From NCBI GenBank assembly GCA_036253495.1, contig GCA_036253495.1_4125.1: a DNA stretch of 64,000 bases. The stretch is one strand, 5' to 3'. Positions 1 to 64,000 of the stretch are shown here, piece after piece (the first letter of the stretch is position 1; the number at the start of each line of letters is the position of its first letter). The translations under genes and the position numbers were made by a program. The notes under the pieces are model-generated. The model ran no database searches. It had not been told where the DNA came from and saw only the letters and a program-made list of their open reading frames with translations. This stretch comes from a phage.

Positions 1-954
1 CCCGAATTTGATGTTCGTAATTTAGAACTATCAAAAATTTACTATTCAAACACACGTTTGAATATGTTAGATCTCATGAAAGATGAAATTCATTTTAAAA
101 ATATTCAGATTCGTGATTTACCAGTGCCCCCACTTGAGCGTGAATACGAAGCATGGAAAGAAGGTCGTCTTAAACCACGTCCAGAACTTGCAGTGGTTGA
201 AGTGCCAGCACCAATTGTTCTGACTAAAACACCAATTGATCCAGAAGATGAACGCATTGCGGATATCGAACAATGGATGGAATTTCCTGAAACTATTAAA
301 AAGGATTCTGTAAAAGTACTGGATTGGTTCGTAAACTTACCAGTATGTGCACAGGAAGTTGGTGTGAAGATTCAAAAAATTTCAGAGCGTCAATTGGACC
401 TTAATGATGCATTACATAAGCATAGTGATTATGTTAGAACATTAATGAATAACTTAACCACTGCACTTGAATCGTTATTCCCATTGAAACCAACATTTAC
501 ACAAAAACTGTTTGGTAAAGCTGATATAAAGGTTCAACAGGCCGATTTACCTAAAGTAATGAAAGCATTGAATGATGCAGTGAAATATGATACGAATAAG
601 TTTAGTGGTTTAACTTCATTGTTTAATGAAATTCGAACTGAAGTTCGTGATATTAAAGATGAATTAGAATACGGAAAAATTGGGTGTGAGTATGCTATTC
701 GTCGTTTGGATGATGCATTTGAATATGAACTGACTCTTGAACGTATCATGAAAATGAGCATTACCGCCGCAATGACTGAAGCTAGTATCGTTAATGTGAG
801 TAAACAGTATCAGATTGATATGAATAGAATGGTAGATATCCAAACTATTACTATTCCGTTGATTATCAATCGTTTACAGACACAAGTTGGAAAAGCAGTA
901 GACGCAGATACCGCCGCGATCATTCGCAACTTAGCTTACGGCGATAAAGAGTAA
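1..954 (+). CDS. hypothetical protein, 5' end truncated by window edge
   Basis: Frame 1 is open from position 1 to stop at 954; first ATG only at 64 with no RBS, so gene likely continues upstream. Confidence 0.5.
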   Translation, partial: PEFDVRNLELSKIYYSNTRLNMLDLMKDEIHFKNIQIRDLPVPPLEREYEAWKEGRLKPRPELAVVEVPAPIVLTKTPIDPEDERIADIEQWMEFPETIKKDSVKVLDWFVNLPVCAQEVGVKIQKISERQLDLNDALHKHSDYVRTLMNNLTTALESLFPLKPTFTQKLFGKADIKVQQADLPKVMKALNDAVKYDTNKFSGLTSLFNEIRTEVRDIKDELEYGKIGCEYAIRRLDDAFEYELTLERIMKMSITAAMTEASIVNVSKQYQIDMNRMVDIQTITIPLIINRLQTQVGKAVDADTAAIIRNLAYGDKE

Positions 955-963
955 AAATAGTTG

Positions 964-992
964 TTGACATAACTGTGTGTTGCTCGTATAAT
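964..992 (+). promoter_or_regulatory. sigma70-type promoter (TTGACA-17-TATAAT) with 8-bp inverted repeat flanking the -10
   Basis: TTGACA 964-969, TATAAT 987-992; inverted repeat GTGTTGCT 977-984 / AGCAACAC 1004-1011. Confidence 0.6.
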
Positions 993-1039
993 GTTTATCA
1001 CAGAGCAACACTATTTTAAATTAAATGAGGAATAACCTA

Positions 1040-2167
1040 ATGTCCGAGAAAGAAATCAATCCAAAAAAAGCAACTACCAAAACTTCTAAGCGTACTACGA
1101 CCAAAACCAAAGGTAATACTTTTGATGCGAGTGATATTTTCGACCAACAGTCTAAGACGTTACCAGTACTGAAAGATACAAAAGGTAACACTATGTCTTT
1201 AACTGTTCAGAACATTAACACCATTGGAACAACTGCTGGTGCAGGTGTCGGACGACTGGCTGATGAAATCATGTCAAAAGTGAACGTCACTGATGACAAT
1301 ACTGAATTTGGTAAATCAATTACCACAATTTTATCACTAACCCGTGCTGTTGATATTGACAGTCTACAAGATGATAAATCAATTGTAGGTTGGGTCAAAA
1401 AACTCTTTGTCAATGCAAAACAGAAAGTTGGTGATCAGTACAAGAATAGTAAAGAGCAGATTGATGAAATCATGAACACACTCCAGGTTGGTATCAATCG
1501 CCAACATAGTGAATGTGAGTGGTTGGATACTGCTTACAATGAGAATAAAGCCTATCTATTTGAATTACGCGATACGCTGGTTGAATTGGAACAAGTTACA
1601 AAAACTCAAGATGCTAAACTGGAAGAAATGCAAGCGAACCCTGATGTGGATTCTTTCGCAATCCAAGAGCAGAAGATGATTTGTGAAGCATTGTCTAAAC
1701 AGGAAGATAAGATTCGCCGTCTTATCATGATGTGTGAGCTTAGTGGCCCTCGTCTGATGAGTATGAAGAAAGTGAATCTAAACACTGTATCTAAATTTGA
1801 AGATCTGAAATCTGTTGTCATCCCTGCATGGAAATCACAACTAGCAGAACAATTGATTTCTGAACGCCAACGCAAAGATAATGAGTTGGGTAATTTGATT
1901 GATAATGAAACTAACCGTTTACTTGAAGTGAACTCCAAAATGGTAGCAACTAATATGTTAGATGCTGCTAAAGCTAATAACCGTGGTATTGTGGATATTA
2001 AAACATTGCGTAACGTACACAAAACAATGATCGATAGCATCGAAGCAGTACTGATTGAAGAGAAGAAAGGTAAGGAAGAACGTGAACGTGCTAAACATGA
2101 AATTGCACAGTTGTCCTACGAACTTGAAGAAACTCTTCGCGAAATTGCTGACAAAGCTAACAAGTAA
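1040..2167 (+). CDS. hypothetical protein, K/T-rich N-terminus, helical/coiled-coil rich
   Basis: GAGGAA RBS 8 nt upstream of ATG 1040; long ORF; function not recognised (TelA-like only a weak guess). Confidence 0.6.
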   Translation: MSEKEINPKKATTKTSKRTTTKTKGNTFDASDIFDQQSKTLPVLKDTKGNTMSLTVQNINTIGTTAGAGVGRLADEIMSKVNVTDDNTEFGKSITTILSLTRAVDIDSLQDDKSIVGWVKKLFVNAKQKVGDQYKNSKEQIDEIMNTLQVGINRQHSECEWLDTAYNENKAYLFELRDTLVELEQVTKTQDAKLEEMQANPDVDSFAIQEQKMICEALSKQEDKIRRLIMMCELSGPRLMSMKKVNLNTVSKFEDLKSVVIPAWKSQLAEQLISERQRKDNELGNLIDNETNRLLEVNSKMVATNMLDAAKANNRGIVDIKTLRNVHKTMIDSIEAVLIEEKKGKEERERAKHEIAQLSYELEETLREIADKANK

Positions 2168-2170
2168 TAG

Positions 2171-2199
2171 TTGACATATAGATGTGCCCATTGTATAAT
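2171..2199 (+). promoter_or_regulatory. sigma70-type promoter with 9-bp perfect inverted repeat embracing the -10
   Basis: TTGACA 2171-2176, TATAAT 2194-2199; inverted repeat ATGTGCCCA 2182-2190 / TGGGCACAT 2199-2207. Confidence 0.6.
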
Positions 2200-2232
2200 G
2201 GGCACATATTTTATTAATTATCTAAGGATAAT

Positions 2233-2934
2233 ATGATGGCAGATAAAGTTACACACTATGCAGTTGATATTGAATCTTTCGGAACTCCAGAACGTAGTGG
2301 TTATGATATTATCATTCCAAATTACGCAATTGTTTTAGTTCCAACTAACCCAATGAAAGATATCTCACGTTATGCATATGTTAAACTACCATTCCAAAAA
2401 CAAATTGATGCTGGTCTTAAAGTTGATGCAGGTTCAATGAACTTTTGGATGAATATGTGTCAAAATGATCATAAAGGTGCATATGAAGAAGTAGTTAGTA
2501 CACTCACGTTGTCAGAACCTGAGATTATTTCCGGTAGTCAAAACAATTTGTATAAAACAAAAAATGTACTTGATTTGTGGAATGCACTTCGTTATGATCT
2601 TAATGGAAATGAGAACAATATTGAAATTTGGGGTAATGGCTGTCACTTCGATTGTAGTATTCTTCAAGCAAACCATCGTAAAATGTTTGGTGTGGGCGAA
2701 TTGTGGAAATACAATGCACCACAGAATGCCCGAAGTGTTAAGAATCGCCTAACTGAAGATGAAAAATTTGACATGGATTCCATTGTTGATGTACAATTGA
2801 AAAAGTTTGTGGAGATGGTTGCTGATCATGGTCTTTATGGTCTAGAACTTCACCACCCATTATTCGATGCAGCACGTGAAGCTATCCAGGTTTCATATTG
2901 CTTAAATGCAATCAACGAACGCGGAAACTATTAA
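2233..2934 (+). CDS. DEDDh-type 3'-5' exonuclease (DnaQ-like; comparable to T4 DexA)
   Basis: Exo motifs: D-x-E in YAVDIES, FD in GNGCHFDCS, H-x4-D in HHPLFDAA; 233 aa. Confidence 0.7.
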   Translation: MMADKVTHYAVDIESFGTPERSGYDIIIPNYAIVLVPTNPMKDISRYAYVKLPFQKQIDAGLKVDAGSMNFWMNMCQNDHKGAYEEVVSTLTLSEPEIISGSQNNLYKTKNVLDLWNALRYDLNGNENNIEIWGNGCHFDCSILQANHRKMFGVGELWKYNAPQNARSVKNRLTEDEKFDMDSIVDVQLKKFVEMVADHGLYGLELHHPLFDAAREAIQVSYCLNAINERGNY

Positions 2935-2944
2935 AGGTAACACA

Positions 2945-4042
2945 ATGAACTTAGCAATTCTTCTAATACCAAGTTTGATAGTTGTTCTAATCATGAAGTT
3001 CAAATACCATACTGCCATAACAACAAAGGAATTGCTAATTCATACTGGAATTTGCTTTCTTGCAGCGGTGTTGGTATTGGGAACATCATACTTGATAAAC
3101 TACAGCCAACTTCGTGATGTTGAAATTCTAAATGGTCAGGTTACAGAGAAATACAGCCAACGTGAGAACTGCACATCACAATCAAGTTCTTGTAAACACT
3201 ATACTTGGCATGAGCGTTGCTGGACTACCTATGATTCTAAAGGTCGCTCACAACGTGAATGTGAATCTTATAAGGTATTCGACTATCCGTATGAGATTGA
3301 TTGGTACGTTAAAAGCACTGTTGGTAAGTTTGAGATTGAAAGGGTCAATAGACAAGGAACACAAACTCCACCACGCTGGCAAGAAGTGAAAATTGGTGAT
3401 TATGCAGCAGCAGAAAACACATACATAAATTATCTATTTGCAGATAAACACTCATTATTCAGTACTGAAGATTTGATTTCTATGTATGATAAAGAATATC
3501 TGGAATCTTTACCTGAATATCCAAGTATTAGTGATTATTATAAAACACACCACGTTATTAATAAAACTGATTACGATGTGAGTGGGTATGATGAATATTT
3601 ACGTGAAGTGTTAAAAACATTAGGTGCACAAAAGCAAGTAAACATTCAAGTACTAGTATATGATTATCATGACGTGAATTTTGTTGATGCAGTAACCTCA
3701 ATCTGGCGTGGTGGCAAGAAGAACGATGTTATTATGTTCTTTGGTATCAGTAATGATGGTGTCGTTAAATCATTCAATAGTACGTCATTCGCTAAAGGTA
3801 TGAATAATGAAGAATTGCATTCTAAAATGCGAATGGATGCGTTAAATGAAGTATTAACACTTGACTTACTTAAAGTTCAGGTTCATAATATACAGACTAA
3901 GTTTGAACGTCTGTCTAATAAAGAGTTTGAATACATGGCAGTTAAAATGGAACCACGAAAAGATGTTATGATTGCTGCATCGTTGATTCTCATTGTACTG
4001 TCGATTGTTGTTGGTCTTTATATGAAGGAAAATAATGTATGA
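2945..4042 (+). CDS. membrane protein (hydrophobic helices at both termini)
   Basis: ORF from ATG 2945 with AAAGG RBS; N- and C-terminal hydrophobic segments. Confidence 0.55.
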   Translation: MNLAILLIPSLIVVLIMKFKYHTAITTKELLIHTGICFLAAVLVLGTSYLINYSQLRDVEILNGQVTEKYSQRENCTSQSSSCKHYTWHERCWTTYDSKGRSQRECESYKVFDYPYEIDWYVKSTVGKFEIERVNRQGTQTPPRWQEVKIGDYAAAENTYINYLFADKHSLFSTEDLISMYDKEYLESLPEYPSISDYYKTHHVINKTDYDVSGYDEYLREVLKTLGAQKQVNIQVLVYDYHDVNFVDAVTSIWRGGKKNDVIMFFGISNDGVVKSFNSTSFAKGMNNEELHSKMRMDALNEVLTLDLLKVQVHNIQTKFERLSNKEFEYMAVKMEPRKDVMIAASLILIVLSIVVGLYMKENNV

Positions 4043-4593
4043 ATAAGCCTCTGATTTTGTTGGTTGGTGTGTTGGTGATTTTTGTTATTGGTGTGTTTGC
4101 AACTGTAAGTATGTATAGTTCAGCACATGATAGTGCAGTGAATTTTGAAGGTAATATTAAAAAGTACTACGATGCATCTGAAAGTCAACTGAGCAGTTAT
4201 ACACTAACTATTCAAGAAAAGGTTCAAGTATCGGACAAATATAAGGATGCATTGAAAGAGACAATCGAAGCGTACTTTAAGGGACGTGAAGGAGTTGATC
4301 AGAAATTTGTAATGTCACAGATTCAACAGCAAGTTCCAAATCTTGATCCTAAGATTTATCAAGAGTTGATGGTTACAATTGATGCAGGGCGTGAGAAGTT
4401 CAATAACTTGCAGAAAATGAAAATTGAACAATGTACTGATTATGAGAAATTCCGCAAAGGATTCTGGAACTCCAAAATCATCGATTCTAATACATTCCCA
4501 AGTAAAGATATTGAACATTTGTGTACTGTCGTTTCTGATACTCGCACTAAGAAAGCAATGGAAACTGGTATTCAGGAAGTAATTAAATTGTAA
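4039..4593 (+). CDS. membrane-anchored hypothetical protein
   Basis: ATGA start/stop overlap with upstream gene; N-terminal TM helix; LemA-like only a weak impression. Confidence 0.55.
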   Translation: MNKPLILLVGVLVIFVIGVFATVSMYSSAHDSAVNFEGNIKKYYDASESQLSSYTLTIQEKVQVSDKYKDALKETIEAYFKGREGVDQKFVMSQIQQQVPNLDPKIYQELMVTIDAGREKFNNLQKMKIEQCTDYEKFRKGFWNSKIIDSNTFPSKDIEHLCTVVSDTRTKKAMETGIQEVIKL

Positions 4594-4600
4594 GTATTTG

Positions 4601-4627
4601 GGGAGTACATTATTGTACTCCCTTTTT
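4601..4627 (+). terminator. intrinsic terminator hairpin GGGAGTACA-TTAT-TGTACTCCC plus T-run
   Basis: Perfect 9-bp stem 4601-4609/4614-4622 followed by TTTTT. Confidence 0.6.
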
Positions 4628-4644
4628 AATAGGATATATAAACT

Positions 4645-5226
4645 ATGTTTTATAATGAAACTCTTAAGTTGTTCGAGCGTATAGCAGAAATCAAAAAGCG
4701 TGCATATGATAATATAATTCTTCCTTATAGTTTTGAATCAGATACTATAATTTTTAAAATGAAACATCATGCTCGTCATTATGAATTTATTTTAGGGATA
4801 AAAGAACCTAAAATTGAATCCAATGTTCCAAATATATCATCATCTATCGCAGTTCCAAGCGGTGTAAATATTACCCACGGTCATCCAATGACAATTGCGG
4901 CAACTTCATCCAATACGATTATTGAGCGTTATATTAAAGTTTGTACAACAACAGCTATGCAAAATATCATATCAGTTGAGTGGAGTGAACTACCAAGTAA
5001 GTTCATTTACTTCACCAATAGTAATGGTACAACGCCTGAGAAAGAATATATGGGTAATAAGATTATGTCAGCTATGATTCTACATGAAAAAACGCTTATC
5101 AATGGTGAAATATATTCATTAGAAGACAATCCAGATGCATTTATTAAAGACATTGAGGGTTCCAATAAATTTAGTATTTTAGAAGTATTAAATCTTGAAA
5201 AGGATTATAAACATGCAATACGATAA
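4645..5226 (+). CDS. hypothetical protein
   Basis: ORF with ATG 4645 downstream of terminator. Confidence 0.5.
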   Translation: MFYNETLKLFERIAEIKKRAYDNIILPYSFESDTIIFKMKHHARHYEFILGIKEPKIESNVPNISSSIAVPSGVNITHGHPMTIAATSSNTIIERYIKVCTTTAMQNIISVEWSELPSKFIYFTNSNGTTPEKEYMGNKIMSAMILHEKTLINGEIYSLEDNPDAFIKDIEGSNKFSILEVLNLEKDYKHAIR

Positions 5227-5743
5227 TAAAGATCTACCATATCTCCCCGATCTGGAAAGAGGTGTTAATGAGTTCGTTCAGGTAATATCAGAGTGGGATG
5301 TATCAGTATTTTCATATAATCGTAAGAAGGATTTCGAATATAAAGGCGTTCATTTTTTTATCACGGATAATTTAATAACCCTGCAATCTAAAATAGAAAT
5401 GTTTGGATCTTTAGACCCCATATATCGTCAGCCATATTCTGATCCATACAAAGAAAATATTGCAAGAATGTTTGAAAATAGAACAAGACAATATACCCGA
5501 AATTATTTTGGCACTTTCGATTTCACTAAAAAAGGTACATTGGTTGGATATACCATATCAACAGAATCTTTCACATCTATACATAGTGTGATTCTTGGTG
5601 AGAAAAAAATGTTAGTTAATAATGAATATTGGTTAGACCGTGAAAATTTTCATGAATATGCATTTCAGCATTCTGTAGCAAATCCAAAAGAACCATTTGA
5701 TGTGTTCTTTATTTCTAATGTATTAAGAATGTTAGGAGAATAA
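5213..5743 (+). CDS. hypothetical protein
   Basis: In-frame ATG 5213 with AAAGGAT RBS; short overlap with upstream gene end. Confidence 0.5.
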   Translation: MQYDNKDLPYLPDLERGVNEFVQVISEWDVSVFSYNRKKDFEYKGVHFFITDNLITLQSKIEMFGSLDPIYRQPYSDPYKENIARMFENRTRQYTRNYFGTFDFTKKGTLVGYTISTESFTSIHSVILGEKKMLVNNEYWLDRENFHEYAFQHSVANPKEPFDVFFISNVLRMLGE

Positions 5744-5744
5744 T

Positions 5745-6098
5745 ATGTTGATTTACTTATGTGTGCTTTTGGTTTCATTGGTTGTAGCAGTATTAGTACT
5801 GAAAACTATTTCAACTATTCGTTCTAAAATTGATAAACATCAAGAAAATTCTGTTATCGATTTAGTTATGGATTTTCCTAAAATCAGTGCAGCCGTTGTT
5901 TTTGTTGTTATGTTATTTGGAACATACTGCGTAAAAGGCTACCTCTATGGTATGTATGATTGTAGCGTTCGTTCATATTCACAAGGTGTTGAAACTGACT
6001 ATAGCTGGTACTATGGTAAGTGTCGTTTTAAAAATGAACATGGTATTTGGGTAGATTTTGATAAACTACGCGGAACACCATCAGGTGATGAAGAATAA
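5745..6098 (+). CDS. small membrane protein
   Basis: AGGAGA RBS; two hydrophobic segments. Confidence 0.5.
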   Translation: MLIYLCVLLVSLVVAVLVLKTISTIRSKIDKHQENSVIDLVMDFPKISAAVVFVVMLFGTYCVKGYLYGMYDCSVRSYSQGVETDYSWYYGKCRFKNEHGIWVDFDKLRGTPSGDEE

Positions 6099-6592
6099 TG
6101 TTTGAATTTCCTGATGAACAACCAAAAAACTACATTGACTGTACTGAAGATGGATACACGCATATCAATATCTACAGTAAAGGGAAAACTAAGCTAGGGA
6201 GAGATTTATCTAATTTTTCTCCCCATAGCTTTACACTAGAACCATATGGATGGTTTCCTTCGGTTGAGTCTTTTTATTTCTGGTTCCTCACTGGACAACA
6301 GCATGAAGAACTTAGAAAGGTATCAGGAGCCGCAGCGAAAGCCGCTGCAAACAAATATATGCATGACCGTATAGAGATGACACCTGAGCGATTAAATGTA
6401 ATCCAGGATGCGATATGTGCTAAAATAATGCAGAATCCTGAACTTGCTGAACGATTGCGTAAAAGTACTCTGAAGTTTGAGCATTATTATTTGTATGGTG
6501 GTAAGATTATTGATGTTAGTGATGACCACCGTTGGTTTGTTCAGACCTTTGAGGATATCAGAACAGTACTGAAGGAGATGAATAATGGATAA
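6098..6592 (+). CDS. NADAR (YbiA-like) domain protein
   Basis: Motifs NIYSK, LSNFSP, WFPSVESFYFWF, ELRKVSGAAAKAAANKYM align to YbiA-type pattern as I recall it. Confidence 0.65.
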   Translation: MFEFPDEQPKNYIDCTEDGYTHINIYSKGKTKLGRDLSNFSPHSFTLEPYGWFPSVESFYFWFLTGQQHEELRKVSGAAAKAAANKYMHDRIEMTPERLNVIQDAICAKIMQNPELAERLRKSTLKFEHYYLYGGKIIDVSDDHRWFVQTFEDIRTVLKEMNNG

Positions 6593-6860
6593 AGTGAAAA
6601 TTTGTTGTCTTGAATGTGAGATGTTTGTCACTCCGTCTGATACAATGTTGACAATAGAGGAACAAGTCTTTCCATTAAGAGGTGGCTATATAAAATTACC
6701 AACACCATTTTATAGTACATCTTGTTCAATATGTGGTAATGAACTTGTTCTTCATGAGTTGAATTGCGTTAATATTATGGTTGTAAATGCAATTAGTTCG
6801 TATGCAAAAGAATTGGTTAGAAATGACAGTTCATTTGCACATTTATGGGGTTTCAACTGA
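6585..6860 (+). CDS. hypothetical Zn-ribbon protein (CxxC...CxxC)
   Basis: ORF with CCLEC and CSICG motifs. Confidence 0.5.
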   Translation: MDKVKICCLECEMFVTPSDTMLTIEEQVFPLRGGYIKLPTPFYSTSCSICGNELVLHELNCVNIMVVNAISSYAKELVRNDSSFAHLWGFN

Positions 6861-6861
6861 T

Positions 6862-7134
6862 ATGAATCATTCAAGAACTTGTTGGATATGTTACAATAAG
6901 GATGTAGATCATACTCTTGAACTTGAATATATGGAGATGAACTATGCAACAGACGTAAGATCATTTTCTGCTGGTCGTGTTATAATAAAAACACCACAAT
7001 ATCAGTGTTTGTGTTCAGTGTGTGGTGGGAATGGTGTATATCGCAATGAGGTTCAAATGGTAAATGATGCTATTGAGCTTTATTTTGGACAATATGTTTT
7101 GGATTTATATAAAAATGAACAAACTAACATTTGA
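6862..7134 (+). CDS. hypothetical Zn-ribbon protein
   Basis: ATG 6862; CWIC and CSVCGG motifs; likely paralog of upstream gene. Confidence 0.45.
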   Translation: MNHSRTCWICYNKDVDHTLELEYMEMNYATDVRSFSAGRVIIKTPQYQCLCSVCGGNGVYRNEVQMVNDAIELYFGQYVLDLYKNEQTNI

Positions 7135-7345
7135 TGCAACCCCAATAAATGAACTTTTAGTGCCAAGTGAAGGAAGCACTGTTAAAATGAACATGTACTG
7201 GATTGTCAAAGATGGAAACGTATTCAGACATAAAATAACAAAAGTATGGCAATGTAACAAAAATGAAAGTATTGTTAAGATGATAGCTGATACTGTAGAT
7301 GGTGCTGAAGTTGTTTTTATGCCGTATGCATATATTAAGGAATAA
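7115..7345 (+). CDS. hypothetical protein
   Basis: ORF, start uncertain. Confidence 0.4.
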   Translation: MNKLTFDATPINELLVPSEGSTVKMNMYWIVKDGNVFRHKITKVWQCNKNESIVKMIADTVDGAEVVFMPYAYIKE

Positions 7346-7510
7346 ACATGAAAAAAGAGTTGACAATATTCGTCATTCCAACTATAATGTTGATATTGGC
7401 TCTGGTGTTCCCACAATCACATGTGGTTATGCTTAACATCATAGAACTAATTTTATTGGTAATACACTGTATTGTCTGTTACTATTACATTAACAGTAAT
7501 GAGGATCGTG

Positions 7511-7933
7511 ATGAAGTATTATAAAATTCGTATCATTACCAGTTCAGGGGCATCAGCGTGGATTTTTTATGATCTTCCAGATTCATATACCATCGATGAT
7601 GTAAAAGATTTATACTACGAAGATAACAATTGGGTTTTTGATTTAGAATCCAAAAGTGTAGAGATTGATGAGATTACTGAACAAGAATACAAGATTGGCA
7701 CACAAGCTATGAAGTACTTTGAACGTAATCTTAAAATGTTACAGGAAAATGTGTTCCCTGTAAAAGAATGGGCAATTCTCCTTGCTAATTCCAATAAACC
7801 TGTTAGAATTGGTTATCCAAACTTTCATATGGTATATCGTATGAATGAAAATCGTGAATTGAGTTATCAATTTGATTACGATGCTGCTAAGTTTGGTGTT
7901 CTGAAATCGTTTGAAAAGGCATATCCAGTATGA
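7511..7933 (+). CDS. hypothetical protein
   Basis: ATG 7511 with GAGGA RBS. Confidence 0.5.
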   Translation: MKYYKIRIITSSGASAWIFYDLPDSYTIDDVKDLYYEDNNWVFDLESKSVEIDEITEQEYKIGTQAMKYFERNLKMLQENVFPVKEWAILLANSNKPVRIGYPNFHMVYRMNENRELSYQFDYDAAKFGVLKSFEKAYPV

Positions 7934-8265
7934 GTAAAGATAGCAAAGAGTTTATGTTGCGTTGTACTTGTGGTGATAAAAATGAACATTGTGTTCACAT
8001 TGCACAATTTGACTTGACAGAAGAACACGGTGATGATAAACTTGGTCAATGTACAGTCAGTATGCGTTTGAATCCTTTTCTTAAATGGTACAAGCGTGTA
8101 TGGGTTGCAGTGAAGTATGTTTTTGGTCGCAATGACTTTCATTACGTAGAAGCTGAAATTGATGTTGACATTCTTAAAGAAGTTGTGTTACAATTAGATG
8201 ATACACGAACTGATGAGGAAAAGAAAGACGCACGAGATAAACGTACTGATGTGAAGGTTTTATGA
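7930..8265 (+). CDS. hypothetical protein
   Basis: ATGA overlap with upstream gene. Confidence 0.5.
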   Translation: MSKDSKEFMLRCTCGDKNEHCVHIAQFDLTEEHGDDKLGQCTVSMRLNPFLKWYKRVWVAVKYVFGRNDFHYVEAEIDVDILKEVVLQLDDTRTDEEKKDARDKRTDVKVL

Positions 8266-8456
8266 ACGTCGAGTTGATTGAAAAAAAGTACTGTACAAAT
8301 TGCAATACAGCGTATACAATACAAGGTATGTTAGTTTGTACAACATGTCAGGCAACAGAAACAGCAACATTTTTGGTTGATGACCGATTCAGTGATTTGA
8401 AACAATTCAAAGCTAATCGCAATCTCCGTAACTTTAGTGATATGAATAAGGAATGA
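8262..8456 (+). CDS. hypothetical Zn-ribbon protein
   Basis: ATGA overlap; CTNC...CTTC motifs. Confidence 0.45.
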   Translation: MNVELIEKKYCTNCNTAYTIQGMLVCTTCQATETATFLVDDRFSDLKQFKANRNLRNFSDMNKE

Positions 8457-8458
8457 AT

Positions 8459-8890
8459 ATGAATCTTGAACAAGTAATCCGTAACAACCCATTCTTCGCA
8501 GAAAACCCTTCTCGTGTAATTGAAGCGATTAAAGTTGAAGAGCTAATGATTACCGTCAAATATAAAGAAGAAGGTGATGAAATTAGTAGCGTAGTATGTG
8601 CTCTTCGTGCACCTTTCCGTAAAGAAGCAGCTAAGAAACCAGCATATGTACTATCTATCTGCTTGGGTTGTGTAGTTAAACTGGTTGTTGATGAAAATAG
8701 TTTCAACATCAAGGTTGCACCAACTAATGATGATGAGAATGTTGATCTCAACTTTGATGGTGGGTTGCCAGAAGAAGAATTCTTCCAACAGTCACTTGTT
8801 GTAGATTTCCGTTCAGTAACTTATGACCATATCAAACTAATCAATGAAATGGTTGATATCGTCGCTAAGTTCGAAGAAGAAACCGCATAA
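8459..8890 (+). CDS. FQ-motif paralog family protein
   Basis: C-terminal PEEEFFQQSLVVDF...TYDHI module. Confidence 0.6.
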   Translation: MNLEQVIRNNPFFAENPSRVIEAIKVEELMITVKYKEEGDEISSVVCALRAPFRKEAAKKPAYVLSICLGCVVKLVVDENSFNIKVAPTNDDENVDLNFDGGLPEEEFFQQSLVVDFRSVTYDHIKLINEMVDIVAKFEEETA

Positions 8891-8903
8891 TATAAAAAGA
8901 AAT

Positions 8904-8930
8904 AAGGCTCTCAATCGGGAGCCTTATATT
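8904..8930 (+). terminator. candidate intrinsic terminator
   Basis: Stem AAGGCTC / GAGCCTT followed by T-rich tract. Confidence 0.4.
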
Positions 8931-8967
8931 CATTTGTTAAATAAGACAAAGTAAAGGAGTACTTAAT

Positions 8968-9519
8968 ATGATCGAACAAATTCAAAAATTCACGAACCAA
9001 ATTGTAAATTTCCTAGCAGATAAAGAAGGATTCAGTACTGAAGTTACACATCACGGTGTTAACCTTAACGTTACTGCACCAAGCGGTGATGTAACGTCAT
9101 ATGACATGTATGAGTTATTGCTTTATACAATGGCAGTACGCAAAATAGGTTCTGATATAGAGCTAAACATCAATACTGATGACAAAGGGAACAATATTTT
9201 TGCTATTAATACGGATGCTAAACTTGATGTAATTGCAGAAATTCAAAAAATTAACGAGTCATTTATTAATTTCCAACATGATACGATACAATCCGTTTTT
9301 ATTGGTCATCAAACATCTGAAAGTGTTTGCCCTTTTTGTGTAATGACTCTCTATAAGAATGGTAATTGGATGCGTCATGATTTGGCTAAAGCTGAAGTTC
9401 TTTATGCCATTACACATGGTATGAAACTTGAACTAGATGACAGTGCTTTTGTCTTTAAGAAACTAAGAAAATTAACACTAGATGTTCAGACTAAATTAAA
9501 AGAGCTTAATGATAAATAA
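8968..9519 (+). CDS. hypothetical protein
   Basis: AAAGGAG RBS upstream of ATG 8968. Confidence 0.55.
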   Translation: MIEQIQKFTNQIVNFLADKEGFSTEVTHHGVNLNVTAPSGDVTSYDMYELLLYTMAVRKIGSDIELNINTDDKGNNIFAINTDAKLDVIAEIQKINESFINFQHDTIQSVFIGHQTSESVCPFCVMTLYKNGNWMRHDLAKAEVLYAITHGMKLELDDSAFVFKKLRKLTLDVQTKLKELNDK

Positions 9520-9629
9520 TTATGCCAGTAATGGCTAACATATTATTATGTTATTTTTCCTCCCTTCTATAATAAAATTAATTTATTATATTTTCCATTT
9601 CTTATTGTACATTTTATATCTTTTCGTAC

Positions 9630-9652
9630 TGCCCCTCCCAGGGGCATTTTTT
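9630..9652 (+). terminator. intrinsic terminator
   Basis: Stem TGCCCC / GGGGCA followed by TTTTTT. Confidence 0.55.
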
Positions 9653-9667
9653 ATATTAGGATAAAGT

Positions 9668-10063
9668 ATGTTAGGTAGTAGAATAGGCAGCATCGTCACA
9701 ATTAAACTTTCTTATTATCTAAATGATTTTTCAAAGATCGATTTATCAAAATATCAGCAATCATCATTCTATTATGAATCATCTGAGCATAAATTTTCTA
9801 TCAGCAAAGAACCGGTAAAACTAAAGTATCAGGGGGTTGCAGAAAAGAATGAATTCGTGTATGATTATGGTATGGACAAAATTGTATTCACTGAATATAC
9901 TAAGGGTACAAGACCTACATGGAAAGCGGATTATCATAGAAAATCATTCATCAATATACATAAGTATCTTGATGAAGAGCATTACTTTCAACAGTTGCTT
10001 TTGGAGGATTTACCATTCACTATTGATGATCTAAAAACATTATTTAAGTACTATGCGATATAG
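9668..10063 (+). CDS. FQ-motif paralog family protein
   Basis: C-terminal EEHYFQQLLLEDL...TIDDL module. Confidence 0.55.
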   Translation: MLGSRIGSIVTIKLSYYLNDFSKIDLSKYQQSSFYYESSEHKFSISKEPVKLKYQGVAEKNEFVYDYGMDKIVFTEYTKGTRPTWKADYHRKSFINIHKYLDEEHYFQQLLLEDLPFTIDDLKTLFKYYAI

Positions 10064-10080
10064 TACTAAAGGAGATACAT

Positions 10081-10515
10081 ATGATTATATCATTCAAAAA
10101 AGTACTAAAATATTTCCAAAATAATAAACTTAAAGATATGAAAGTACGTGTCAATTTCTTTGCTAAAAGTGTGTGGTTTTGTACAGAGGATGAAATTAAG
10201 GTTAATGTAAGATTAACTGATTCATATGAAATAATTCGCCTGTACGCAACCATTGATGGTGTGGATACCAAGATATCATACATTTCAACTAGTGGTACGT
10301 TGATCATGAGTACGCGAGAAAATGAAACTGATACATTCAATGAAATTAAGATAGAAAACATCCATGAAATCACATCTGAAGAGATACTATTTCAACGTTC
10401 ACTTGTTGACAATGTACTAGATTTAACATATGATAATATCATACTAATTCACAAACTGCATGATGAGGCAAAAGCGTTTGCTCTAACCAAATTCGGAGAA
10501 TTGGATGATAAGTGA
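10081..10515 (+). CDS. FQ-motif paralog family protein
   Basis: AAAGGAG RBS; C-terminal SEEILFQRSLVDNVLDLTYDNI module. Confidence 0.6.
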   Translation: MIISFKKVLKYFQNNKLKDMKVRVNFFAKSVWFCTEDEIKVNVRLTDSYEIIRLYATIDGVDTKISYISTSGTLIMSTRENETDTFNEIKIENIHEITSEEILFQRSLVDNVLDLTYDNIILIHKLHDEAKAFALTKFGELDDK

Positions 10516-10930
10516 CCTGTTGAATATTGATATCACTAAACTAAAAATTACCGATTGTGGTATGTGTGTCAATGATAAACGTAAGATTGATTATGCTATA
10601 CTTACTGATGGCAATAAATCTCTTTGGTATGATAAATCTGTAGGAATTCAATTTAGACATAGTTCTAGTATTGAAAAGTATTCAGAGACATTAGATTACA
10701 TAAGTAATGGTAGTATTATCTATGTAAAATATTCAGAATCTGGAAAAATTACAAATACCATTACATTCAATGAAAAGAAGTACACTGAAGAAGAATTCTT
10801 TATGGTTAGTACTTTGTATGATTTTGGGTGTATCAGATACTGTGATTATGTTAAAACATTGGACATTTCCAATAAGATCTATTCGATACTTGAGCAATAT
10901 GAAAAGGAGATAGTAGATGACAGTAAGTAA
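10505..10930 (+). CDS. FQ-motif paralog family protein (divergent)
   Basis: C-terminal TEEEFFMVSTLYDF module. Confidence 0.5.
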   Translation: MISDLLNIDITKLKITDCGMCVNDKRKIDYAILTDGNKSLWYDKSVGIQFRHSSSIEKYSETLDYISNGSIIYVKYSESGKITNTITFNEKKYTEEEFFMVSTLYDFGCIRYCDYVKTLDISNKIYSILEQYEKEIVDDSK

Positions 10931-11327
10931 ATGTTACATTATCATTCGTGAAGACTTAGATATGCCAGTTGGGAAGCTTGCTGCTCAGGCGGGTCATGCG
11001 GTTGATTCTATCTGGTCCACGATTACCGTTGCTGGTACATCAATTCGTGGTTGTAATGCTGTTGGTGAGAACCCAAGAGATGAAGATGAAAAGATCCTGA
11101 ACGATTTCAGTACTTGGGTACAGGACGGTCGTCGCAAGATTATCTTAAAGGCTAAATCTGAAGAACAGATGCTTAATCTATTCGATAAAGTGAAAGCTGA
11201 AGGATTCACTGCAACTAAGATTCATGATTATGGATTCAACCATTTTGATGGTCTAACATTAACTGGATTCGTTGTGTTCCCGTGCACTGACGAAGTTAAA
11301 GCATTGAAAAGGGTAAGATTATGGTAG
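10917..11327 (+). CDS. peptidyl-tRNA hydrolase, PTH2 family
   Basis: AAAAGGAG RBS; motifs IIIREDLDMPVGKLAAQAGHA and C-terminal LTGFVVFPC...L resemble archaeal/eukaryotic Pth2. Confidence 0.8.
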   Translation: MTVSKCYIIIREDLDMPVGKLAAQAGHAVDSIWSTITVAGTSIRGCNAVGENPRDEDEKILNDFSTWVQDGRRKIILKAKSEEQMLNLFDKVKAEGFTATKIHDYGFNHFDGLTLTGFVVFPCTDEVKALKRVRLW

Positions 11328-11701
11328 ATGAATTGGATAGAAAAATTGATGCTTTGTATAAATCAATTGAAACCAATGAGGTTACTGTATATTATGGGAG
11401 ACAGAGTGTACAACAATCAAATTCATGTTTACGTTTAACCATAACCTTAGATTCAAGAGATAATCCATATACTTGTGTTTTCAAAGAAAGAAACACCATT
11501 GAATGGATTGGTTGGTATATAGATGACCGTCTTTCATACCTTTATGATTTTGAAAATTATGATAGTTCAGAAGTTTACTTGAATTCAACTGAAGAAGAAT
11601 TATTTCAACTATCATTAATTGAAAAACATGTAATGTCATATGACAATTTACAAAAAATCAAGTCAATAATGAATTATGCTCTATCTAAGGTAAAGCAATG
11701 A
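11321..11701 (+). CDS. FQ-motif paralog family protein
   Basis: C-terminal STEEELFQLSLIEKHVMSYDNL module. Confidence 0.6.
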   Translation: MVDELDRKIDALYKSIETNEVTVYYGRQSVQQSNSCLRLTITLDSRDNPYTCVFKERNTIEWIGWYIDDRLSYLYDFENYDSSEVYLNSTEEELFQLSLIEKHVMSYDNLQKIKSIMNYALSKVKQ

Positions 11702-12138
11702 ACATTAAATTAGTTAAAAAATATATCAGTACTTTTAATAAAATTAAATTTATCAACGATGGTTTGACTGATCCTGAAGAACAAATTAAAAATACCACAT
11801 ACGTAGGTCAGAATTGCTTTAAGATTATTATTGAAAATAATGTATTATCATTATCAGTTAATAATCTGGTATATGGTGATCAGATGTATATCGTGCACAA
11901 TGTTAATAACAATAACTTAGAAATTATGCTTCGTGATGATAATGTTATCAAAATATATCAGGTACAAAATGTAAGTGAATGCACTACTGAAGAGGGGTAT
12001 TTCCAGGAATCACTGGTTCAAACATTTAATATTGATTTCAAGGATTTAAAATATCTCATGAGTACGCTAACAAAAATGCGTTCAGCTATCTTTAACATCT
12101 TTTTTATTGATGAACAGCGACAAATGGATGTAAAATGA
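11698..12138 (+). CDS. FQ-motif paralog family protein
   Basis: ATGA overlap; C-terminal TTEEGYFQESLVQTFNIDFKDL module. Confidence 0.6.
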   Translation: MNIKLVKKYISTFNKIKFINDGLTDPEEQIKNTTYVGQNCFKIIIENNVLSLSVNNLVYGDQMYIVHNVNNNNLEIMLRDDNVIKIYQVQNVSECTTEEGYFQESLVQTFNIDFKDLKYLMSTLTKMRSAIFNIFFIDEQRQMDVK

Positions 12139-12557
12139 ACCCAAGAGATTGTTTTGATTTGTTAAAGGGAATGCCTATAGATTCACTAGTACCTGATAAT
12201 AGGTTTGAGCACAATCTTGATTTTCATGGTGAAAATTACAATGTATATATAAGCTACAGTGATGATGAGAGTGAAGAACTAACATTTGTGTTCATTTATA
12301 ATGTTTTTGAAGGTGATAAGTTGTTGGATGTTGAAATTGCATCATATACTGTCACAAATCAATACGTTATCGAAGATGATCTTCGAAACAAATTTGATAT
12401 AACACTGTACAGTACTGAAGAAGAGTTGTTTCAGTTAAGTACTATCAGTGATGTGTGCACAACTGTCGAAGAGTTAGCAGACGTTAAGAAAATCATTGAC
12501 ACTGTGTACAACAAGATATACAATACATTCCATATTGAGAAACAATTAAAAGGGTAA
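12135..12557 (+). CDS. FQ-motif paralog family protein
   Basis: ATGA overlap; C-terminal STEEELFQLSTISDV module. Confidence 0.6.
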   Translation: MNPRDCFDLLKGMPIDSLVPDNRFEHNLDFHGENYNVYISYSDDESEELTFVFIYNVFEGDKLLDVEIASYTVTNQYVIEDDLRNKFDITLYSTEEELFQLSTISDVCTTVEELADVKKIIDTVYNKIYNTFHIEKQLKG

Positions 12558-12561
12558 CAAA

Positions 12562-12822
12562 GTGACTACAGTTGTTCGTAAACGCCACATGATGAATATG
12601 GATGAATTCCGTACATTTGACAAATATCGCACTATGTTTCGTATGCTGACACAGGGGCGACCAATTGTCATTGTAACAGAAAATTACATGTCACCTGAAA
12701 TCATGTTTGGTAATTATGAAAAGGTTTTCATGTTGTATGTGAAGCGTGGATTGTTAACTATCAAGACCTTAGCAGAAGCAACTGATGAAGACATGGATGG
12801 TGATAACACATTCACTATGTGA
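12562..12822 (+). CDS. hypothetical protein
   Basis: GTG start 12562; start uncertain. Confidence 0.4.
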   Translation: MTTVVRKRHMMNMDEFRTFDKYRTMFRMLTQGRPIVIVTENYMSPEIMFGNYEKVFMLYVKRGLLTIKTLAEATDEDMDGDNTFTM

Positions 12823-12898
12823 GGAACTATGAGCGAAAAACCAAAAGAACCATTAGATCGTGATGATGATTACTACGACGAACGTTATGGTGATAAAG

Positions 12899-13150
12899 AT
12901 GAGTGAACATAATGCAGTACTAAAAAAGATTTTAAATGATTTGGGTAGTGAATTTGAAGTTTCAGACGAAGAATATGAATTTTGGAAAAAGGATTTTGAA
13001 CAACTGTCCGAGAGTGATAAAGTGTTCAATATGATTGGTGTTGTCAGTCAGTACTTACTCGGTGGTGGTCGTGCTAGTGCTTCAATCCTTGCATCGGCAA
13101 TCATCTGTACTGCCCGATGGTGTCAAGAAAAAAGTATTGACGCTTTCTAA
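12899..13150 (+). CDS. hypothetical protein
   Basis: ATG 12899; start uncertain. Confidence 0.4.
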   Translation: MSEHNAVLKKILNDLGSEFEVSDEEYEFWKKDFEQLSESDKVFNMIGVVSQYLLGGGRASASILASAIICTARWCQEKSIDAF

Positions 13151-13208
13151 ATTAGGAGATATAATGTTTGTATCAGAGAGAAAGAATGTATAAGGAATTA
13201 TATTTTGC

Positions 13209-13237
13209 TTGACAATGGAGCAATAATATTATACAAT
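13209..13237 (+). promoter_or_regulatory. sigma70-type promoter (TTGACA-17-TACAAT)
   Basis: TTGACA 13209-13214, TACAAT 13232-13237. Confidence 0.5.
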
Positions 13238-13388
13238 TAATCAATCTTATACAACGAGGAAACTCCAATTGAAATATGTAATGCTCCTTATTCCAGTGGG
13301 GTCATTCCGTGAAATTCTACCTACTGATGTACTGGATGGTCTTAAAAAGAGAAATCCACATAAGTTTTAAATAGTATTAAAAAGGACA

Positions 13389-13420
13389 ATACTGGGCGAA
13401 TATTCGTCCAGTATTTTATT
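13389..13420 (+). terminator. long hairpin plus T-run upstream of methyltransferase gene (terminator or attenuator)
   Basis: About 13-bp stem ATACTGGGCGAATA / TATTCGTCCAGTAT followed by T-rich tract. Confidence 0.5.
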
Positions 13421-13436
13421 TTATAAAGGATTATAG

Positions 13437-15335
13437 ATGGAACCGATACGTGTACTATCACTATTCAATGGGATGAGTGTTGGGTATATGGCCTTGCAAA
13501 GTGCAGGAATACCAGTTGAAAAGTACTACTCATCTGAAATTGATAAATTTGCTATAGCTGAATCCCAGGCTAACTTTCCTGATATCATCCAATTGGGTGA
13601 TGTAACTAGATGGAAAGAATGGGATATCGAATGGGACAAGATAGATCTTCTGATGGGTGGTTTTCCTTGCTTCCCAGCAGGAACCATGATCATGACAAAT
13701 GAAGGTCATAAAGATATAAAAGATATAAAAATTGGTGATATGGTTCTTACACACACTGGACAATACCAAAAAGTATTGAGTATTGGTAGCAAGATTGCAC
13801 CAACAAGAATCATCACAGGTCAGGGACATATACCAATTGAATGCACTGATAATCATCCATTTTATGCGAGAAAAATGAGCAAGAAGTGGGATAATGAAAA
13901 ACGACAATATGTTCGTGAATATACAGAACCTACATGGATCGATGCACATGAACTCACAGAAGAACATGCTATATGTAATGTTCGTTGTAATGTGAATTTT
14001 CAACATAACAAGAGTGAAAGCTTTTGGTATTTCATGGGTAGATTTATGGGTGATGGATGGACTTACAAAGTAAAACGACAAAATAGAAAAAATAGTTATC
14101 AATATCGTGTTTTTATTTGCTGTGCTCATGATGAATTTGATGAATTGGTTTCATGTTTTGATGGTATGAATATGAAATATAATTTTGTTAAAGAAAGAAC
14201 ATCTTATAAATTCTATATTTGTTCAAAAGAACTAGTTGAATTTTGTGAACAAATGGGTAAGGGTGCTTCAAATAAACAAGTACACCCCACACTTTTCACT
14301 GAAAGTATCGCTAATCAGAAAGCATTCATTGATGGTTATTTTGACGCAGATGGTCACCATGACAAGAAAGATGATTGTTTAAAATTTACATCAACATCAA
14401 AGAATGTTATTCTTGGTATACAACAACTAATTATGAATGTGTATGGTCGTCATTCTAACATAACATACTTTAAACCGTCTGAAACAAAAGTTATAGAAGA
14501 ACGTGTTGTTAATCAGAAGCCGTATTACGTATTAACATACAAAAAAGAAAAGCACCGAAAAGATGAAGCATTCTATGATGATGGGTCATATTCATGGGTA
14601 AAAGGTGTTAAATCGAACACCACAACCGGAGAATGGAAAACCGTTTACAATATTGAAGTTGCAGTAGATAACACATATACGGCGAACAATATTGTAGTTC
14701 ATAACTGCCAAGCGTGGTCAGTTGCTGGGAAACAAGGCGGTGTGAATGATCCTCGTGGTATGTTATTCCATACAATGGTTGATATTTACCAGCACATAAA
14801 AAGTCTCAATCCTAACTTGAAAGTTCTTTTTGAGAATGTTAAGATGAAGGAAGATTTCAAGGATTATATCAATGGCGTGTTGGAAATGACACCAATTTTG
14901 ATAAACTCCCAGCATTACACGCCTCACTTCAGGCAACGTTACTACTGGTACAGTACTGATAAGTTATTCATACCACCTGCAATATCCAAAGCCCCAAAGC
15001 TTCAAGATATACTTGATGATGGTTGGTACACAGACAGAACCGCTTCGTACTGTATTGATGCCAATTACTTCAAGGGTGGAGATCCGAATCAGTACTTCAA
15101 TAAGTCAAGAAGACAAATCGTTTTCAAAGACCCTGATATCAACAGGAACTTCCTGATTGAGAAGGGTAAACGAAATGTGGACTATCGACATTTGACAGTG
15201 CAAGAGTGTTGCATTTTACAGGGAGTTGATGTAAACTATTTCAAAGTGTCAAGTAACACACAAGCGTACAAAATGCTTGGTAATGGCTGGACAGCACCTG
15301 TTATAGAACATTTACTTCGTGATATATTCTTTTAA
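13437..15335 (+). CDS. DNA (cytosine-5)-methyltransferase interrupted by an in-frame intein
   Basis: N-extein ends GGFP; C-extein starts CQAWSVAG (together motif IV GGFPCQ); downstream ENV (VLFENV), RQR and LGNGWTAPV motifs. Confidence 0.85.
   Translation: MEPIRVLSLFNGMSVGYMALQSAGIPVEKYYSSEIDKFAIAESQANFPDIIQLGDVTRWKEWDIEWDKIDLLMGGFPCFPAGTMIMTNEGHKDIKDIKIGDMVLTHTGQYQKVLSIGSKIAPTRIITGQGHIPIECTDNHPFYARKMSKKWDNEKRQYVREYTEPTWIDAHELTEEHAICNVRCNVNFQHNKSESFWYFMGRFMGDGWTYKVKRQNRKNSYQYRVFICCAHDEFDELVSCFDGMNMKYNFVKERTSYKFYICSKELVEFCEQMGKGASNKQVHPTLFTESIANQKAFIDGYFDADGHHDKKDDCLKFTSTSKNVILGIQQLIMNVYGRHSNITYFKPSETKVIEERVVNQKPYYVLTYKKEKHRKDEAFYDDGSYSWVKGVKSNTTTGEWKTVYNIEVAVDNTYTANNIVVHNCQAWSVAGKQGGVNDPRGMLFHTMVDIYQHIKSLNPNLKVLFENVKMKEDFKDYINGVLEMTPILINSQHYTPHFRQRYYWYSTDKLFIPPAISKAPKLQDILDDGWYTDRTASYCIDANYFKGGDPNQYFNKSRRQIVFKDPDINRNFLIEKGKRNVDYRHLTVQECCILQGVDVNYFKVSSNTQAYKMLGNGWTAPVIEHLLRDIFF
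13668..14705 (+). other. intein (346 aa) with LAGLIDADG homing-endonuclease domain, inserted before catalytic Cys of the methyltransferase
   Basis: Starts Cys (CFPAGTMIM), ends VVHN followed by +1 Cys; internal FMGRFMGDGW and FIDGYFDADGH dodecapeptide-like motifs. Confidence 0.75.
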
Positions 15336-15350
15336 CCATTAGAGGCACAA

Positions 15351-16735
<1,385 letters not shown>

Positions 16736-16739
<4 letters not shown>

Positions 16740-17179
16740 CAGTACTGCACCAATTAAAGAAAGTTAAACATCCGGTAGTTTATAATGATTGGCTACGCCA
16801 GAAGGAGATGGGGGACTTTTACTACCCAAAGTCTAAAGTACTGGCAACGTCAAAAACTATATACCTGAAATATAACGATGAAGATTGTTTGTGTATTCAA
16901 ATGGGATTCCATCCTAAAGTTGGATTGTTTACATCAAATCAAACATTTTATAAATTTAGAATTCAAAAAGATACATTTAGTATTCACATTGAAAAGCATG
17001 ACGTAGAAGATACAATATATCGTGTGGAAAGTGAGCCTTTGAATCTTGTTGGGATTCCGTACAATAATTTAGAAGAAATGTACTTTCAGCAGTTGACAAT
17101 ACAAGAAGACTTTGGTATGATAGGACTTCAAGAGTTAGAGATGATTAAACAAATTCGTGATATCTACTTTAAGGAGTAA
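16736..17179 (+). CDS. FQ-motif paralog family protein
   Basis: ATGA overlap; C-terminal EEMYFQQLTIQEDFG module. Confidence 0.55.
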
Positions 17180-17181
17180 TT

Positions 17182-17325
17182 ATGCCAGTGCGTAACAGTA
17201 CATCACGCTTTACACTTCAACAGAAAGCAGATCTTCTGAATATGGCTAATAAAGATTCTAATTTTTACTATCTAGTACTTGGTGGTTCAGTTGAAAAGAT
17301 TGATCTACGCGAGTGTATGAAATAA
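17182..17325 (+). CDS. small hypothetical protein (47 aa)
   Basis: AAGGAG RBS; below ORF-track cutoff. Confidence 0.35.
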   Translation: MPVRNSTSRFTLQQKADLLNMANKDSNFYYLVLGGSVEKIDLRECMK

Positions 17326-17337
17326 TAAGGGGACAAA

Positions 17338-17508
17338 ATGAGTCTGAGTGAATCCTGGAAACAGTTCAAAGAAGAGATTGGTTATCGTGGTGTATCGAGT
17401 GAACCAATCAATCGTACTGAAAGCATTAAGGCCAGTACTAACGGTACTACCTATGACCGATATGACCCACGATACGGGTTACATGAAGAAGTCAAAAAAG
17501 AAGATTGA
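17338..17508 (+). CDS. small hypothetical protein (56 aa)
   Basis: AAGGGG RBS then ATG 17338; preferred over overlapping track ORF 17348..17548. Confidence 0.35.
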   Translation: MSLSESWKQFKEEIGYRGVSSEPINRTESIKASTNGTTYDRYDPRYGLHEEVKKED

Positions 17509-17571
17509 CAATATATCGAGAGTGTGTGATAATACTCTCGTCTTTTAATTAAACAAAAAGGTAAAATAAAA

Positions 17572-18138
17572 ATGGCTGGATGTGAAAAGATTTGTGAATA
17601 CTGTGATGAATACATTGGACATGAAATGTATCACCATAAACGTAACCATATTCAAGTACTATCTAAGCACAGAAAACATTTCCGTGGTAAAGAGGCAACT
17701 CTTTTTGTTTTTGAAAATGGTTTGAAAGAAGTTTGGAAATCAGGTGGTAAATCCGACGCATCATTGGAATGTGTGAATCCCAATCCTACAGAAGAGAATT
17801 GGGATAATTATGAATACTTCCGCATGTTTAAACGTACACCGTGGGGTAAATCCGAATGCTATGCTGTGTTTTTTGAAAACCTCGATGAATACAAAGCTGC
17901 ACTGAAACAGATCCAGCAACGACTGGTAATGGAATATGCATATTACCTGTATGTACCAGATGTACCAGGTAAAGTCGGTGGTATGTATCTTAACTTCTCA
18001 ACTGATCTGAGTGCAGTTAAGCGTCGTTTGCGTCGTCTGGTAGGCACACGCAATCTTAAAATCAAATACATGAAAGGTGATTTCTGCGATTTCTATAATG
18101 AACAGAAATTGGTTAGAATCGGTTCAGAGGACATGTAA
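17572..18138 (+). CDS. hypothetical protein with Cys/His-rich N-terminus
   Basis: ORF with CEKICEYCDEYIGHEMYHH; possible metal-binding. Confidence 0.55.
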   Translation: MAGCEKICEYCDEYIGHEMYHHKRNHIQVLSKHRKHFRGKEATLFVFENGLKEVWKSGGKSDASLECVNPNPTEENWDNYEYFRMFKRTPWGKSECYAVFFENLDEYKAALKQIQQRLVMEYAYYLYVPDVPGKVGGMYLNFSTDLSAVKRRLRRLVGTRNLKIKYMKGDFCDFYNEQKLVRIGSEDM

Positions 18139-18392
18139 TGGAACATCTTAAAACTATATGGGAACAAGTGAAAATCATCGTTGAATGTGTGGTATTCGCT
18201 CTTATGTCCTTAATCACAATTGTAGTTGCTTTGATTCCATCCATCATTTATCAATATAATGGTGGAACTAACACTGATATTGACTTAGCATTGCGTATAT
18301 TAGGTTTTGTGATTTGGCTCCTATTTGTTGTTTGGGTGATGAACCGTAAAAGTCCATATGAGCAAGATGAGAAATCGGATAATGAGTATTGA
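18138..18392 (+). CDS. small membrane protein
   Basis: TAATG overlap; two hydrophobic helices. Confidence 0.45.
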   Translation: MEHLKTIWEQVKIIVECVVFALMSLITIVVALIPSIIYQYNGGTNTDIDLALRILGFVIWLLFVVWVMNRKSPYEQDEKSDNEY

Positions 18393-19176
18393 AAAGATAT
18401 TAAAAGATAACTTAACAAAGTACTTGATGAATTGCGACCGTGATGTACGCCGTAAATTTAACGGGTACTTAAAACGTTATCCTTACATCATGTTTTGTCC
18501 TATTAAAATTAATAACGAGGAAGAACACGATTGTCTTCACATTGGATTCACAAATCGTGTACTGAAAAAAAGTGAATTGTCTGAATCGGACGTATGGATT
18601 GAAACAGATGCACATGAGACTAATGTTTTCTATCTGTATACTCCATATGCAGAGATTGTACATAACATATGTGATGCTGTATTCATTAGTACTGATGAGT
18701 TTCCAAAACTTTATATAAAGCCAGCACCACTTAAAGTTGCTATCAATGCACCATCTGTCGGGGAGGATGTATTTGGTACAATACAGTACTGTGTAGAAGA
18801 ACATTTGGATCGTGAGATTTCAATTGAAATGGCAGACATGCTTGCTGATGCTGTATCTGAATGTACGGCCCTTGAAAGTTACCTTATATATGATAAATCG
18901 TATTATAATTTGAATAACATTGTTGAAGGTGAAATCACAGTATGTATCAAATACAACAGTGAAGTTATTGGGTTTGTTCATTGTAAAGGGCATGATTTGT
19001 ACCGTAAAAACATATCAGTGGTTGATCTACAGAAATGGAATCAGGTGATGGATTTAATCATTGACAACAGCGGTGTAAATGATATACTCGTTAAACAATA
19101 TAGAGTAATCAACCCTAAAGATGACTGTGATTTGTACTTCCCAGTACAAGGTGTAACTGACGAGGATAAGCGATGA
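18382..19176 (+). CDS. hypothetical protein
   Basis: In-frame ATG 18382. Confidence 0.5.
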   Translation: MSIEKILKDNLTKYLMNCDRDVRRKFNGYLKRYPYIMFCPIKINNEEEHDCLHIGFTNRVLKKSELSESDVWIETDAHETNVFYLYTPYAEIVHNICDAVFISTDEFPKLYIKPAPLKVAINAPSVGEDVFGTIQYCVEEHLDREISIEMADMLADAVSECTALESYLIYDKSYYNLNNIVEGEITVCIKYNSEVIGFVHCKGHDLYRKNISVVDLQKWNQVMDLIIDNSGVNDILVKQYRVINPKDDCDLYFPVQGVTDEDKR

Positions 19177-19436
19177 AAATTTTAGAATACGTATATGGCA
19201 GTGAACATCAAAGCACTCTTTATGTTGGTAATGAATTCAGTCCAGACCCTCTGGATATGTTACAACGCATTCAAGGGTTGAAGAAAGATATCAGTACTAA
19301 GGAACCGTTTGTTAAGCGTGTTGACGTTCAATCACGCAATCCAGAAGAATATATTACCACAGATGCTGATATTAAAAAACTTCTTGCAAAGAATGGTTAT
19401 GTTGAGTATAATCCTCACATCGTCAATCTTCAATAA
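19173..19436 (+). CDS. hypothetical protein
   Basis: ATGA overlap. Confidence 0.5.
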   Translation: MKILEYVYGSEHQSTLYVGNEFSPDPLDMLQRIQGLKKDISTKEPFVKRVDVQSRNPEEYITTDADIKKLLAKNGYVEYNPHIVNLQ

Positions 19437-19446
19437 GGGAAAGCGA

Positions 19447-19722
19447 ATGACTGAATCAACAGAAGTACTGAAAGAACGCCTATCTAAACTCCGTGAAGAA
19501 CGCCGCATTGTTCGTCTGGATTGGGATATTCTTAACCGCAAGGATGAACAATCCTATGCCAACTGGAGTTCAGATAAAGTTCGTAACGAACGTTCTAAAG
19601 AAGATGCTAAACAATTTTCAGCACTGTCCAAGCGTCTATCATGTCTGAATAGTGAGATTACTGGAATTCAAAAAGAAATCACTGAGCGTTTACTATCTGA
19701 ACTGAGATCAATGTATGAATAA
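19447..19722 (+). CDS. hypothetical protein
   Basis: ATG 19447 with GGGAAAG RBS. Confidence 0.45.
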   Translation: MTESTEVLKERLSKLREERRIVRLDWDILNRKDEQSYANWSSDKVRNERSKEDAKQFSALSKRLSCLNSEITGIQKEITERLLSELRSMYE

Positions 19723-20011
19723 ACATGAAGTTCTAGTTTTTGATAATAAGTTCTATGTACCAACATGTGGAAGTACTGAATCATATTATCTAATTAATAA
19801 TATCATGTCAGCAACCCAAACGTGTTGCCGTCAACGTCCAGGTGAGTACGAGTTCAGCCAGACTATCGGGTATTACCGTTATACTGAGTTGGAAAGTTTC
19901 ACAATTGATTCTAAAAAAGTTATTGACGTTCTTATCAGTAACGGTTACAATGAACAAGAATCAAATAACACTGATTTACCTGTAGTTGAGATTGTTCTAA
20001 AAAATTCTTAA
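19715..20011 (+). CDS. hypothetical protein
   Basis: ORF overlapping upstream stop. Confidence 0.45.
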   Translation: MNKHEVLVFDNKFYVPTCGSTESYYLINNIMSATQTCCRQRPGEYEFSQTIGYYRYTELESFTIDSKKVIDVLISNGYNEQESNNTDLPVVEIVLKNS

Positions 20012-20130
20012 GAAGTTGTGGAACAATTTCGAATCCAATGATATAATGTTTTCATCGGCAGATGTTAAAATGCAAATCACTTCCTCAATGATTGAGGGTT
20101 CTATAAAAAAGAAATAAAAGGGTATTAACA

Positions 20131-20340
20131 ATGGCACAAGAAATTAAAGCACAAGTACTAGACGTAACTGATTTTGACCGCACTGTAAACTACATTCAGT
20201 TCCAAATTCACCAAGCGGAAGAAGCACTTGCTCAATTCCACGGTACTGGTGCTAAGCCAATCATGTTCGCTCATCTCATCACTTGGAAGAAAAATCTCCA
20301 AGAAGAACTACACGAACTGCGTAAAGCAAATCGTAAGTAA
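20131..20340 (+). CDS. hypothetical protein
   Basis: ORF with ATG 20131. Confidence 0.5.
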   Translation: MAQEIKAQVLDVTDFDRTVNYIQFQIHQAEEALAQFHGTGAKPIMFAHLITWKKNLQEELHELRKANRK

Positions 20341-20351
20341 TTAGGGTTTAT

Positions 20352-20378
20352 GCCCTGTCCATATGGATGGGGCTTTTT
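20352..20378 (+). terminator. intrinsic terminator
   Basis: Hairpin GCCCTGTCCATATGGATGGGGC followed by TTTTT. Confidence 0.55.
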
Positions 20379-20405
20379 AATCAAAAGTATAGAGGAAAAA
20401 AGAAA

Positions 20406-20945
20406 ATGGGTGTAGAATATTATTTTTTATTTGGATGCCTTAGTGTTCTGGTGTTGATAACAGTAGGATTAATTATTAATACATGCATAAGTGGTTCTAA
20501 ATATTTTCGTTCTTTCCAGTTTCTTATGTCAGCTATGTCATATAATAAAGAAGCTGATACAGCCATTAATCTATTACTAGATAAGACTGAAGCTGGAATA
20601 CTTATTGCGAAATTATCACCATCTGATGACACGATTATGTTTGTCAATCCAAACGATGAAGAAACAACACTTGTAGCAAATCAATATCGCACTAGTCATG
20701 CAGATCCACGTTATGTTAAAGTTCTTAATTCAGAAGGTGAAATCTGGATTGGTTCTAAATACTATGCTTATGGATACATCCATCGTTACTACGGTCAACG
20801 AAAGGAAGAATTTTATAAGAAACGTCCAAGTTTAAATACATTTAAACGTATTCTAAAACTTGAACACGAGTTAAAGAAACCAAGTTCAGAAAACGCAGCA
20901 CCAAATCATGTGCATAAGCGTGATAGTGATATCGTGGAGTTATAA
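20406..20945 (+). CDS. membrane-anchored hypothetical protein
   Basis: ATG 20406 with AGAGGAAAAAAG RBS; N-terminal TM helix. Confidence 0.5.
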   Translation: MGVEYYFLFGCLSVLVLITVGLIINTCISGSKYFRSFQFLMSAMSYNKEADTAINLLLDKTEAGILIAKLSPSDDTIMFVNPNDEETTLVANQYRTSHADPRYVKVLNSEGEIWIGSKYYAYGYIHRYYGQRKEEFYKKRPSLNTFKRILKLEHELKKPSSENAAPNHVHKRDSDIVEL

Positions 20946-21241
20946 TGTCACCAGATGAAGCAAGTAAAGTCCTCGTTGAAGTTCAAAATCGACTTCTACA
21001 CGTAATGGACGCAGTAAAAGATTTACCACAAGGATATCAGTATAAGGTTCGCGAAATGCTTTCTTGTGCTGAAACCGTAGTCTCGATGTATTGTGATGTT
21101 CAACACGGAATTATCCCTGAAGTTCTGAAGAAAGATGTAACAGAAGAACGAGAAATCCCTGAAGAAGTTCAGGTAACACAAGTTGTTAAACAAAAAACAA
21201 TCCTTGATATTAGTGATATCAATCTAGACTTAGGAGATTAA
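20945..21241 (+). CDS. hypothetical protein
   Basis: TAATG overlap. Confidence 0.5.
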   Translation: MSPDEASKVLVEVQNRLLHVMDAVKDLPQGYQYKVREMLSCAETVVSMYCDVQHGIIPEVLKKDVTEEREIPEEVQVTQVVKQKTILDISDINLDLGD

Positions 21242-21243
21242 AA

Positions 21244-21387
21244 ATGAGTTCACAGAAAGTTGATTTGGTTTTAAAACTCCAAGAGATTCAAGCACTTGCA
21301 AAAAATCTCGATGAAAAAAGTACTAAAATGGTAGACGACCTCTGTGCATCTATTTTAGTAGTGTTTGCTGAAGCAGAAAAGAAATAA
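21244..21387 (+). CDS. small hypothetical protein (47 aa)
   Basis: Short ORF between annotated genes. Confidence 0.3.
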   Translation: MSSQKVDLVLKLQEIQALAKNLDEKSTKMVDDLCASILVVFAEAEKK

Positions 21388-21394
21388 AATATAT

Positions 21395-21425
21395 TACCCA
21401 GTACTTAGATACTGGGTATTTTTTT
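21395..21425 (+). terminator. intrinsic terminator
   Basis: Stem TACCCAGT / ACTGGGTA followed by TTTTTTT. Confidence 0.6.
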
Positions 21426-21436
21426 AAGGAAAATTC

Positions 21437-21829
21437 ATGACTGATACTGACTTACAAAAACTCATTGATTACATCTATGAAATGGTTCAAGATAAAAACA
21501 ATATAAATTACATAGCTTCCGGCTCAAAACCAATTGGAAATGTAATGACATATTCTTTGTCTTTGTGGTTACATCAGTACTATAAGGTTGATTGTGTGTA
21601 TTATCGCCCAGATATCAATGCATTTTATTTTGTGAACCCAGCAGTATTGTTTGACCGAACAAAGAAGCTTCCAGATGATGAATCATTTATACCTAGTCCA
21701 TTCTATGTATCCGAATCAGACGAAGACGAGTTCCAAAAAAATACTTCTTTAGAGCGTGATGCGGGATGTATCCCTTATAAACTCAAAGATAAAATTGATT
21801 TCATTGTAGAAGTTATGAAAACATGTTGA
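21437..21829 (+). CDS. FQ-motif paralog family protein (divergent)
   Basis: C-terminal SDEDEFQKNTSLERD module. Confidence 0.5.
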   Translation: MTDTDLQKLIDYIYEMVQDKNNINYIASGSKPIGNVMTYSLSLWLHQYYKVDCVYYRPDINAFYFVNPAVLFDRTKKLPDDESFIPSPFYVSESDEDEFQKNTSLERDAGCIPYKLKDKIDFIVEVMKTC

Positions 21830-21879
21830 TAAGTACAGTGAAACTCTGATATAATACTATGACTTACTAAGGAGAACAT

Positions 21880-22449
21880 ATGAACTTTATTAAATTCAAC
21901 ACATATGAGTCAGAAGCATACTTTAATACAAATAATAAATTTAATATTATTCTTAAAGACGGAACGGTTGTTATCGGAGTATCATTGCTTTCATTTGATG
22001 GCGAAAAACTCAAAACTGTTTATAAATTCACCAATCTTGATGGTGATTACTGGGATACGTCAGATGTATCTAAAATTTGCACACATTATGTATTTGAATC
22101 TATTGAAGTTGGTGATGGCTGGGCATTGACCTGTAATGGTAATAAAGTATTTTCTGGTAACATATTTGGAGTAATTTCCAGTAAAGAAATCGTAGACCAT
22201 CATCTTCATGTTCTCAATAATAACGCCAACACTTATACACCTGATAATATCAAAATTCACGATATTGTAACATACACTGATTATAATGGTTTCAGACATA
22301 AAGCAATCGTAACTGAAGTTAAAAAACCAAAAAATTATTTCGACCACGGTTTAATTGAAGTATATATGGTAGGTGGCGAAAAACAATACTTTGATCATTT
22401 CACTTATACTGGTTGGGATAGATTCCTAACCGTTATTGAGGAATACTAA
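21880..22449 (+). CDS. hypothetical protein
   Basis: AAGGAG RBS upstream of ATG 21880. Confidence 0.55.
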   Translation: MNFIKFNTYESEAYFNTNNKFNIILKDGTVVIGVSLLSFDGEKLKTVYKFTNLDGDYWDTSDVSKICTHYVFESIEVGDGWALTCNGNKVFSGNIFGVISSKEIVDHHLHVLNNNANTYTPDNIKIHDIVTYTDYNGFRHKAIVTEVKKPKNYFDHGLIEVYMVGGEKQYFDHFTYTGWDRFLTVIEEY

Positions 22450-22450
22450 C

Positions 22451-22927
22451 ATGCCGATTCGTGGTGTGCCAGAACCATTAATTGAAGTTATTAAGCATGT
22501 CAATGTTGGAACACGAGAAGTTAATCAGCGACGTGGTAATATATATTACTTTAAAACTACAGGAATGAGTTCTATACAGGTTGTTATTGGCACATCTATT
22601 GCGGTCACGCGTGTTCTTGATGGTAGTACTGACTTCGTTGGATACAATGTACTTACTAATAAAGTAACACATACATATAAATGGAGTGGTTATAAAACCA
22701 TCACATATGAGTTTGACTTAGCTAGAACTGAAGAAGAACGATTTATGTTGAGTACTATTAATCCAGCAAACTATCCTGACCTTGATGCATTTTTGCTAAT
22801 TTTAAAATTGTATAATGAAGCAAATGAGAAAGCTAAAGAGTATGATAGAATCATGTATGAACGTAGAAAAGAACGTTCTCAAAAAAGTTATGATCTGTAT
22901 GAAAGTTACATTCATAGATCCAAATGA
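22451..22927 (+). CDS. FQ-motif paralog family protein (divergent)
   Basis: ATG 22451; C-terminal TEEERFMLSTINPANY module. Confidence 0.5.
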   Translation: MPIRGVPEPLIEVIKHVNVGTREVNQRRGNIYYFKTTGMSSIQVVIGTSIAVTRVLDGSTDFVGYNVLTNKVTHTYKWSGYKTITYEFDLARTEEERFMLSTINPANYPDLDAFLLILKLYNEANEKAKEYDRIMYERRKERSQKSYDLYESYIHRSK

Positions 22928-22965
22928 AATAAATAGTTACCTATAGATTAATCTAAGGAGTAACT

Positions 22966-23316
22966 ATGTTTAAAAGTAATCTTAAAGTAGAATTAATTAA
23001 TAACGAAGGTCAACGTTGGAAAGTTCTAGAAGATCTAGAATACGAGTATAACGGTATTAAAATTGTTGTTCCCGCAGGTTTCAAAACTGATTTTGCAAGC
23101 GTCCCACGTATTCGTGGTATATTTGAACTAGTCGGTAATATGGGTCACGCCGCAGCAACAATACATGACTACTTGTATAGTACTGGTATGCTATCCCGTA
23201 AAGATAGTGATAAGGTGCTACTACAGGCTCTACGTGCTACTGAAGTTGGTAAGCCACGTAGTATGATTATGTATGCTGGTGTTCGTGTATTCGGTTGGTT
23301 GTTTTACAAAAAATAA
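22966..23316 (+). CDS. hypothetical protein, DUF1353-like
   Basis: AAGGAG RBS; GFKTDFASVPR...IHDYLY pattern. Confidence 0.5.
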   Translation: MFKSNLKVELINNEGQRWKVLEDLEYEYNGIKIVVPAGFKTDFASVPRIRGIFELVGNMGHAAATIHDYLYSTGMLSRKDSDKVLLQALRATEVGKPRSMIMYAGVRVFGWLFYKK

Positions 23317-23324
23317 AACTATTT

Positions 23325-23358
23325 ATGAGTACTGCTTGCAGTACTCATTTTTTTTTTA
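23325..23358 (+). terminator. intrinsic terminator
   Basis: 10-bp stem ATGAGTACTG / CAGTACTCAT followed by T10. Confidence 0.65.
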
Positions 23359-23371
23359 CTCCGAGGTACAT

Positions 23372-23587
23372 ATGAAAGTTATTATTAATCCAGCATCAAA
23401 CTTTTTTGGTGAGGTTTTCGGTGCAGACATTATTGTGCATAATTTTCCACGAATTGAAATCGACGGAATTGAAGTCCAACGATATGGCAACCTGTACTAT
23501 GTAATAGATGAAAATGGTTCTATTGTACACGACAGTGCATTCTTTACCGAAGAAGAGATGAAACACTTGATAGTACTGGACAAATAA
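23372..23587 (+). CDS. hypothetical protein
   Basis: ATG 23372. Confidence 0.45.
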   Translation: MKVIINPASNFFGEVFGADIIVHNFPRIEIDGIEVQRYGNLYYVIDENGSIVHDSAFFTEEEMKHLIVLDK

Positions 23588-23588
23588 A

Positions 23589-23774
23589 ATGACACTAGAT
23601 GAATGGCATAAAAGAAACGATAAGCTGTATGAAAATGATATTTTCTTCTTCGCATTCGGTGGTCTTGGAAGTATTTTACGTGATAGTGATGATTACTTCA
23701 ATTCGATCATTAGCTATTATGATTGCTATGGGACTATGTACGCCATAGCACGAACAACGGGATGTTACAAATGA
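23589..23774 (+). CDS. MTxxEW mini-family protein (divergent member)
   Basis: Begins MTLDEWHKRNDKLY. Confidence 0.45.
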   Translation: MTLDEWHKRNDKLYENDIFFFAFGGLGSILRDSDDYFNSIISYYDCYGTMYAIARTTGCYK

Positions 23775-23950
23775 CACATCAAGAATGGTTAGATGAATTA
23801 AAATTCAAACATGATCATTTTGGCTTTGGTGTACGCCAGGGTCATTATGATATTTTAAAAGATAAGAACAAGTTTAAATCATTTATCTTGGATGATGATA
23901 GTAATCGCTGGTTCATCTATGAGCTTGCGGTTAGAGGTAAAAAAAAATGA
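23771..23950 (+). CDS. MTHEEW mini-family protein
   Basis: ATGA overlap; MTHQEWLDELKFKHDHFG...WFIYELAVRGKKK. Confidence 0.5.
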   Translation: MTHQEWLDELKFKHDHFGFGVRQGHYDILKDKNKFKSFILDDDSNRWFIYELAVRGKKK

Positions 23951-23999
23951 CTAGTACTGATATATATGCTATTCTTTTGTTTTAATCAGGAGAACAATA

Positions 24000-24499
24000 A
24001 TGCTCATTACGCATGTACCGGAAAGTATTACTGAAATTTTAAATAAAATTAATGTTAATGAGTTTGAACGAACAGTTCGAAAACAGGGCACTTATCACTA
24101 TAAGCACAAAGATGGTGAACATCGAATAAGCTTAGATCAGAATTATCAAACTTTAACAATTACAATGGTTACTCGCTGGAATTTCGTTCGTAAAGACACT
24201 ATTATCTGTGATTTTGGTAAAAATCTACTTAGAAAATGTTTCTCTGAAACAAATGGCATCTATCCAAACCCGAATAGAATTTTTACATATCGATACATCA
24301 CAGATGAAGATGTACATTTCCAAGAGAGTTTGGTATGCGATAATAAGTACTTTCCCGCATTTTCTGATAATTTGAAGTTAAAAGAACTATATAACTATTT
24401 CTTAAATGACAATATCCTGTGGGATGAAGAATTAAAAAAACGACAGATAGAACGTGAAAAGAAAAAAGTATGGACTGGCTCACATTGGATGCAACGTAA

Positions 24500-24503
<4 letters not shown>
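24000..24503 (+). CDS. FQ-motif paralog family protein
   Basis: AGGAGA RBS; C-terminal DEDVHFQESLVCDNKYF module. Confidence 0.55.
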
Positions 24504-24687
<184 letters not shown>

Positions 24688-24688
24688 G

Positions 24689-24825
<137 letters not shown>

Positions 24826-24838
24826 CGAGGAATCCAAA

Positions 24839-25036
24839 GTGACTAAAGCAGAACTTGTAGCATTATTGGAATCATATCCCGATGATGCATGTATTGAAGT
24901 TGTTCATAGTGCGAGACATTTTGACATTGAAGATGTAGTACGTTATAATGACAAAGGTGTACTCATCATGGAACTATGTATTGGTGAAATGAAAACTGTA
25001 CCCGAATCAGAAAAACGTAAAAATAGTAAACCGTAA
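24839..25036 (+). CDS. hypothetical protein
   Basis: GTG start 24839 after ACGAGG RBS. Confidence 0.45.
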   Translation: MTKAELVALLESYPDDACIEVVHSARHFDIEDVVRYNDKGVLIMELCIGEMKTVPESEKRKNSKP

Positions 25037-25046
25037 GGAAAATAAA

Positions 25047-25265
25047 ATGGAATCTACTCTATTAGAAGTTATTAACTCATTAAACGCTGGCGACAATGTT
25101 CAAGTACTCCTACAGGGATACCGTGTAAAAGGTTCAGTAGTTTTAGTTAATGACACCACTGTTGTTGTAACTGAAACTAACCCGTTTGACAGTAATGAAC
25201 TTGCTAATATCCATATTGATATTAAAAGTATTATTGGTGTTGGTGTAACTAAACCACAAGAATAA
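25047..25265 (+). CDS. hypothetical protein
   Basis: AAGGAAAA RBS upstream of ATG 25047. Confidence 0.5.
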   Translation: MESTLLEVINSLNAGDNVQVLLQGYRVKGSVVLVNDTTVVVTETNPFDSNELANIHIDIKSIIGVGVTKPQE

Positions 25266-25286
25266 CAATTGTTATTGGGGATTACT

Positions 25287-25559
25287 ATGCATTTTGAAAA
25301 ATTCAATACAAATCGTAACACACGCATTGACGTTCTTTATGAAACACAAGACTCAATAAGCATTCGTACACGTAGTGGTGATGTATATCATGACTGTACT
25401 ATTGGTTGGGAACAGGGAAGAACACGTAGTGCAGAATTCGATAACTATCGCTTCTACCAAGGGGACACCACAATCTGGCCTGAAGACGTAGAAGATATTG
25501 CGATTGAAGATGAACATAAAGATGAATTTATAAAATTTAATCCCGAAACCGAATCATAA
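25287..25559 (+). CDS. hypothetical protein
   Basis: ATG 25287. Confidence 0.45.
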   Translation: MHFEKFNTNRNTRIDVLYETQDSISIRTRSGDVYHDCTIGWEQGRTRSAEFDNYRFYQGDTTIWPEDVEDIAIEDEHKDEFIKFNPETES

Positions 25560-25599
25560 ATATTGGAACAGACTATAAAGATGTGATATAATTATTATC

Positions 25600-26018
25600 A
25601 TGATAACAAAATACATGGAACGTAAAATGTGGGGAAACGAATATAAATCAAAACAAGGAAATATTGGAGTTGCTCGTGCAATAGATTACTATGTCACAAA
25701 TGGTTATTCAGTGTCTATACCCATGAATGATACACAATCATATGACTTGATAGTTGATGATAATATTAAATTGTATAGAGTATCAGTAAAACAACATCAT
25801 ATAAAGCACCATCTGGAAATTATAATGTTCAACTAAAAAATAGTGGTGGTTCTAGCGGTAAAAGTGTTATACGAAATTTTGATAAAACATCGTGCGACAT
25901 ACTGTTTGTGTTGTGTGATAACAACGACATATATATCATCCCAATTGATGACATTGATGCACATTCAGCACTTACATTAACTGAAGAACGTAAGAAATAT
26001 ATTAGAAAATTATATTAA
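25600..26018 (+). pseudogene. PD-(D/E)xK / Hjc-like nuclease gene split by a frameshift at an A4 run (25788-25791)
   Basis: Frame 1 ends ...YDLIVDDNIKLYRVSVK; frame 0 continues TTSYKAPSGNYNVQLKNSGG...DILFVLCDNNDIYIIPIDD to stop at 26018. Confidence 0.5.
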
Positions 26019-26025
26019 AAAATAT

Positions 26026-27714
<1,689 letters not shown>

Positions 27715-27717
27715 TTC

Positions 27718-27873
<156 letters not shown>

Positions 27874-27901
27874 CAAAACGAAATGATAATAGGAAATTAA
27901 A

Positions 27902-28087
27902 ATGCAACTTTTAATTCTTTCAATATTGTATATTATTATAATGGTTCCTATATCAATACGTTTAATTATACTTGAACGATTTTTATCGAAACATGGAAAT
28001 AGATCTATGATATTTGTACCAATCGGGCTTATATTGTTTGGTATATTTGCATTTATAATGGGAATTAACGCTACATTCATTTCATAG
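27902..28087 (+). CDS. small membrane protein
   Basis: ORF with two hydrophobic helices. Confidence 0.45.
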   Translation: MQLLILSILYIIIMVPISIRLIILERFLSKHGNRSMIFVPIGLILFGIFAFIMGINATFIS

Positions 28088-28096
28088 GAAACAAAT

Positions 28097-28578
<482 letters not shown>

Positions 28579-28585
28579 AAGAACG

Positions 28586-28618
<33 letters not shown>

Positions 28619-28619
28619 C

Positions 28620-28675
<56 letters not shown>

Positions 28676-28676
28676 T

Positions 28677-28807
<131 letters not shown>

Positions 28808-28808
28808 A

Positions 28809-28883
<75 letters not shown>

Positions 28884-28926
28884 GGTTCAAGAAGAAAACT
28901 GGGGTTTTTAACCTAACGAGGTCAAT

Positions 28927-29069
<143 letters not shown>

Positions 29070-29070
29070 A

Positions 29071-29201
<131 letters not shown>

Positions 29202-29202
29202 T

Positions 29203-29631
<429 letters not shown>

Positions 29632-29639
<8 letters not shown>

Positions 29640-29994
29640 TCTAATAGTACGTATAATGCAAGATGTTCGAAAGAACCTTTATACAGGCAATTTTGACGAT
29701 TCGAACATTAAACTATTATGTTATGATGGTTTTACCTTGGTACATCCATCTGAATCAAATAATATATACATATCATATACTTCCAAAAATCAATTATATC
29801 AATTTGATATATATAGCACAATGGCTAAAATAACTTTGGACGTATCCAAGCAGCCTATTCTTATCGCTGTACCAGAATGCAATTACACTGAAGAATCACT
29901 GTTTCAGTACTCAATGATAAATGACATTGGCGACTTGACATTAGAAGAGATTAACGCTATACTAGATGTATCACGTTTGATTAATGCCTACTAA
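29632..29994 (+). CDS. FQ-motif paralog family protein
   Basis: C-terminal YTEESLFQYSMINDIGDLTLEEI module. Confidence 0.6.
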
Positions 29995-30007
29995 TTTGGA
30001 GATTAAT

Positions 30008-30199
30008 ATGTTCTGGAATTTGTTATGTCTTTTTGGTCGTACCTTTGTTCTTGCAATTATTCATACACCAGGTATTCGTAATTTTGTTTCTTATGAATTT
30101 AAGAAAAATTATCACAACAATACTGAAGTTCGTGCCACTAAAATGTGCAAAGACTTCAATGTAACAGTACCACCATTTAAGAAGTACGAGGATGAATAA
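30008..30199 (+). CDS. hypothetical protein
   Basis: ATG 30008 with GGAG RBS; start uncertain. Confidence 0.4.
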   Translation: MFWNLLCLFGRTFVLAIIHTPGIRNFVSYEFKKNYHNNTEVRATKMCKDFNVTVPPFKKYEDE

Positions 30200-30477
30200 T
30201 GGAATTCATTGTAGCTCCTGAAGAACTCAAGACCTTTAAGTTCAAAGATAATTATACGTATTCAAATCATTCCTTGAATTCAATTCATGTAATTGCAATG
30301 GTTGCATCTGAATATAAAGATAACCCGTGTATTGATTTTAAAACCACTGATGGTGAATATACATGGGTGATCCCACGAGATAAATATAGTTATCAAGGGG
30401 CAGTAGAAATTCGTGACTCGATTCTAAAACAAATCGAAGATGGACATACTCATCCTAAACTAAACATTCAGTACTGA
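30199..30477 (+). CDS. hypothetical protein
   Basis: TAATG overlap; GAGG RBS. Confidence 0.5.
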   Translation: MEFIVAPEELKTFKFKDNYTYSNHSLNSIHVIAMVASEYKDNPCIDFKTTDGEYTWVIPRDKYSYQGAVEIRDSILKQIEDGHTHPKLNIQY

Positions 30478-30727
30478 AAATGTTATACCGATAGCTTCTG
30501 GAGCAGTACTGAATCCTCCTTTTTCTTTCAGAAGCTATCACATATTTTGTCGTAAAATGGTACTGTGAGTGTTTTGTCTTTCCATTCTCTCCAGGTCCAG
30601 TACCTATCATTGTAGTTCTGGAGAGATATAACATGTATAATGTTTTTTACCTCCTGTTTATCATTATATATGTCACTAAACGAGTAATAACTACCCTCCC
30701 TCTAGGTTATTACTTTTGATTTTGGTA

Positions 30728-30756
30728 TTGACTTTCAATGCCGCAAATGTTATACT
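30728..30756 (+). promoter_or_regulatory. sigma70-type promoter (TTGACT-17-TATACT)
   Basis: TTGACT 30728-30733, TATACT 30751-30756. Confidence 0.45.
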
Positions 30757-30758
30757 TA

Positions 30759-30790
30759 AGGCTGATTCAAATTGAATCGGCCTTTTTTTC
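30759..30790 (+). terminator. strong hairpin plus T-run immediately after promoter (terminator or 5'-leader structure)
   Basis: 12-bp stem AGGCTGATTCAA / TTGAATCGGCCT followed by TTTTTTT. Confidence 0.55.
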
Positions 30791-30807
30791 TTTTTAAGGA
30801 GAACACC

Positions 30808-31203
30808 ATGAATTTGGTTGTAGAAGACGATATCTTTTCCGATGCTATTGAGTATATGTACAATCTTGTTAGACTTAATGAATTTGTACAACGTCATACA
30901 TTGACACATAAGGATGGGATTATTACTGTTGGTGCATACAATAATGGATACTTAACCGAGTTTTACAATTGTGATAACATTTTTATAACCATTGATAATA
31001 TCACTACGACTAATGACATATCCATTGATTTATTCAAAGATCATATTGAAATTGATATAGACAAGATGATTGCCATCGATATTGATCCTGTAATGTATGA
31101 GTTACAAGAAGAAATGTATGAGCAATTATGCTTTGTGTATGATTTGAGTAAAATTTCATTCTTTGACTTACGCAGAATCTGTTACGTAGTAGGTAAGTTA
31201 TGA
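30808..31203 (+). CDS. hypothetical protein
   Basis: ATG 30808 with AAGGAGAA RBS. Confidence 0.5.
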   Translation: MNLVVEDDIFSDAIEYMYNLVRLNEFVQRHTLTHKDGIITVGAYNNGYLTEFYNCDNIFITIDNITTTNDISIDLFKDHIEIDIDKMIAIDIDPVMYELQEEMYEQLCFVYDLSKISFFDLRRICYVVGKL

Positions 31204-31673
31204 CAAATATACGTGATGTATTAATGCAGTACGGTATCAGTACTGAAATGCTTTCAGTTGAAATTATTAAAAACTCTAAGATAGAATTTATGTTTAATAG
31301 ACACCGTTATCCAGGTGTTTATATTAATCGATCCTGTTCATTAATTTACTTTGAATACATGGATGAATATGTTATCATTGAAGAAATCAAACTCAATGGA
31401 TGGCACTGTACAATTGAGTTAACGAAACCAAGAACCAAGAACAAAATAGTGATTAGTATTAATATCTATTACGATATTAGTACTGAAGATGGAGCCTCAC
31501 ACTTTGTTCGAGTTTTGTCATCTGATGATAATTTAAAGTTAGATTATAAATCAGAAGAAGAATACTTTCAGGAAAGTTTAATCAATGATTTAGTTTTTGA
31601 TTATAACTTTTATAAAGAACTATCAAAAAACTTCGTTGAATGTATCAAACTATATGAGGAAGAGGACGAATGA
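31200..31673 (+). CDS. FQ-motif paralog family protein
   Basis: ATGA overlap; C-terminal KSEEEYFQESLINDLVFDYNFY module. Confidence 0.6.
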   Translation: MTNIRDVLMQYGISTEMLSVEIIKNSKIEFMFNRHRYPGVYINRSCSLIYFEYMDEYVIIEEIKLNGWHCTIELTKPRTKNKIVISINIYYDISTEDGASHFVRVLSSDDNLKLDYKSEEEYFQESLINDLVFDYNFYKELSKNFVECIKLYEEEDE

Positions 31674-32089
31674 AAAATTATAAGTTAAGTACAGAATACA
31701 ATGAAATGATCATCAATGCACTTGATAATCATGGTGAGTTTCGTTATCCAGGTGAAGGATTGAACGTTTACTTCGGAGATGAAAACTGGTGCTATCTGAA
31801 TAATGGTGTTCTGACTATCCATATTCAGGATATTAAAAGTGATGTATCATTTGGAATTCACCTAGTTCCCGGTACATTGGTTAATGACGCACGTATCAAT
31901 GTTATTGTCAATGAGAACGAATTCTTTCATGATGATTTTGAAGATGTTAAAATGGCAGCTAGTAAGTTGTATACTACTGAAGAAGAGTACTTTCAGGATA
32001 GCACTGTGAAAGATATGCGAATCCCTTATGAGTTGATGGTTTCAGTACAGAAATTTATTGAGGATTTCAGATGCGATTTGATCAAGTAG
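31670..32089 (+). CDS. FQ-motif paralog family protein
   Basis: ATGA overlap; C-terminal TTEEEYFQDSTVKDM module. Confidence 0.6.
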   Translation: MKNYKLSTEYNEMIINALDNHGEFRYPGEGLNVYFGDENWCYLNNGVLTIHIQDIKSDVSFGIHLVPGTLVNDARINVIVNENEFFHDDFEDVKMAASKLYTTEEEYFQDSTVKDMRIPYELMVSVQKFIEDFRCDLIK

Positions 32090-32538
32090 TTAATCGTGAG
32101 TACTTGGGTCGTATGGTGGGTGCTGCAATTGACATGATGGTAAAAAAGATGTGCCGTTATCATCCATCACAATGGAATGCTTCATATAGCATTGAGATAT
32201 ATGCATATAAACTTCATGGGGCTGCAACTTCATTTGAGAAAATTCACTCATTGAGGCTTCACATGTACAGGGGAACCGAACGTACATACACTGTAATTGT
32301 GAATTCCGGTGGTGTTACATTACATTTAACACCATTTAATGCTGTTAATTTGGATTTAAGTTCAGTTATTGAGAGCACAGAAATCTGTCACATTGAAGTT
32401 GGTTCTAATTATCATCCATTAACCGAAGAACAGTACTTCCAGATTCAAACACTTCATGATATCCATGACTTTACATACGAAGAAATTCGTGATTTAATAA
32501 GATTAAGTGCAATGATTCCAAATAAGGGTACAGTGTGA
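32071..32538 (+). CDS. FQ-motif paralog family protein
   Basis: C-terminal TEEQYFQIQTLHDIHDFTYEEI module. Confidence 0.6.
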   Translation: MRFDQVVNREYLGRMVGAAIDMMVKKMCRYHPSQWNASYSIEIYAYKLHGAATSFEKIHSLRLHMYRGTERTYTVIVNSGGVTLHLTPFNAVNLDLSSVIESTEICHIEVGSNYHPLTEEQYFQIQTLHDIHDFTYEEIRDLIRLSAMIPNKGTV

Positions 32539-32641
32539 ACAACCACATAACTGTCTGATTTAAATGGGTTGACATTTGAACAATGTAAAAGAATTGTTTC
32601 TATATGTAATCGAATTACATATGAGTACACGGAGATATAAA

Positions 32642-33088
32642 ATGGCATTTGGTAACATTGAAGAAGTACAACTAGTATTTGAAAACTGTGAAGTTCAAAA
32701 CTTCAAGTTCACTGACATTCTGTACATGTATGTTGGTGATGAATCGCAACGTGCATATCGTTATGCTAATGGTTTGTCAATTGAATCAGTACTGAAGAAG
32801 TTTGCTATTGTCTTTAAGAAAGACACGGAGGCTGATTTTTACAACGGAACTTCATTGGTAGATCGCCTGTCAGAGCGTGATGTTACTCATGTTGTGTTCT
32901 TCGGTGCAAATGACAAAATGGCATCATATGTCATTGACTGGGGTGAATATGATTCATGTAATATGCAGTACTCAATCAATCAGAGGTTGCAATTTACACC
33001 TGATGGACATATCATCTTCACAAGCAGTACAGAAGATATGATTAAGATTGATGCAGAAGAGATTGATTCTTTTGCGAGGTACATGTAA
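32642..33088 (+). CDS. hypothetical protein
   Basis: ATG 32642 with GGAGA RBS. Confidence 0.5.
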   Translation: MAFGNIEEVQLVFENCEVQNFKFTDILYMYVGDESQRAYRYANGLSIESVLKKFAIVFKKDTEADFYNGTSLVDRLSERDVTHVVFFGANDKMASYVIDWGEYDSCNMQYSINQRLQFTPDGHIIFTSSTEDMIKIDAEEIDSFARYM

Positions 33089-33552
33089 TGCGTCCAGTAC
33101 TGAAAGATATTAAATCCAGGAAATATTTTCCTGGGTTTATGGAGTACATCATTGGGTTAGCTGAATCCAAGACTGGACAGAAAGTTGATATCCAACTCGG
33201 TGATGTACTGATTTGTGCAAGATCTTATCGTAATAATTTCATGGACATTTTTGAAAGATCCAATTCGATTCTTGCATCTCTTGATTTAGAGGGCTATTTA
33301 AATGCTAAATTCGTATTGGATATATACAGTCATGGGTTTTCAATAAGACCTTATAATTCACATTACAATGATGATCCCAAAAACTTCTTTGTGCATGTAG
33401 AAAATGTTGACCAATTCACTGACCTTAGTGATGAAAGTTACTTTCAGATGCAGGTGGCATATGACCTACAGGACTTGACACGTCAAGAAATCAATGCTAT
33501 CCTCTATGTATGTTCTAAATTGAAAGAAAATGAGGTAAGCGGTCGTGTCTAA
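33088..33552 (+). CDS. FQ-motif paralog family protein
   Basis: TAATG overlap; C-terminal SDESYFQMQVAYDLQDLTRQEI module. Confidence 0.6.
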   Translation: MRPVLKDIKSRKYFPGFMEYIIGLAESKTGQKVDIQLGDVLICARSYRNNFMDIFERSNSILASLDLEGYLNAKFVLDIYSHGFSIRPYNSHYNDDPKNFFVHVENVDQFTDLSDESYFQMQVAYDLQDLTRQEINAILYVCSKLKENEVSGRV

Positions 33553-33973
33553 TACAGCTAAGATTAAAGTTCATTTTCGTGACACATGGAAAGATGTAGA
33601 TACTGGTAACGTACTAAATGTAGAATACAGTACAGAAACAGTTCATGCCGATGATATGGGAACGGCTAAAGCTCAAGCACAGAAACTGAAAGAAACCGAA
33701 GGTGTTGCCATTTTTGAAGGTGTTGAGCATACTCGTGAATGTATCAATGTAGATGTGATTACTGAAAATGTCACAGTACTATCAAAGGAACAGATGTTTG
33801 ATTTCATTTTAAATCACACTGTATCTATTACACCAGACAACACACTTTGGACCAAAACTGATGGCACAAAGGTACGTAATAAGTACAAAGTTATAATTGA
33901 TGGTATTAACTATCAGGGTTATGACCTGGTAGATGCAATAAATGAACATACTAGTAAGAGTAGAGGTTATTGA
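33545..33973 (+). CDS. hypothetical protein
   Basis: GTG start 33545 after GAGG RBS. Confidence 0.45.
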   Translation: MSNTAKIKVHFRDTWKDVDTGNVLNVEYSTETVHADDMGTAKAQAQKLKETEGVAIFEGVEHTRECINVDVITENVTVLSKEQMFDFILNHTVSITPDNTLWTKTDGTKVRNKYKVIIDGINYQGYDLVDAINEHTSKSRGY

Positions 33974-33975
33974 AA

Positions 33976-34299
33976 ATGTATGCTATAATTATCACTGTAA
34001 TATGTTGTGCTACTATAATCATCTGCCGTTGTATTGAAAAGAATGCACACATTCGTGGTATGGAAATTGAAAAAGAACTATATACTGAAAACATAGCAGA
34101 AAAGAAACCACAATCTCCATATAAACTTCAGAGAGATATGCATAATGAGTCAAAAACATGGGGTTATTGCATTACTCAAAATGGCAGTCGTCTAACATCA
34201 AGTTCTGGACATTATCAAATCATCCATAACATTGATGAAGCAAAAGAACTTGTTTGGGAACTAGAGGATCTTGGTGGCTATGAAAGAACGAAATTTTGA
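33976..34299 (+). CDS. hypothetical protein with N-terminal hydrophobic segment
   Basis: ATG 33976 with AGAGG RBS. Confidence 0.5.
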   Translation: MYAIIITVICCATIIICRCIEKNAHIRGMEIEKELYTENIAEKKPQSPYKLQRDMHNESKTWGYCITQNGSRLTSSSGHYQIIHNIDEAKELVWELEDLGGYERTKF

Positions 34300-34483
34300 A
34301 ATTTACAAAACAATTCAGGAATTAAACGTAAAGCATGATATAATGCTAGATGTAGACAATAAGATTGCTTACATGAAAAAAGAAACTGTTTCAATGCTTC
34401 AGAGATTTTCACAAAAAGCATTTTTAATGAAGTTCTGTGCAGATGAGCATCTCACGGGACGAAAACTCTATAACGAGGCATAA
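34280..34483 (+). CDS. hypothetical protein
   Basis: ATG 34280; start uncertain. Confidence 0.4.
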   Translation: MKERNFEIYKTIQELNVKHDIMLDVDNKIAYMKKETVSMLQRFSQKAFLMKFCADEHLTGRKLYNEA

Positions 34484-34484
34484 T

Positions 34485-34826
34485 ATGGATTTAAGCTCAA
34501 CAATTAATTTTTTGAGTGATAATTACGAAAAGGTCATATCAAGGGGTGGTATTATTATCCACCCTGTAACAAATGAAATGTTCATGGTTCGCTTTGATGC
34601 AAATTCATATGACCAAGTACTTGTAATATCACAATTTATCGATTATAATGAAGTTGTTCAATTTTGCTGTACTGAATTCGGAATCTATCTTAAAGATGCG
34701 GAAACTAATGAGATTGGTCATTACTTATATCAAACTCTGATGGTTACTCTAGATTTTGGACTTACTTTCGAAAATCTGGTACAATGTCACTATATGTTTA
34801 AAAACTTTCCCGCGTCTGGGAATTAA
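34485..34826 (+). CDS. FQ-motif paralog family protein (divergent)
   Basis: GAGG RBS; C-terminal HYLYQTLMVTLDFGLTFENL module. Confidence 0.5.
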   Translation: MDLSSTINFLSDNYEKVISRGGIIIHPVTNEMFMVRFDANSYDQVLVISQFIDYNEVVQFCCTEFGIYLKDAETNEIGHYLYQTLMVTLDFGLTFENLVQCHYMFKNFPASGN

Positions 34827-34836
34827 TGGAGTTCAA

Positions 34837-35679
34837 ATGTCAAACATTATCGTATTCAAAACTGTATCATTCAATAAAGATCTTTATTCTCATTCTTATG
34901 TGTCTTCCAATAATCTCATCATTGAGTTGACAAATGGGGCAACGTTGGCGGTAGAATTCGATTCTAGTCTTGAATCTAACGCTGCACTAAAAGAACTAGC
35001 AATGGTATTAAATGGTGAACCAGTAAACAAATCCAAACCAACTGATGGGTTGGATATGTTGGTCAATAAGATCCTAAATGGCAAATCTTCTGAAATTGTT
35101 GAACTTCTTAAAAATTGTACTGATAAAATCACTGAAACTGTTAGTACTGCAAAATCTAAGGCTGAAGATAAGCTTTATGAAGAAGCATTTAAAGTCGTGG
35201 GGGCCGCAGCAGAATATAAGTTAAATGGTATGATTAATAATCTTGACCAAGTGCTGTCTCATATGTTCACAAAAGAATATGAAACTGAAGAACCTGAATC
35301 CCAAGAACAACCTTCCAAAAAAGAAGATGTAAAATCTAAAGTGAAATCCGCATTTACTGGTGCTAAAAAGAAATTTGGTCTATCTGAAGATATCTTTGGA
35401 TATTCTGATACCACAGCACAAACCGACGATGATTCACAGTCAGATGATATTCTGATTGGTGATATGCTTGATCGTCAGTTGCGTGCTGAAATTTCAGCAT
35501 TCGTTGACAGTGTTGTTAGTTCTGAACGTGCACAAGATATGTTCGAAAGTATCAGTAAGAATTTTGGTGAAGAAGAATCGAAAGCTGCTATTGATGGATT
35601 TAAAAATCTAATTTATTCCGTTGCAGTGCAGCACCAAGATAAAACATTAGAATATGTGATTCGCAATTACTTTATGTAA
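34837..35679 (+). CDS. hypothetical acidic protein
   Basis: GGAGT RBS then ATG 34837; ends at bidirectional terminator. Confidence 0.55.
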   Translation: MSNIIVFKTVSFNKDLYSHSYVSSNNLIIELTNGATLAVEFDSSLESNAALKELAMVLNGEPVNKSKPTDGLDMLVNKILNGKSSEIVELLKNCTDKITETVSTAKSKAEDKLYEEAFKVVGAAAEYKLNGMINNLDQVLSHMFTKEYETEEPESQEQPSKKEDVKSKVKSAFTGAKKKFGLSEDIFGYSDTTAQTDDDSQSDDILIGDMLDRQLRAEISAFVDSVVSSERAQDMFESISKNFGEEESKAAIDGFKNLIYSVAVQHQDKTLEYVIRNYFM

Positions 35680-35686
35680 TGAGAAC

Positions 35687-35715
35687 GAAAAAGCCTCCAT
35701 ATGGAGGCTTTTTTT
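35687..35715. terminator. bidirectional intrinsic terminator between convergent genes
   Basis: Hairpin AGCCTCCAT / ATGGAGGCT flanked by A5 upstream and T6-7 downstream. Confidence 0.75.
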
Positions 35716-36871
35716 ATTGTTTGTCATAACCAATCACTACAATCTTAGCATCAAATGCTTCGGCAGAAGTAATTGTAACATTCTCATCATCATCAAGCTG
35801 AATTTCACATTGAACTGCATCATTGTTATTATCATATACTTGAACAAAAACAAATTCTTTTAAGTGTCCAGTACTGGATATATTAATTTCATACATTTCA
35901 CCATTGCGTGTCCATTCAGAAGAAGAGACATTTTGTACATATGGAGATGTTTGCAATGTACTACCCAATATACTTAGTTTTATAGGTGTATTATCATATA
36001 TTGTTACTGTAATATCACCAGTGGAGCTAACATTAATGCCAGCAGATACCAAATTATTATGATTATCATATACCTGAATAGCTAAGTTATTACCACGCCC
36101 ATGTACATCACCAGGGATTCTTGCACTATACACATCACCAGGCCCAGTACTGAATGTAGTTACTGATACAGTAGTGGTAAAGCCGTCATCATCACCAACA
36201 TCTAATATATTAAAATTAACGCTTTTTGTATTATAAAAATCAGACGTAAGAGTTATAGTTGCAGTTCCGGTTGACATAATTTCCGGTACTGTTATAATGA
36301 ATTCATCATTGACTATTGTACTCGTTGAATACTCGGACCCATCTGAAAATTTTACAGTAATTGTCATTCCTGTTGTGTTGATGGTTTGTCCAGCATTGAA
36401 CAGTTTACCCGATATTTCAGTATCCCCAACATGAACTGGATTAACTAAAATATTATCTATATCACGATCAATAATTGAACAAGTTGGTGTGTACATATCA
36501 AAAGTAACATCGGAGTTTCCAAATATCGTTTTGTGTAATTGGAATTTAGTTACAAACCCTGTTGGATCTGTAGGTTTCAATTGATTAGTGTATCCACGAA
36601 CAAAGAAAGTATTCTTTGCAATAACATCCAATAATTCATCATCGGATTTTTTATAGTTAAGTAAATTTCCTACCTTATCATAAGAAGTAATTTGTACGCG
36701 TCTATATATTTTGTTTGTTACAGGATCTATAATATCAAATAGTTTATAACTACGCTGTCTGTAAATTCTTATATTTTTTAATTTGGTTCCATCGATTAGT
36801 AAAGCACCATCCACGATATAACCACATTCACCGAACTTGTATTCTCCGGCATCAGCTATGGTTCTAGACAT
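35714..36871 (-). CDS. Ig-like repeat protein (possible capsid-decoration or adhesin-type)
   Basis: Only long minus-strand ORF; GAGGGG RBS; repeated V/T-rich units (VQVYDNNND, IQVYDNHNN, TVTIYDNT). Confidence 0.6.
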   Translation of the reverse strand: MSRTIADAGEYKFGECGYIVDGALLIDGTKLKNIRIYRQRSYKLFDIIDPVTNKIYRRVQITSYDKVGNLLNYKKSDDELLDVIAKNTFFVRGYTNQLKPTDPTGFVTKFQLHKTIFGNSDVTFDMYTPTCSIIDRDIDNILVNPVHVGDTEISGKLFNAGQTINTTGMTITVKFSDGSEYSTSTIVNDEFIITVPEIMSTGTATITLTSDFYNTKSVNFNILDVGDDDGFTTTVSVTTFSTGPGDVYSARIPGDVHGRGNNLAIQVYDNHNNLVSAGINVSSTGDITVTIYDNTPIKLSILGSTLQTSPYVQNVSSSEWTRNGEMYEINISSTGHLKEFVFVQVYDNNNDAVQCEIQLDDDENVTITSAEAFDAKIVVIGYDKQ

Positions 36872-36936
36872 AAAACAAACCCCTCATTGTTGAAATGCTT
36901 ATAAAATATTTATGATAAGGAGGGTGAAAATCGGCC

Positions 36937-36964
36937 TTGACAGACCTGTATTTTTGAGTATAAT
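36937..36964 (+). promoter_or_regulatory. sigma70-type promoter (TTGACA-16-TATAAT)
   Basis: TTGACA 36937-36942, TATAAT 36959-36964. Confidence 0.6.
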
Positions 36965-36992
36965 GTACATTAATAGTGAAAAGGAGTATTTT

Positions 36993-37577
36993 ATGAATGT
37001 ATTAGAAAATCGTTTAATTGTTAAAAATGGCAAGATGACTGTGAAACTATACTCTGATGAAGCAGATTCTTTCATGGCGAAGGCAATCGAAAAGTCTGAG
37101 CGATATCAAGTTCTTGCACCTGAAAACAAATCACCTTATGGGTTTAATCACGCTCATAGTCATTTTGTTGGAATGGTTTGTGAACACGCATCGTTTGTAT
37201 TGTTCTCTGAAATTGAAGCCAGTACTGGTATTAAGTTAAACATTGATCCAGCATTCCAATGTGATGGACGTGATGGTGAATGTGACATTAAAGTAAATGG
37301 GTTGCGTATAGAAGTAAAAGGTATTAAGTATAAATCATGGAAAGACTTTGGTCCATGTGTCAGTACTCGACAATTGAAAAACATTCAGAAAAAAGCTGAT
37401 GTTATTCTGTGGGTCTTGTATAATGAGAAAAAACAAGAATTTACGTTTGAGGGATTCAATTACGTAAAAGACATTAGTTCGATTCCAGTAGTATTAACAG
37501 GTGTACCAGGTCGTCCATTAATTGAGAATCACCCAGTTATTAGTATTCTTAAGCCACTACAGGAGCTACCACTATGA
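36993..37577 (+). CDS. hypothetical protein, possible PD-(D/E)xK-like nuclease
   Basis: AAAAGGAG RBS; weak D...EVK pattern (CDIKVNGLRIEVKG). Confidence 0.5.
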   Translation: MNVLENRLIVKNGKMTVKLYSDEADSFMAKAIEKSERYQVLAPENKSPYGFNHAHSHFVGMVCEHASFVLFSEIEASTGIKLNIDPAFQCDGRDGECDIKVNGLRIEVKGIKYKSWKDFGPCVSTRQLKNIQKKADVILWVLYNEKKQEFTFEGFNYVKDISSIPVVLTGVPGRPLIENHPVISILKPLQELPL

Positions 37578-37813
37578 TTAAATGTAATATTGAAGTAAAT
37601 GAATACACTACTAATCAATATAACGGTGAGAAAGAGTTTTCATTTAGTACAGTACAACATGTATTGAATTTCCCAGTACTTCCATCTATTGGTTCAGTAC
37701 TGACAATCACAAATACGTATGATACCCAGTACGAGATCCTTGATATTGAGTACAGAGCAAATCTTAGTTCCAGTGCAGATGTTGAAATCTATATCATCGT
37801 AGAAGAGGTATAA
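37574..37813 (+). CDS. hypothetical protein
   Basis: ATGA overlap. Confidence 0.5.
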   Translation: MIKCNIEVNEYTTNQYNGEKEFSFSTVQHVLNFPVLPSIGSVLTITNTYDTQYEILDIEYRANLSSSADVEIYIIVEEV

Positions 37814-38139
37814 TGATGTTCAAGAACTTCATTGCTATAGTAGCAGTACTATTCTTAACTACGTGCTTCATCAATCCAGTTTATGCTGATAAAGTGCGAT
37901 GGAAGGATGTTAAATCACCATCCTATTGTGCTGGTTATGCTAAGGTAAAGGATGAACAACACAATAAGCAGTACTATAAGGATATGTTTTCATTTTACAA
38001 TTCAATGATTTCAGAAACTGACTTGATGGCAAAGAGAGTTGATCGTGAAGATTTCCTTCAAGGCTATGACATGAATGATGATGAAAAAACATTAGAATGC
38101 GTAGAAGTTTTTAATTACATACGAGGGTTTGATGAATGA
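37813..38139 (+). CDS. secreted hypothetical protein (signal peptide)
   Basis: N-terminal hydrophobic leader ending VYA-DK. Confidence 0.55.
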   Translation: MMFKNFIAIVAVLFLTTCFINPVYADKVRWKDVKSPSYCAGYAKVKDEQHNKQYYKDMFSFYNSMISETDLMAKRVDREDFLQGYDMNDDEKTLECVEVFNYIRGFDE

Positions 38140-38600
38140 CAGCACTGATATGTATTAGTCTATTTGTTATTGTATATCAATTGATTTTTTCTATCATTGA
38201 TGATGTTGAACATATTGCATATAGTAAATCTATATCTAAGTTTGAGGGCAATCTTGCTTTTTTTAAATCATTATTTTGGACATATTTGTTACCCAAAGAA
38301 TTTTTAGTTGTGTCTTCATATTATTCATCATATAATCTAAACTATAGTATTAGTGATTTAGCAAACATTGAACTGGTTTGTCGAAATGCTATCAACAATG
38401 TTAATGGATACAAAGTTGTGATGAAAAATCCAGGGGTGATCCATTTTATAGAACCAGGTAACAGCAGTTCTGAACTAAAACTTAGTGATATGTATCTTTC
38501 ATATAACTCAATGGAAAGATTCGTTTTACCACCGTACTATATTCGTTTGATCCTAAAAGCACTACAAAATAAAACTACAGATGTTCTTGACAGGCTATAG
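38136..38600 (+). CDS. hypothetical protein with N-terminal TM helix
   Basis: ATGA overlap. Confidence 0.5.
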   Translation: MTALICISLFVIVYQLIFSIIDDVEHIAYSKSISKFEGNLAFFKSLFWTYLLPKEFLVVSSYYSSYNLNYSISDLANIELVCRNAINNVNGYKVVMKNPGVIHFIEPGNSSSELKLSDMYLSYNSMERFVLPPYYIRLILKALQNKTTDVLDRL

Positions 38601-38664
38601 GTGAAGTGATAAGATAGTACCAATGAAACACAACACTAATTTATAATCTAATGAGGAACCAATC

Positions 38665-39123
38665 ATGACAGTATTAGCTACCCAATTTAAACGAAATACA
38701 GAGCAACGTGAAGGTTACTTGAGTATCAGTGAAGTGGTTGAAGGAAACTTCAAACAATACATTTTCAATGCTTCTATTAAATTAAAAGCGACAAAATCTG
38801 ATAAAGATCGTGGCTTTACTAAGTGGGTGGCTTACTGGGAAGATTCACCTGTTGCAATTGAAATGACAGTAATGACAACAGTACTGGAAACTGGATACAT
38901 TAAAGCGACCATTGTAGATAAACAAGTACGAACCATTGATGAGATTGGTCCTTACCCAGCACGAAATTCTAAAGTATTTGGTAACTTGATTGATGGTAAG
39001 TTTATGTTGGATAAAGATGCACAAGTTTATGTGATGGATAAGGTAGAAAAAGCGGCAGCTAAAAAAGAAGTTGTAAATCAAAGTCAAATTGACTTAATCA
39101 AACAAGCATGGGGTTTAAAATGA
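38665..39123 (+). CDS. hypothetical protein
   Basis: GAGGAACC RBS. Confidence 0.55.
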   Translation: MTVLATQFKRNTEQREGYLSISEVVEGNFKQYIFNASIKLKATKSDKDRGFTKWVAYWEDSPVAIEMTVMTTVLETGYIKATIVDKQVRTIDEIGPYPARNSKVFGNLIDGKFMLDKDAQVYVMDKVEKAAAKKEVVNQSQIDLIKQAWGLK

Positions 39124-39563
39124 TTTCTATCAAATCCGTAAAATACATTTATCTTCTTGGTATTTTGTCTTGGTTTGCATTACCAGTACTGGACTTCTTT
39201 CAAGTCACAGATGGTAACAAGTACCAAACAGTAGTTTCAGTGTTTTCACTTTTATTTTTTCTTGGTGTCTTTTTTTCTAGTGCTTTTATGATCTTTAGTG
39301 ATGAAGACGATGCAAGACGTTTCTATGCAGTAGTTTTTGAATTTAAACACTATGGGTGGTATCTAACACTCCCGTTCATTCCATGTATCATTTATGCTTT
39401 CAACTATGAATACTATTCATATATGGGCATGGCAATGATTTTGTTTATTATCCTTGAACGTATGCGAACGGTTCAAAACAAGTTTGCACAGGAGTACGAA
39501 GACATGCAAACTGCGGAAGAGATACGTAGGAAGTCAATTCCAACAACAAAGGTAGATTTATAA
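39120..39563 (+). CDS. membrane protein
   Basis: ATGA overlap; several hydrophobic helices. Confidence 0.5.
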   Translation: MISIKSVKYIYLLGILSWFALPVLDFFQVTDGNKYQTVVSVFSLLFFLGVFFSSAFMIFSDEDDARRFYAVVFEFKHYGWYLTLPFIPCIIYAFNYEYYSYMGMAMILFIILERMRTVQNKFAQEYEDMQTAEEIRRKSIPTTKVDL

Positions 39564-39988
39564 TGAGAACATACTATAAACTATTACTCGCTCCCTTTTC
39601 ATTTGGTATTTTATGTCTAATCGACGTATTATGCACAAAGTATTCGATTAGTACAGTACTTAATCCAGCGTGGTTTACTATTGCTATTGTTGGATACTGT
39701 CTGTGTGCGGGTATGGCTGCTCTTATTACGTTACTAACAATTGCAATGGATAATGACGAGAAAGATAAAAACAGCTTTGCGAATGACTTTGGGTGGAAAA
39801 CGATCAGTTCAGTAACTATTGTACCATTTGCATTACTGACAGTTTATTTCATTCAAATGGGTGAGATCATTCCTGGTGTTGCATCATCAATACTTTTGTT
39901 AATGACAATAGTTGTTCGTTCACGACAAAATTCAATAATCCAAGAGTTTCTTGAACGAGAGGCAAGGGAAGGAACAAAAACATCTTGA
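39563..39988 (+). CDS. membrane protein
   Basis: TAATG overlap; several hydrophobic helices. Confidence 0.5.
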   Translation: MRTYYKLLLAPFSFGILCLIDVLCTKYSISTVLNPAWFTIAIVGYCLCAGMAALITLLTIAMDNDEKDKNSFANDFGWKTISSVTIVPFALLTVYFIQMGEIIPGVASSILLLMTIVVRSRQNSIIQEFLEREAREGTKTS

Positions 39989-40042
39989 CATAAAATGTGT
40001 TAAGGGATATAATTATTTTATCAAAACAAAGGAGGGACACAT

Positions 40043-40294
40043 ATGAATCTCGATGTGGTGAAATCATTAACTGAAGCTTTACAGAAAAATGAAGTTCAAT
40101 GTCAAGAACTACGTGACACTATTAAGGTTGAATACGCTCGACTTCAAGGTATGTTACAAGAATCAGAATGGGTAGTTACTAAAAGCATCGAAGGTATCTA
40201 CAAAGATATCGAATCAATGTTCAATAAGAAAAGTAAGATTGAATCAGATTCTTTTAACAAACGTAAAGAACTAAATGCAGTTTTAGGTATCTAA
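40043..40294 (+). CDS. hypothetical protein
   Basis: AAGGAGGG RBS. Confidence 0.5.
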   Translation: MNLDVVKSLTEALQKNEVQCQELRDTIKVEYARLQGMLQESEWVVTKSIEGIYKDIESMFNKKSKIESDSFNKRKELNAVLGI

Positions 40295-40298
40295 GTAC

Positions 40299-40327
40299 TT
40301 GACAGTACTGAAATATAGGAGTACAAT
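40299..40327 (+). promoter_or_regulatory. sigma70-type promoter (TTGACA-17-TACAAT) with -10 inside palindrome GGAGTACA-A-TGTACTCC
   Basis: TTGACA 40299-40304, TACAAT 40322-40327; palindrome 40317-40333 resembles the terminator stem at 4601. Confidence 0.5.
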
Positions 40328-40367
40328 GTACTCCTACTTTAATTGAAAACCAAAAAGGAAAAACACA

Positions 40368-40643
40368 ATGAACTCTATTCTAGTAGCAGTAAACCTAGTT
40401 GCTTCTCCGTCTTTTGATTTTAAAAAAGTTATTTCTAATAATCTTAAAAACATTTGCCCTGATACTGAACTTACTTTTTGTGTATTCGATTCTGAAAAAG
40501 TTACTAAAGTAGATCTTAATTATCTCATGAACGATGTTAAGAGTGTTCAAGGTAAAACTAATTTAGATGTAGTACGTTCTGTTGCTGACGACTACGATGA
40601 TGCTCTGATCATTTCTGAATCTTTTGAAGAGGGTGTACTGTGA
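40368..40643 (+). CDS. hypothetical protein
   Basis: AAAAGGAAAAA RBS. Confidence 0.5.
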   Translation: MNSILVAVNLVASPSFDFKKVISNNLKNICPDTELTFCVFDSEKVTKVDLNYLMNDVKSVQGKTNLDVVRSVADDYDDALIISESFEEGVL

Positions 40644-41107
40644 ATAAATTAGTTCAATGGGTAGAAAAAACTAAGGTCTATCCACCGTCTGAATTGTTTT
40701 TCCAAGCAGACTCTAAGCAAGCCAAGGCAGAAAAACGCGTTGTAGCCATTTGTGAAGACCTTTATAAACTTGAAGTACATACTCTTAGTGATATGCATAC
40801 TGCGTTCACAGTGCTTGCCAACGCAGCTAAACGCGATATTCATAACATGAAGATGAAGTACATTGAAGAACTATGCGGTGTGCTTGCATTCCATGTTGAT
40901 TATTCGGTTAATGCATTAGATGCTATGCATAAGAAAGATCCTATCCTCCAAGCTTATTACAAAGGATGGTCCGTAAAAGCTAAAGAGCTAAAGGATGAAA
41001 TCAAAGCATTACTTATTGAATCATTCCCTGATATTGATAAGGCAATGTTACTTTCGGAGATGCAGTACTATTATGATTCTGAAAAAGATAAGGTACTTTC
41101 TAAGTAA
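40640..41107 (+). CDS. hypothetical protein
   Basis: GTG start overlapping upstream stop (GTGA). Confidence 0.5.
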   Translation: MNKLVQWVEKTKVYPPSELFFQADSKQAKAEKRVVAICEDLYKLEVHTLSDMHTAFTVLANAAKRDIHNMKMKYIEELCGVLAFHVDYSVNALDAMHKKDPILQAYYKGWSVKAKELKDEIKALLIESFPDIDKAMLLSEMQYYYDSEKDKVLSK

Positions 41108-41504
41108 ACTAATTCTAAGTAAGCCCAAAGTACAAATACAAGCTCAAGAGGCTTTTGATATATACGAGGCATTGAATAATTGTAATTATGATTTACTCAA
41201 TAAGCATTGTAGATCCAAAGTAGCTGTTGATTTGATTTGTGAACAAATGACAGTTAGTAACTTTTCAAAAAATTACAACATTCACTATTTTGGATTTGAT
41301 GGTTCACCTACAAAATTTGATTATAATTATGCTTATGCAGAATTGGTTAAGAGTAAGGAAAACATCAAAATAACTGAATTCATTGCCTTGTATTTTTTCA
41401 CAAAACTTGGTATAGTAACTGGATGTAAAGATCCCTTCCCATTTGATAAGGTATTGAAAGGAAGAGAACTTGATATATATTCCGCATTCTTAGATAAGGT
41501 GTAG
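41073..41504 (+). CDS. hypothetical protein
   Basis: In-frame ATG 41073; overlaps upstream gene by 35 nt; start uncertain. Confidence 0.4.
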   Translation: MILKKIRYFLSKLILSKPKVQIQAQEAFDIYEALNNCNYDLLNKHCRSKVAVDLICEQMTVSNFSKNYNIHYFGFDGSPTKFDYNYAYAELVKSKENIKITEFIALYFFTKLGIVTGCKDPFPFDKVLKGRELDIYSAFLDKV

Positions 41505-41505
41505 A

Positions 41506-42003
41506 ATGACTACAGTATATGTTGACAAGCGTGTTGGATTATTGCTCACTGATTCACGAGTAACAACCACTACTGAGAGGTACTTTCTCGGATTATTCCC
41601 GTTAAAACCAAAAAAACAATATGGTGTAGTTACTCAAAAATCATTATACATTCATGATCGTCTGTTTAGTGCCGCAGGTTCAGTGAATGAAATCAATAAA
41701 GTATTGATGTATTTGATATATGGTGATATAGTACTGCCCAGTAGAAAAGAGAACTGCCATTGTGTCTTGTTGTCCAAAGATTATTGTATTCACTTAGGAA
41801 CAAAGAACGGGAAGTTTTTTAAGTACCTTGAGTTCATGCATGAGGAATATGTATTCTTCATGGGAAGTGGTGGAGAGTACATGGTTGATGCTGCTGTGCA
41901 TGAGAACCAAGACACACTACTTCAAAAAATATTCAGTACTTTCAAAGAGGTAAAAAACCACGATGAATATACTGACGACAATATTAATGTATACCAATTT
42001 TGA
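41506..42003 (+). CDS. hypothetical protein
   Basis: ORF with ATG 41506. Confidence 0.5.
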   Translation: MTTVYVDKRVGLLLTDSRVTTTTERYFLGLFPLKPKKQYGVVTQKSLYIHDRLFSAAGSVNEINKVLMYLIYGDIVLPSRKENCHCVLLSKDYCIHLGTKNGKFFKYLEFMHEEYVFFMGSGGEYMVDAAVHENQDTLLQKIFSTFKEVKNHDEYTDDNINVYQF

Positions 42004-42024
42004 TTTTTTCATTAGGAGAAGTAA

Positions 42025-42987
42025 GTGAAGAAACTAGACTTAAACGCAATTTCCGAAGAAGTACTGGATGAATGTTTTGCGAATGAAGAAGTCAATCCAT
42101 TGGAAGCAATTGAACCATCAGAAGTTATTGAAGATGATATTCCACATAAAGTTCGTAGTAAAAGTAACATTAGTCTCAAGCGTCCAGTAGGTGTGACTAA
42201 TGAATCCATCATCGAAGAGATTCGTGCTGGAATTAATGTAAAAAAGAACACTGACCTATTACTTCGTTATAACTATGGTATGATCGTTGATGTTGCTTCA
42301 AAGTGTACATGTTATATTCCGTTTGAAGATAAAATTGCATATGGTGTAGAAGGTTTTATGCGAGCACTTAAAACCTTTGATCTTAGTAAGAATGTCAAAT
42401 TCATTACATATGCAACAACGTCCGTTTATATGACTATGTATAATGAAAGTTCAGATGCAAATTACATGGTGTACTTACCACGTTATATGAGCGTTCATAA
42501 CATCCAAGTACGTCGATTTAATGAATCATATCAACGTGAACACGGTAAGCGACCTACACCAGAATTAATCTCTGAGAGTACTGGTATCGAGCTTCAGCAC
42601 GTTAAGAACTGTTTGTTATACCAGAATGCATATACGACTCTTGATGCACAACTGGGTTCAGATTCAGACGGAACCCTTGGGGATATTCTGAGTTCATCTG
42701 CTCGTGATTATAACCTTAATGTTGATAGCATTTGTAATCCATTACGTTATGCAATCACAGAAATCATTGACGAATTGAGTACTAAAGAACGAGAAATTAT
42801 CATGCGTGTTCATGGTCTGGGGGATTACAAAGCAGAAACCCTTCGTGAAATTTCTGATAATGGATATGTTGATGATAAAGGAAACATTGTTAAGTCCCGT
42901 TCATCTGTGCACCGAAAATATAGTGAAGCTATTCAAAAGCTTAAAAAAATAGTACTTGAAAAAGGGTACGAATACGAAGATTTCTAA
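42025..42987 (+). CDS. sigma-70 family RNA polymerase sigma factor-like protein
   Basis: AGGAGA RBS, GTG start; region-2-like LLLRYNYGMIVDVASK...FMRALKTFDLSKNVKFITYATTSVYMT; region-4-like TKEREIIMRVHGLGD...ETLREIS...KYSEAIQKLKK. Confidence 0.7.
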   Translation: MKKLDLNAISEEVLDECFANEEVNPLEAIEPSEVIEDDIPHKVRSKSNISLKRPVGVTNESIIEEIRAGINVKKNTDLLLRYNYGMIVDVASKCTCYIPFEDKIAYGVEGFMRALKTFDLSKNVKFITYATTSVYMTMYNESSDANYMVYLPRYMSVHNIQVRRFNESYQREHGKRPTPELISESTGIELQHVKNCLLYQNAYTTLDAQLGSDSDGTLGDILSSSARDYNLNVDSICNPLRYAITEIIDELSTKEREIIMRVHGLGDYKAETLREISDNGYVDDKGNIVKSRSSVHRKYSEAIQKLKKIVLEKGYEYEDF

Positions 42988-42994
42988 AGAACAA

Positions 42995-43021
42995 GGGTTG
43001 ACTTAGGTCAGCCCTTTTTTT
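42995..43021 (+). terminator. intrinsic terminator
   Basis: Stem GGGTTGAC / GTCAGCCC with loop TTAG, followed by T7. Confidence 0.7.
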
Positions 43022-43545
43022 ATGGGACAAAATGGATGTTCATGATACAATGATATTGTACAATTCTGTTGGCATGGATGACATGAACCTGATCCACTCG
43101 AAAATGTAGAGGGCAGTTGAGCAGTCCAGCAGTGCGAAGTGCAGAAGAAACCCGTCAGATGTGGGCATATTATGAACCCCTCACGGCAATGCGGCACTAT
43201 AAAGAACCACGTTAGGATGGCTGGTGGTTCCTCGATAGACATATAAGGATAACACCTTACAAATTATCTAAGGGAGAGTTATCAAATTTTGTACAGGAAA
43301 GTTGCGTCCAAAATTTGAGTACTCACATTAAGTATTTGATTGCATAGATACTTAATGAAGATACACTATGTTTAAAAGTGTAGACCGTCATATGAAACTG
43401 AAGTAGAGAGAAACAGGATGACCCGCTTTCGTACTCATTAAGAGTAATCTTCAATGCAATAGCTCTGATACCATCAGCGTCAAATTCCCCTCCCAGCGGG
43501 GGGAAGAAAAATCCCTTCCTCAAATCCCGTCAATATTAAAAGTCC

Positions 43546-43574
43546 TTGACAGTTATTAATCATTCGCGTAGAAT
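43546..43574 (+). promoter_or_regulatory. sigma70-type promoter (TTGACA-17-TAGAAT)
   Basis: TTGACA 43546-43551, TAGAAT 43569-43574. Confidence 0.5.
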
Positions 43575-43638
43575 ACGTAGTATTAGAAGCGAACAGACAT
43601 CTCGAAGAGATGGATGACTAACTATTAAGGAACATTCA

Positions 43639-43848
43639 ATGAATACTACAATCTTTTTAGTAGTTGCTCTTTCAATGCAATCCGGTGTACAAATTACCCC
43701 TATGAATTCATTAAACCAATGTTTTTCTGTACGTGATAGTACATACGAACAAGTAAACAAAAATTCTTGGATGACAGTTAGTGAAGAACAAATGTGGTGT
43801 TACAAAAGTGATATTAAAGCGAAATTTATTGTAGGACAAACTCAATGA
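43639..43848 (+). CDS. secreted hypothetical protein (signal peptide)
   Basis: N-terminal hydrophobic leader. Confidence 0.45.
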   Translation: MNTTIFLVVALSMQSGVQITPMNSLNQCFSVRDSTYEQVNKNSWMTVSEEQMWCYKSDIKAKFIVGQTQ

Positions 43849-44039
43849 TTTATCGAGTGAGGTTTGAAGTTTGTAAAATTGTTTTCAATAGCAAAGGTGA
43901 AGCCTCACTCGATGAAACTCTGCACATATATAATCTCCAATTTAGGGCAAAAACAGAAGCTGATGCATTAGTAAACATGTTTAATTTCAACCATAGGTGC
44001 GGGTATCATTTAGTAAGAGTTATAGAGGTTAAAAAGTAA
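43845..44039 (+). CDS. hypothetical protein
   Basis: ATGA overlap. Confidence 0.45.
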   Translation: MIYRVRFEVCKIVFNSKGEASLDETLHIYNLQFRAKTEADALVNMFNFNHRCGYHLVRVIEVKK

Positions 44040-44069
44040 TCACCGAATGCAGTGAAGAGGAAATCTAAA

Positions 44070-44864
44070 ATGAGTACTATCGATGAATTGATTCGACGGA
44101 ATTCAAAATATTACCAACCATCAGAAATTGTGGATAATATTACTAAATCTGAGTTTGGACCTAATACTCGCAAACTCATTCATGTAATGTCTCGTGACGG
44201 CTTTAAATGTGATTGTTGTGGTGAATCCAATGTAGTATTCACTTTACATAAGCACAGTACTAAAGAACGTTATAAATTCAGACCTTATGTACTTAAAGGG
44301 AAACGTCTTGTACGCATGACGTTAGACCATAATGTACTGGACTGTCTCCAGGGTGGTAATGATAAAGAGAACATGACTGCACTGTGTGAGGATTGTAATG
44401 CCTTACGCCAGCATAAGTTCGCAGAGTACAGCGAGTTTAAGTACTGGTATCATAATGCAGACCGTTCAATTGAGCCTAATGTAAACTACTGCTTCATTGA
44501 GTACATCAAGAATGCAAAAGATACATACATTCTTAAATCCATGTCTCCGATTACAGTGTTTCCTGAGAATCTATTCAGTACTATGGAGCGTGATTTCAAG
44601 CGTGGTATCATCAATGCATTCAAGCACTTAGACAAAGGTATCAAGCACTTTGATGTTGAATGTTTAAATTCAGGTATGAATCATTTAGTACAAATTTACA
44701 TGAAATCGTTTATAGGTATTGACAGTGCACGACTACCAGTATATAATTACTTTATTGAAAGCGTAGAAGGTGAATCACTTCGTGATTATGGTGAAAGATT
44801 TAATAAGAAAGTTTTCACTGCAATAGCAAATGAGATTCATTACTATAAACCATATGTAATTTAA
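44070..44864 (+). CDS. HNH endonuclease-like protein
   Basis: CDCCGE ... DHNVLDCLQGGNDKENMTALCEDCN pattern (Cys pairs around His/Asn). Confidence 0.55.
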   Translation: MSTIDELIRRNSKYYQPSEIVDNITKSEFGPNTRKLIHVMSRDGFKCDCCGESNVVFTLHKHSTKERYKFRPYVLKGKRLVRMTLDHNVLDCLQGGNDKENMTALCEDCNALRQHKFAEYSEFKYWYHNADRSIEPNVNYCFIEYIKNAKDTYILKSMSPITVFPENLFSTMERDFKRGIINAFKHLDKGIKHFDVECLNSGMNHLVQIYMKSFIGIDSARLPVYNYFIESVEGESLRDYGERFNKKVFTAIANEIHYYKPYVI

Positions 44865-44878
44865 TTAGAGGAACTATC

Positions 44879-45046
44879 ATGCAAATCATTATCTTAATCG
44901 TTGGTATCGGTTTGGGCATCTATGGACATTCATGGGTAACTGAGAAGTTTCCTGACACCCGTCCAGATTACTGTACAACTAAAACTGAAAGTACTGAAAG
45001 TATTGGAACTAAGATCGATAAAGTAATCGAGGTGATTAAACAATGA
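44879..45046 (+). CDS. small membrane protein (55 aa)
   Basis: Short ORF with hydrophobic N-terminus; below ORF-track cutoff. Confidence 0.35.
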   Translation: MQIIILIVGIGLGIYGHSWVTEKFPDTRPDYCTTKTESTESIGTKIDKVIEVIKQ

Positions 45047-45134
45047 TGAAACTTAATATATTTCTGGTTGTATTCACTGTCGTTGTTATCGGTATTGGTG
45101 CACTGGCATATATCCAACCTTAAAGGAAAAATAA

Positions 45135-45335
45135 ATGTTTAAATCGAATACAAATGTTGGTAAGCAGGTTCAATTACTTGAAGACGTATCCACTATGAGT
45201 GGAACCTTCACTAAAGGTCACATCATGACTATTATTGCCGAAACATCCCGTGGCTGGGACTTGGAAGATGCTGATGGTAATCGCATCCTTGAGGCTGGCT
45301 TCTATGGTCATCGTGAATATAAAATCATTGATTAA
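45135..45335 (+). CDS. hypothetical protein
   Basis: AAAGGAAAAA RBS. Confidence 0.5.
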   Translation: MFKSNTNVGKQVQLLEDVSTMSGTFTKGHIMTIIAETSRGWDLEDADGNRILEAGFYGHREYKIID

Positions 45336-45433
45336 GGATGCAAACGTGACTTTAGAGATTATCGTTGGTATTGTTAGTTTTAGTCATCTGTGTTGGTTGG
45401 TTTGGGTATATGATGATTTTTAGTGATTAATAC

Positions 45434-45461
45434 TTGACAGAAGATATCAGTACTGTATAAT
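45434..45461 (+). promoter_or_regulatory. sigma70-type promoter with GTACTG-TATAAT extended -10
   Basis: TTGACA 45434-45439, TATAAT 45456-45461. Confidence 0.6.
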
Positions 45462-45506
45462 GTTTATATCAAACGAAATCCACTTTAACAAATGATAGGA
45501 AATATT

Positions 45507-45785
45507 ATGTCTTTTACCAAAGAAGAACGTGACCTTATTAAAAAAGCAATCTGGTTTTATGCTAATGAAGGGGAGTGCGATGAAGAAAAAGCACGTGAAC
45601 TGTGTAATATCCTTGAGCAGAAACAAGAACTGAAAGTGTATCGTATCCGTGTTTTGGATGAAGGGGATCGTATTGTCCTAGCTGAAACAAAAGAAGAAGC
45701 AGAACAAATCTTCACTGATAAAAACGAAAATCCACATTGGATGGAAGAAGTCTGTGAAGTAAAAAAAGGTACTTATATCGATTGA
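45507..45785 (+). CDS. hypothetical protein
   Basis: ATG 45507 with AGGA RBS. Confidence 0.5.
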   Translation: MSFTKEERDLIKKAIWFYANEGECDEEKARELCNILEQKQELKVYRIRVLDEGDRIVLAETKEEAEQIFTDKNENPHWMEEVCEVKKGTYID

Positions 45786-45810
45786 CTGTACTGAATAATA
45801 GCAGTATAAT
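45782..45810 (+). promoter_or_regulatory. sigma70-type promoter (TTGACT-17-TATAAT)
   Basis: TTGACT 45782-45787, TATAAT 45805-45810. Confidence 0.6.
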
Positions 45811-45903
45811 GTTTATATCAAAGGGAATGCAGTGAAAGGAAAGACAGCATAATCGTACTCGTCACTGCGTTCCCGCCCTTTTAAATTAAATGAGGAATTA
45901 ACT

Positions 45904-46212
45904 ATGTTTCAAACTAACACTCAAGGTTTTGTAATCATCGATTTGAATCAAAACAGCGGTTATTGGATGAAACCTACTGACGCATGTATGCAGTTTGATT
46001 TTTTAGGTTACAGGATTAGTGTAAGTACTGGTGCTTCTGTACTGCGTGGTGGTTGTATCGTTGAACATCTGGTAACTGATCCAGAAGGTCGTGAGTATGA
46101 AATCGCAGGTTCAGTACAAGATGCCATTATGTTTGTATGTCAGCGTGAAATGAATGGTTCGAATTCAAATGCACTGACTCATGCTCTTTCTCAAGAAGTG
46201 GAGGTTCGTTAA
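45904..46212 (+). CDS. hypothetical protein
   Basis: GAGGAA RBS. Confidence 0.5.
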   Translation: MFQTNTQGFVIIDLNQNSGYWMKPTDACMQFDFLGYRISVSTGASVLRGGCIVEHLVTDPEGREYEIAGSVQDAIMFVCQREMNGSNSNALTHALSQEVEVR

Positions 46213-46457
46213 TGAAATATATTGTAGCAGTACTAATTGCTTTCCTACTCACTGCATGTGATGCTTCAACAAAAGAACGAACTGGTGAGTTTGTTTTACC
46301 AACTGAACTCAAAGAAGCAGGGTGTAAGATTTATCGTATGCAACAGGAAGGTGCAGGTGCAACTTTGTACACTGTTTACTGTCCTAATGCAAACACTACT
46401 ACGTCTTATATGAGTGGTAAAGTTCGCGTGGATACATCTGTGGTTCATGGAGAATAA
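46212..46457 (+). CDS. putative lipoprotein
   Basis: TAATG overlap; signal peptide with lipobox-like LLTAC. Confidence 0.55.
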   Translation: MKYIVAVLIAFLLTACDASTKERTGEFVLPTELKEAGCKIYRMQQEGAGATLYTVYCPNANTTTSYMSGKVRVDTSVVHGE

Positions 46458-46459
46458 CA

Positions 46460-46828
46460 ATGAGTCTTGATACTACTCGTTCGGCAAATATCTTGGAACG
46501 TTTGAATGATGAAGAATATCTTGCTAATGCAAAATATCAGCTTGAAAAACTCATTCGAAATGTAAAATATGTTGATATCACTACACAGCTTCCACTAGAT
46601 GAATATCACAAGTTAAACGAAGATATTGTATATCACCCAAATGAAATTTGGATTGAGTGGGAATCATGGACTCATTCGGTTCTCCGTATCGAAGGATATT
46701 GTGTGAAATATGAAAGTTCACCAGGTGATTTTACAAAAAAACTGTCGATATTGTGCACTGACACACATGAAATAGTTGAGGTGAATTTGAATCATATGAA
46801 GGGTTGCCGTTGGGGAGATGTTAAATGA
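46460..46828 (+). CDS. hypothetical protein
   Basis: ORF with ATG 46460. Confidence 0.5.
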   Translation: MSLDTTRSANILERLNDEEYLANAKYQLEKLIRNVKYVDITTQLPLDEYHKLNEDIVYHPNEIWIEWESWTHSVLRIEGYCVKYESSPGDFTKKLSILCTDTHEIVEVNLNHMKGCRWGDVK

Positions 46829-47100
46829 TTAAAAAACTCTTGACGGTGTTTGTTGTATTCTGTACAATGTTTCTTACAGCATGTAATGATGACGGCAGGT
46901 TCAGTGCAAAAGACTTAGTTCGTCAGGATTGTACATTCACAGGTAAGTCTTTTATTAACGAATATGAAATATGTACACAAGCAGGACGTATTTGTGGGGG
47001 TTGGGAAAAACGTCAGGAGCGTCTGTATGTATATGATTGTCCAGGACACCTCAACAAAGTACTAAGCACACACAAACTTGTTTATGATAAGGTTGAATAA
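46825..47100 (+). CDS. putative lipoprotein
   Basis: ATGA overlap; signal peptide with lipobox-like FLTAC. Confidence 0.55.
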   Translation: MIKKLLTVFVVFCTMFLTACNDDGRFSAKDLVRQDCTFTGKSFINEYEICTQAGRICGGWEKRQERLYVYDCPGHLNKVLSTHKLVYDKVE

Positions 47101-47309
47101 TGACTACCAATGAAATGATGCAGGTTATTTGGAATAAAGGTTGTGATATTAAAATCACTAGTACTGATGTTCGTGTATTCAAAACTGAATACATGGAATA
47201 CTTGGACCTTGATACTTATAATAATATTGTATCAATTGAACACAAAGGTGCAGTACTGGAAACAATTGACGTTGTTCTCAAGAAAGCAACGGATTTATTG
47301 GGAGCATAA
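47100..47309 (+). CDS. hypothetical protein
   Basis: TAATG overlap. Confidence 0.5.
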   Translation: MTTNEMMQVIWNKGCDIKITSTDVRVFKTEYMEYLDLDTYNNIVSIEHKGAVLETIDVVLKKATDLLGA

Positions 47310-47310
47310 G

Positions 47311-47457
47311 GTGAACAATAAAGAATGGGAAGAGTACCGCAAGAAGTGCCGAGAGTTTGATAAAGAACTCACTGGTACTGTGAACGCAGTAATGTGGGTA
47401 TCTGCAATAATTGCAGTACTGGGACTGTTTGCAGTTATCATTAATAAGTTTTTTTGA
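47311..47457 (+). CDS. small membrane protein (48 aa)
   Basis: GTG start after GGAG RBS; C-terminal TM helix. Confidence 0.35.
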   Translation: MNNKEWEEYRKKCREFDKELTGTVNAVMWVSAIIAVLGLFAVIINKFF

Positions 47458-47466
47458 GGAATACAC

Positions 47467-47667
47467 ATGTTTACTTTATATCTAGCCGTAGTACTAACAA
47501 ATGGTGAAATCACACGTACATTCGGTGACGGTGTATATAAAACACCTGAGCAGTGTTATTCTGCGACACACTGGCCTCGTGATGCTGGTGAAGAAACTCG
47601 TACCGAATACAAATGTATGAAGGTCAAAGGTGACTTTGTTAACCTTAAGGTCATTGAGGTGAAGTAG
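47467..47667 (+). CDS. hypothetical protein with N-terminal hydrophobic segment
   Basis: GAGGAA RBS. Confidence 0.45.
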   Translation: MFTLYLAVVLTNGEITRTFGDGVYKTPEQCYSATHWPRDAGEETRTEYKCMKVKGDFVNLKVIEVK

Positions 47668-48173
47668 TGAATCTTAGTACTGATAAGTTTGTAAAGTTCA
47701 TAGAGTTTATCAACTTCAATGAGAGCTACAATGGTACGTACAATACTATGAATATTGTATCTGATAAAGTATTTGATAGTACAATGTTCTATTTGTATGA
47801 TACAAACGGTGATAAGCTGTGTGATGTTACATTCGGTATTGGTGATCTTTTTGAATCTGCGGTTTATCTATCTAAACCAACGGTGCGTGATACATATGAA
47901 ATTCACTTTCATAATAGACCGAATCACAAAAACATTGTAGAATATGATATACCATCATCACACGAACTGTTCATTGTAGATTACAGTACTGAAGAGGGTG
48001 TATTTCAAAGTTCATTGCTATACAACTTTGAACTACACGATCCTGATATTCCTAAAGTACTGGCAATTTCCAATAAGGTATGTGAATTGCCATATAACAT
48101 ATACATGTCAGTTCCTGGTAAAAGAGTAGGTAATTTCTGTAAAGCCTTTGACATACAAGCGGATGATAAATGA
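47667..48173 (+). CDS. FQ-motif paralog family protein
   Basis: GTG start; C-terminal STEEGVFQSSLLYNFELHD module. Confidence 0.55.
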   Translation: MNLSTDKFVKFIEFINFNESYNGTYNTMNIVSDKVFDSTMFYLYDTNGDKLCDVTFGIGDLFESAVYLSKPTVRDTYEIHFHNRPNHKNIVEYDIPSSHELFIVDYSTEEGVFQSSLLYNFELHDPDIPKVLAISNKVCELPYNIYMSVPGKRVGNFCKAFDIQADDK

Positions 48174-48394
48174 ACAGATACGTGATTGAATACGTGGGTA
48201 TATCTGAATTTGATAACATTCGTGGCTATGAAAAGGTCATGAGTGAACGCACGATATATGTTAGGGGTCGCGATGAAGCCCATGTTCTCTCTTTACTGTT
48301 AAATGACCTGACAAAGTTCAATACAACAAAGACACAACGTTATATTGAAACAATTAAATCTATTAAACTTTTAGACGAGGATGATGAAGAATGA
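48170..48394 (+). CDS. hypothetical protein
   Basis: ATGA overlap. Confidence 0.5.
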   Translation: MNRYVIEYVGISEFDNIRGYEKVMSERTIYVRGRDEAHVLSLLLNDLTKFNTTKTQRYIETIKSIKLLDEDDEE

Positions 48395-48603
48395 ATTTAT
48401 ATCTAGTAGAAGGTACAGTGCAGGTTTTCCGTTTTGATGGTGATCGTGGTATGCGTTTCTCACATGTTGAAGAATTTAAATTTGTCGTACATGCAGAAGG
48501 TGAGTACGAAGCAGAGATTAAAGTATCTGAATCCTTTGATAAGAAAGAAACAGTAGATGTACAGTATCAGCAACTACAATTTAAAGTGTGGCCTACGCTT
48601 TAA
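48391..48603 (+). CDS. hypothetical protein
   Basis: ATGA overlap. Confidence 0.5.
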   Translation: MNLYLVEGTVQVFRFDGDRGMRFSHVEEFKFVVHAEGEYEAEIKVSESFDKKETVDVQYQQLQFKVWPTL

Positions 48604-48607
48604 AAAC

Positions 48608-48636
48608 TTGACACGCATGTAAAAAGCGAGTATTAT
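48608..48636 (+). promoter_or_regulatory. sigma70-type promoter (TTGACA-17-TATTAT)
   Basis: TTGACA 48608-48613, TATTAT 48631-48636. Confidence 0.5.
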
Positions 48637-48667
48637 ATCTGTATTATGAATTAACTGAGGAATACGT

Positions 48668-49333
48668 ATGCTCGCCAATTTAAGTTACATTATTAGTGAT
48701 GATATGGTACAAAGTCGTGGTATGTATCTTGAGAAAGTTCCATACGATAGCGATGGTATCAAAGGAACTTTATACGAAAGTCGTTTTGACAGAAAGCATC
48801 CATTCTGGGAAAAGGCTAATCTAACGGAAGAAGATAGTAATCGTTTATTTTGTGCTGTGCAGACGCCTACACCTGGTATATTAGCGGGTTATGGTATAGA
48901 TAAAGTCATTAACTTTATGACAGACTATGAAGTTATTAAAAGTCTGCAATATATTAATACGAACAATGGTGAGTTCTATAATTCTGATGATTTTCTTGCT
49001 ATGTGTAGTGCTTCATATGAGAGTGAATTATTGCCAAGTGGTAGACCATTCCCATTGTCAACACATTGTAATTCCCCTTACGGTGTAGCTGACAACTTAC
49101 AGCAGATCCTTAAGAAACATAAGAATGTTCTTACATCTGAAATGGAAGTTGTTATTGGATTTCATCCAGTGTACAAGGAAGATCAACCTGAACATGGTGG
49201 GTGGCGTTGGCATAAGCACGGCACATACATTGGTACTCATAAGAAAAAGCATGAGTACTTGTATGATGAAGAAGGTATTGATGTTGTTTATTGTTACGAA
49301 CTAATCCCAGTAAAGAAAAAGGAAACACTATAA
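48668..49333 (+). CDS. hypothetical protein
   Basis: GAGGAA RBS. Confidence 0.55.
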   Translation: MLANLSYIISDDMVQSRGMYLEKVPYDSDGIKGTLYESRFDRKHPFWEKANLTEEDSNRLFCAVQTPTPGILAGYGIDKVINFMTDYEVIKSLQYINTNNGEFYNSDDFLAMCSASYESELLPSGRPFPLSTHCNSPYGVADNLQQILKKHKNVLTSEMEVVIGFHPVYKEDQPEHGGWRWHKHGTYIGTHKKKHEYLYDEEGIDVVYCYELIPVKKKETL

Positions 49334-49575
49334 TGTTAATTTTATACGTTGTACTGATTTTATTAGTTAACTTTTCTCCAACTATTTTAACTTTAGTATG
49401 GGGTAAATTTTATGATGCTGTAAAAGTATTTCTCTTGAATACTGCATGGGTATTGGTAAGTCTGACTCTTTATTGGTCTACTGATTGGATGATGATTGTG
49501 AGTCATATACTACTATATATTTCATTCCTAATGTTGTTCCAAGAAAAAGAAGTACTTGACAAACTTGAAGGTTAG
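49333..49575 (+). CDS. small membrane protein
   Basis: TAATG overlap; hydrophobic helices. Confidence 0.45.
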   Translation: MLILYVVLILLVNFSPTILTLVWGKFYDAVKVFLLNTAWVLVSLTLYWSTDWMMIVSHILLYISFLMLFQEKEVLDKLEG

Positions 49576-49607
49576 ACCTATAATATCCTTCTACTAAGGG
49601 GGATATT

Positions 49608-49868
49608 ATGGCAGTAGGGTTTGGTTCACCAGATAACCACCAAGAAACGATACAAGCAACTATTGATAATGCTATTGACTTTGCTCGCTCAAATCTGTAT
49701 AGTGGTGAGTCTGAAGAGTACTGCATCGACTGTGACTGTGAGATACCAGAGAAGCGGAGGTTAGTACTGAAGGGTGTAAAACGATGTGTTCAGTGTCAAT
49801 CAAAGGTTGACAAGGTATATCAAGAGCGTTATAATAGACGTGGAAGTAAAGACAGCCAACTCCGTTAA
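49608..49868 (+). CDS. hypothetical Zn-ribbon protein
   Basis: GGGGGA RBS; CIDCDC...CVQC motifs. Confidence 0.5.
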   Translation: MAVGFGSPDNHQETIQATIDNAIDFARSNLYSGESEEYCIDCDCEIPEKRRLVLKGVKRCVQCQSKVDKVYQERYNRRGSKDSQLR

Positions 49869-49888
49869 ATTAATATGAGGAACTACTA

Positions 49889-50221
49889 ATGTTATCATTT
49901 ATTCTTTCTATCCCTTGTTTTGTTCTTCTTTTTGTATTACTTTTTGAAGCATTCCAGAAAGATGAAGAAGTTAAAAATGACCTACGTAAACTATTCAATC
50001 TGGATAGTCCAGTAGTTGGGATCTTTTATGTTTTAGTATGTGTGTATGCTGTTGTGTGGCTATTGGGCTTTTTATTACCACTATCTACTGTACTTGCATG
50101 GATTTCCGTTGTTGAAAATTTAGTAGCTATTGTATGGTTTATTCAATGTTTGTTTAGTGGTTTGGTTTCTGATTGGATTTTCTTACTTAAAGTGAAGTTT
50201 AAATCAAAATCTGATAAGTAA
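49889..50221 (+). CDS. membrane protein
   Basis: GAGGAA RBS; multiple hydrophobic helices. Confidence 0.5.
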   Translation: MLSFILSIPCFVLLFVLLFEAFQKDEEVKNDLRKLFNLDSPVVGIFYVLVCVYAVVWLLGFLLPLSTVLAWISVVENLVAIVWFIQCLFSGLVSDWIFLLKVKFKSKSDK

Positions 50222-50312
50222 TAACCAAGTACTCATATAAAATACAGAATAGTATTAAATACTTGTGTACTAGTTAAGTACGCAAGTATTTTTTTATTAT
50301 TTTGAGGTTAAT

Positions 50313-50678
50313 ATGGGAAAGCTTACAATTATAATAGCCATGATAATGGCACTTAATGTTATGCCAGTTGAAGCTAACGAGGACGTTGCGTGGTTCGATT
50401 GCATAGGAAATGATGGACAGTGGCATACGTTTTCCAGTGATCCATATAATGGTACTGATATACTAATAGATGGTGAAAATTATCGTTTTGTTAGTGAAAG
50501 TAAAATTGGCAACAAAAAGGTATCGACATTTAGAACTGATTCTGGTATAATTGCTAATGTCATACTGATAGTTGATCCTGAAAATAATACAGGGGATATA
50601 TATGTAGTGGTTTACCGTGATCATTCCAATAAAAGAAGTCTGGATCTTGATAAACTTCATTTACATTGTCAAATATAA
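50313..50678 (+). CDS. secreted hypothetical protein (signal peptide)
   Basis: GAGG RBS; likely paralog of 51064..51417 (shared IDGxxY pattern). Confidence 0.55.
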   Translation: MGKLTIIIAMIMALNVMPVEANEDVAWFDCIGNDGQWHTFSSDPYNGTDILIDGENYRFVSESKIGNKKVSTFRTDSGIIANVILIVDPENNTGDIYVVVYRDHSNKRSLDLDKLHLHCQI

Positions 50679-50692
50679 TTTAAGGTAAATCT

Positions 50693-51067
50693 ATGTTCAA
50701 TAGTATCATTGGGTTCTCATTAGTACTTCCACAAATCATTTTTGGTATTTGTTTTGTAACTTTTATGATGGGGTCAATCTATGGTATATGGTATTACATT
50801 TTAAAACAATCAGATGGAATCATTTTAAAAATAACAATGCATTTTGATGTGGATTCACCAGCATGGAATTCATCTATTATTACCAATACATTGTATTTTA
50901 TGATGATCATTTTGGAACAATTGGGATTTGTATCTAATAGTAATGTTTCTATGACCGCAGGTATGGCAAGTATTTGTTGTTTGTGGTATATTGTTTATAA
51001 GATTGATGTGTTGTATAATATGTATCGTGAAATGGTATTGAACAGAGATATGCAGAGGAAAAAATGA
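50693..51067 (+). CDS. membrane protein
   Basis: AAGG RBS; hydrophobic helices. Confidence 0.5.
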   Translation: MFNSIIGFSLVLPQIIFGICFVTFMMGSIYGIWYYILKQSDGIILKITMHFDVDSPAWNSSIITNTLYFMMIILEQLGFVSNSNVSMTAGMASICCLWYIVYKIDVLYNMYREMVLNRDMQRKK

Positions 51068-51417
51068 TGAAAGTTATATTATTTTTTATGTGTATTATTA
51101 TGTGTGGTGTCTCTTATGCTGCACCCTTAGCCGGATTGCTTTGTAAAGAGAATTCTGAACAACACATATTCCAAGGGGATTCAGATGACCTTGATATCAT
51201 TTACATCGATGGTACTGAATATACATACGTTAAAGACCATACTGTTGGTGATATCAGTTTCACTGAATATGCAAAAACAGGTGACACTGATTATAGAGCC
51301 TACCTTCAAGTGAATATGATAGAGGGTGAAGACGGAACACAAGAAGTCAAACTCGTACTTAAACGTATTGGAGATAAGGAGGCTGATTTTGGAGGTGAGT
51401 GTACATATGATGATTGA
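51064..51417 (+). CDS. secreted hypothetical protein (signal peptide)
   Basis: ATGA overlap; likely paralog of 50313..50678. Confidence 0.55.
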   Translation: MMKVILFFMCIIMCGVSYAAPLAGLLCKENSEQHIFQGDSDDLDIIYIDGTEYTYVKDHTVGDISFTEYAKTGDTDYRAYLQVNMIEGEDGTQEVKLVLKRIGDKEADFGGECTYDD

Positions 51418-51425
51418 TTAAAAAA

Positions 51426-51457
51426 GGTTGACTAACGTCAGCCTTTTTTGTTATACT
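51426..51457 (+). promoter_or_regulatory. terminator-promoter composite cassette
   Basis: Hairpin GGTTGAC-TAAC-GTCAGCC plus T6; embedded TTGACT 51428-51433 and TATACT 51452-51457. Confidence 0.55.
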
Positions 51458-51596
51458 GATCCCAATATGCTTGCATTTCTTCAAGTTGATGTATATGAAG
51501 AAAGTAATGGCGAACAGTATGTTAAACTTGTGATGATGCGTAAGGCAGCAAAACAGGCAACATTCGGTGGCTTGTGTAAATATGAGGACTAAACAT

Positions 51597-51788
51597 ATGT
51601 TGATTTATCAATGTGATAACATTCGTGTTATACAGCATCCCTACTTACAAATCTTTGATGTGCAGCAGTATATGGAAGGTGATGACCCAAGAACCTATGG
51701 TCGTAAGTATGATTACTTCACTGTAAAGCAGTGTCGTAACATCAAAGAAGTACGACAATTAGTTCAAGAACTTCAAAATAAAGGTTGA
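51597..51788 (+). CDS. hypothetical protein
   Basis: ATG 51597 after GAGGACT RBS; track start 51567 is a non-ATG codon. Confidence 0.45.
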   Translation: MLIYQCDNIRVIQHPYLQIFDVQQYMEGDDPRTYGRKYDYFTVKQCRNIKEVRQLVQELQNKG

Positions 51789-51814
51789 CTTCGGTCAGCC
51801 TTTTTTGTTATAAT
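51783..51814 (+). promoter_or_regulatory. terminator-promoter composite cassette
   Basis: Hairpin GGTTGAC-TTCG-GTCAGCC plus T6; embedded TTGACT 51785-51790 and TATAAT 51809-51814. Confidence 0.65.
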
Positions 51815-51843
51815 CATTTCATCTACTACTGGGGATTTTAATT

Positions 51844-52284
51844 ATGTATGTATATCGTTTTGAACTTAAATTCAGTTATATTGAACCTAACTTAGATCCT
51901 GCAAAAACAGTAGGACCGTTCGCACGGTACTCTTCGCGATACAGTACTAAAAATGGATTTGAACGTTTGTGTATGACTACACCTTCGCAATTCCAACCTG
52001 AGCCAACTGAAGATGGGATCTATTCAATCAAACGTGGCTGGGCATTTGGATGCCAAAGTTTAAACGACCTGTTCAGATTCTTTACAATGGACTTAGGTAA
52101 ACTTCATCGTTCAGGATTTTCTGTTTTTGTGTATGAAGTTCCTGATAACCATGTAGACATTGGACATAACCAAGTGCAGTACTATTGTGGTAGTGCAAAA
52201 CTACTTCGTATTATGTCAGTAAAGGAAGCTAAAGAAGAATTTCGTGCTACAAGATTTAATAAGGAAGAGATGGCATATGGATAA
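51844..52284 (+). CDS. hypothetical protein
   Basis: GGGGA RBS. Confidence 0.5.
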   Translation: MYVYRFELKFSYIEPNLDPAKTVGPFARYSSRYSTKNGFERLCMTTPSQFQPEPTEDGIYSIKRGWAFGCQSLNDLFRFFTMDLGKLHRSGFSVFVYEVPDNHVDIGHNQVQYYCGSAKLLRIMSVKEAKEEFRATRFNKEEMAYG

Positions 52285-52633
52285 AACATCAACACGATTT
52301 GCAAAGTTCTTGAGTTATGAGATACCACAAGATCCGTATTTCGACCAACGTGACGATGAAGATTACATAAAGTTAACTCGTGAACTACGAAATAAGTTCC
52401 AACAGATTTTAAGTTCATACACTAATACACATCCACATTTAAAGTACTTCATTAAGGCAGATATAGATTCAGATGATTCTGAACTATCATTCCTTGAATA
52501 CACAGTTGAGTGTGTTGGGTATGTACCTGATAATAGTGTAATTAATCACAACAAAATAAAGTTCGACTTGTACGTTATTTGTGTTATAATGAACTTAATT
52601 GCACAAATGAACAACTATTCAATAGGGGATTAA
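52277..52633 (+). CDS. hypothetical protein
   Basis: In-frame ATG 52277; start uncertain. Confidence 0.45.
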   Translation: MDKTSTRFAKFLSYEIPQDPYFDQRDDEDYIKLTRELRNKFQQILSSYTNTHPHLKYFIKADIDSDDSELSFLEYTVECVGYVPDNSVINHNKIKFDLYVICVIMNLIAQMNNYSIGD

Positions 52634-52897
52634 ATGAAACTGAAATTGAACTATCATGGTTTTCGTCTGCGTGATGATGTGGAGTTCCTTCGTCGCACAC
52701 CAGGTGCTGAGTTGTTTTTAACTGAAATGGGTGTCCCATTTAAAGTCGAGCACATTGGTGACAATGACTGCCTGGTATATGATAATCAACCGGATATCAA
52801 CGTTCCGTGGTATTCTGAACATATGTACATTGATATGGCGGCTCGCTACAACTGTACGTTTGAAATTACATCTAAAGGTATTGCTATTCAATTCTAA
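52634..52897 (+). CDS. hypothetical protein
   Basis: GGGGA RBS. Confidence 0.5.
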   Translation: MKLKLNYHGFRLRDDVEFLRRTPGAELFLTEMGVPFKVEHIGDNDCLVYDNQPDINVPWYSEHMYIDMAARYNCTFEITSKGIAIQF

Positions 52898-52918
52898 TAG
52901 TCTGATGGACACGAGTAA

Positions 52919-53143
52919 ATGAAATACATGCTGGTGGCATTAATGTTTGTGAGCACAATAGTACAAGCCAGAATCAAGTACTTTGTGAAGTGTACAAACG
53001 TTAGCGGTGGCTACACAGAGACATATCAGGGTAAGTCGGTTAAGATGGCAATACACAATGATAGAGGAACAGTGATTTTCCTTGTGAATGATATAATCAT
53101 TTTGTACAAACCAGATGTACCATGTGAAGTAAAAAGATATTAA
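52919..53143 (+). CDS. secreted hypothetical protein (signal peptide)
   Basis: N-terminal hydrophobic leader ending VQA-R. Confidence 0.5.
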   Translation: MKYMLVALMFVSTIVQARIKYFVKCTNVSGGYTETYQGKSVKMAIHNDRGTVIFLVNDIIILYKPDVPCEVKRY

Positions 53144-53148
53144 ACTAC

Positions 53149-53180
53149 GGGGTTGGCATAAGTCAGCCCTTTTGTATAAT
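53149..53180 (+). promoter_or_regulatory. terminator-promoter composite cassette (degenerate copy)
   Basis: Hairpin GGGTTGGC-ATAA-GTCAGCCC plus T4; TTGGCA 53153-53158 and TATAAT 53175-53180. Confidence 0.5.
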
Positions 53181-53188
53181 GGTGACTT

Positions 53189-53767
53189 ATGAACCGTAAA
53201 GGTAAGTTTAAAGTATCAAAGAAGAATAAAAGTGGAAGGTTCAATGATATATGCTTAGGTTTTATCAAAGCACACAATAAACTTTCTGCCCTGAGTAGAA
53301 AGATAGTATCTAACAAGATTGATATTAGATATATAAGTACTAACAATAGTACAGGGAAAGATGCACATCCAACTGAAAATATTATTTCAGTATCCTTCGT
53401 ATACGATGGTCTGGACATTACGATAGATGATTACAGACGATACGGTACTGGGTTTATACGTATCTATTGCAGAGATGCATCTGATAAGCCGGAACGTATT
53501 CGTATTATCGGTACATTGAGTGCTGGTATATTTGAGTGGGAGATTGTTCAACTTAAAACTATCGATGAGTACACCACAAGTTCTAATATTATTGAGTTGA
53601 ATTGCAATGTGAAAGACCTCCCAAACTTGAGCGAAGAAGAATATTTTCAAGAAAGCTTGCTAACGCCAAATTTGGATGATATAATTAAACAATATAAGAC
53701 GATGGTGTACTTCTTCAAATGTATCAAACCTAAGACTTGTTTGATGAATATTGTCCGTGATCTATAA
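53189..53767 (+). CDS. FQ-motif paralog family protein
   Basis: C-terminal LSEEEYFQESLLTPNLDDI module. Confidence 0.55.
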   Translation: MNRKGKFKVSKKNKSGRFNDICLGFIKAHNKLSALSRKIVSNKIDIRYISTNNSTGKDAHPTENIISVSFVYDGLDITIDDYRRYGTGFIRIYCRDASDKPERIRIIGTLSAGIFEWEIVQLKTIDEYTTSSNIIELNCNVKDLPNLSEEEYFQESLLTPNLDDIIKQYKTMVYFFKCIKPKTCLMNIVRDL

Positions 53768-53778
53768 CAGGAAAAAAT

Positions 53779-54210
53779 ATGTGGGTTAACGTTAATAGTA
53801 CTGAACTTAATGAAATTGATATCTTTGCATTTGTTAATCTGGAAACTGATACCTTTGTTCGTGGACGTTTGTTCATGAGTTCTTCCTGTGTTCGCAGTAT
53901 TGCAGTTATGGATGAACTCGGTCAGGTAATTGAGTGTCTACCATTACCTGCATGGGCATATAGCAGTACTGAAGAAGATGTAATGCATAAGATCTTTGAA
54001 GGTATCAATAAGCTACCTGGTGCAGATGTGAAGAATAAGATATTCAACATTGAGAATAAGAACTACAGTGCAGATGTACTGCGTCCTTTAGTTGATTCAG
54101 TACTGCAAGCTGCATTAGCTAAACCTAAGTGCATTATTTTAAAGTACATTCCAGAACTTTCCCTAACTAAAGAGGATATGAAAGGATTTATATTCTCATC
54201 GGAGTTGTGA
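53779..54210 (+). CDS. hypothetical protein
   Basis: ORF with ATG 53779. Confidence 0.5.
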   Translation: MWVNVNSTELNEIDIFAFVNLETDTFVRGRLFMSSSCVRSIAVMDELGQVIECLPLPAWAYSSTEEDVMHKIFEGINKLPGADVKNKIFNIENKNYSADVLRPLVDSVLQAALAKPKCIILKYIPELSLTKEDMKGFIFSSEL

Positions 54211-54434
54211 TGAAAAGGTATAAAATTGAATACCTACTTAAAGTAAGAGAGAAAAGTATTAGTAGTGAGAAATACACCAGTGAGATATTCGTCAGAGATG
54301 AGTATTACATTGGTGAAAATGAAGTTGAAGTACTGTTACAATGCATAGAAAATGAATTTCGAGATATGACACGTTATATGTCATTTGAGATATCGTGTGC
54401 AAAAGTTACATTCTTGAACAATACTTCATATTAA
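54210..54434 (+). CDS. hypothetical protein
   Basis: ATG 54210 overlapping upstream stop. Confidence 0.5.
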   Translation: MKRYKIEYLLKVREKSISSEKYTSEIFVRDEYYIGENEVEVLLQCIENEFRDMTRYMSFEISCAKVTFLNNTSY

Positions 54435-54438
54435 AAAA

Positions 54439-54478
54439 GGGTTGACTTTTGTTGACCCTTTTTGCTATTCTATAAATA
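54439..54478 (+). promoter_or_regulatory. terminator-promoter composite cassette with downstream TATAAATA (T4 late-promoter-like)
   Basis: Hairpin GGGTTGAC-TTTT-GTTGACCC plus T5; TTGACT 54442-54447; TATAAATA 54471-54478. Confidence 0.5.
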
Positions 54479-54524
54479 TAGACATAGAGAATATATAACA
54501 TGAAATCTATGGAGAGAAATCAAA

Positions 54525-56063
54525 ATGCCAGGTAAATTCACTGACAAAAACGGCGGCAATATGGCTGGACACTCTGATAAATGGAGTGATGAGAATCGTC
54601 GCAAAAATAGTTTCCAAGCGGGGCAAGGTTCCCGTGGCTCTCGCAACCAAGGAACGGGAGAAGCTGGGAAAGCAAACACAGTTGCATCACAGGGTCTTGA
54701 TACTTCAAACATGTCCCAGCATGAAAAATTGAAGTACTTCAATAGTCTTGGTCTTTTAAATCCGCAGCAGAAGCAACAACTTGCTGCTCTGGATAAAGCA
54801 CAAGAACAACCTAAAGCAGCACCTGAAGCACCTGCACAGCCTAAAGCGGCTAATCCGGTAAAAGAACTAAGTGATAAACTTGGGAAGATCTTTGCTAACA
54901 AACCACAACTAATTCAAGGTATCGTAAAAGCACTTCAAGCGGTTCCTAAAGAACAACTCAAGGATAAAGCACAAGCTGTTCTTGATAGTATGAAAGGGAA
55001 TACCAGTACTGAACCAACTGAAGTATTCAGTACTATCATGCGTGCACTTGAAGGTAAGCCACAGGCCGATGATGATATTGAGTTTGATGAACCTGCACAA
55101 GAAGTAGCAAATCTTGACTCAATCGTTTCTACATTTGGAAAAATTGGTGCAGAAGATAAGACTAATGCACAACAAGTTAAGAATGTACAAGCTAAGTTAC
55201 AAAATCGTCTTGAAGGTAAAGATGAAAAGATTAAACTTGCAGCAGATGCGTTGAAGAAAGCATTAGAATCATATAAACCTGGTGAGAAATCTCGCTTCAT
55301 TACTGCAATGAATGCAGTATTCGGTGCAATGAAAAAGTATGAAGCTGAACACGGTGAGAAAGTAACTCCTGATGGATATCTCCTTCGAAAAGATGAAGAA
55401 GGTGCTGTTGACCAGAAGGACGCTGAACCAGACTATGGTGATTTACCGGATACAGTTGATATGGATGGTTACATTCATCGTCCTGATATGCAAGAATTTG
55501 GTTCAGACAAAGAAGGTTTTGAACATGCTATGGCTGTGTACAAAGCATTAGTCGATAATCCACAATATGCAAATAGTTTTGTAGATGAGTTTGATAGTGC
55601 ATGGAACAACTACCAAGACAAAGGATATGATTTCCCAGCAGAAGCAGCATTCTTTGAACTAGGTAAACTTCTTGCTAAAAATGGTATTAATGTTGGTTCT
55701 AATGGTGAAGCAAACACTTCAGAAATGGACGCTGAATTGGCTAAAGATCGTGAAATGACTGATAAGTCAATTCATGAACTACAAAAGCTAATGATGTGGA
55801 TTGCTGAAATTGGTAAGAAAGCTGGTGCAGATCCTAAGAGCATTAACAGCAATATTAGTTGGATTAAACATAAGGTTGATAACAATGCCCGTAAATTACA
55901 AAAGGCATGGACCGACCTAGTGAATGGTGCAGACGATGTTGATATCGATTCACCGGAAGCATACGAGTACGCATTGAACACACTTGATAACTCTTTCCAG
56001 GATTACGAAAATGGTAACGTAACTGATTGGGAAAAGGATATCATGCATAAGTACGGTAAATGA
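54525..56063 (+). CDS. Ala/Lys/Gln-rich low-complexity protein (possible virion internal protein)
   Basis: 512-aa ORF, GC-richer codon usage than neighbours; flanked by strong terminator-promoter cassettes. Confidence 0.6.
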   Translation: MPGKFTDKNGGNMAGHSDKWSDENRRKNSFQAGQGSRGSRNQGTGEAGKANTVASQGLDTSNMSQHEKLKYFNSLGLLNPQQKQQLAALDKAQEQPKAAPEAPAQPKAANPVKELSDKLGKIFANKPQLIQGIVKALQAVPKEQLKDKAQAVLDSMKGNTSTEPTEVFSTIMRALEGKPQADDDIEFDEPAQEVANLDSIVSTFGKIGAEDKTNAQQVKNVQAKLQNRLEGKDEKIKLAADALKKALESYKPGEKSRFITAMNAVFGAMKKYEAEHGEKVTPDGYLLRKDEEGAVDQKDAEPDYGDLPDTVDMDGYIHRPDMQEFGSDKEGFEHAMAVYKALVDNPQYANSFVDEFDSAWNNYQDKGYDFPAEAAFFELGKLLAKNGINVGSNGEANTSEMDAELAKDREMTDKSIHELQKLMMWIAEIGKKAGADPKSINSNISWIKHKVDNNARKLQKAWTDLVNGADDVDIDSPEAYEYALNTLDNSFQDYENGNVTDWEKDIMHKYGK

Positions 56064-56072
56064 TAAAAAAGA

Positions 56073-56104
56073 GGTTGACTTCGGTCAGCCTTTTTTGCTA
56101 TAAT
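56073..56104 (+). promoter_or_regulatory. terminator-promoter composite cassette
   Basis: Hairpin GGTTGAC-TTCG-GTCAGCC plus T6; TTGACT 56075-56080 and TATAAT 56099-56104. Confidence 0.65.
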
Positions 56105-56131
56105 ACTCACATAACCTAAAGGAGAAACTCT

Positions 56132-56407
56132 ATGAACACATACGAACGTTTAGTTGGCTCAATGCGTTATGAAGAAATTTTAAGTGATATCGAAGAACTG
56201 AAAGACTCGAAAAGTTACATCCACTTAGATGAACTTATCGTGAAGTATGGGGAGGTTGGTGCAAAAGAATTAATTTGCTTTATGGTTCATGTTCGAAATT
56301 TAAATTACTTTGATCTTTCATCGAAGAACGGTGAACCGAATCTTTATTATCTATATTATTTGAAACATAAAGATGCATGTAATAAATTATTCTTAGAACT
56401 TTTATAA
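56132..56407 (+). CDS. hypothetical protein
   Basis: AAGGAGAA RBS. Confidence 0.5.
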   Translation: MNTYERLVGSMRYEEILSDIEELKDSKSYIHLDELIVKYGEVGAKELICFMVHVRNLNYFDLSSKNGEPNLYYLYYLKHKDACNKLFLELL

Positions 56408-56420
56408 CTGGAGATATCTA

Positions 56421-56681
56421 ATGCAAAACCCTGAATTGAAAATGTTTACACAAATCCGTCTTGCTCGTGTTGAACATGACACTAACTATGTACTGAACGA
56501 TGGTCCTCCACAACGCGTTGAAGTTGGTTATATTGACGTTGATAATTCACAATCTCTTCTGATTACCATTGGTTCTAACTCTTACAGTGTTGCTACACTG
56601 GAGAGTGTATTGTCCTTGGCACAATCCGCAAGGATTGCCCGTAACGCTCTTATGAACTGTGATGAACCTGATAATGAATGA
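56421..56681 (+). CDS. hypothetical protein
   Basis: GGAGAT RBS. Confidence 0.5.
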   Translation: MQNPELKMFTQIRLARVEHDTNYVLNDGPPQRVEVGYIDVDNSQSLLITIGSNSYSVATLESVLSLAQSARIARNALMNCDEPDNE

Positions 56682-57012
56682 TTATATGTATGAATTAAAC
56701 ATGATATCGTTTGTTTTATCGGGTATCGGATGGATGTACTATATGCTTGGGTATATTTTATTATTCTTCCGATACAATACATTCTACAAACGCTATTGGG
56801 ATGATGCACCAATTCACTTCTTCGCATTTGTATTCTTAACTATGGCAGTGGGTGAAGTACTGCTAACTGGTATCCAAAATACTGGTGGAATGATGTGCAC
56901 ACTAACAACATTCTTTGTTGTTTTTGGGACTGTAGTTTGGTTTTTCGCGTGGGGACTCTTCTCTTTGATTATGAAACTTGAGAAACTCCGAGACAAATTA
57001 CCAGAGCGTTGA
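56674..57012 (+). CDS. membrane protein
   Basis: ATG overlapping upstream stop; hydrophobic helices; start uncertain. Confidence 0.45.
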   Translation: MNDYMYELNMISFVLSGIGWMYYMLGYILLFFRYNTFYKRYWDDAPIHFFAFVFLTMAVGEVLLTGIQNTGGMMCTLTTFFVVFGTVVWFFAWGLFSLIMKLEKLRDKLPER

Positions 57013-57013
57013 T

Positions 57014-57041
57014 GAAAAGTATTTGACAAACTCAACTAGTA
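57014..57041 (+). promoter_or_regulatory. sigma70-type promoter with GTACTG-TATAAT extended -10
   Basis: TTGACA 57014-57019, TATAAT 57036-57041. Confidence 0.6.
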
Positions 57042-57097
57042 CTGTATAATGTTTATCAAGGGGATGAACTTCTCATCCCTACAATCGAGGAACTACC

Positions 57098-57652
57098 ATG
57101 ATTACTTTTAAGAAAACTGCCAACCACATCCATGAAATCTACATTAACGGTCACAAAGCTGGCCTTCTTCGTTTACTCGCCCATCATCCTGATGCTACCG
57201 TATCTGATAATGAACCTAAAGATTGGCGTGTCTTTTTCTTTGGGAAGTACAGTGATTTTCAAGTATCAAACCTGAAGAACATTCGTTCAGTATGCACGTT
57301 AACTGAAATTAAAGAAAAGTTAGCCAAAGCATTGAAAACTAATCCAGATGGTGTTCTTCCACCTGATAACTTTGTAGAGAAAGGATATGCCTTAGCTCAT
57401 TTCAAAGATGGTACTATTCAATCTATCAGTACTGAATATGAATACCAATGGACTGAGTACTTCACTTATGGCTCCCGTGATACTTTGATGGCTTCACGTA
57501 GTAAATTGGAAGAAGTACTGACTCGTATGAATGAACGCGAGCGTCAGTACTATGACAAACCAGAAATGTGGAGTTCAACTTACATTGACCGTATTGACTA
57601 TGTTATGATGACTCCAATCTTTGACACTGCTTACTATGATTCTTTGAAATAA
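57098..57652 (+). CDS. hypothetical protein
   Basis: GAGGAA RBS. Confidence 0.55.
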   Translation: MITFKKTANHIHEIYINGHKAGLLRLLAHHPDATVSDNEPKDWRVFFFGKYSDFQVSNLKNIRSVCTLTEIKEKLAKALKTNPDGVLPPDNFVEKGYALAHFKDGTIQSISTEYEYQWTEYFTYGSRDTLMASRSKLEEVLTRMNERERQYYDKPEMWSSTYIDRIDYVMMTPIFDTAYYDSLK

Positions 57653-57663
57653 GGATAACTTAT

Positions 57664-57840
57664 ATGAAACTACGTACTCGTAATCGACTGATGGATGCCC
57701 TATATCATGAACAGTGTTCATTAAATGAAGTAAAGCGTCAGTTAATGTACACATATCAGTTACCCGCTCGTGTTGCAAAACAACGTGCTAACGAATTGCT
57801 GAAAGAAGCAATCGAGTACTGGGAATCTGATTCGTACTAA
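57664..57840 (+). CDS. small hypothetical protein (58 aa)
   Basis: AAGGATAA RBS; below ORF-track cutoff. Confidence 0.4.
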   Translation: MKLRTRNRLMDALYHEQCSLNEVKRQLMYTYQLPARVAKQRANELLKEAIEYWESDSY

Positions 57841-57879
57841 TATTACGTGATATGTCACGTTAATTAAGTGAGGCGATAA

Positions 57880-58131
57880 ATGAAAATTTTATTAGTTCTA
57901 ATACTACTAATTGTTTTACCATTTACTTTAGTATCCCCTGAACTTGCATGGAATGTGTTTGTGTACTTAGTATGTACTATTGTAGTAAATGGTATCTTGT
58001 TCTTAGTTCTATTCATAAATGGAATAGGACACGGTGGAGGATGGACCAGTACTGCTGATATTGTACATAAAACCACTATGTCTTTATTTGTAGTGTGGAA
58101 TTTATTCTGGACTTGGTTTGTGTTCTTCTAA
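57880..58131 (+). CDS. small membrane protein
   Basis: GAGGCG RBS; hydrophobic helices. Confidence 0.5.
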   Translation: MKILLVLILLIVLPFTLVSPELAWNVFVYLVCTIVVNGILFLVLFINGIGHGGGWTSTADIVHKTTMSLFVVWNLFWTWFVFF

Positions 58132-58140
58132 TTAAAAAAT

Positions 58141-58512
58141 ATGAATATAGATTTGAAAGGTGCAACACGAACTGTCATACTCATTGGGGAATATGCTATC
58201 AAGATTCCAACCTTCAAAAGCTGGAAGTTATTCCTAATTGGAATGATAGCTAACCTCAATGAACGCTCATGGATGCAGTACTCCAAGCGTAGTGATAGTG
58301 GGATATGTCCTACTCTGTGGTCATCGCGAACTGGCTTAATAACAGTACAGAAACGTTGTAAGCCAGTACAACATAGGGGTTTGTTTTGGGTGGAGTTGAG
58401 TGCATTAGCATTGAATTCAGAGTTGAGTACTGACTTCTTCTATTCAGATGCGAAGCCAGAAAACTTTGGATATTTGAATGGTAAGTTAGTTAAGCTTGAT
58501 TATGGAGATTGA
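58141..58512 (+). CDS. mini protein-kinase-like ORF
   Basis: G-rich loop then AIK; later DAKPEN and LDYGD resembling catalytic-loop and DFG-type motifs; only 123 aa. Confidence 0.4.
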   Translation: MNIDLKGATRTVILIGEYAIKIPTFKSWKLFLIGMIANLNERSWMQYSKRSDSGICPTLWSSRTGLITVQKRCKPVQHRGLFWVELSALALNSELSTDFFYSDAKPENFGYLNGKLVKLDYGD

Positions 58513-58597
58513 TAAGTTTATGGAAATTGTTTTAATCGTTGCATTTGTTACATTAGTATGTACTACCATTTAATATATTTTACGAGGATAATGTGAA

Positions 58598-58927
58598 ATG
58601 AAAAAACTACTAACTATTTTAGTACTATCTGCTATTACGTTGACGGCTGGATGTACCGTTAAAAAAGATTTATTCCCTGTTGGTGGAAGTAAAGCTGATG
58701 GTGTTATTAGGCTTGGATACACATTCGACCAGCGATCTGAAATTCCATTAATTGATTTGGAACAGGGATTGTATGTAGCTACTAAACGATGCCAAAAGTG
58801 GGGATATTCAGGTGCTGAAATTTTTGGTGGCTCCACAACAATGTGTTCTGACCAACGTCCACTGGGGTGTGTTGCAACAAATGTCACATATGAATATCAA
58901 TGTACTGGTGACTTAAAAGAAAAATAA
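58598..58927 (+). CDS. putative lipoprotein
   Basis: GAGGATAA RBS; signal peptide with lipobox-like LTAGC. Confidence 0.55.
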   Translation: MKKLLTILVLSAITLTAGCTVKKDLFPVGGSKADGVIRLGYTFDQRSEIPLIDLEQGLYVATKRCQKWGYSGAEIFGGSTTMCSDQRPLGCVATNVTYEYQCTGDLKEK

Positions 58928-58937
58928 TCTTTTACAT

Positions 58938-58970
58938 GGGTTGACTTCGTTCAGCCCTTTTTGCTATAAT
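58938..58970 (+). promoter_or_regulatory. terminator-promoter composite cassette
   Basis: Hairpin GGGTTGA...TCAGCCC plus T5; TTGACT 58941-58946 and TATAAT 58965-58970. Confidence 0.65.
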
Positions 58971-58998
58971 TATTTCATCAAGACGAGAGGATGAATAC

Positions 58999-59436
58999 AT
59001 GACCCGCATTAACTTAGTACACGTTAAAGAACTTGCTGACCAACATCTGATGGCTGAATATCGTGAACTTCCACGTGTATTTGGTGCTGTACAAAAACAT
59101 GTTCAAGCACGTAAGCGTGTACGTGATTTCAAAATTAACAGTACTTATCTGTTAGGTTCAGGTCATGTAACATTCTTCTACGACAAGTTACTATACTTAC
59201 AGAAGCGTCATATTGATATTGTTAACGAATGTTTGCGTCGTGGTATGAAGATTCAAAACACTGAAGTAAACGACATTAGCGGCTTCCCTGCTGAGTTTTG
59301 TAATGACTACGTACCATCGGAGTCCGAGATTAAAACATCACGCGAGCGTTTGATTGAGAAGCTTCAGATGAAGCCTAAGTGGTATAAGTTTACTGATGTT
59401 GAGCTACCTATATATTATGTTGATATGATACAATGA
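58999..59436 (+). CDS. denV: endonuclease V (pyrimidine-dimer DNA glycosylase/AP lyase), T4 DenV homolog
   Basis: Near-identical N-terminal block MTRINL...[21 protein letters not shown] and [10 protein letters not shown] core match T4 endonuclease V as I recall it; GAGAGG RBS. Confidence 0.9.
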
Positions 59437-59660
59437 ATGATGAAGAATTCAAAAAATATGCGATTGCGAAGCTTGATTCATACAAGTCACGCGAAACGTA
59501 TAAATTTAATCCTGATAAAACAAAAGCATCTATAAGATGGATGATTAATTCACCCAAATATACATTTGACGAAAAATATTCATGGATAGTGCAATGTAGT
59601 GATTATGAGGATTTGGTATATAATATTAAACTGTGTTGGTATGAATACAACAATAAATGA
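59433..59660 (+). CDS. hypothetical protein
   Basis: ATGA overlap with denV. Confidence 0.5.
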
Positions 59661-59666
59661 TATAAG

Positions 59667-59699
59667 GGGTTGACTTCGGTCAGCCCTTTTTGCTATAAT
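59667..59699 (+). promoter_or_regulatory. terminator-promoter composite cassette
   Basis: Hairpin GGGTTGAC-TTCG-GTCAGCCC plus T5; TTGACT 59670-59675 and TATAAT 59694-59699. Confidence 0.7.
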
Positions 59700-59725
59700 C
59701 ATTTCATCAACTCAAGAGGTAATAC

Positions 59726-59965
59726 ATGAAACTATCTTTTATACGTTTAGCAGAATTCTTCGGTACTGATATAATTACTTTACAACAAATTGCAGACAAT
59801 ACTTCATTAAGCACACAAGAAGTACTTGACTTAGATGTGATAGAGTGTGATAATACTTCTATCGATTATAAAGAAGGTCTTGTCGAAAAAGATAAGATTC
59901 AGGCTAAGATTAATGGTGCTGGACGGGTTCAGTACTGGAAAGGGGTTTTAAGTAATGCGTGTTGA
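59726..59965 (+). CDS. hypothetical protein
   Basis: GAGG RBS. Confidence 0.5.
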   Translation: MKLSFIRLAEFFGTDIITLQQIADNTSLSTQEVLDLDVIECDNTSIDYKEGLVEKDKIQAKINGAGRVQYWKGVLSNAC

Positions 59966-61289
59966 TATTAAAGTACCTTTTAAATGTGAACCACTGAAAT
60001 TTGTCCAAGATTATGAAATATCTAAAACTATCGAATTTAGTGAAACCGCTTCAAAACTTGATATTAGTAGGAAAATTTTAGGTGAAAAGTATCCAGATGT
60101 AATATGGGATGATTTCAATCCATATAATATGGAAAAAGATGAAATGTGTAAAGACGAAATTATTGGCTTTGTTCGTATGGGAGTTCAAAATCTAAAATAT
60201 TATGCATATATATGTCAAAAATGCTCGACAAATTCAAAACAAAATGGTTTAGGTATATTTTTTACATTAAAAAGATATATTAAAAATAAAATTACATGTA
60301 TGTGCTCAAAAACACCACTATATACAAATTATCAACGAACTATACAACTTCATAATAAATCTATAAGTTTAGGTTATGTGTTTATTGGATATAATAAAGA
60401 AAAACAAATAACTTCGGATGCTAAAATAAAACTAGGATGTTATAATCATGGTATGTGGGATACTATAACAATAAATTCGTATAACACCAACTCACGCGGC
60501 TGTTCAAAATGTGCTGGTGTTCATTCACCATCACAGGAAGAAGCAAATGAAAAAATAAAACAAATTTGTAATGAAAATAAATTAGTATTTCAACCTTTCC
60601 TATATAAAAATAATAAAACTAAAATTTTTGTAAGATGTTTGGTATGTAATGAATCATGGGAGTCAAACTATTTTAAACTTTATACCATGAAATATGGTTG
60701 CCAACGTTGTGTAGGAACAAAAAAGTTAACTACTGAGATTTCTACAGGAATTGTATCAGATTATTGTACAAAATATAAGTTGACTTTCATTCCATTTGTG
60801 TATGATAATAATAAGATGAAAATATCTCTACGTTGTGATATTTGTTCACATGAATGGATAACACCATTCAATGGTATTACTAATAGAATGGGGTGTCCAA
60901 GATGTAATCCAACTGAAGCAATACGTATTTCTAAAGATTTAGATCCATTAATAGATGATTTTCAGCCGGAAAAGAAATTCCTTGAACTTGGAAAGATGCG
61001 ATTTGATAGATTCAGTCAACGATTAAACATTCTGTTTGAATATGATGGGGAACAACACTTTATTTCCAATAGGGTTTGGCATTCTACTACATCTAAGTTT
61101 GAATCTTCTCGTGAACGTGACAGTATAAAAACAGAATACGCAATAAAAAATGGATATAACTTCATTCGTATTGCGTATTATGAAGACCATATTGGAGCAT
61201 TGAAATCTTTCCTTAAACTCATTGAAGAGAATCCAGGAAAGCAAATCGTACAGATCTATGGTGATGTTCAAATCTTAGACAAGAAATAA
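59955..61289 (+). CDS. putative homing-type endonuclease with tandem Zn-ribbon repeats and C-terminal Vsr/DUF559-like nuclease domain
   Basis: Repeated CxxC modules (CQKC, CSKC, CQRC, CPRC) in about 45-aa repeats; C-terminal FDRFSQRLNILFEYDGEQHF...RDSIKTEYAIKNGYNFIRIAY. Confidence 0.55.
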   Translation: MRVDIKVPFKCEPLKFVQDYEISKTIEFSETASKLDISRKILGEKYPDVIWDDFNPYNMEKDEMCKDEIIGFVRMGVQNLKYYAYICQKCSTNSKQNGLGIFFTLKRYIKNKITCMCSKTPLYTNYQRTIQLHNKSISLGYVFIGYNKEKQITSDAKIKLGCYNHGMWDTITINSYNTNSRGCSKCAGVHSPSQEEANEKIKQICNENKLVFQPFLYKNNKTKIFVRCLVCNESWESNYFKLYTMKYGCQRCVGTKKLTTEISTGIVSDYCTKYKLTFIPFVYDNNKMKISLRCDICSHEWITPFNGITNRMGCPRCNPTEAIRISKDLDPLIDDFQPEKKFLELGKMRFDRFSQRLNILFEYDGEQHFISNRVWHSTTSKFESSRERDSIKTEYAIKNGYNFIRIAYYEDHIGALKSFLKLIEENPGKQIVQIYGDVQILDKK

Positions 61290-61299
61290 CAATACAAAA

Positions 61300-61332
61300 G
61301 GGTTGACTTCGGTCAGCCCTTTTTGCTATAAT
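61300..61332 (+). promoter_or_regulatory. terminator-promoter composite cassette
   Basis: Hairpin GGGTTGAC-TTCG-GTCAGCCC plus T5; TTGACT 61303-61308 and TATAAT 61327-61332. Confidence 0.7.
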
Positions 61333-61360
61333 TATTTCATCAACTGATGAGGACAACGAA

Positions 61361-62131
61361 ATGACCAGAGAAGCACGCAGCATTCAAATTCAGAAAAACT
61401 TCAACTCCATGATGGTTGCTCTTGAGTGTTTGCTCGATGATAGCAGTACTGTAAAAAGTATGGTTGTCAGCGGTGCTCCTGGTGTTGGTAAGACTTACAC
61501 CCTCTCTAAACGCCTCCAGAAAGCACATGACGCGGCAGAATGGAACGTAGCTACCATCAGTGGTAAAATGACCACTCTGGCTCTGTACGAAGTTCTGTAC
61601 AAGAATCGTCATAGCACCAACGTGTTAGTACTGGATGATATGGACAGCATCTTTGATTCAGAAGACGGTATGAACCTGCTCAAAGCAGTACTGGATAGTG
61701 GCAAGCGTACTGTTTCTTATATGACTAGCTCGAAGTATCTGAGCAGCAACGGTATCCCTAACAGCTTTGATTTTAATGGTCGCATCGTATTCATTACTAA
61801 CAAAGATTTAGCACTGAATGCTAAAGCTAAAACTAAAATGTCTGCTCACTATGCTGCTCTTATGTCTCGCTCTGTATACGTTGACTTACAGATCCAGACC
61901 AAAAGCGATATCATGATTCACATTGAGAACGTGATGAACCAGACCAACATTCTGGAATCTAAGGGTATTAACAGTAATGGTAGTAAAGCAATCCTGAACT
62001 GGATGTTGAAGCACGAAGATTCACTTCGTTCACCTTCACTGCGTATGCCACTGTTGATTTCGGCAGTATATAACAACAACCCATACGATTGGGAAGAGCA
62101 ATGTGAAAACTTGTTCCTGGAGAAAAATTAA
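61361..62131 (+). CDS. P-loop NTPase (AAA-like ATPase)
   Basis: Walker A GAPGVGKT, Walker B VLVLDDMD; GC-richer codon usage (CTG, CGT, ACC) than neighbours. Confidence 0.65.
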   Translation: MTREARSIQIQKNFNSMMVALECLLDDSSTVKSMVVSGAPGVGKTYTLSKRLQKAHDAAEWNVATISGKMTTLALYEVLYKNRHSTNVLVLDDMDSIFDSEDGMNLLKAVLDSGKRTVSYMTSSKYLSSNGIPNSFDFNGRIVFITNKDLALNAKAKTKMSAHYAALMSRSVYVDLQIQTKSDIMIHIENVMNQTNILESKGINSNGSKAILNWMLKHEDSLRSPSLRMPLLISAVYNNNPYDWEEQCENLFLEKN

Positions 62132-62158
62132 TTGATAACATATAACATCGATAAGGTC

Positions 62159-62350
62159 ATGTTATTATATGCATGTATTAACATGATTGTCGTTTTAGTT
62201 AAAGTTTATAGATGGTTTCATACACTTGATATTGATACTGAAAAGGAGTATAATCCTCAAGAAGCACCACTGGGTTTAAAAGTTATTGTTTTAATTACTG
62301 TAGTGTCTGTATACATGGTATTACTATCAACTATGATTAAGTTCACTTAA
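62159..62350 (+). CDS. small membrane protein
   Basis: ATG 62159 (track start 62132 is TTG); hydrophobic helices. Confidence 0.4.
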   Translation: MLLYACINMIVVLVKVYRWFHTLDIDTEKEYNPQEAPLGLKVIVLITVVSVYMVLLSTMIKFT

Positions 62351-62360
62351 CGAGGAACAT

Positions 62361-62693
62361 ATGATTAATTTATTTTCAACTGAGGTTATGATTAAAATTA
62401 CATTAGTATACATGTGTCTATTCGTATACTACCACGCTCTCATCGGAATCTTGTGGTTCTTTAAGAAAGGTCGTCTTCTTGAGAAATTGTACCCAGACTA
62501 TATGATATTGTATACAATTGTCCAGGGTGTAGGAATAGTACTGGGAATTCTAGTGCACTTGATATATTTGTTTGAACCACACCTTCCGTGTATTACACAA
62601 TACATTGTATTCGGAACTACTATTATGTGGCTTGTAATGATGGGTGTGTATGGTCTGTATTTGTACAGGAAACGTATAGTGGGAGATTTCTAA
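62361..62693 (+). CDS. small multi-TM membrane protein (tandem paralog array)
   Basis: GAGGAA RBS; WFFKKGRLLE motif. Confidence 0.5.
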   Translation: MINLFSTEVMIKITLVYMCLFVYYHALIGILWFFKKGRLLEKLYPDYMILYTIVQGVGIVLGILVHLIYLFEPHLPCITQYIVFGTTIMWLVMMGVYGLYLYRKRIVGDF

Positions 62694-63046
62694 TGCAAGA
62701 GATTATAAAATGGTTGACAACCAGTGATATTGCTAGTACACTGAACTATGTACTCATTATCTTATATCCGTTTTTGATGGTTCTAAACTTCATTGGATGG
62801 TATTTCAAACGTCCAATTTACTACAAGATTAATAATTCAGAGTACTATGAAAGTGTTGTAATTGCAACCTCAATCACGTATACTATGGGTGCAGTTCTTA
62901 CAGTCATAGGATTAGGTCAAGGTGATAATCTTAACTTTATGCTATGTACCTTTGTTATGATATGTATTCCAACACTAATTGTAATTCTATCGAATATTGT
63001 GTGGAAAAAAATGTTATTTGCACGCAACAAAATACCGGAGGCATAA
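62693..63046 (+). CDS. small multi-TM membrane protein (tandem paralog array)
   Basis: TAATG overlap; WYFKRPIYY motif. Confidence 0.5.
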   Translation: MQEIIKWLTTSDIASTLNYVLIILYPFLMVLNFIGWYFKRPIYYKINNSEYYESVVIATSITYTMGAVLTVIGLGQGDNLNFMLCTFVMICIPTLIVILSNIVWKKMLFARNKIPEA

Positions 63047-63381
63047 TGGAGTACTTTATCAGTTTACTACCGTGGTACTTGAAAGTAAGTACAATTTACT
63101 ACATCATTTCCGCTGGGTTTTATTTCTTGATGTGGTTCTTTAAACGTCCAATCAGTGAATTCATCGATAATAATCTGTTGGATGTTAAACTTCACTGCTG
63201 GTTTTGGACATCGACTGTGATGCCATTCATCCATTACGGAATTATCAGTACTGGTAACCGTTCTAATGGTGAAATCATTTCCTTTGGTTTTTACTGGATA
63301 TCGACTATTGTTTACATTGGTGTGCTTTTGTATCCATTTGTAGTTAAACTACGAAACTCTATCCCAGATCACAGGAAATAA
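63046..63381 (+). CDS. small multi-TM membrane protein (tandem paralog array)
   Basis: TAATG overlap; WFFKRPISE motif. Confidence 0.5.
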   Translation: MEYFISLLPWYLKVSTIYYIISAGFYFLMWFFKRPISEFIDNNLLDVKLHCWFWTSTVMPFIHYGIISTGNRSNGEIISFGFYWISTIVYIGVLLYPFVVKLRNSIPDHRK

Positions 63382-63382
63382 T

Positions 63383-63703
63383 ATGAAGATTGAATTGATT
63401 CTTTTCACAGTAAGTGCATTCTACTTTTGGGTTTGCTGGATTGGTTTTCTCTTTGCACTAAAACCATTTGACTTCTATGCAAAGCAGTGTAAAAATGCTG
63501 CTGTTGGTAATGTAGCTTTTACATTGCTTAGTACATTATGGGTAGTACTGCTTATATTCAATCCACCTGATAATGATTTGGAAATGTCATTGTGTACATT
63601 ATTTGCAGTCCTGTGTGTATTCGCAGCATTCTGTAGTTATATTGGAAAGTTATGTTCTTTGGTATCAAATTTCCATCGTAAACAAAAAGATAAGAGGGTA
63701 TAA
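63383..63703 (+). CDS. small multi-TM membrane protein
   Basis: ATG 63383; hydrophobic helices. Confidence 0.5.
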   Translation: MKIELILFTVSAFYFWVCWIGFLFALKPFDFYAKQCKNAAVGNVAFTLLSTLWVVLLIFNPPDNDLEMSLCTLFAVLCVFAAFCSYIGKLCSLVSNFHRKQKDKRV

Positions 63704-64000
63704 TGTACACAACAATATATGTTATTCTTAATATCCTAATTGCATTTCTAACAATAGGTGCATTACTATACATTGGAAAGTTCTTTTGTGTAAAGTTCGT
63801 CGAAGATGTGTATGATGATATTGAATCCGACTACGAATCTAAGTGCTTCTTCCATGTTGGATATATCATTTGCTTAGTAACCACTATCCTCACATGGATT
63901 GTATACGTATTCGGGATTGGAATCACTTCAATTGGTGAACCAGTACTGTGCATTATTGGATTAGTGTTTTCTTCAATGTTCGGGTTATTGTTCATGATTA
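63703..64000 (+). CDS. small membrane protein, 3' end truncated by window edge
   Basis: TAATG overlap; ORF runs to window end. Confidence 0.45.
   Translation, partial: MYTTIYVILNILIAFLTIGALLYIGKFFCVKFVEDVYDDIESDYESKCFFHVGYIICLVTTILTWIVYVFGIGITSIGEPVLCIIGLVFSSMFGLLFMI

What the first reader, a model, noticed from the sequence alone, without database searches (positions are those of the whole stretch)
58141..58512. Minimal protein-kinase-like ORF
The 123-aa ORF has a G-rich loop followed by AIK (a possible VAIK-type ATP-binding lysine), then DAKPEN and a terminal LDYGD that resemble the HxDxKPEN catalytic loop and DFG motif. It is far shorter than a full kinase, so it could be a truncated or minimal kinase or a pseudokinase. 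T4 is not known to encode a kinase of this type.
Basis: inference. Interest (0 to 1): 0.45.

Follow-up and report, generated by a model that had tools for sequence, protein, structure and literature searches.

The report
Miniature kinase-like protein of phages
This 123-residue jumbo-phage gene belongs to a large, uncharacterised phage family whose predicted fold is the ATP-binding and catalytic half of a protein kinase, ending right after the magnesium-binding DFG-type motif; this makes it a candidate for the smallest kinase-like enzyme known.

Summary
The ORF (58141-58512, +, 123 aa) and the quoted motifs are real. The window is not T4. It is an Asteriusvirus jumbo coliphage, 98.8% identical to phage A4, where the ORF is A4_221; in 121Q it is gp215. 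All listed relatives in this genus annotate it 'hypothetical'.

It evolves under purifying selection (dN/dS about 0.1). It belongs to PHROG 4301 (unknown function), with at least 1,208 clusters at 50% identity. Nearly all members are 110-135 aa and end 0-1 residues after a D-Y-G motif.

Across 148 divergent members, R10, K21, E41 and D120 are invariant. The catalytic-loop positions covary: D-x-K-x-x-N in 80 members, E-x-K-x-x-S in 50.

The best reading is an active, minimal Mg-ATP phosphotransferase with subdomains I-VII only, encoded as a mobile accessory early phage gene. Substrate and role are unknown, and no conserved neighbouring gene was found. Verdict: minimal-kinase idea supported at fold and motif level; 'truncated' and 'T4' are wrong. 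New variant of a known kind; interest 0.6.

The parts
58141..58512 (+). Mini-kinase ORF, 123 aa, 14.0 kDa, pI 9.3. Orthologue of phage A4 A4_221 and 121Q gp215; member of PHROG 4301.
58156..58176 (+). Residues 6-12 (K-G-A-T-R-T-V): the b1-b2 loop in the position of the kinase glycine/phosphate-binding loop. G7 is at least 90% conserved and R10 is invariant.
58201..58203 (+). K21 in strand b3 (A-I-K), the equivalent of the VAIK ATP-binding lysine. Invariant.
58222..58269 (+). Residues 28-43: aC-like helix carrying the family signature W-x-x-F-L-x-G-x-x-A-N-x-x-E. E41 (nt 58261-58263) is invariant and is the presumed salt-bridge partner of K21.
58447..58464 (+). Residues 103-108 (D-A-K-P-E-N): catalytic-loop equivalent of (HR)D-L-K-P-E-N. 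A family profile aligns it to the SDLKPAN of TTK.
58498..58509 (+). Residues 120-123 (D-Y-G-D): DFG-type Mg-binding motif. D120 is invariant. The protein ends one residue later, as in most of the family.
57023..57050 (+). Perfect sigma-70 consensus (TTGACA-16-TATAAT). Probably the early promoter of the five-gene unit 57098..58927 that contains the ORF. This is an inference from a pattern match only.
58938..58957 (+). Terminator-like GC hairpin followed by a T-run, closing the unit. It overlaps the next promoter-like site (58941-58970), which lies ahead of the endonuclease V gene.

Best explanation
The ORF encodes a free-standing 14-kDa minimal protein-kinase-like phosphotransferase.

Shown or directly predicted: it folds as the kinase N-lobe (b1-b5 plus aC), followed by a hinge, one aE-like helix, the catalytic loop, the b7-b8 hairpin and a DFG-type D-Y-G. 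These are Hanks subdomains I-VII. The chain stops there, so it has no activation segment and no aF-aI helices.

Inferred mechanism:
- K21, held by E41, together with the G-x-T-R loop, binds the ATP phosphates.
- N108 and D120 bind Mg2+.
- D103 and K105 carry out transfer of the gamma-phosphate to a hydroxyl group.
- Everything after DFG+1 is missing, so the catalytic cleft is open and has no built-in peptide-docking platform. Specificity would then be low, or supplied by self-association or by the target itself.

Inferred role: an accessory gene, probably expressed early from a host-type promoter and horizontally mobile among phages, that phosphorylates host components for takeover or counter-defence. 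T7 gp0.7 and JSS1_004 do this with full-size kinases.
For: Fold:
- The AF2 model has pLDDT 90.2 and pTM 0.80, with kinase secondary-structure order.
- A second model, of a member of the E-K-S subfamily, has pLDDT 92.6 and the same order.
- Foldseek against PDB gives TTK and Lpg2603 kinases.
- Foldseek against BFVD gives a phage 'protein kinase domain-containing protein' of Ralstonia phage RP12 at E 5e-9.

Catalytic residues:
- R10, K21, E41 and D120 are invariant in 148 members that share 28-94% identity.
- The catalytic loop shows coupled variation: D-K-N in 80 members, E-K-S in 50, mixed forms 5 or fewer each. This is expected of a working active site.
- A family profile against PDB sequences returns TTK as the top 22 hits, aligned exactly on the catalytic loop and DFG.
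- The only recurrent kinase-flavoured Pfam sub-threshold hits are PIP49_C and ABC1.

Real, conserved gene:
- dN/dS is 0.10.
- 1,208 representatives have E<=1e-3. Of 137 listed representatives with a D-[YF..]-G motif, 103 end 0-1 residues after it.

Accessory, mobile, early:
- A sigma-70 consensus promoter lies upstream of the unit.
- No conserved neighbour was found in 20 viral loci.
- The gene sits in moron or early slots: between Rz and Nu1 in Salmonella lambdoid prophages, next to Gam in a Mu-like phage, and in a gene cluster that includes a Tad2-like gene.
- Unrelated coliphage groups (T4-like, rV5-like, N4-like) share 72-78% aa identity.

Precedent:
- Phage kinases that disarm defences: PMC13645617 and PMC12345140.
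- Active minimal kinases lacking subdomains VIII-XI (NleH/OspG): PMC12756638.
Against: - No biochemical data exist for any member, as far as my literature searches reached.
- Sequence-only tests are not significant. Pfam, NCBIfam and PADLOC give nothing for this ORF. The PDB profile search gives E about 0.03. hhalign against four classical kinases gives E 0.011-0.078 at 0.7-3.7% probability, over the catalytic-loop/DFG stretch only.
- The aF helix, regarded as the organising scaffold of all protein kinases (established knowledge), is absent. Stability or activity may therefore need a partner that I could not identify.
- About a third of the family has Glu for the catalytic Asp and Ser for the Mg-binding Asn, which is unusual for active kinases.
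- Model coordinates could not be inspected, so the K21-E41 and D120 geometry is inferred from topology and alignment, not measured.
- The substrate class and the counter-defence role are inference from context only.
Confidence: 0.5

Rival explanations
1. Small-molecule kinase. The minimal domain phosphorylates a metabolite, a nucleotide-derived immune signal, or an envelope sugar or lipid rather than proteins, as APH, choline, Kdo and WaaP-type members of the same fold do.
For: - All protein-substrate docking elements (activation segment, P+1 loop, aF-aG) are absent.
- The invariant R10 in the phosphate loop, and the strongly conserved aC face (W28, F31, G34, N38), could form a small-ligand site.
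- One homologue lies in a gene cluster that includes a Tad2-like gene.
Against: - D-x-K-P-x-N, with Lys two residues after the catalytic Asp, is the Ser/Thr protein-kinase signature. Small-molecule kinases of this fold typically lack that Lys (established knowledge, after Hanks and Hunter).
- The best sequence-level alignment is to the protein kinase TTK.
- No metabolic or pathway gene is consistently adjacent.
Confidence: 0.22
2. RNA kinase. The protein phosphorylates RNA or tRNA (5'-OH or 2'-OH) as part of RNA repair or modification, like the small archaeal Ark1/ArkI kinases.
For: - In the Dhakavirus phage JS10, the homologue ends 1 nt before rnlB (RNA ligase 2); the tblastn row for Phage NC-G also lists RNA ligase under the match.
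- In Tequatrovirus G4507, it lies just upstream of the tRNA gene cluster.
- The family is basic, with median pI 9.05.
Against: - Both T4-type positions are known variable regions (own knowledge), so adjacency may be accidental.
- In the window, the tRNA genes are 30 kb away.
- No RNA-repair gene is adjacent in the Asteriusvirus, lambdoid, Mu-like or N4-like contexts examined.
- Ark1 scores no better than dozens of protein kinases.
Confidence: 0.1
3. Non-catalytic nucleotide binder or pseudokinase. The domain only binds ATP or another nucleotide (sponge or sensor), or it acts as a scaffold or inhibitor of a host protein.
For: - It lacks the aF scaffold.
- One third of the family has E/S instead of D/N in the catalytic loop.
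- Its size is typical of phage sponge and inhibitor proteins.
- There is no significant profile match to active kinase families.
Against: - K21, E41 and D120 are invariant, and K105 is 87% conserved, across more than 140 divergent members. Pseudokinases usually lose one or more of these residues.
- The D..N to E..S change is coupled rather than random, which points to preserved chemistry.
Confidence: 0.13
4. Decayed fragment of a full-length kinase gene, or a chance motif resemblance in a non-kinase protein.
For: - The length is less than half that of a normal kinase domain.
- Pfam gives no hit.
- A few relatives are longer: Kc263 has 267 aa and P0137 has 205 aa.
Against: - Hundreds of clusters have the same length of about 120 aa and the same end point.
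- dN/dS is 0.10.
- Two high-confidence models give the kinase fold.
- The C-terminal tails of the longer relatives are not a kinase C-lobe: no APE or aF motifs, and low-complexity sequence.
- The window holds no second piece of the gene; an HMM scan of all its ORFs finds nothing.
Confidence: 0.03

Closest known systems
OspG / NleH type III effector kinases (minimal kinase fold)
   Same: - They are small and stand-alone, and are described as lacking subdomains VIII-XI (PMC12756638).
- They have no activation loop.
- They are delivered or used by a parasite against its host.
- NleH genes are prophage cargo (own knowledge). The Salmonella homologue of this family likewise sits in a prophage moron slot.
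   Different: - The solved OspG chain has 169 residues and continues past the DFG-type motif, with helices that complete a small C-lobe and bind E2~ubiquitin (own knowledge). This family stops 0-1 residues after DYG.
- The catalytic-loop sequence is different.
- The targets would be bacterial, not eukaryotic.
Hanks-type (eukaryote-like) Ser/Thr protein kinases, Pfam PF00069 (e.g. TTK/Mps1, PknB)
   Same: - Same N-lobe topology and K/E pair.
- D-x-K-P-E-N catalytic loop and D-[FY]-G, with D103 and D120 seventeen residues apart in this ORF.
   Different: - No HRD His-Arg.
- One glycine in the phosphate loop instead of GxGxxG, plus an invariant Arg.
- No subdomains VIII-XI.
- No significant Pfam or hhalign match.
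RIO / Bud32 / Ark1 small atypical kinases
   Same: - Compact kinase-like folds without an activation loop.
- Some act on RNA or ribonucleoprotein substrates.
   Different: - They retain C-lobe helices after the metal-binding Asp, and the solved chains matched are longer (173-269 residues for Ark1, Rio1 and Rio2; Bud32 was matched as part of a 519-residue Kae1-Bud32 fusion).
- Their catalytic loops lack the Lys at D+2 (own knowledge).
- There is no sequence match.
Phage T7 gp0.7 / JSS1_004 kinases (PHROG 2828)
   Same: - Early phage kinases that phosphorylate host proteins and disarm defence systems (PMC13645617, PMC12345140).
- Homologues also occur in Asteriusvirus jumbo phages such as G17 (PMC13645617).
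   Different: - A different family: this ORF hits only PHROG 4301.
- T7K has a full-size kinase domain, a DPV motif and a C-terminal shutoff/DNA-binding domain.

Membership tests
PHROG 4301 (phage protein family, unknown function) | Significant match to the family HMM | tested here: met
   E = 5.5e-43, 148 bits. Residues 2-122 match profile positions 40-167 of 225.
Protein kinase-like (PKL) fold superfamily | N-lobe: five-stranded antiparallel sheet with aC helix between b3 and b4 | tested here: met
Protein kinase-like (PKL) fold superfamily | b3 Lys and aC Glu pair, catalytic-loop Asp...Asn, and metal-binding Asp of DFG | tested here: met
   K21, E41, D103, N108 and D120 are all present. K21, E41 and D120 are invariant in 148 homologues. 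The D/E103 - N/S108 pair covaries. The register against TTK is confirmed by HMM alignment.
Protein kinase-like (PKL) fold superfamily | Helical C-lobe including the aF scaffold helix | tested here: not met
   Only an aE-like helix (79-92), the catalytic loop and b7-b8 are present. The chain ends at DFG+1.
Hanks-type Ser/Thr kinase domain (Pfam PF00069 Pkinase) | Score above the Pfam gathering threshold, or a significant profile-profile match | tested here: not met
   There are no Pfam hits at E<=10 for this ORF, and none of the 148 members hits PF00069.
Hanks-type Ser/Thr kinase domain (Pfam PF00069 Pkinase) | Subdomains VIII-XI (APE, aF DxWxxG, aH/aI Arg) | tested here: not met
   The protein ends at residue 123, one residue after D-Y-G.
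Hanks-type Ser/Thr kinase domain (Pfam PF00069 Pkinase) | D-x-K-P-x-N catalytic loop typical of Ser/Thr-specific kinases | tested here: met
   D103-A-K105-P-E-N108. K105 is present in 139 of 159 representatives.
OspG/NleH minimal effector kinases | Sequence homology to OspG/NleH, and C-terminal helices that bind E2~ubiquitin | tested here: not met
T7 gp0.7-type phage kinases (PHROG 2828) | Match to the PHROG 2828 kinase HMM | tested here: not met
   A PHROG scan at E<=1 returns only phrog_4301.
Any kinase | ATP binding and phosphoryl transfer | not testable with these tools
   This needs biochemistry. No published assay for any family member was found.
Known anti-phage defence proteins (PADLOC) | Match to a PADLOC model | tested here: not met
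   No hits at E<=10.

The most novel reading that the evidence does not exclude
This family is the smallest self-sufficient kinase: a domain of about 120 residues comprising only Hanks subdomains I-VII and ending at DFG+1. It folds and catalyses phosphoryl transfer without the aF-helix scaffold thought to be indispensable. Phages of many lineages spread it horizontally as a promiscuous, open-cleft early effector that phosphorylates host defence or housekeeping components.
Probability: 0.3. Interest if true: 0.8.

Novelty: new variant of a known kind. Interest (0 to 1): 0.6.

Why it matters
If active, these proteins would set a new lower size limit for the protein-kinase fold. They would show that the nucleotide-binding and catalytic core (subdomains I-VII) can stand alone without the aF-aI scaffold. 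That bears on how kinases evolved, and it offers a 14-kDa chassis for engineering.

Biologically, the family is large (more than 1,200 clusters at 50% identity) and unannotated in Pfam. It moves between unrelated phages and sits in accessory or early slots. Recent work shows that full-size phage kinases (T7K, JSS1_004) broadly disarm bacterial immunity. A second, much smaller and far more widespread kinase-like family would extend that theme and give a directly testable set of candidates.

If it turns out to be a nucleotide binder or small-molecule kinase instead, it would still assign a first function to a big 'hypothetical protein' family.

Tried and rejected
- **Sequence-family searches.** Pfam, NCBIfam and PADLOC scans of the ORF gave no hits. 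phmmer and the 14-sequence profile against PDB sequences gave no hits.
- **hhalign against four classical kinases.** Only the catalytic-loop/DFG stretch aligned, and the result was not significant. Homology to Hanks kinases therefore cannot be claimed from sequence alone.
- **Split gene or partner encoded alongside.** Rejected. All-against-all BLASTP of ORFs in 20 IMG/VR loci found no neighbour shared across different phage groups. The downstream slot differs even among Asteriusviruses: empty in A4, an 89-aa ORF in 121Q, a YecR-like lipoprotein here. The window holds no paralogue or second piece.
- **Longer relatives as 'full-length' kinases.** Rejected. The Kc263 267-aa protein has a low-complexity tail after DYG with no kinase C-lobe motifs.
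- **Fusion clue.** P0247 is a mini-kinase joined to a Phage_min_cap2 fragment. It occurs in a cryptic prophage remnant among toxin-antitoxin genes and represents one cluster. That is too weak to support a 'virion-delivered effector' reading.
- **P0036.** This 1,073-aa protein with 16 matched stretches is a tandem-repeat protein and a spurious match.
- **Collection scans that gave nothing.** The genome-contig scan with A1 found no confirmed relatives, because the search pattern was narrow. The scan with A2 could not be run. The afdb50 fold library was unavailable.
- **Sharanji's kinases.** The Sharanji paper's 'another protein kinase' is a different gene; the orthologue of this ORF in Sharanji is annotated hypothetical.
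- **Literature.** Searches for a described roughly 120-aa kinase or a phage mini-kinase found nothing relevant.

Full report
**1. Observation**

The ORF is real. It runs from ATG at 58141 to TGA at 58510-58512 on the + strand and encodes 123 aa. The quoted motifs are at the stated places:
- A-I-K ends at K21.
- D-A-K-P-E-N is residues 103-108.
- L-D-Y-G-D is residues 119-123.

'G-rich loop' is generous. The loop between the first two predicted strands reads K-G-A-T-R, with a single glycine.

**2. Genome of origin**

The region is in fact 98.8% identical to Escherichia phage A4 and about 94% identical to 121Q, PBECO4, phAPEC6, G17 and other Asteriusvirus jumbo phages of about 350 kb.

The ORF is A4_221 and 121Q gp215. 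All listed genomes of the genus, Sharanji included, annotate it 'hypothetical protein' or leave it unannotated.

**3. A real, conserved gene in a large family**

- Against the 121Q orthologue, dS = 0.39 and dN = 0.039, so dN/dS = 0.10.
- The only library family matched is PHROG 4301, of unknown function, at E = 5.5e-43.
- A word-indexed search found 14 homologues of 102-127 aa.
- An exhaustive HMM search of 1.84 billion cluster representatives found 1,208 with E<=1e-3 and 644 with E<=1e-10.
- Almost all are 110-135 aa. Of 137 listed representatives with a recognisable D-[YF..]-G, 103 end 0 or 1 residue after it.

The short length and the end point are therefore the family's architecture, not a truncation.

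A few members carry N-terminal extensions, or low-complexity C-terminal tails that do not resemble a kinase C-lobe.

**4. Conservation pattern**

- In 148 divergent members (28-94% identity to this ORF), the invariant residues are R10, K21, E41 and D120.
- G7, V12, P23, F31, G34, N38, G65, G110 and Y121 are at least 90% conserved.
- The catalytic-loop positions are coupled. D103-K105-N108 occurs in 80 sequences and E-K-S in 50; mixed combinations are rare, none in more than 4 sequences.
- This ORF has the canonical D-A-K-P-E-N.

Invariance of the three residues that bind ATP and Mg in every active kinase, together with compensated change in the catalytic loop, argues for a working active site rather than a decayed one.

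**5. Fold**

AlphaFold2 with the 14-sequence alignment gives pLDDT 90.2 and pTM 0.80. The order of elements is:
- b1 2-4
- b2 10-15
- b3 18-23, carrying K21
- helix 28-43, carrying E41
- b4 58-61
- b5 68-71
- helix 79-92
- short helix 97-101
- catalytic loop 103-108
- b7 109-112
- b8 115-118
- DYG 120-122

These are Hanks subdomains I-VII.

A member of the E-K-S subfamily, modelled from its own 54-sequence alignment, gives pLDDT 92.6 and the same order.

Fold searches agree:
- Foldseek against PDB returns TTK/Mps1 and Legionella Lpg2603 kinases.
- Foldseek against BFVD returns phage proteins, including the 'protein kinase domain-containing protein' of Ralstonia phage RP12 at E 5e-9, and giant-virus Ser/Thr kinases.

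**6. Sequence-level link to kinases is weak**

- Pfam, NCBIfam and PADLOC give nothing.
- Among the 148 members, the only recurrent kinase-related sub-threshold Pfam hits are PIP49_C (4 members, best 1e-3) and ABC1 (2 members, best 4e-4).
- A family profile against PDB sequences puts TTK in the top 22 places, but at E 0.03-0.08. It aligns 'vDaKPeNfGylngklvkiDYG' with '[21 protein letters not shown]'.

I therefore do not file it in PF00069. It is kinase-like by fold and by active-site residues.

**7. Genomic context**

In the window, the ORF is the fourth gene of a co-directional unit. The unit begins after a perfect TTGACA-16-TATAAT site (57023-57050) and ends at a hairpin with a T-run (58938-58957). 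Its genes are:
- 57098-57652: phrog_22186, unknown function.
- 57664-57840: phrog_38182, unknown function.
- 57880-58131: hydrophobic 83-aa protein.
- 58141-58512: this ORF.
- 58598-58927: YecR-like lipoprotein, PF13992.

The slot after the ORF is variable. It is empty in A4, holds an 89-aa ORF in 121Q, and holds the lipoprotein gene here.

Across 20 IMG/VR loci, no neighbouring gene is shared between different phage groups.

Elsewhere the gene sits in accessory positions:
- Between the Rz-type lysis gene and the small terminase subunit Nu1 in Salmonella lambdoid prophages.
- In a block of small genes that includes a Tad2-like gene.
- Upstream of terminase in an Aquimarina prophage.
- Next to Gam in a Mu-like phage.
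- In a run of small hypothetical genes of N4-like phi G17.
- Immediately upstream of rnlB in Dhakavirus JS10.
- Between ipI and the tRNA cluster in Tequatrovirus G4507.

The G4507 copy is 72-78% identical to copies in rV5-like and N4-like coliphages, yet only about ten T4-like records carry it. This is the pattern of a horizontally exchanged accessory gene.

A few deposited genomes already label homologues 'serine/threonine kinase': Kc263, AH04, PAKlein3 and pEa_SNUABM_5. I found no study of the family.

**8. Mechanism**

Shown or directly predicted: the kinase N-lobe and catalytic core, the conserved K/E/D residues, and the end at DFG+1.

Inferred:
- Mg-ATP is bound by K21/E41, the G-x-T-R loop, N108 and D120.
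- D103 and K105 catalyse transfer of the gamma-phosphate.
- In classical kinases, every residue that contacts ATP lies before DFG+1. What is missing here is the substrate-docking and scaffold part (established knowledge of PKA).
- The cleft should therefore be open. Specificity would be low, or supplied by self-association or by the target.
- D-x-K-P-x-N is the Ser/Thr protein-kinase form of the loop, which tilts the substrate guess towards proteins.
- A small-molecule substrate, an RNA substrate (Ark1-like fold hits, rnlB and tRNA adjacency, median pI 9.05), or nucleotide binding alone remain open.
- The counter-defence or takeover role rests on context, and on the precedent of T7K and JSS1_004 (PMC13645617, PMC12345140). 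Asteriusviruses also carry a separate T7K-like kinase (PMC13645617; Sharanji paper PMC11895373).

**9. Comparison with known systems**

[quoted passage not shown] Those proteins still have C-terminal helices after the DFG-type motif, and they show no sequence relationship to this family.

RIO, Bud32 and Ark1 are also larger. Hanks kinases share the motifs but not the architecture.

I class the finding as a new variant of a known kind: a kinase-like core reduced to subdomains I-VII, forming a large phage family absent from Pfam.

**10. Scores**

- Confidence that the fold is kinase-like: about 0.9.
- Confidence that it is a catalytically active phosphotransferase of any substrate class: about 0.8, the sum of the three kinase readings below.
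- Confidence in the full best explanation, including a macromolecular host target: 0.5.
- Interest: 0.6.

Noticed in passing
window 1-64000 (checked at 57000-60000): The window is not T4. It is an Asteriusvirus jumbo coliphage of about 350 kb, 98.8% identical to Escherichia phage A4 and about 94% identical to 121Q, PBECO4 and G17. The denV-like endonuclease V gene at 58999-59436 probably suggested T4.
   Followed up: yes
window 58598-58927 (+): This ORF encodes a 109-aa YecR-like lipoprotein (Pfam PF13992, E 9e-22) with a lipobox-type N-terminus. The family is otherwise bacterial. The gene is absent from phage A4 and replaced by an unrelated 89-aa ORF in 121Q, so this is a variable cargo slot between the mini-kinase gene and the denV promoter. 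It could be a phage moron acting at the envelope.
   Followed up: partly
window 58938-58970 (+): A terminator-like hairpin (GGGTTGACTTCGTTCAGCCC followed by a T-run) overlaps a near-consensus TTGACT-18-TATAAT promoter, with a TG extension, just upstream of the endonuclease V gene. The element is conserved in A4 and 121Q.
   Followed up: partly
window 59955-61289 (+): This 444-aa ORF has CapR-homology and treble-clef zinc-finger domains and matches PHROG homing/HNH endonuclease families. The equivalent genes differ in length in A4 (1,698 nt) and 121Q (1,464 nt). It is likely a mobile homing endonuclease.
   Followed up: no
family alignment (positions 103/105/108 of the ORF; nt 58447-58464): The family splits into two active-site types with coupled substitutions: D-x-K-x-x-N (80 sequences, including this ORF) and E-x-K-x-x-S (50 sequences). 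Mixed forms almost never occur. The E-K-S type dominated the hits of the profile-based search (94 of 108 new hits).
   Followed up: partly
L034 3001-3381 (Tequatrovirus G4507); L023 2977-3345 (Dhakavirus JS10): Some T4-like phages do carry a homologue. It lies next to the tRNA gene cluster in G4507 and 1 nt upstream of rnlB (RNA ligase 2) in JS10. The G4507 copy is 72-78% identical to copies in rV5-like (A5-4) and N4-like (phi G17, Moonfish) coliphages, which indicates recent horizontal exchange.
   Followed up: partly
L030 6001-7173 (protein P0247): This 390-aa protein is a mini-kinase domain fused in frame to a Phage_min_cap2 (minor capsid protein) fragment. It was found in two samples, inside a bacterial region with toxin-antitoxin genes. 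It is probably a deletion fusion in a cryptic prophage.
   Followed up: partly
protein P0036 (1,073 aa, from the representative search): This tandem-repeat protein, with a unit of about 66 aa that contains 'SSDFGFQG', matched the family profile in 16 stretches. It is a spurious repeat-driven hit, not a relative.
   Followed up: partly
window 27076-29191 (+): A cluster of five tRNA genes: Gly-TCC, Ser-GCT, Met-CAT, Asn-GTT and Thr-TGT. It lies 30 kb from the ORF and is not associated with it.
   Followed up: no
window 54525-56063 (+): This 512-aa ORF matches PHROG virion structural protein families (phrog_20398, E 3e-201). It lies directly upstream of a run of small genes of unknown function.
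   Followed up: no

Follow-up and report, generated by a model that had tools for sequence, protein, structure and literature searches.

Sequence comparison and structure modeling were applied to a 64,000-nucleotide stretch of phage DNA (the window), which derives from an Asteriusvirus (PBECO4/121Q-like), a jumbo E. coli phage. One of its genes is probably a free-standing homing endonuclease, predicted to combine four CapR-type zinc modules with a Vsr-like nuclease (Table 1). We established the domain composition of the protein, the conservation of its putative catalytic residues, a presence/absence/replacement polymorphism of the gene among related phages, and its mosaic ancestry. The allele is new, and the kind of system is already known. 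We suggest the annotation Vsr-like (PD-(D/E)xK superfamily) homing endonuclease with CapR-type zinc fingers instead of "hypothetical" or "HNH endonuclease".

Table 1. Features of the endonuclease gene and its surroundings, in positions of the window
Feature	Position	Strand	Basis or remark
denV	58999..59436		about 500 bp upstream of endonuclease
PeSL-like composite terminator/promoter upstream of ORF79	59667..59699	+	promoter scan, hairpin, repeat copies
ORF79 (79 aa, phrog_34150)	59726..59965	+	conserved small ORF
Endonuclease ORF	59955..61289	+	ORF call
N-terminal leader, residues 1-66	59955..60152	+	pLDDT <50
Segment absent from empty site of Salmonella phage SD-15_S21, about 1340 bp	59956..61295	+	alignment
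Four CapR/DUF4379-type zinc-finger modules	60153..60920	+	Pfam, Cys positions, module similarity, phrog_681
Zinc module 1	60153-60329	+	CxxC...CxC
Zinc module 2	60330-60524	+	CxxH...CxxC
Zinc module 3	60525-60722	+	CxxC...CxxC
Zinc module 4	60723-60920	+	CxxC...CxxC
Linker and predicted Vsr-like (restriction-endonuclease-fold) catalytic core, residues 323-410	60921..61184	+	domain model, conservation
Putative active site: D351, E362, D364, H368	61005-61007 (D351), 61038-61040 (E362), 61056-61058 (H368)	+	invariant or near-invariant columns
Putative active site, continued: D389, K392	61119-61121 (D389), 61128-61130 (K392)	+	invariant columns
3' tail, residues 390-444, with helix and beta-hairpin extension (residues 411-444)	61122..61286	+	identity among alleles
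PeSL-like element downstream	61300..61332	+	hairpin, T-run, promoter scan

Zinc-finger array and nuclease domain

The ORF begins with ATG and comprises 444 codons plus stop, exactly as originally predicted, and all peptides quoted in that prediction were found in it. The prediction had counted at least four CxxC pairs in repeats of about 45 aa. Six pairs are present (C87, C183, C228, C249, C294, and C314), together with C162xxH165 and C115xC117, and the period is about 66 aa (C162 to C228 to C294). The cysteines and the histidine form four zinc-binding modules with two knuckles each: C87xxC90...C115xC117 in module 1, C162xxH165...C183xxC186 in module 2, C228xxC231...C249xxC252 in module 3, and C294xxC297...C314xxC317 in module 4. 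Homology is clear between modules 3 and 4 (41% identity over 56 aa, E=6e-15) and only weak for module 2 (E=0.017); module 1 is degenerate. Pfam CapR (PF21817) matched the protein in four stretches with 54.7 bits (cut-off 24.2) and DUF4379 matched with 29.3 bits (cut-off 24.5); DUF723 is on record as a precomputed annotation for an identical protein (P0001). Two PHROG endonuclease families, 681 (1e-36) and 559 (2e-33), also matched the ORF. The phrog_681 match covers residues 67-321, i.e. the zinc array only, and phrog_9084, a "homing endonuclease" family, matches residues 332-417 (1e-10). The layout is bipartite, with the zinc array (residues 67-322) preceding the nuclease (residues 336-410). 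CapR-type zinc-finger repeats are documented as DNA-binding domains in phage HEGs (PMC10448857, PMC8096241), and the array is here the putative DNA-binding domain that reads the sequence. The N-terminal 120 residues, which include the leader, were modeled poorly. No paralog of the ORF was found elsewhere within the 64-kb window.

The AF2 model of the C-terminal domain reached a pLDDT of 92.5 and a pTM of 0.84. The Foldseek results for the nuclease rest on this domain-only model; with the full-length model, tandem dsRBD proteins dominated and the Vsr match was diluted. Among solved structures in the PDB, the best match was E. coli Vsr (1vsr; TM 0.58/0.51, prob 0.87), a second Vsr structure was also matched (1cw0, prob 0.69), and other restriction-endonuclease-like folds ranked next; the E-values against Vsr were weak (0.18-0.35). 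In BFVD, 59 viral structures were matched at E<=1e-3 (prob 1.00, TMq 0.6-0.73), including DUF559 and DUF2726 proteins and annotated homing endonucleases as well as group I intron endonucleases of Pithovirus and Lactobacillus phage LpeD. Sub-threshold Pfam matches of the trimmed domains of 35 relatives were to DUF559 (13), DUF2726 (11), RAP (6), and PvuRts1I_N (2). Pfam Vsr (PF03852) matched neither the endonuclease nor any of 70 relatives or the 35 trimmed domains. A phmmer search of PDB sequences with the full protein returned nothing at E<=10, and the profile of the C-terminal domain gave a weak PDB match (E=0.056) to AbaSI, which has a Vsr-like domain. I-Bth0305I, the nearest family member to have been characterized, was not detected by the HMMER profile of the domain and was absent from the top 50 Foldseek PDB matches.

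Residues D351, E362, D389, and K392 are invariant among 70 relatives and H368 nearly so; in the 35-sequence domain alignment D351, E362, H368, and D389 are all invariant. Alignment of the domain profile by hhalign with E. coli Vsr and with a shallow Vsr-family profile was not significant (Prob 0.1) and informative in its register only. In both of these non-significant runs D351 corresponded to Vsr D51, E362 to F62, and D389 to D97, and H368 fell within 1-2 positions of Vsr H69. The spacing of D351 and H368, 17, is that of D196 and H213 in I-Bth0305I, and the homing branch has been distinguished by an invariant Glu at the position of Vsr F62 (PMC2677866, PMC3239194). Taken from the predicted model and the relatives, the assignment of the C-terminal domain to a Vsr/DUF559-like nuclease fold is supported, and the original prediction of such a nuclease was right at the superfamily level. 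The profile search proposed with it yielded CapR and DUF4379 above their cut-offs and, for the endonuclease protein itself, no above-threshold nuclease match in Pfam.

Two other assignments were rejected. An HNH endonuclease, as phrog_559 and several RefSeq relatives are labeled, has no Pfam HNH match in its favor and the predicted fold is Vsr-like; the label on the relatives appears to be a misnomer. A T5orf172 nuclease found no match in the ORF, and phrog_681 covers the zinc array only. The two further endonucleases that had been reported from the window were both recovered. The HNH ORF placed near 44070 is an HNH endonuclease at 44052..44864 (phrog_35175, E=2e-148), and the intein endonuclease lies at 13437..15335, in a C5-cytosine methyltransferase gene interrupted by a Hint and LAGLIDADG intein.

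Polymorphism and mosaicism of the site

The allele was absent from all 50,697 deposited phage records searched by tblastn, the best match among them showing 45% identity over half of the protein. An identical protein is so far on record only in a single contig of 352,052 bp, which is filed under E. coli O157 (P0001). In close relatives the flanks are 92-99% identical and homology stops exactly at the ORF boundaries, with breakpoints at 59957/8 on the left and 61284-61297 on the right. The gene is a separate ORF between ORF79 and an ATPase gene, disrupts no host gene, and appears to lie outside any intron or intein. An empty site was found in Salmonella phage SD-15_S21, with window position 59955 corresponding to L003:2794 and 61296 to L003:2796, and again in SD-6_S16. 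It is confined to the Salmonella SD phages, a single lineage with indications of frameshift errors in its assemblies.

In other relatives the site holds at least five unrelated endonuclease alleles. A census of about 24 loci recorded Vsr-type occupants, two types of phrog_681, and others, and every occupant that could be classified was an endonuclease-family protein. ORF79 stood directly upstream of each endonuclease allele in the census, and at least four allele classes start with ATG at the identical nucleotide after ...TTAAGTA. The phrog_681 "endonuclease" alleles occupy the site in A4, slurp01, PBECO4, and 121Q; those of A4, PBECO4, 121Q, and Ecwhy_1 match phrog_681 up to their C-termini. 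The E9.1 allele is frameshifted and inactivated by a 77-bp duplication, and fEgEco12 and SP27 are without the whole module of ORF79 and HEG. On one metagenomic contig (L010), a 259-aa ORF in tandem with the allele of the site matched Pfam T5orf172, the sole such detection. Five short ORFs at the site in WPEC5 were considered as a decayed copy of the endonuclease or of the Ecwhy_1 allele; this claim was dropped because tblastn found no similarity. In T4-like phages, a HEG of one class is known to take the place of another class at the same locus, as hef does for mobE and segH for mobC (PMC2988022).

Domains are shuffled among the alleles at the site. The first approximately 19 codons of the leader are about 90% identical at the DNA level to a different allele class (Ecwhy_1, metagenomic P0016); the DNA match spans 59900-60011, and the peptide MRVDIKVPFKC is common to both. 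At the other end, the 3' tail (residues 390-444) shows 79-94% amino acid identity among Vsr-type alleles versus 27-48% for residues 323-389. Its identity to JP4 is 94% in nucleotides and 92% in synonymous codons and is continuous with the downstream flank. Judged by these identities, the 3' tail behaves as part of the right-hand homology arm, and the alleles are mosaics with a recombining tail.

The original prediction of a mobile endonuclease is supported by the allele polymorphism together with the domain call, cleavage and homing by the enzyme being putative. The comparison of presence and absence among relatives, suggested as a check, was positive: the gene is sporadic, with an empty site and replacements, which is clearly not the refuting pattern of an ORF syntenic in all relatives and devoid of a nuclease match. 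The gene had also been described as lying next to denV. The two are near each other but not adjacent, with ORFs of 75 and 79 aa between them, and in relatives variable ORFs separate denV from the site or denV is absent from the interval. The genes in between vary freely from one relative to another; a functional link between endonuclease and denV was rejected for this reason, and the proximity looks incidental. The GC content is 0.29 in the endonuclease ORF versus 0.345 in the window and 0.38-0.42 in flanking genes. This dip was discarded as proof of foreign origin, for which it counts as weak support: it is modest and is matched by the neighboring 75-aa ORF, also at 0.29.

Flanking elements, proposed homing, and alternative readings

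Upstream of ORF79, a hairpin, GGGTTGAC-TTCG-GTCAGCCC, at 59667-59686 (-16.3 kcal/mol, z=-4.5) is followed by a T-run. The same PeSL-like element holds a promoter with a -35 box TTGACT (59670-59675) and a -10 box TATAAT (59694-59699), which scored 11/12 with a TG extension in the promoter scan and likely drives a transcript of ORF79 and the endonuclease gene. Three nearly identical copies of the element could be aligned, and five are present in the window against 0 expected. The downstream copy has a hairpin of -17.6 kcal/mol (z=-5.8), which with its T-run likely ends the transcript; its embedded promoter would serve the gene for a 256-aa P-loop ATPase (61361..62131). This downstream element is also the right boundary of the variable segment, with homology taken up again at 61284-61297 in all relatives. 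The last 11 nt of ORF79 overlap the start of the endonuclease gene, and an SD-like AAAGGGG (59939-59945) lies inside ORF79, 9 nt before the endonuclease ATG. ORF79 was found in Asteriusvirus only, with one copy per genome in 29 records, and its N-terminus is HTH-looking. It may serve as the left homology arm and may contain the target site.

The following mode of action is proposed. The endonuclease gene would be the second cistron of a short early-type transcript that presumably runs from the PeSL-like sigma-70 promoter (59670-59699) to the hairpin and T-run at 61300-61324, with translation probably coupled to that of ORF79 through the start overlap and the SD-like sequence in the ORF79 3' end. 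The four CapR modules, lined up as beads on a string, would recognize a long, asymmetric stretch of DNA and would be connected by a flexible linker to the C-terminal Vsr-like nuclease. Its putative D351/E362/H368/D389 center would use Mg2+ and a histidine general base for DNA cleavage and might do so as a dimer, like I-Bth0305I. In a mixed infection, a rival genome lacking the allele would be cut at or near the ORF79-ATPase interval, and recombinational repair from the HEG-bearing genome would copy the gene in. The homology arms would be ORF79 on the left side and, on the right, the shared 3' tail, the PeSL, and the ATPase gene.

The polymorphism could in principle have arisen from ordinary homologous or PeSL-mediated recombination without cutting by the endonuclease. 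The gene would then be passive cargo of a recombination hot spot, encoding either an inactive relic or a nuclease with another role, such as inter-phage exclusion, degradation of host or competitor DNA, or initiation of recombination. Turnover would result from homologous recombination between the flanks (ORF79 on one side; 3' tail, PeSL, and ATPase gene on the other) and from PeSL shuffling. PeSL-like repeats indeed flank the module of ORF79 and endonuclease and recur in the window, PeSLs are documented in module shuffling of T4-type phages (PMC2839356, PMC4122927), the loss of the entire module in fEgEco12 and SP27 is as a PeSL-to-PeSL event would yield, and the 3' tail shows recombination with JP4-like alleles. 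However, the left replacement boundary is the exact start codon inside ORF79, where there is no PeSL. The putative catalytic residues and zinc ligands are all intact, and the nuclease domain has relatives encoded in group I introns. That all classifiable occupants belong to endonuclease families is predicted by nuclease-driven turnover and not by random shuffling. Passive carriage of the gene is considered unlikely.

It is very improbable that the protein is a domesticated regulator, whose zinc array would control transcription via phage or host DNA like PLE CapR and whose nuclease would be vestigial. CapR, which represses a phage promoter, is itself a relative of HEGs that has been domesticated (PMC8096241), and the gene studied here is part of an early-type transcription unit with repeated promoter elements next to it; yet full conservation of the putative catalytic residues argues against a vestigial nuclease, the gene is absent or replaced in all close relatives, unlike a regulator integrated in phage development, and allele turnover with a frameshifted allele fits the life cycle of a selfish element. 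A very-short-patch mismatch endonuclease, partnering the phage C5-cytosine methyltransferase and forming a repair cluster with denV, has hardly any probability. The Vsr-like fold, the Dcm-like methylase encoded in the window, and the short distance to denV would agree with such a role, but PF03852 matched neither the protein nor its relatives, and the mismatch-intercalating residues F67/W68 of Vsr have no counterparts, E366/Q367 standing opposite them in one hhalign register and a gap in the other. Furthermore, the homing branch is marked by the invariant Glu at the F62 position (PMC2677866), mismatch repair needs no sequence-reading zinc array of four modules, none of the deposited relatives has the gene, and relatives have variable ORFs between denV and the site or no denV in the interval.

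The site might also be a dedicated docking slot and not a chance hot spot, in which case ORF79 and the endonuclease that follows it would form a two-gene module with ORF79 as functional partner. We regard this idea as doubtful. In this role ORF79 may act as a factor for specificity or regulation, for example, or carry a target or immunity determinant. If the idea is true, the fixed start nucleotide, the SD sequence in ORF79, and the shared 3' tail would constitute a plug-and-play interface for cassette swaps of unrelated nuclease heads (Vsr-like, phrog_681/T5orf172-like, and others) and zinc-finger arrays.

The locus represents a compact natural experiment, with about 24 near-identical backgrounds in which the site is variously empty, taken by a broken allele, or taken by one of at least five intact alleles that have start position and 3' tail in common and differ in DNA-binding arrays and nuclease class. 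It offers a good system for work in jumbo phages on competition between HEGs, shuffling of domains, and co-conversion, and is a source of modular pairs of zinc fingers and nucleases.

Comparison with known systems

The closest framework is provided by the Vsr-like ("EDxHD") homing endonucleases, i.e. I-Bth0305I (PDB 3R3P), fractured-gene HEGs, and Hef of the T4-related phage U5 (PMC2677866, PMC3239194, PMC2988022). Members of this family share with the endonuclease an N-terminal DNA-binding region followed by a C-terminal Vsr-fold nuclease, the conserved Asp/His/Asp residues, and the invariant Glu at the Vsr F62 position, and free-standing members in phages likewise displace other HEG classes at a locus (Hef for mobE). 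In contrast to them, the DNA-binding part consists here of four CapR/DUF4379 modules rather than NUMOD/HTH motifs, a conserved helix and beta-hairpin tail (residues 411-444) is added, and the gene is apparently outside an intron or intein. E. coli Vsr (1VSR, 1CW0; PF03852) is the best solved-structure match and has a similar Asp/His/Asp arrangement, whereas the endonuclease is without the PF03852 match, the N-terminal Vsr segment, and the intercalating residues, has Glu in place of Phe at position 62, and carries the domain in fusion with a zinc-finger array and in sporadic distribution.

The zinc modules find their counterpart in the CapR/DUF723 T5orf172 (GIY-YIG-related) HEGs of ICP1, T5-like, and other phages (Barth et al. 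2023, PMC10448857) and in PLE CapR (PMC8096241), which have the same beads-on-a-string arrangement. Change of module copy number, domain shuffling by recombination, and free-standing genes at exchange boundaries are further common traits of the T5orf172/CapR HEGs, but the predicted nuclease head is Vsr-like here and not T5orf172. As for the free-standing Seg and Mob endonucleases of T4, with their intronless homing and marker exclusion, the gene is located between conserved genes, is sporadic, and has alternative HEGs in its place, and gene conversion with co-conversion of flanks is presumed. Seg and Mob are GIY-YIG and HNH nucleases that were proven experimentally, whereas the endonuclease described here is known from sequence and model. 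Current understanding is not overturned by these findings; rather, the patterns seen in T4-like and ICP1-like phages are extended.

Zinc-finger array and nuclease-like domain

The predicted 444-aa ORF (called HEG here, for putative homing endonuclease gene) was recovered exactly, and its coordinates are listed with those of the other features in the table. At least four CxxC pairs had been claimed; six were found, plus C162xxH165 and C115xC117. The repeat period is about 66 aa (C162 to C228 to C294) rather than the proposed 45 aa or so. Four Zn-binding modules can be distinguished. Modules 3 and 4 are clearly homologous (41% identity, E=6e-15), the similarity of module 2 to the others is marginal, and module 1 is degenerate. 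In Pfam, four stretches of the repeats matched CapR (PF21817; 54.7 bits, cut-off 24.2), and the repeats also matched the "treble clef" family DUF4379 (29.3 bits, cut-off 24.5). In PHROGs, the endonuclease family phrog_681 matched HEG over the Zn array only (residues 67-321), and it matched the A4, Ecwhy_1, PBECO4 and 121Q proteins and a T5orf172-positive 259-aa ORF full-length.

Foldseek searches of the PDB with the full-length model returned as best matches the tandem dsRNA-binding-domain proteins TARBP2, Loqs, DGCR8 and NF90 (E 7e-4 to 6e-2). The better-resolved modules 3 and 4 are modeled as a helix, three strands and then short helices, a dsRBD-like order. This likeness could be an analogy or a clue to how the modules grip duplex nucleic acid.

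For the C-terminal part, Pfam gave no nuclease match with HEG itself. In PHROGs, the endonuclease family phrog_559 and phrog_9084 matched it, as with JP4, and residues 332-417 were placed in phrog_9084, "homing endonuclease." Searching 1.84 billion cluster representatives with residues 325-444 (phmmer, E<=1e-3) yielded 2304 relatives. In a diverse set of 70 relatives, no change is seen at D351, E362, D389 or K392, and D364, G365 and H368 are nearly invariant. Relatives cut down to this domain gave sub-threshold but coherent matches to DUF5889 (18/35), DUF559 (13/35), DUF2726 (11/35), RAP (6/35) and PvuRts1I-like_N (2/35). The last four are members of the Vsr-like branch of the PD-(D/E)xK superfamily; the function of the DUF5889 family is unknown.

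An AlphaFold model of the domain alone (pLDDT 92.5, pTM 0.84) had as its top solved-structure matches free E. coli Vsr (1vsr; TM 0.58/0.51, prob 0.87) and DNA-bound Vsr (1cw0), followed by other restriction-endonuclease-like folds, all with weak E-values. Predicted viral structures gave 59 matches (E<=1e-3, prob 1.00, TMq 0.6-0.73), whose annotations fall into DUF559 or DUF2726 proteins, homing endonucleases from phages of Staphylococcus, Bacillus and Enterococcus, and group I intron endonucleases from Pithovirus and Lactobacillus phage LpeD. Many of the matched phage and giant-virus proteins are themselves of the "treble clef" or "zinc-ribbon" kind. Alignment of the domain with Vsr by hhalign was not significant, and both runs picked the register D351=D51, E362=F62, G365=G65, the second also pairing R388-D389 with R96-D97. 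The defining traits of the Vsr-like/EDxHD homing family are equivalents of D51, H69 and D97, a Glu that never varies where Vsr has F62, and a DNA-binding region at the N terminus (PMC2677866, PMC3239194). The D-to-H spacing of 17 residues in HEG equals that from D196 to H213 in the founder I-Bth0305I. Because direct similarity to I-Bth0305I was not detected by sequence profile or among the top 50 Foldseek PDB matches, HEG is filed in the Vsr-like homing class on predicted fold, motif and context, not on kinship with the founder. The proposed Vsr/DUF559-like character of the domain is supported by the model matches to Vsr, the DUF559/DUF2726 relatives and the conserved residues.

Coordinates of HEG, its surroundings and related loci
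Feature	Sequence	Coordinates	Strand	Remarks
Intein-interrupted C5-cytosine methyltransferase	window	13437..15335	+	Hint and LAGLIDADG endonuclease domains
HNH endonuclease, 270 aa	window	44052..44864	+	phrog_35175, E=2e-148; no Pfam match at E<=1e-3
PeSL-like element, five copies	window	51782-51814, 56072-56104, 58938-58970, 59667-59699, 61300-61332	+	33 bp
YecR-like lipoprotein gene	window	58598-58927	+	Pfam 8.9e-22
denV	window	58999..59436
ORF79	window	59726-59965	+	phrog_34150; one copy per genome in 29 records, restricted to Asteriusvirus
HEG, 444 aa	window	59955..61289	+	starts MRVDIK...
Zn array of HEG	window	60153-60920		residues 67-322
P-loop ATPase, 256 aa	window	61361-62131	+	phrog_1250
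A4 allele	L001	2518-4215
denV homolog, SD-15_S21	L003	1720-2499		259 aa, annotated "endonuclease"
slurp01-type allele	L005	2214-4100
Tandem endonuclease genes, ERR4503900_10980	L010	2911-5093
E9.1 allele	L016	2371-4334		77-bp tandem duplication

Alleles at the site

The window belongs to an Asteriusvirus, a PBECO4/121Q-like jumbo phage of ~350 kb. Its closest deposited genome is phage A4 (flanks 98.4-98.8% identical). The single record of an identical protein comes from a 352,052-bp contig catalogued as E. coli O157; the HEG allele occurs in none of 50,697 phage genome records, where the best tblastn match has 45% identity over half its length. Homology to every relative ends at 59957/8 and returns at 61284-61297. 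At this site, between the 79-aa ORF79 and the P-loop ATPase gene, Salmonella phages SD-15_S21 and SD-6_S16 are empty: ...GGAGTTTTAAGTA continues directly into the downstream regulatory element, and ORF79 reads on into the PeSL element. At least four ORF types begin with ATG at the identical nucleotide, namely HEG and the alleles of A4/slurp01/phAPEC6 (MPAKLTPKQ...), PBECO4/JP4 (MFEQYY...) and EJP2 (MCNFDV...); in SHEFM2K, CRJP21 and 121Q the start lies 1 to 44 nt beyond that nucleotide.

A census of ~24 loci from isolates and metagenomes assigned Vsr-type alleles to the window, JP4, TH47, EJP2, vB_Ec-M-J, SHEFM2K, CRJP21, P0003 and P0006. Two phrog_681-type classes comprise A4/slurp01/phAPEC6/Ecwhy_1/P0016 and PBECO4/121Q. 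Turkey3 and WPEC5 have occupants without a class, BF17 was not resolved, and fEgEco12 and SP27 lack the whole ORF79-HEG module. In E9.1 the slurp01 allele is broken by its duplication, which shifts the frame.

The alleles are mosaic. The first ~19 codons of HEG are common to the Ecwhy_1/P0016 class (~90% DNA identity), whose C-terminal domain is different. Among Vsr-type alleles, amino acid identity rises at about residue 390, from 27-48% (323-389) to 79-94% (390-444). The 3' tail is 94% identical to JP4 in nucleotides and 92% in synonymous codons, continuous with the downstream flank, which suggests that the right-hand homology arm includes this tail; ORF79 (92-99% conserved) would be the left arm.

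Inside the slurp01-type allele, perfect direct repeats of 125 bp recur at a spacing of 188-189 bp (~63 codons). The A4 allele is shorter by exactly 63 aa, as would be expected had one repeat unit been lost. The slurp01/A4/E9.1 differences are repeat copy-number change and decay via recombination between repeats. The metagenomic locus ERR4503900_10980 carries two endonuclease genes in tandem, a 456-aa allele with an N terminus as in the window and an A4-type C terminus, and a 259-aa ORF with DUF723, CapR and T5orf172 matches.

Flanking elements and neighboring genes

The window holds five plus-strand copies of the 33-bp element GGGTTGACTTCGGTCAGCCCTTTTTGCTATAAT (0 expected by chance). This PeSL-like composite terminator/promoter combines a UUCG hairpin (-16 to -18 kcal/mol, z ~ -4.5 to -5.8) and T-run with a near-consensus promoter, TTGACT-18-TATAAT. 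The copies at 59667 and 61300 bracket the ORF79-HEG pair; copies also bracket variable gene modules of the window. HEG lacks a dedicated promoter. It begins inside ORF79, with which it shares 11 nt, and 9 nt before its ATG, still within ORF79, is an SD-like AAAGGGG that reads AAAGGAG in relatives; from these features we infer a putative bicistronic, translationally coupled early transcript. ORF79 always directly precedes and overlaps whichever endonuclease allele fills the site. It has no Pfam match; its N terminus, ITLQQIADNTSLSTQEVLDL, looks helix-turn-helix-like by eye.

HEG had been described as next to denV; it is near, but a 75-aa ORF and ORF79 intervene. The YecR-like lipoprotein gene lies just upstream of denV. 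In the SD-15_S21 denV homolog, the match to denV (99%) is confined to the first 135 residues and the rest of the protein is different; it may be a fusion or an assembly artifact. The sister phage SD-6_S16 has fragmented ORFs, suggesting frameshift errors. The conserved right-hand neighbor of the site, the ATPase, is variously labeled thioredoxin, FleQ, clamp loader or chromosome-condensation regulator in deposited relatives. The two further mobile endonuclease candidates of the original prediction, the HNH ORF and the intein endonuclease, are both real, the former being a candidate third mobile endonuclease of the window.

Homing and rival readings

Domain make-up and site polymorphism support the reading of HEG as a mobile endonuclease, probably a free-standing homing endonuclease that is still intact. 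A long DNA site would be recognized by the Zn-finger array and cleavage carried out by the Vsr-like domain; during mixed infection, recombinational repair would then place a copy of the gene between ORF79 and the ATPase gene. The target may be the empty junction itself or a sequence close to it; cleavage some distance away is common among free-standing HEGs (PMC2988022). Comparison of related phages, the check originally named, revealed an allele without deposited counterpart, empty sites and replacements. A history of invasion, replacement, decay and loss, all at a single exact position, is the classic signature of the HEG life cycle.

It is unlikely that HEG is passive cargo of a PeSL/homologous-recombination hot spot, its nuclease having another role; PeSL cassettes mediate module shuffling in T4-type phages (PMC2839356, PMC4122927). 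Quite improbable is a domesticated regulator like the CapR of PLE, a repressor carrying the same type of Zn-finger repeat (PMC10448857, PMC8096241). We give hardly any credence to a Vsr-type repair enzyme working alongside the phage methylase and denV; against it stand the absent PF03852 match, a Glu where Vsr has F62, the Zn array and the gene's patchy occurrence.

HEG as a homing endonuclease belongs to a known kind of element, of which it represents a new and to date unique allele. The main value lies in the many naturally occurring HEGs that compete and shuffle domains at this site in jumbo phages; in addition, the label "HNH endonuclease" carried by relatives needs correction, as they have no HNH domain. 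Phage T5orf172 HEGs are described as binding DNA through CapR-homology, DUF723 and related Zn-finger repeats in a beads-on-a-string arrangement, and the copy number of these repeats is altered by recombination between them (PMC10448857, PMC8096241). HEG shares this module type with T5orf172 HEGs and PLE CapR but has a different nuclease head. The 33-bp element resembles T4-type PeSL cassettes but sits in an Asteriusvirus jumbo phage, and turnover at the site mirrors the hef/mobE and segH/mobC replacement known in T4-like phages (PMC2988022).

Follow-up and report, generated by a model that had tools for sequence, protein, structure and literature searches.

A Conserved Array of Paralogous Small Membrane Proteins in RaK2-like Jumbo Phages, Probably Expressed Early and Possibly Acting in Phage Conflict

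Introduction

Imm and Sp of phage T4 are small phage envelope proteins that are made early in infection, with a job like the one proposed below for an array of jumbo-phage membrane proteins. In the T4 record, Imm mediates a membrane change that excludes superinfecting DNA, and Sp is annotated as periplasmic. Imm (83 aa) has two helices and Sp (97 aa) a single N-terminal helix, and each is encoded by a single-copy gene; the array, in contrast, is an operon with seven to nine paralogs of three helices each. A second point of comparison is provided by the class I holins, which are ~100-130 aa long and possess three transmembrane (TM) helices, an N-out/C-in topology, and a charged C-tail. The predicted architecture of the array proteins agrees with this description. 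Unlike class I holins, however, they are preceded by an early-type promoter, occur in many copies, and are encoded at a distance from the endolysin gene.

In jumbo phages with 350-kb genomes, the majority of genes lack a functional assignment. The array proteins are already represented in the PHROG catalogue as the function-unassigned families 19454, 19046, 27396, 33258, and 26405, one PHROG per positional group, and they are the same proteins as those annotated as "membrane protein" in RaK2, K64-1, and Serratia phage BF. We found no reference to the array in the papers on Sharanji, fEgEco12, phAPEC6, RaK2, CBB, and PA5oct or in a comparative review of jumbo phages. Here, the catalogue's separate PHROG families are brought together as a single paralog family inside a conserved operon. 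The gene at the head of this operon has a counterpart in T4, namely NrdC.10, an AAA-type protein of T4-like phages with no assigned function (PMC1524935). NrdC.10 is homologous to the array's ATPase, but the array family does not follow it in the T4 nrdC.10 region. T4 NrdC.7 was considered as a relative and rejected on sequence inspection, as it is a membrane protein of a different type.

Genomic Setting of the Array

The DNA analyzed is a stretch of 64,000 nucleotides, referred to here as the window. An initial annotation had turned to T-even phages for comparison. A T-even phage is the wrong taxon: over 61300-64000, the window is 98.6% identical to Escherichia phage A4 (Asteriusvirus, 355-kb genome), and it thus derives from an Asteriusvirus jumbo coliphage of the 121Q/PBECO4/RaK2-like group, with A4 as the nearest record. 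The relevant features are as follows, with all ORF coordinates including the stop codon.

56659-57012, + strand: H, a solitary extra paralog 5 kb upstream of the array; 116-117 aa, three TM helices, C-tail KLRDKLPER
61300-61332, + strand: hairpin and sigma-70-like promoter module; hairpin GGGTTGAC-TTCG-GTCAGCCC, then a T-run
61361-62131, + strand: NrdC.10-type AAA/P-loop ATPase, 256 aa; first gene of the putative transcription unit
62159-62350, + strand: w1, an orphan ORF of 63 aa with two hydrophobic segments (Kyte-Doolittle)
62361-62693, + strand: w2, position A, 110 aa, three TM helices, WFFKKGR, C-tail YRKRIVGDF; phrog_19454 (E = 4.6e-21)
62693-63046, + strand: w3, position B, 117 aa, three TM helices, WYFKRP, C-tail ending in ARNKIPEA; phrog_19046
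63046-63381, + strand: w4, position C, 111 aa, WFFKRPIS, C-tail KLRNSIPDHRK; phrog_27396 (E = 1.7e-46)
63383-63703, + strand: w5, position D, 106 aa, three TM helices, C-tail FHRKQKDKRV; phrog_33258
63703-64000 and continuing past the window, + strand: w6, position E, 99 aa visible of 127 (A4_232); phrog_26405

The interval 62159-64000 contains six close-packed genes for small hydrophobic proteins, all on the + strand, in agreement with the five to six consecutive small ORFs first reported there. Because the array extends past the window end, phage A4 was used to view the remainder. Here, the rest of w6 (127 aa in full) is followed by positions F and G (117 and 127 aa) and then by a gene for a 183-aa DUF1190/YgiB-like lipoprotein, which closes the array ahead of a strong terminator-like hairpin. 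The complete A4 array thus amounts to about seven to eight family members, and the window itself holds five (w2-w6).

The genes had been described as joined by TAATG overlaps. Such overlaps are present at w2/w3, w3/w4, and w5/w6, but w4 and w5 meet at TAATATG, and w1 is separated from w2 by a 10-nt gap. A Shine-Dalgarno-like purine run precedes every start codon of the array. The W[FY]FK[RK] motif said to be shared by three of the ORFs was found again at 62454, 62798, and 63133, in w2, w3, and w4. Translation of the full 64 kb in six frames yields no others, and shuffled windows contain a mean of 0.03.

Upstream ATPase, Promoter, and Predicted Timing

The ATPase matches phrog_1250 (E = 1e-103) and, weakly, AAA entries in Pfam; its PADLOC matches are limited to weak P-loop hits, and the array proteins have none. 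By BLASTP, it shares 38% identity with T4 NrdC.10 over 239 aa (E = 1e-57) and 46% with gp390 of Serratia phage BF; its identity to RaK2 ORF307 is 70%. Upstream of it, the promoter module TTGACTTCGGTCAGCCCTTTTTGCTATAAT spans 61303-61332. The -35 hexamer TTGACT (61303-61308) falls within the hairpin, and the extended -10 element TGcTATAAT finishes at 61332, 28 nt ahead of the ATPase start codon. This 30-nt pattern occurs six times in the window (0.14 expected), always on the + strand and between 51428 and 61332. A relaxed form of it is found ~28-29 nt 5' of the ATPase start codon at 12 related loci, that of RaK2 among them.

The conserved hairpin-promoter module does not recur within the array. 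A consensus scan returned several weaker promoter-like sites there, such as one in w1 with an 11/12 match (62226-62254). The A4 array contains no terminator-like site until after the lipoprotein gene, and the T4-type late motif TATAAATA is absent near the array, with a single copy in the whole window, where 10.5 would be expected. RpoD-like promoters are also a feature of the related phage CBB, in which they mark what is presumed to be an early region with short genes (PMC5259590). None of the phAPEC6 orthologs, gp012c-gp018c, is listed in the virion proteome table of that phage. On account of the sigma-70-like promoter, the scarcity of the late motif, the absence from the phAPEC6 virion, and the parallel with CBB, the array is probably an early, host-polymerase-driven, non-structural operon. 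The suggestion of early timing comes from the promoter motifs.

One Anciently Duplicated Family

Five to six of the ORFs had been regarded as paralogs. To examine their relationships, 57 proteins from eight Asteriusvirus array sets were grouped by BLAST clustering. They fall into seven positional ortholog groups, A-G, which follow one another in constant order in 8/8 sets. An apparent absence of position F from PBECO4 and UE-S1 was rejected, as the F genes are intact in both phages and merely unannotated. Profile-profile comparison by hhalign linked the groups (B-C 95%, E-F 81%, A-B 76%, E-G 69%, C-E 32%, D-G 32%) well above reversed-sequence controls (at most 5.6%); the links are transitive, with some pairs lacking a direct one. 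Family HMMs also cross-match other members in the window (7.7e-6 to 3.7e-3), and the alignment is collinear, with one Phe, located where helix 1 ends on the cytoplasmic side, invariant in 57/57 sequences. Paralogy therefore holds for w2-w6, which together with the A4 continuation constitute one anciently duplicated and diverged family.

It does not extend to w1, whose membership is unsupported: at 63 aa, this protein differs in architecture from w2-w6 and reaches only E = 0.049 against the superfamily HMM. Its sole tblastn relative is in phage A4, where the record labels it "endonuclease V", and the two copies are separated by four silent and four replacement changes. Conversely, the family has a member outside the array. 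H matches the superfamily HMM with E = 2.5e-7 and is linked by hhalign to families A (85%) and B (84%), with reversed controls below 1%. Homologs of H were located with tblastn as the tandem genes gp207 and gp208 in phage 121Q, with a third copy in the BF17 locus.

Membrane Architecture and Its Resemblance to Holins

The family is characterized by a length of about 105-127 aa, three predicted TM helices, and a Lys/Arg-rich C-tail. This architecture is shared by w2-w6, A4_233, A4_234, and their orthologs in eight Asteriusvirus phages. Accordingly, the multi-pass character attributed to the array at the outset is upheld, with the usual number of helices being three rather than two to four. On the Kyte-Doolittle scale, w2, w3, w5, and w6 each have three segments above threshold. 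The best conserved array member, w4, has one, its next two best windows lying below the threshold (1.52 and 0.95). At least two hydrophobic segments are found in 16 of the ~139 non-overlapping + strand ORFs of the window, including five of the six array ORFs (w4 narrowly fails), and the run of membrane genes is therefore a non-random cluster.

Mean Lys+Arg counts are highest in the C-tail (4.5) and loop 1 (2.9) and drop to 0.5 in both the N-terminus and loop 2. Under the positive-inside rule, such a distribution predicts an N-out/C-in topology, and the array proteins are predicted to reside in the inner membrane. An AlphaFold2 model of w3 (mean pLDDT 77) places helices at 12-38, 50-74, and 80-111, matching the predicted layout. 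A Foldseek search with this model against PDB and BFVD yielded no significant neighbor; the best hit, among generic helical bundles, had E = 1.3. Conservation varies without a sharp regional pattern (0.57 for helix 1 and loop 1; 0.42-0.46 for helices 2 and 3).

Since the size, the three helices, the topology, and the basic C-tail all fit class I, the proteins could be holin- or antiholin-like and set the timing of lysis. This explanation is highly improbable in light of the sigma-70-type promoter, the lack of a late-promoter motif near the array, and the presence of seven to nine copies, a number for which we know of no precedent among holins. In addition, the predicted endolysin of this phage group, 121Q gp532, is encoded far from the 121Q array at gp224-232 (PMC5259590). 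None of the array proteins has a holin-annotated Pfam or PHROG match, and hhalign against lambda S gave 0.23%.

Searches for other known systems were likewise negative. Scans of all array proteins against Pfam, NCBIfam, and PADLOC returned nothing significant, and no PHROG or Pfam match annotated as exclusion or immunity was obtained at E <= 1. Alignment of the family profile to T4 Imm and to T4 Sp gave an hhalign value of 0.12% in both cases.

Conservation Across Genera and the Case for an Assembly

The gene set is common to Asteriusvirus, Alcyoneusvirus (RaK2), and Eneladusvirus (Serratia phage BF). Downstream of the same promoter and ATPase, RaK2 carries a soluble ORF, then eight family members (B, B', A, C, D, E, G, and an F-like gene), and lastly the DUF1190 lipoprotein. 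In Serratia phage BF, the ATPase precedes five members and the DUF1190 lipoprotein, after which RCC1-like genes appear on the opposite strand. The DUF1190/YgiB-like gene thus ends the array in RaK2, BF, and A4.

Overall, the family has a very narrow distribution and is nearly absent outside these phages. Among 5.8 billion proteins, w4 retrieved nine clusters and the family profile 13. A full HMMER scan matched 25 of 1.84 billion representatives, all of about 50-130 aa; ten of these 25 were looked up, and the single named cluster belonged to Serratia and Erwinia jumbo phages.

In an alternative reading of this arrangement, the paralogs would come together as subunits of a single hetero-oligomeric assembly in the inner membrane, for instance a channel or scaffold. 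It would work with the NrdC.10-type ATPase and the DUF1190 lipoprotein as an envelope module that RaK2-like jumbo phages need for normal infection. The promoter-ATPase-array-DUF1190 order conserved in three genera would suit such an assembly, as would the presence of all seven positions in every Asteriusvirus examined, and the stop/start overlaps suggest coupled, balanced translation. Nevertheless, we consider it unlikely. The number of members is variable, with five in BF and eight to nine elsewhere: 121Q, G17, and SHEFM2K carry a duplicate of position A, which UE-S1 has in truncated form, position B is duplicated in RaK2, and position D is duplicated in Turkey5 and frameshifted in 121Q. Moreover, the lipoprotein gene is missing in the 121Q lineage, and T4 carries NrdC.10 without such an array. 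Further evidence on both sides comes from the way in which these genes have diverged.

Divergence, Recombination, and Selection

Between the window and 121Q, the ATPase retains 98% amino acid identity (dS 0.33), whereas the array proteins are only 27-67% identical, with dS saturated. Nucleotide similarity breaks off at the ATPase stop codon. The divergence island runs beyond the array into the RCC1-like genes, and part of the divergence may therefore reflect a regional recombination hot spot.

The array exists in three deep cassette classes, represented by window/A4, the 121Q group, and Turkey5/JNE01; at several positions, these classes are about as distant from one another as each is from RaK2. 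The ATPase has two classes, 58% identical, which assort independently of the array; UE-S1, for example, combines a Turkey5-type ATPase with a 121Q-type array. Exchange also occurs within the array, with position C 92% identical between 121Q and BF17 and position G 63%. Such free recombination, both between ATPase and array and among array alleles, speaks against the multi-subunit assembly, as co-evolved interfaces should disfavor it. On the other hand, dN/dS for the array is 0.1-0.5 in most comparisons with measurable dS (ATPase, 0.02-0.04), and this purifying selection over longer timescales is consistent with an assembly.

Between the window and A4, the array has accumulated 22 replacement and two silent changes, compared with 12 and 31 in sixteen flanking genes (Fisher p = 4e-7), and six of the 12 flanking replacements fall in the solitary paralog H. 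Set against the array's own silent rate, the 22:2 ratio is marginal as evidence against neutrality (binomial p = 0.09). In other close phage pairs, the excess is weaker, pointing in the same direction in two of three (odds ratio about 4) and being absent in 121Q vs G17.

Many of the window-A4 replacements are conservative I/L/V/M/F swaps within helices, which could be nearly neutral. They raise the question of whether the genes are membrane "filler" under loose constraint, whose contribution is small or redundant, their divergence resulting only from weak constraint on helices in a recombination hot spot. The replacement rate of the array (0.017 per site), which approaches the silent rate of the flanks (0.023 per site), would fit this explanation, as would the extension of the divergence island to the RCC1-like neighbors. 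However, every position has orthologs across genera that retain open frames, conserved motifs, and the constrained dN/dS given above, and the divergence sets in at the ATPase stop codon. In the same phages, conservation of a neighboring 83-aa membrane protein is 97.6-100%, so small membrane proteins in this region are not divergent as a rule. Such filler is thus quite unlikely. Taken as a whole, the substitution and recombination patterns support the view that array members evolve and recombine like conflict genes.

Proposed Function

The reading that we tentatively prefer, with rather less than even confidence, is that the array proteins act individually as early effectors in the inner membrane, at a conflict interface where they would take part in the exclusion of rival phages or in counter-defense. 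Host RNA polymerase would transcribe the ATPase-array operon early in infection, and the array proteins would insert into the host inner membrane. Each paralog would then have a target of its own there, instead of forming part of a co-adapted machine, and these targets would form the conflict interface. Individual action is argued from the independent assortment of alleles and the changes in copy number. A role of this kind would account for the deep, freely recombining allele classes and for the predominance of amino acid changes between near-identical phages.

Two options are available for the activity itself. In the first, the proteins would block DNA entry or envelope steps of competing phages, without kinship to T4 Imm or Sp; taken by itself, exclusion is possible, if rather unlikely. 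In the second, they would neutralize membrane-acting host defenses, and such counter-defense or host membrane takeover is the more doubtful of the two. An exclusion or immunity role, as raised in the initial annotation, is plausible. It is favored by the sigma-70-type promoter, the lack of a late motif, the predicted inner-membrane site, the absence from the phAPEC6 virion, the allelic divergence, and the excess of replacements. Conversely, it is disfavored by the lack of homology to T4 Imm or Sp, the lack of an exclusion-annotated PHROG, and the stability of the seven-member set across genera. The seven positions have been kept in nearly the same order since before the genera split, whereas classic accessory exclusion genes are more sporadic. 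Such stable retention would be equally expected of a core function or of a complex.

A more speculative proposal, for which we hold little confidence, is that the array represents a multi-gene compatibility and exclusion system of the RaK2-like jumbo phages. In such a system, each paralog would gate a different step in the envelope passage of rivals, and the allele classes would be balanced "self/non-self" types that decide co-infection. These classes would be about as old as the genera and would be reshuffled by recombination at gene boundaries.

Significance

Five or more families previously listed apart as "unknown" are united here in a single membrane module that is conserved and probably expressed early. 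The clear allele classes of this module can be swapped and are thus directly testable. If the paralogs form a complex with the NrdC.10-type ATPase, they would provide an initial way into the function of a gene that is conserved between phages as distant as T4 and RaK2. If, instead, the proteins control superinfection or disarm membrane-acting defenses, they would influence competition among jumbo phages, and such a role would also bear on the performance of jumbo phages in therapeutic cocktails.

Family members and other small membrane proteins

The three-helix membrane protein family that forms positions A-E of the array (w2-w6) has a further, solitary member in the window, which encodes other small membrane proteins as well.

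Small membrane proteins encoded outside the array (window coordinates, strand, description)
56659-57012, +, solitary ninth family member, 5 kb upstream of the array
57880-58131, +, 83-aa protein with two hydrophobic segments
39108-39988, +, adjacent pair of small membrane proteins of 151 and 141 aa
49889-50221, +, three-helix protein of 110 aa, tail basic

Between the window and phage A4, the solitary paralog resembles the array in that replacements predominate, with six replacement and two silent changes. Its homologs can occur in tandem: by tblastn, the BF17 locus has three and 121Q has two (gp207 and gp208), with the annotated neighboring gene gp209 as a possible third in 121Q. Within the array, w4 (position C) carries seven nucleotide changes relative to A4 packed into six codons (codons 43-48; 63172-63189), giving NNLLDV where A4 has NHMMSF; the site is where loop 1 meets helix 2. 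Such clustering suggests conversion over a short tract or a hot spot at this site. The 83-aa protein is 97.6-100% conserved in A4, BF17, 121Q, G17, phAPEC6, and Turkey5, in sharp contrast with the array. The 151- and 141-aa neighbors share weak similarity (23% identity, E = 5e-4), and the 110-aa protein scores weakly against the array family HMM (E = 0.13).

Several public records of these loci contain annotation problems. For example, the A4 ortholog of the orphan gene w1 (A4_227; L001 9833-10051) is labeled "endonuclease V", and 121Q gp228 and gp229 together represent one frameshifted D-position gene (L002 9259-9574). In a comparison of F-position annotation covering loci L003, L009, and L015, the gene was found intact but unannotated in PBECO4 and UE-S1, and an unannotated gap in the phAPEC6 record matched it.

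Neighboring genes

Lipoprotein genes and a zinc-finger-repeat gene are found around the array.

Neighboring genes (coordinates, strand where noted, description)
Window 58598-58927, +, YecR-like lipoprotein gene (Pfam PF13992, E = 9e-22)
Window 59955-61289, +, 444-aa protein carrying zinc-finger repeats (CapR/DUF4379), immediately before the operon promoter
L001 12526-13077 (A4), DUF1190/YgiB-like lipoprotein gene
L012 6794-7390 (RaK2), DUF1190/YgiB-like lipoprotein gene
L016 6449-7084 (Serratia phage BF), DUF1190/YgiB-like lipoprotein gene

The array ends with the DUF1190/YgiB-like gene in three genera, and the 121Q lineage encodes a 219-aa protein in its place; the T4-like phage Moon has also been described as carrying a YgiB-like lipoprotein (PMC4319498). 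The YecR-like gene lies on a stretch of ~420 nt that is missing from the A4 locus, and tblastn detected it in none of 17 loci, with the equivalent region covered in seven other Asteriusvirus genomes. Apparently, an envelope gene of host type was inserted specifically in this lineage.

The slot of the 444-aa protein, which resembles a homing endonuclease, varies among the window, A4 (565 aa), and other relatives. The NrdC.10-type ATPase of Asteriusvirus falls into two deep allele classes (window 61361-62131; L006 and L009 genes) with a mutual identity of 58%, further apart than the window and RaK2 ATPases (70%).

Promoter architecture

A 30-nt module combines a hairpin with a sigma-70-like promoter, TTGACTTCGGTCAGCC(C/T)TTTTTG(C/T)TATAAT, whose -35 hexamer sits within the terminator-like stem.

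Promoter features (window coordinates, strand, description)
51428, 51785, 56075, 58941, 59670, 61303 (span 51428-61332), +, 30-nt module
62226-62254, +, promoter-like site TTGATA-17-TATAAT (11/12 matches)

The six copies compare with 0.14 expected, and RaK2 also keeps such a module. The promoter-like site, kept in A4, lies within w1, ~100 nt upstream of w2; it could function as an internal promoter or reflect chance similarity, given the AT-rich DNA. Shuffles predict 10.5 +/- 3.3 copies of the T4-type late promoter motif TATAAATA, but the whole window has a single copy (54471-54478), a scarcity that fits an early-gene region.
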